Source: Oopsacas minuta
Taxonomy: Eukaryota > Animalia > Porifera
Assembly (NCBI GenBank): GCA_024704765.1
Contig: JAKMXF010000143.1
Coordinates: forward strand, 22,998 to 33,940
DNA length: 10,943 bases
Direction of reading: 5' to 3'
Below the pieces are notes generated by a model. The model was not told the DNA's origin and did not search any database. It worked only from the letters and a program-made list of their open reading frames with translations. A program made the translations under genes and the position numbers. Below are positions 1 through 10,943 of the stretch, one piece after another. Position 1 is the first letter of the stretch. The number at the start of each line of letters is the position of its first letter.

Positions 1-108
1 TAGCAACATTTAGAGGTTTGACATTCTATAATTGTATCCAAACCTTTAGATAAACCCATATGATTCTTTCTGATATTTATTATAGTATTTTATTCGGTCA
101 CTCTGGTT

Positions 109-1147
109 ATGACGAAAAAGAAAGAAATTTCCCAAGATGTTAGACAGCAGATTATTGGATTGAAAAAAGGTGGACATTCTTACGATAGTATTTCTACAAT
201 ATTTCTGTCCCTAAGTCGACAGTTCAGTTCATCATTTTTCGGTGGAAAACATCTGGGACCACTAACAATAAACCTCGTTCTGGGAGACCAAGTCTATTAT
301 CGCTACGAGCCCTCAGGAGACTTAAAGCGACTGTAAGAATGAACAGGTGGAAAACCTTATCCCATATCACTACCGAATTCAACCGATCTACTGTTACCAA
401 CCCCGTTTGCTTGAAGACTATTCAACGACGTCTGATCGATCTCTGATTTACTCCGCATATTCTGAAGAAAAAGCCACTAATATCAGAAAAAATAGAGTAA
501 ACAGGTTAAAATTTTATTAGTTACATGGTAGTTGGAGTATTGAGCAATGGAACAAGATTATCTGGTCCGATGAAGGTAGATTTAGACTATTTCATTCGGA
601 TGCGAGACAAAAGGTGTGGCGACAACCAAACGAACGCTATCTTCCAGAATGTCTCCGAAAAGGTATACAATAAGATCGTGGTTCAATAATGGTTTGGGGC
701 TGTTTTATTGGAAACGTTCTTGGACCCTGTTATGTAATTAATGAAAGAATGAGTTCTTCATCTTATATTCAGAATATTTTGTCGAAATTTTACTTGTCTT
801 TTTATCTTCAAATTTTAGAAAATTGCACCTCACCGATTTTTCAACAAGACAACGCCCCTGTGCATCGAGCCACACAAACTCACAAATGGTTTCAACAGAA
901 AGATGTACCAATAATGATCTGGCCTGCTCAATGTCCCGACTTAAATCCCATAGAAAGTCTATGGGACACATTACCAAGGCAAATCAATTCAAGACTAAAG
1001 AAGCCAACAACCCTAAAAGAATTGAAGGAAATTCTTTTAGAAGAATGGTACAAAATACCCACAACCAAATTAGAATATTTAGTGGAAAGTATGCCACGAA
1101 GGATGCTTGCTGTAAAAGAATCGAAGGGCATGCAAACAAGGTACTAA
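109..1147 (+). pseudogene. Tc1/mariner-superfamily transposase pseudogene (paired-like HTH + DD34E catalytic domain)
   Basis: Stitched translation: MTKKKEISQDVRQQIIGLKKGGHSYDSISTIF/VPKSTVQFIIFRWKTSGTTNNKPRSGRP...IWSDEGRF (D at 569-571)...GSIMVWGCF...FQQDNAPVH-...-WPAQCPDLNPIE, with exactly 34 residues between the second D and E. Lesions: -1 frameshifts at ~205 and ~490; in-frame stops at 444-446, 518-520 and 671-673. Confidence 0.95.
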
Positions 1148-1297
1148 AGTTGGAACTATACCTCTCTTATAATTATGATAGTATTAGAATATATACATGA
1201 ACTCATCTTCTAAATTTAGTCATAGTTGAGTGTGTAGTTTAGTTTTCTGTACGTATGACATATGTAATACGTAATACGTAATAAATTTTTGTAATTT

Positions 1298-1328
1298 GAG
1301 GGGTACAAGTACTTTTGTTCACGCAGTG
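1298..1328 (-). repeat. Right terminal inverted repeat of the Tc1-like element
   Basis: Reads CACTGCGTGAACAAAAGTACTTGTACCCC on the minus strand, resembling Tc1-family CACTG/CAGTG...AAAAGT termini, 150 bp after the transposase stop. It is followed by CA-TA rather than a clean TA, and the partner TIR is not visible. Confidence 0.7.
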
Positions 1329-2904
1329 CATAATCAATAATTATATAATCAGATATTTATGGAAGTTGACCACGTTATTATCGTATGATTCGTATCTAAT
1401 AAATTCATTTCAAATTATCTATACATGTATGATGTATCAAATATTTTGGTTTAGGGCTGTTTATGTAGTAGTAGACTAGTAGTATACTAGTATTTATAGT
1501 TTGAACTCCAATTTGTTATGGTTTCCTCTACCAAAGTGGATTAATAAGGGTTATGACTCACCATATTCACTACCAGCTTTAAATTATGTACTGAAAATCG
1601 TCCCAGAGAAGGGGGTCCCTAAAGTTCCCAGGCAGGCACAGACATTTGCTTCGAAATTTCCGATAAAGTAAGTAAGTCAATAGACTCAGTTGGTAAAGTG
1701 CTTAAATAATCCAGATTTAGTTTCTGTATTTCATCAGTTAGAGACATTTCAGTTCACTAAAGTCAATAACACGTTTGAGAAGGATTTGATAGGTTACTAT
1801 CTTTTCAGATCTTAGTATCTCGGTCAAACTCACGAAAAAACGACTGCACTCATGTGTCGATATTGGGAGAATCGCCTTTCCAATGGACTGGTTTGTAATC
1901 TGCCAGTTAAAACATAATGCAAGCTATCTCATATTAAGCCATTGGATAGATAAGCAATATTGGCATTTGTGTTAGTAAAGCTTCAATAGTTTGTTTAGTG
2001 AGGCCCATTTTCTTATAATGCTTCTAAATAATTAACCATTTATTCATTTCCAAGAGAAAGGTACATTTATCTTTCTGTGTATCTGGTGTAATAGCATTTC
2101 CAAAGTGAGGTGGATGATAAAGTTCTTTTGAATTGACAAAGCAGCCACCACATATTTATATGCTCTGAAATGCTGGAGTTCAATATCTTTGTTCTTAAGA
2201 TATTCGCGCATTGCAGCTTAAGTTGAAATGCCAAAAATAGCTAGAGCAAGTGTAACGGATTGTTTGTTATTTCCTGGATGAAGTGCTTGGTAGTTGAATG
2301 ATGAAAATTAGGAGAGAAGTCTGTGTCATGAACTTTATAAAGGCTAGACTAAAATACATTTCCCCCTGGAACTATATAATTGATTTCTTGAAGTTGTAAT
2401 TGTAGTGGGGGAATCTGAAAGAAACGAACACCAATAAGATTATTCTGGGTGTTTTTAACAAAGTGAACTGTATCAAAAAACAAATAAACAACAAGAGAAA
2501 TAAATGGATCGAGCATACGGTATTTCTTATCAGGACGGATACATATTCATTATATTGTTGCATGAAGAAATATTTGTTTGATGATTGTCAGAATTACAGC
2601 ACGGGGATGAAAATTTGAATTTATTAAGTTGTATACACAATTAAGGATACCTTCACTTACAATTTTTGATGACAGTATAGAAATTCGAAGAGCTTTAAAT
2701 GATGTAAGGGATAGCATTGGTGAGAGGCATTGCCTTAAAGCAAAGGATGCTCCTGAACATTCGTAGATTTCACCACTACCAAATAAAGCTTGTCCGTCAA
2801 ATTGAACCTATTGCTGTAAATGCATTTCACCAAGAATTAATATCATTTCCAAAGATCCTTCACAAAGTTTAGATAAATCTTTTCAACTATCAATAGAGTC
2901 TGAT

Positions 2905-2926
2905 TATCAACCACGTATCAACCACG
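2905..2926. repeat. 11-bp perfect tandem duplication (TATCAACCACG x2) inside the P-like pseudogene
   Basis: Directly visible; it breaks the reading frame just after the LPSQR motif. Confidence 0.9.
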
Positions 2927-3228
2927 TAACCTCTGACTCGGCAATAGTAAATATTATCTTAATAGATTATAAGATGCATTCGAAGCATAGCGCATTTGAA
3001 ATACGAATCGAAGTGCACTGGTAGAGCATTTCTTTAGGAAATTGTAGATGTGTCTCAACAAATCTCTAACAGATTCAAACTCGTAATTAGAGGTGACATT
3101 TCTACAATAATTTGGCAGTTTGTTAATAAATCCAAGTTACGGGTTTAGAAACTTCTGATTTCGATATATAATCTGGAAGAGGATAGGAAATCTTTCAAAG
3201 CATAGCTTGACTGTAAATCAGTGGTAAT

Positions 3229-3286
3229 ATTAATGGACATTTTGAATTAATGGATATTTGTAATTTATGGACATTTGTAATTTATG
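3229..3286. repeat. 17-bp tandem repeat, ~3.4 copies (consensus ATTWATGGACATTTGTA)
   Basis: Units ATTAATGGACATTTTGA, ATTAATGGATATTTGTA, ATTTATGGACATTTGTA and partial ATTTATG. Confidence 0.88.
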
Positions 3287-3436
3287 CGCTTCCAATTGGG
3301 GAAATTTTCAGATCCAAATCTTGTCAATTAATATATAGAATAATTCGAAGTATGTAGGTGTATCCAAATCTACAATTACTCTCTATCTGAATCAACCTAC
3401 AGAGTGTGTAAGAATGCAATATTATCTAGCCAATTG

Positions 3437-3506
3437 AATTCAATTATTTTGGCAACTGAACTGATAATTCAATTATTTTGGCAAACAAAAGCAATTAATT
3501 TGGCAA
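3437..3506. repeat. Short direct repeats upstream of the MULE-like ORF
   Basis: AATTCAATTATTTTGGCAA at 3437-3455 and 3466-3484 (identical), plus the variant CAATTAATTTGGCAA at 3492-3506. Confidence 0.8.
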
Positions 3507-3523
3507 TGCATATATTGATATAT

Positions 3524-3553
3524 TATATATATGTATATATATATGTATGTATA
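3524..3553. repeat. Imperfect (TA)n/(TATG) microsatellite
   Basis: TATATATATGTATATATATATGTATGTATA. It supplies the ORF-track ATG at 3547; the in-frame ATG at 3604 (MAEPTDF) is a more plausible start. Confidence 0.85.
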
Positions 3554-4283
3554 ATTCCAATAAGATATCAAATTCGTTCACAGCTCCATTTCCACAATTC
3601 TTTATGGCAGAACCTACTGATTTTGAAACATTGTCGCCAGTGACAAAAAGAAAGATGGTATGGGAAGAGATAAATATCATTACAGCATTAGAAGAGGCCC
3701 GAGAGTTAATTGAAACTCTCAAATTTATGGCAAGGAGGGTGATGAAAGCAGATTGTGAGCTGTATTATTGCAACTTCAGCAGGACTACACATCCTGATTG
3801 CTCAATAAAGGCCAAAATCGAAAAATATGGTTCTGAGTACAAGGTTTGCTTATTCGGTCACCACAAACATGATGAATGTAATCAAAAAGTAGAGTTGCGT
3901 AATAAAGGATTGTCTTATGAAAAGAAGCAACTGTGTTTAGAAATACTAAAATCAAGCCCCTACACTCTACCTAGAAAGATATTTGATATTATGGTAAACC
4001 AAAGACCTGATCTGACCTTCGTACCTGAGGATATTATCAAGATTCGCCATTTTAAATATAAAACAAATCTAGTATATTTGGTGTACATGTGGAAGACTCT
4101 CGTCAAGCGATGTGCGACGAAGTCTCTAAATACCAAGATCATTCACAAGTATTTGTTCGTCAAAAACCGGAAGAAATATATAATGACAAAGGGGAACTTT
4201 TCTTAACGATNGGGTCTTTAAATTGTACGTTATCAAATAGCAGAATAGAGACCATGACATGCATGTATTATCAACTTTCATAA
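3547..4283 (+). pseudogene. Probable Mutator-like (MULE) transposase N-terminal half with a WRKY/GCM1-type zinc finger; frameshifted, catalytic domain decayed or missing
   Basis: YYC-x9-C-x20-HKH zinc-finger pattern followed by a helical GLSYEKKQLCLEILKSSPYTLPRKIFDIM segment. A -1 shift at ~4065-4070 continues as SIFGVHVEDSRQAMCDEVSKYQDHSQVFV to the stop at 4281-4283. A faint MHVLSTF (cf. MULE LHxDxTF/Y) near 4260-4280 suggests decayed continuation to ~4420. One ambiguous base (n) at 4211. Confidence 0.55.
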
Positions 4284-4459
4284 TATCCTCACTAATGAAC
4301 CACAAGTGTTAAAAATTAGAAAATGTCAGTAATTACGTCATGACTAGGTTTATAGTCGTGCTACTAAAATCATTGGTATTTTTGAAACCTAAAGTGTCGA
4401 TTTAGTATATGTAAGTATAATTGTGGTGATTATACAGATTCATTTACCTATTTCCCCAT

Positions 4460-5040
4460 TATGGCCATTTTGCCACACTGTGTAACTGTCTTCCAGGACA
4501 AGAACTTGGGTTGGGGTGAGCACACGATCACAGCCTGGATAAACTTTCTTCGTGACCATGGGTTGAAATATATCTCGTCAATCCTCAACAAATTGGCGGA
4601 CATGGTCATGTTGTAGAAATTGATAAGAGCAAATCTGGGCATCGTAAGTACTCAAGAGGGCGAATGTTATCTGGGTAATGGGCATTCGGAGGGATCGACA
4701 GAGACACTAAAGAAATGTTCATGATACTTGTACAGGATCGTTCAGCTCAACCCTAGTGCCACTCATCGAGAAGTACATTTTGCCAGGTAGTACTATATAC
4801 TCCGATGAGTGGGCGTCTTACCATAGCATTCCTTCTGCAAATTTCCATCATCTTACCGTAAACCACAGTATAAACTTTGTTAACCCTGTAGCTGGTGCAC
4901 ATACACAAAGTATCAGAGTACCTGGGTGGAACCAAGAAATTTTTGAATCGGTCAATGAGCACAAACCGCGGAATATTAGATGTGCTCCTTGCAGAGGTAT
5001 GTTGGAGGAAAAGCATTATAATTTTAGTAATCACTAGATA
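4460..5040 (+). pseudogene. Merlin / ISXO2-like (IS1595-related) DDE transposase pseudogene, 5'-truncated
   Basis: HTITAWINFLRD/...NPQQIGGHGHVVEIDKSK(D 4622-4624)...GRMLSG*WAFGGIDRDTKEMFMILVQDRSAQ/LVPLIEKYILPGSTIYSDEW(D 4804-4806)...HLTVNHSINFVNPVAGAHTQSI/STW.../LDVLLAEVCWRK. -1 frameshifts at ~4557, ~4751, ~4915 (destroying the catalytic E codon) and ~4933; stop at 4676-4678. TIRs not found. Confidence 0.92.
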
Positions 5041-5267
5041 GGTCAGAAATCTACAACATCCAGGCAAAATCTGACCATGGCAAAGTAGAGTTTGAATTTT
5101 GGCCCGTTAGCAGATAATTTTGGAGAGTGTAAAATTTATCTGATAGAATTATCATAACGATGTTTGTGATCCGCGTAAAATTCCCCTTAATTTGAGGATC
5201 TTTGGGAATAGTTTTCCCTAGAAACACAGGAATGAGGCAACATTGCATTATGAAATATACCCTAACC

Positions 5268-6473
5268 CATGACCAACAAAAGATAAGGCCTCATCACTAC
5301 TTTTCACAAGGGATAAAAATTTCTCATCATAATTTATGTGGATATATTATTATGGGAAATTCTTAAATAGCAGACAATAAGAAACTAATACATTTTCACC
5401 CGAATAAATGTAGTATTGATATGTAAGAATTCATAAAAGCCACATTTATGAAATTTCAGATTGAAATGACGCCATCTGTTAGTGCAATTGGTAAGTATGT
5501 ATTAAAAATGCTCGATCTTTGAATCCATGCAGAACGTTAATTATTAATCTATTTCCAAAATGTTGAAATACCAAATGATCTGAAGCTGTTTCAGTACAAA
5601 ATGTAAAACATTGTCACGATGAAATTCCAAAGTTTTTAGTTATCGCAAAAATAACTCAATAATCACGGAAATATGGTCAAATCAACATAGCCTTTTTATA
5701 GTATACACACAACTTCCCATACCCTCGTAATATATTTTGATAAGTAGTCCTAAAATTTACGGCGTAATCTCAAAACTGACCATCTATGGGCATATTCATG
5801 ATTACGTCCAGGGTTTCATCCAGGCGTGTGCAACGCACCTACAGGCGCATGAATTTCCGCGAATATAGATCTAGGCGCGCGGAAAACTAAGGGGCAAATT
5901 TAAGGTGTATGGTTCATAAATACTGCATGAAACCCTGATTACGTCATATTGGTAGAGATATCATGTTATAATTTATATAAAGATAAGGGAAGTCAGGTGT
6001 ATACTATGCATTGGCTATGCTAAATTGATCATAATTATAACGATTATAGAGTTATAGGAGGATATTAACAAAACATATCACATCCATGATTTATGTAATA
6101 ACTCAGATAAATGGCACTTAATCACACGAAATTTTTTGTATTTTTTGTACAGAAACGGTTTTAGATCATTTGGAATTTCAACATTTTGAACATAGATAAA
6201 TAATTAACGTTACATGGGGTTTCAACGATGGAACATTTTTCAATACATATTTACCAATTACGCAATTAGATGAACTCAATTCGATCTGTAATCTTCACAT
6301 ATGTGGCTTTAGTGAATTCTTGCATATCAATAATACATTTATTCGGGTGAAAACGTAACATTTTCATATAATCGATGATTATAGAACTTCTCATTAAAAT
6401 ATATCTACATCTTTTTATCCCTGGTTCAGTGAAAATTGACTCAGTGATCAGAACTTATCTTTAGTAGGTTATG
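5268..6473. mobile_element. 1206-bp non-autonomous foldback element with long imperfect inverted arms; tentatively P superfamily (Galileo-like architecture)
   Basis: Arms 5268-5718 and 5987-6473 are colinear inverted copies (49/53 identical for 5393-5445 vs 6301-6353; 61/69 for 5533-5601 vs 6143-6211). Termini CATGACCAACAAAAGATAAG and (rc) CATAACCTACTAAAGATAAG match at 17/20. A perfect 7-bp direct repeat CCTAACC flanks it at 5261-5267 and 6474-6480. The structure is directly visible; the superfamily is inferred from 5'-CA termini plus the 7-bp TSD. Confidence 0.82.
5809..5937. mobile_element. 129-bp hAT-type MITE nested in the foldback spacer
   Basis: TIRs CAGGGTTTCATCCAG / (rc) CAGGGTTTCATGCAG (14/15). 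Perfect 8-bp TSD ATTACGTC at 5801-5808 and 5938-5945. GC-rich interior, no ORF. Confidence 0.92.
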
Positions 6474-8412
6474 CCTAACCCCATCGAGCATTGGTGTAAC
6501 CAACATAGGTATAGTGTTGAAGCACACATGACTCATTGATTGAGGCAGGTGGAAGATTAAATGGCATAAAATCGGGTGTGTGGGGTAGACATTACCTAGC
6601 CCAACGTGAAGAGGTGGCACAACTGCCTCACTTGTGCCAACTATATACGCCACTGCTATCGAGTGACCCCTTGTTTGACTATGCTGAGCTGGTTGAATCT
6701 AGTTACATCTATCGACACAGTAATTGAATTTTCCTACGATTTTGCGATAAAGCCCAAAGTGCCCCCTATAATTTTCCTGTTGTTACAAATTTCTTACATT
6801 TTGTATAAAACTATGAACGCCAAATTTATTTAGAGGTAGATCTCTGTATTAAAGACAAGTTATGCATGTTAATGCATATTAGATATAAAATCACTCAATA
6901 AATGTATTTTCTCTAGTTTACCATAGAATCTACTTAGCAAGAACCAATAAAATTTGCAGAGAATTTCTGACAAATGTATCTATAAAATGTCTGGTACCAG
7001 AAATGGATGATATACATTGTTTTGTGAATTTTACTCCAATTACTAGTATTCAATCTGTGTTTATCAAATATCCGAATTTTGTTTATATCACTACTTATTC
7101 TAGCACTTCATAATGGATATTGATTAACAAACTGGGGAGGAACCTGTTAATCTATACTATTTAAACGTGATTACTGAATGTATGCAATAGCAATATTTGT
7201 ACGTTTTCGGAGTTGTACGAAGAAACTGGTAGACGCAAGACTTAATAGCATACAGGGGTGTTTTGGGCCTGGCTCGGAAAATTTCGAGTCTTAAGCGAAA
7301 ATTCACACCAATGACAAAATTATGATGTTATTGGCACGTTTGTTTATTTTCGCAATCACATTATTCGCCACTGCTTAGTCAATCGTGATGCGGGGGCTTA
7401 TGAAAACTTGATCTTAGCATGGGACTTAGCACTTGGTGCATCGAACTAAGAAAATTACGTATCCCTAGATCGATCAGAACATATTCCGATGCAGTATAGG
7501 TAAGTGTACTGGAAGCTATCTGTTTTAGTTTAGCCTTACTTCACAAGTGTTCCTACATTTAAGCTATTCCATTGATATGTATATTCATACTTCCAAAGAT
7601 AAATTTACACAATATCAAATTTACATACACAAGCGCAGACACCTCACTATGATATATCTTCTCTTCATCTACTTCGGGGATAAATCCACAAATTGAATGG
7701 TGCACTACCCGTGTATATAGAACGTATAGACACCAAGCTTAGCGTTGACCAGTTCGGTATCAATGTTGGCTCTGAGAGAGAAAAGCCAGACTTGTGTCCT
7801 GAATCGGTAGCTCTTTTATCAGTAGATATATATAAGTAAGTCAGCGGGCCAGAGAGTATCTAGAGGGGCATAGTTGCTTTTCGCTGGACACAACACATTG
7901 TGAATTTCATAGATATCTTAGTTTTAGTAGATATATTTAGTTTTCCAAAATGTTGCATCGCAGTAATTAAAGCTCTAGGACATATAACCGAGTGAATGTT
8001 CGGATACAATTGCGTTATTAACCTCACATGCCATAGATTTTGCTAGCGCTAGCAATATCTGGAAAAATATCGATGATATACGTTTACTATTGACATTAGT
8101 GTATCGGAAATAGATGACTTTCTATTCATAAATAATACAGTTGTGATATCTAATTCGAACTGTTAACAAGTTTTTACATCAGATATCATGATTGACCATA
8201 TATGGTAATTAACTAGATAACCTTTGGAGTTAGGTACAAAACTCTATTATTGATGAATATTAAGTCGCCTATTGAGGATACAATCGTGTCAAAGAAACAG
8301 GTCCGTCATAATATTCTTCCAGATATGGCTAGAATCTGTTCATGTACATTTGCAAAGCAAACAGAGGAATGTATCAGCATTTCATAAAGATTTCCATTAT
8401 GTTTCGAAACAA

Positions 8413-8438
8413 CTACATGATATCATGATATCATGTAG
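8413..8438. repeat. 26-bp perfect palindrome containing an 8-bp tandem duplication (CATGATAT x2)
   Basis: CTACATGATATCATGATATCATGTAG equals its own reverse complement; CATGATAT occurs at 8416-8423 and 8424-8431. Confidence 0.9.
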
Positions 8439-8685
8439 ATATCGAAGATCTAACTCACTTATTCCTGGCTAAAAACAGCCTCTAAATCGACACAATGATC
8501 AGAAATAGCTAACTATATAGTCAGACGATGACATAAAATCTTGAGAAGATAAGCGTGTACACGGTTAACATATTTATGTGCTAGCAATAAATTTATTGGG
8601 ATAACTTAAATAGTTCATTTGTTTGTGTGATATTTTCAAAAATATAATCGTCTACCCACTATCCATATAGAATAATATTTGTAAG

Positions 8686-8789
8686 CAGAGGCGTAGCCAC
8701 TGTGCGGCACATGTTGCACCGAATTTGCTTGCACCCACCAAAAGTTTTCATTGAAATGTATTACGCGTGCGGCCCGAGCTACGCCTCTG
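8686..8789. mobile_element. 104-bp hAT-type MITE
   Basis: Perfect 12-bp TIRs CAGAGGCGTAGC / GCTACGCCTCTG. Flanks TTTGTAAG and GTTGTAAT match at 6/8, consistent with a decayed 8-bp TSD. GC-rich relative to its flanks. Confidence 0.8.
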
Positions 8790-8939
8790 GTTGTAATTCC
8801 TGTATTATGAAGTATTATCTTATAAATGAAAATGTTTTCCAGTAAATAATATCATTTGTTATCCGAAAGAGGAGATGGGTACCATACCCAAAGGAACTAT
8901 AATAATAACTGTTACAACCTTAAACAACAACAAAAACAA

Positions 8940-9320
8940 TTAATAACTATAACAACGTAGATGATGGTATTCATTTATTAACTCCGGAGATAAACCTCTG
9001 ATTGCAATGTACTCTGAGACATTAGAAAAGCGTAACCCTGTTGGAGAATCGCGATAGCTAGAATGAAAACCAGAAATATCTGAAAAGTCCATAATAACTG
9101 TCATATTCGGTGGGGCATCCAAGTCATAATATTGAAAATCCTCGTAATATAAAGGTAGTGAATGTTGAAATGAACACTGGATATTGATTTTATTCGAAGA
9201 GTTTATGACCTTAAATTCACAAGGATATCTCTGAAGGAAAACATGTGAAAGCAATAAGTTAGAGCACACTTTCGATATTAGATAAAAAGGATAAGAAATG
9301 GAAGGAAATAATTGACTCAT
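8940..9320 (-). CDS. Hypothetical 126-aa orphan protein (possible secreted/surface glycoprotein or exon fragment)
   Basis: The longest ORF in the window that does not overlap a recognised transposon. Mildly hydrophobic N-terminus, four Cys and three N-x-S/T sequons (NSS, NMT, NVS). No recognisable domain. Confidence 0.4.
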   Translation of the reverse strand: MSQLFPSISYPFYLISKVCSNLLLSHVFLQRYPCEFKVINSSNKINIQCSFQHSLPLYYEDFQYYDLDAPPNMTVIMDFSDISGFHSSYRDSPTGLRFSNVSEYIAIRGLSPELINEYHHLRCYSY

Positions 9321-9550
9321 CAGGATATTACAGCAGATGCCTGATCAGCTGTAATTCAGACAATGTGTATAATCAAATGAGGCAATATTATAAGGAAATA
9401 CACACATAAAAACCGTTAGAATACAAAATGACCAAGAAAAATAAGGTGCAGTCAAGAATTTGAATTACTTCAAATCTTTGTATTAAAGTTGGGAGCAGTG
9501 GAAATCGGTGATTCCTAACTTAAAACCGTATTAATTCGGTCAGTTCTGAA

Positions 9551-9813
9551 CATAGGCGTAGACAGGCCCGGGCATACACAGGCAATGCCTGGGTCAATAT
9601 TTCTCAATTGACCAAAAATGTATTATGATGTATTCATACAAGAAATCCAGTTTATATGTATTTATGTATAATTATGTGAATACTAAAGATAAGAATGACT
9701 ATACATAGATATTAGAAATATTGCATTGAATTGTTAGTTATCAGAATCCATCATTTGGGGTGTTGCTATTTGGAATGCATATATTTATTACCGGGCCTGC
9801 CTAATCTCCTACT
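9551..9813. mobile_element. Possible degenerate MITE
   Basis: The left end CATAGGCGTAGA resembles the 8686 MITE terminus (10/12). TAGACAGGCCCGG (9559-9571) and CCGGGCCTGCCTA (9791-9803) form a 12/13 inverted pair. No TSD identified. Confidence 0.4.
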
Positions 9814-10125
9814 TTGCATAAGGGGAATCATAATTCTCCCGCTCTCAAAACAAGCCCCACAAATCTCTTGCAGTCCCAAAATATTTATTTCGAAAAAACT
9901 TGACATGAAATTCGGATAATTTTGCTACTCAAATATTTTAGTAAATTGAATGGAGTTCAACAGAGAATAGTGAATATTTGTGTTCACGAATAACATTCAC
10001 CTACAGTCTTGAAATTTGTAGCTACATTGTTGAAATAGATTTAGAAATTGTACCAGTTTTATCCCGTTATCATAAATCTCAAGGTTGTGTATGATTAGTA
10101 CTCCCGCCGAATTTGAAGAAGGTAA

Positions 10126-10167
10126 TATCCAAAAAGGTATTTAGAAGGGACAATACCTTTTGGGATA
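10126..10167. repeat. Hairpin-forming inverted repeat (16-bp arms, 1 mismatch, 10-nt loop)
   Basis: TATCCAAAAAGGTATT-TAGAAGGGAC-AATACCTTTTGGGATA. Confidence 0.85.
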
Positions 10168-10229
10168 GCTTAAGCAATAAGGAAACTGAAAATTGTGTTT
10201 ACAAATATTATTTCCATTTTGGGGAATTA

Positions 10230-10943
10230 CACTGCTCAACAAAAATTTTGTTGCATTTCTACCAGCACTTGTTTTTACATAATTTTGGGGCGCTGAATCC
10301 GAATCCGACCTTAGTTTTTTGCCGCAACTCTAGATTTTTAATTTTTTTGCACAAAATTCAAATTTTTTGAAAATGTGACATGATTTGTCAAATGATGTTC
10401 TGCTTACAGTTGGATAACTAGCCTCAAAACAAGAATAGGTGCCAAAATACTTTTATGTTGCCAATAGAAATTGTATTTGTAGACAGATAGGCAACAAATG
10501 TTTAAAAAAGTGTAAAAAACAACAGTTTTGCTGATAATATGTATATAAAAATTGATTTTTTGTTTTTTCGCAAAATAACATAGAAAAGAACGATGGCAAT
10601 CTACAATAGTAACTTAAAGCGATCAGTGACAAGATGCAAAAGATTCAAATATTCTACAACTGTGGACAAAATTTCCTCCTATAACTTCTGCGTTTGTACA
10701 CTTTGTGAGGACTTTCACGTTTAATGCCCCAACAATAGTCTGCCATCATATGTCGATCCCATCGACCTTGGTAGCGTTCTTCCACTGTCATAAGGTCCTG
10801 GTGGAAACGCTCTCCCTGTTCGTCACTGACAGCCCCAAGGTTTCCAGGGAATTTGTCCAGGTGGCTGTACAGAAAATGTACTTTTATGCTCATGTTGCAT
10901 CCTAAATCACGAAACCCTGAGAGCATCTTGGATACAAGCATTT
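10230..10943 (-). mobile_element. 3' end of a probable Chapaev3 (CMC group) DNA transposon, continuing beyond the window
   Basis: A terminus CACTGCTCAACAAAAATTTTGTTGC starts at 10230 (preceded by TTA), followed by a non-coding subterminal region containing GCTGAATCCGAATCCG and then the transposase C-terminus. The family assignment is from recalled motif similarity. Confidence 0.65.
10654..10943 (-). CDS. C-terminal part of a CMC/Chapaev3-type transposase (5' part outside the window)
   Basis: Stop-free frame running to the window edge: LGCNMSIKVHFLYSHLDKFPGNLGAVSDEQGERFHQDLMTVEERYQGRW...MMADYCW. It contains the H-x4-H signature and the conserved SDExGERFHQD block that carries the presumed catalytic Glu. 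Confidence 0.8.
   Translation of the reverse strand, partial: MLVSKMLSGFRDLGCNMSIKVHFLYSHLDKFPGNLGAVSDEQGERFHQDLMTVEERYQGRWDRHMMADYCWGIKRESPHKVYKRRSYRRKFCPQL

Follow-up and report, generated by a model that had tools for sequence, protein, structure and literature searches.

A probable non-autonomous P-superfamily foldback transposon in the genome of the glass sponge Oopsacas minuta

A long palindrome flanked by two copies of the same heptamer lies within a 10,943-nucleotide stretch of the Oopsacas minuta genome (contig JAKMXF010000143.1, positions 22,998 to 33,940, hereafter the window) and raises the question of what kind of sequence it is and which enzyme could have placed it there. The reading favoured here, to which we give a probability of about 85%, is that window positions 5268-6473 represent an old, immobile copy of a non-autonomous P-superfamily foldback DNA transposon. 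The evidence is drawn from the element itself, from its relatives elsewhere in the genome and from the ends of elements that carry a P-type transposase.

The element in the window

The element, delimited at 5268-6473 by a repeat scan, alignments and its genomic copies, is 1206 bp long, or ~1069 bp once a nested MITE and that MITE's TSD are subtracted, and the GC content around it is ~30-37%. Its tips, read from the letters, are CATGACC... at the left and ...GGTTATG at the right; the 5′ start reads CATGACCAAC and the 3′ end GTAGGTTATG. Comparison of the first 20 bases of the left and right ends shows agreement at 17 of 20, as the original prediction had stated for these termini. It had also announced a perfect 7-bp TSD, and CCTAACC can indeed be read directly at 5261-5267 and, identically, at 6474-6480. 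Given the CAT...ATG ends, the length of this TSD is 7 bp and not 8.

The colinear inverted arms that had been predicted are borne out by three comparisons. In the repeat scan, inverted colinear blocks of 31-117 nt, 71-81% complementary, run from the tips at 5268 and 6473 inward to 5721 and 5984, which delimits the well-aligned parts of the left arm (5268-5721, plus strand) and of the right arm (5984-6473, minus strand). When the left arm and the reverse complement of the right arm are aligned with MAFFT, which supports the same limits, the mean column identity is 81%, and in a global self-alignment with the nested insertion removed, 393 of 480 paired positions are complementary. The palindrome reaches nearly to the centre of the element, the two ~0.5-kb arms standing almost head to head, and in a computed fold the element as ssDNA forms a single long hairpin (MFE -234 kcal/mol). 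The arms first proposed are thus real, but the palindrome is longer than had been thought, and the apparent 265-bp spacer is largely the nested 129-bp MITE. The general repeat scan, which is not specific for tandem repeats, detected none within the arms.

No ORF of 100 aa or more is found inside 5268-6473, and tblastn with three P-type proteins detects no P-transposase similarity in the window copy, which therefore lacks the THAP/P transposase of its own that an autonomous P element would carry between its ends. An Rfam scan of the whole window gave no match.

The nested MITE occupies 5809-5937 (129 bp, ends CAGGGTTTCAT...ATGAAACCCTG) and is flanked by the 8-bp TSD ATTACGTC at 5801-5808 and 5938-5945, both copies being visible in the letters and in the self-alignment. 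It is missing from other foldback copies, which align up to query position 541 and restart at 669, the gap corresponding to window 5809-5937. At least 30 copies of the MITE family are present in the genome, the usual form being ~183 bp long. The CAG ends, together with a TSD of 8 bp, point to a MITE of hAT type, and such an element, lying ~25 bp from the computed palindrome centre, would have inserted near the centre of the window copy after the foldback's own insertion.

On its left, the element is bordered by 250 bp of sequence that is single-copy in the genome (5016-5267), beyond which two further repeat families occupy 4484-5015 and 4400-4484. When the element and one TSD are removed in silico, the minus strand reads through the junction in a frame of 144 codons without a stop; the two halves of this frame, each searched separately, have no Pfam match, and the frame may be due to chance. 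Elsewhere in the window, a Tc1/mariner-type DDE_3 remnant is located at 674-1144 and an ORF with a YL1_C domain at 8943-9344 on the minus strand.

A dispersed and decayed family

Comparison of the element with its own genome (a 61.46-Mb assembly in 365 contigs) yields at least 157 matches, with identities to the window copy of 70-85%; this number is a lower bound, since 40 of 342 first-look candidates were scored. The foldback family thus comprises dozens to hundreds of copies. Its members measure between 259 bp and ~3 kb, commonly 1.0-1.1 kb with two ~0.5-kb arms that nearly abut, and the best-conserved part of the copies is their tips, with the consensus end CATAGCCTACTAAAGATAAGGCCTGATCAC. 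Allowing up to 3 mismatches, the 30-mer end has 69 matches in the genome and its reversed control none, while the 21-mer end has 341, again with none for the reversed control, these 341 taking in sister families that differ at one base. In the window copy, the left terminal block (5268-5297, plus strand) departs from the 21-nt family end consensus at 4 positions, and the right terminal block (6444-6473, or C143:29441-29470, minus strand) departs from the family consensus at 3 positions of 30.

TSDs were scored by pairing plus-strand and minus-strand ends within the retrieved loci, which gave 18 pairs. A perfect 7-bp TSD flanks six of them, namely the window copy (L001, CCTAACC), L007 (CTTTGAG), L022 (CTTGATC), L041 (GAATATC), L044 (TCTGTAC) and L048 (AGTATAT), and in another three (L016, L045 and L047) one of the 7 positions differs; TAATAAC was read at L013/L058. 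Extension to 8 bp is seen in none of the foldback-family TSDs read. The original prediction had held that a single copy, with neither conserved termini nor 7-bp TSDs elsewhere, would point to a local inverted duplication; what the genome contains is a multi-copy foldback in which both features recur. Because it is multi-copy and has conserved termini, the family was mobile.

The history of the family was approached by aligning 29 arms, each oriented tip inward. Identity between the two arms of one copy is 70-75%, and that between arms of different copies averages 74% (sd 4%). The mean K2P distance of the arms to their consensus is 0.18, both window arms being ~15% diverged from it, and conservation along the arm is fairly flat except at the ends. 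The same alignment gives no sign of later homogenisation of the arms within a copy. Since identity within copies equals that between copies, these data fit a history in which one ancient burst would have produced the family from a master whose arms were nearly identical, the arms thereafter decaying neutrally and independently. The window copy itself is almost certainly immobile.

Could the host have kept such a P-type foldback for a function, as a source of hairpin small RNAs, a regulatory element or a recombination hot spot? The single long hairpin into which the window element folds would suit this role, as would locus L045, where family ends lie 6.8 kb apart with a TSD matching at 6 of 7 positions. 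Yet decay is equal within and between copies, compensatory maintenance of pairing is not evident, conservation is fairly flat away from the ends, the left end of the window copy is mutated and a MITE interrupts the element. Retention for a host function appears improbable, and an old transposon copy left to decay is the reading retained here.

Family ends and P-type transposases

P-type transposase sequences are well represented in this genome: PF21787, the TNP-like RNase H N-terminal domain, has at least 92 matches over the cut-off here and none in control genomes. One intact family, family A, measures 3.63 kb, has TIRs of 164 bp, makes TSDs of 7-8 bp and is young, its copies being ~98% identical. 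Its 952-aa ORF combines a THAP domain, a TNP-like RNaseH_N domain and a GTP-binding insertion domain (GBD), and the protein matches the Drosophila P transposase structure PDB 6P5A with E = 5.5e-10.

The 60-bp ends of several foldback copies were aligned (alignment A2) with those of four transposase-bearing elements, i.e., family A, family B, a broken element X (L058) and the remnant at L043. Two blocks are shared: a tip block, C(A/G)T..CCTAC...ATAAGGCCTG.TCAC, and a subterminal block, TTTGGACCA(G/T)GGAT, located ~40-56 bp from the tip. The subterminal block has the consensus GGACCAGGGAT, which is common to the foldback family and four P-transposase families. Alignment A2 places it in the window at 5304-5314 on the plus strand, in a degenerate form (arm consensus positions 46-56), and at 6417-6427 on the minus strand, where it reads GAACCAGGGAT. 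Another GGACCAGGGAT-like site, at position 381 of the arm consensus, was not counted as a further block, ~0.1 such sites being expected by chance.

An association of the exact family end with P-transposase sequence is found at L043. Positions 1-1030 of this locus contain P-transposase remnants (family A residues 493-665 at 52-67% identity), and the locus ends, ~440 bp beyond these remnants, in an exact 30/30 family consensus; a 93% identical copy of the remnant lies at C70:2031-3038. L043 and the foldbacks are alike over the last ~55-60 bp only and unrelated beyond. A second line of evidence comes from ends of the form CATAGCCTACTAAA(T/C)ATAAGG, which agree with the family end at all but one of 21 positions; arranged in inverted pairs with a spacing of 2.7-4.0 kb, they enclose P-transposase matches. 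These elements are known by their coordinates, so that the evidence they bring is positional only. The clearest case is C332:1067818-1071214, which encloses family A residues 375-930 at 46% identity with 2 stops, and a PF21787 match is found inside C327:298702-302080, C111:1728651-1732408, C177:419615-423577 and C73:8084-10752. On C326 and C299, the extrapolated start of the transposase is preceded, ~260 bp upstream, by an end of this form. An intact autonomous element whose end is exactly that of the family (the AAAGATAAGG variant) was not recovered, L043 and its C70 copy being remnants, and no transposase of non-P type was seen between CATAGCCTACTAAA-type or family ends. The search for a THAP/P transposase between like ends, proposed with the original prediction, thus led to P-transposase sequence bracketed by near-identical ends that differ at 1 position in 21.

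Three other loci were considered as carriers. L041 (2979 bp) was rejected as an autonomous partner: its 2.57-kb interior is another repeat family with ~90 matches, and has neither P-transposase similarity nor a Pfam match. The interior of L045 holds no P transposase but overlapping ORFs without a Pfam match, along with a weak FLYWCH match. L044 was rejected as an autonomous copy, its P-transposase similarity lying just outside both ends; this foldback sits in a family-A-like transposase gene, split at residue 448/449.

Because the bracketing, the end blocks held in common and a TSD of 7 bp, a length within the 7-8 bp of P-superfamily elements, point the same way, the family is placed among non-autonomous members of the P superfamily, in line with the original prediction. 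As judged from their sequence, the foldback ends are homologous to those of P-transposase-bearing elements. A foldback of another superfamily (Mutator/FB-like, hAT or Dada), moved by a non-P transposase, is very unlikely. Dada and some MULEs can make TSDs of ~7 bp, which would leave room for such an origin. However, the TSD is 7 bp here, as opposed to 8 bp for hAT and 9-10 bp for FB/MuDR, the end blocks are shared specifically with elements carrying THAP/RNaseH/GBD transposase sequence, and between such ends only P-type transposase sequence was seen. A Foldback/Mutator element would be expected to have a 9-10-bp TSD and a MULE partner, whereas the partners found are P-type; a hAT element would be expected to have an 8-bp TSD and hAT ends, whereas the family has CATAGCC ends and the nested MITE alone has an 8-bp TSD. 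Finally, an inverted duplication that arose locally, or a 0.5-kb unit that inserted twice independently in head-to-head orientation, would accommodate window arms that are only ~80% alike and the single arms at L014 and L002, but both can be set aside, given that the same head-to-head layout recurs at many loci, that a 7-bp TSD (6/7 at L016) flanks the whole unit at L007, L022, L016, L044 and L048, that the arms of one copy are as alike as arms of different copies, which decay of whole foldbacks after a burst would produce, and that the L014 and L002 single arms are truncated copies keeping the inner part of the second arm.

With the P-superfamily placement retained, a route of mobilisation can be proposed. 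Since only ~55-60 bp are shared with transposase-bearing elements, it is from the similarity of the ends that we infer mobilisation in trans by a P-type transposase. In this model, a transposase with THAP, RNase H and GTP-binding domains, supplied by autonomous relatives, would recognise both shared blocks, the terminal one and the subterminal GGACCAGGGAT ~46-56 bp in. Of these conserved end blocks, the subterminal one would be the most plausible binding site of the THAP domain, and the RNase H-like core would excise the element and integrate it at a target cut with a 7-bp stagger, CCTAACC in the present case. The structure might also lead to cruciform extrusion, to hairpin RNA or to ectopic recombination, consequences that are speculative.

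Significance and comparison with known elements

The published O. minuta genome comprises 365 scaffolds totalling ~61 Mb with a G+C content of 36%; DNA transposons account for 15.4% of it and unclassified repeats for 18%, and its repeat table lumps 'Mirage, P-element, Transib' at 1.22%, without a family-level description of the transposons (PMC10280926). The present assignment would give a P-superfamily identity to repeats that are abundant in this compact genome of an early-branching animal and that have so far been unclassified or lumped. It also brings out a candidate transposase-binding block conserved in four P-type families and in a non-coding derivative. For annotation, palindromes of ~1 kb matter in that they can fragment an assembly, interrupt genes and pass for hairpin-RNA loci. 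The element is real but ordinary in kind, and reveals no new mechanism.

A broader reading can be offered only tentatively, and we consider it rather doubtful: the architecture of P ends would be ancient, from sponges to flies, long-armed foldbacks with 7-bp TSDs would have arisen recurrently, several P families coexisting in this sponge would cross-mobilise the foldbacks via GGACCAGGGAT, and pairs of foldbacks might move the host DNA between them. If true, the ancestral end would consist of a CA(T) tip, ATAAGG ~16-22 bp in and a separate subterminal transposase-binding block. The ATAAGG position is near the second-strand cut site of the P transposase.

Among known systems, Drosophila Foldback (FB) and Mutator-type foldbacks resemble the sponge family in their long inverted arms and in their little or no coding capacity. 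FB-type elements have ~9-bp TSDs and arms built of tandem repeats, whereas the sponge family makes 7-bp TSDs and has arms in which the general repeat scan detected no internal repeats. The D. melanogaster P element provides a second point of comparison. The original prediction quoted its end correctly (CATGATGAAATAACATAAGG), but the likeness to the family end (CATAGCCTACTAAAGATAAGG) is limited to a CAT tip and to ATAAGG ~15-21 bp in, its offset being nearly equal in the two ends. Both also have a separate conserved subterminal block. A likeness this short could be due to chance and is a lead rather than proof; moreover, the P element has 31-bp TIRs and an 8-bp TSD and is autonomous, unlike the sponge foldback.

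In its relation to a master element, the family is closest to BuT5, a P-superfamily MITE, and the P master of the repleta group. BuT5 is ~1 kb long, non-coding and multi-copy, and shares only its terminal tens of bp with the P master, the similarity being lost just past the putative THAP-binding site (PMC3698922). Likewise, the similarity of the foldbacks to L043 stops after ~60 bp. BuT5 differs from the sponge family in having 3-bp TIRs, 16-17-bp sub-TIRs, 8-9-bp TSDs and no palindrome, as opposed to a near-total palindrome and 7-bp TSDs.

In architecture, the closest system is Galileo, a P-superfamily element of Drosophila, especially its non-autonomous copies that are nearly all TIR. Galileo combines a THAP/P-type transposase with long, foldback-like TIRs and TSDs of 7 bp (PMC4168063), and the sponge family shares with it long inverted arms, a 7-bp TSD, non-coding copies and an association with a P-type transposase. 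The term 'Galileo-like' used in the original prediction therefore holds for architecture and TSD length, and for these two alone. The Galileo target GTANTAC has no counterpart as a consensus among the ~9 sponge-family TSDs read, a sample far too small for this comparison; the repeat scan detected no tandem repeats inside the sponge arms; and family A, the one autonomous relative that was fully read, has 164-bp TIRs, unlike the kilobase TIRs of Galileo. The host also differs, being a glass sponge, which shows that the Galileo-style design, with long foldback arms and a 7-bp TSD, is not confined to Drosophilidae.

Reading frame and other features of the window

When the window foldback and one copy of its target-site duplication (TSD) are removed in silico, a stop-free frame of 144 codons spans the junction on the minus strand (window 5054-5267 joined to 6481-6698). 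The left flank of the insertion is single-copy, neither half of the frame has a match in Pfam, and the frame could represent either a disrupted exon or a chance occurrence. The window also holds the remnant of a DDE_3 (Tc1/mariner-type) transposase (674-1144, plus strand) and an ORF with a YL1_C domain (8943-9344, minus strand), the latter being probably an exon of a host gene.

Other DNA within foldback copies

The window foldback hosts a nested MITE, which together with its TSDs occupies positions 5801-5945 and lies ~25 bp from the palindrome centre. This MITE is 129 bp long, has the ends CAGGGTTTCAT...ATGAAACCCTG and the 8-bp TSD ATTACGTC, and is probably of the hAT type. Its family counts at least 30 copies with a usual length of ~183 bp, so the window MITE is a deletion form. 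In another foldback copy, 2979 bp long, the interior (L041:1137-3706 = G000:C177:160700-163269) is an unrelated repeat whose family is represented in the genome by ~90 matches, 73-93% identical; Pfam gives no match for its ORFs. A further locus has 6.8 kb between the family ends (L045:1001-7825 = G000:C310:1111193-1118017) and a TSD matching at 6 of 7 positions (CTCCATA/CTCTATA). These ends enclose ~5 kb of other DNA, including a weak FLYWCH match and overlapping long ORFs for which Pfam returned no match, and the locus may be a composite or else a foldback copy with heavy nesting.

Minimal units and other non-coding families

Two units of 85-87 bp (L050:1001-1087 and L051:1001-1085) consist of little beyond two family ends back to back; they show no clear TSD and may be extreme deletion derivatives or products of excision and repair. 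A second, distinct foldback family (L058:1857-2663) has arms of ~165 bp with 89% complementarity and CATGGCCTACTATATACACGG ends, and the CAT(A/G)GCCTACTA tip is thus common to several non-coding families. T/C variants of the 21-nt end are paired at a spacing of 1043-1066 bp in five cases (G000 C302:471081-472143 and 496578-497640, C321:1173245-1174301, C323:63078-64120 and 219610-220675). These pairs, known from their coordinates only, probably form a sister family of non-autonomous elements.

P-type elements at or in other P-type elements

In L058, exactly 7 bp (TAATAAC) separate the end of X, a broken P-transposase element, from the start of a foldback copy (L058:7194-7251 = G000:C331:17193-17250). 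TAATAAC is also the TSD of this foldback copy; the second element was therefore apparently inserted into the target-site duplication of the first. At L044:785-2852 (G000:C313), a P-type element is inserted into another: the P transposase gene here is family-A-like and is divided at residue 448/449 by a 1691-bp foldback copy with the TSD TCTGTAC. Family A itself (L052-L057, e.g., L056:3468-7094) is 3.63 kb long with TIRs of 164 bp, and it is young, its copies being ~98% identical. At least one copy retains an open 952-aa ORF with THAP, RNaseH_N and GBD domains, and the family may still be active.
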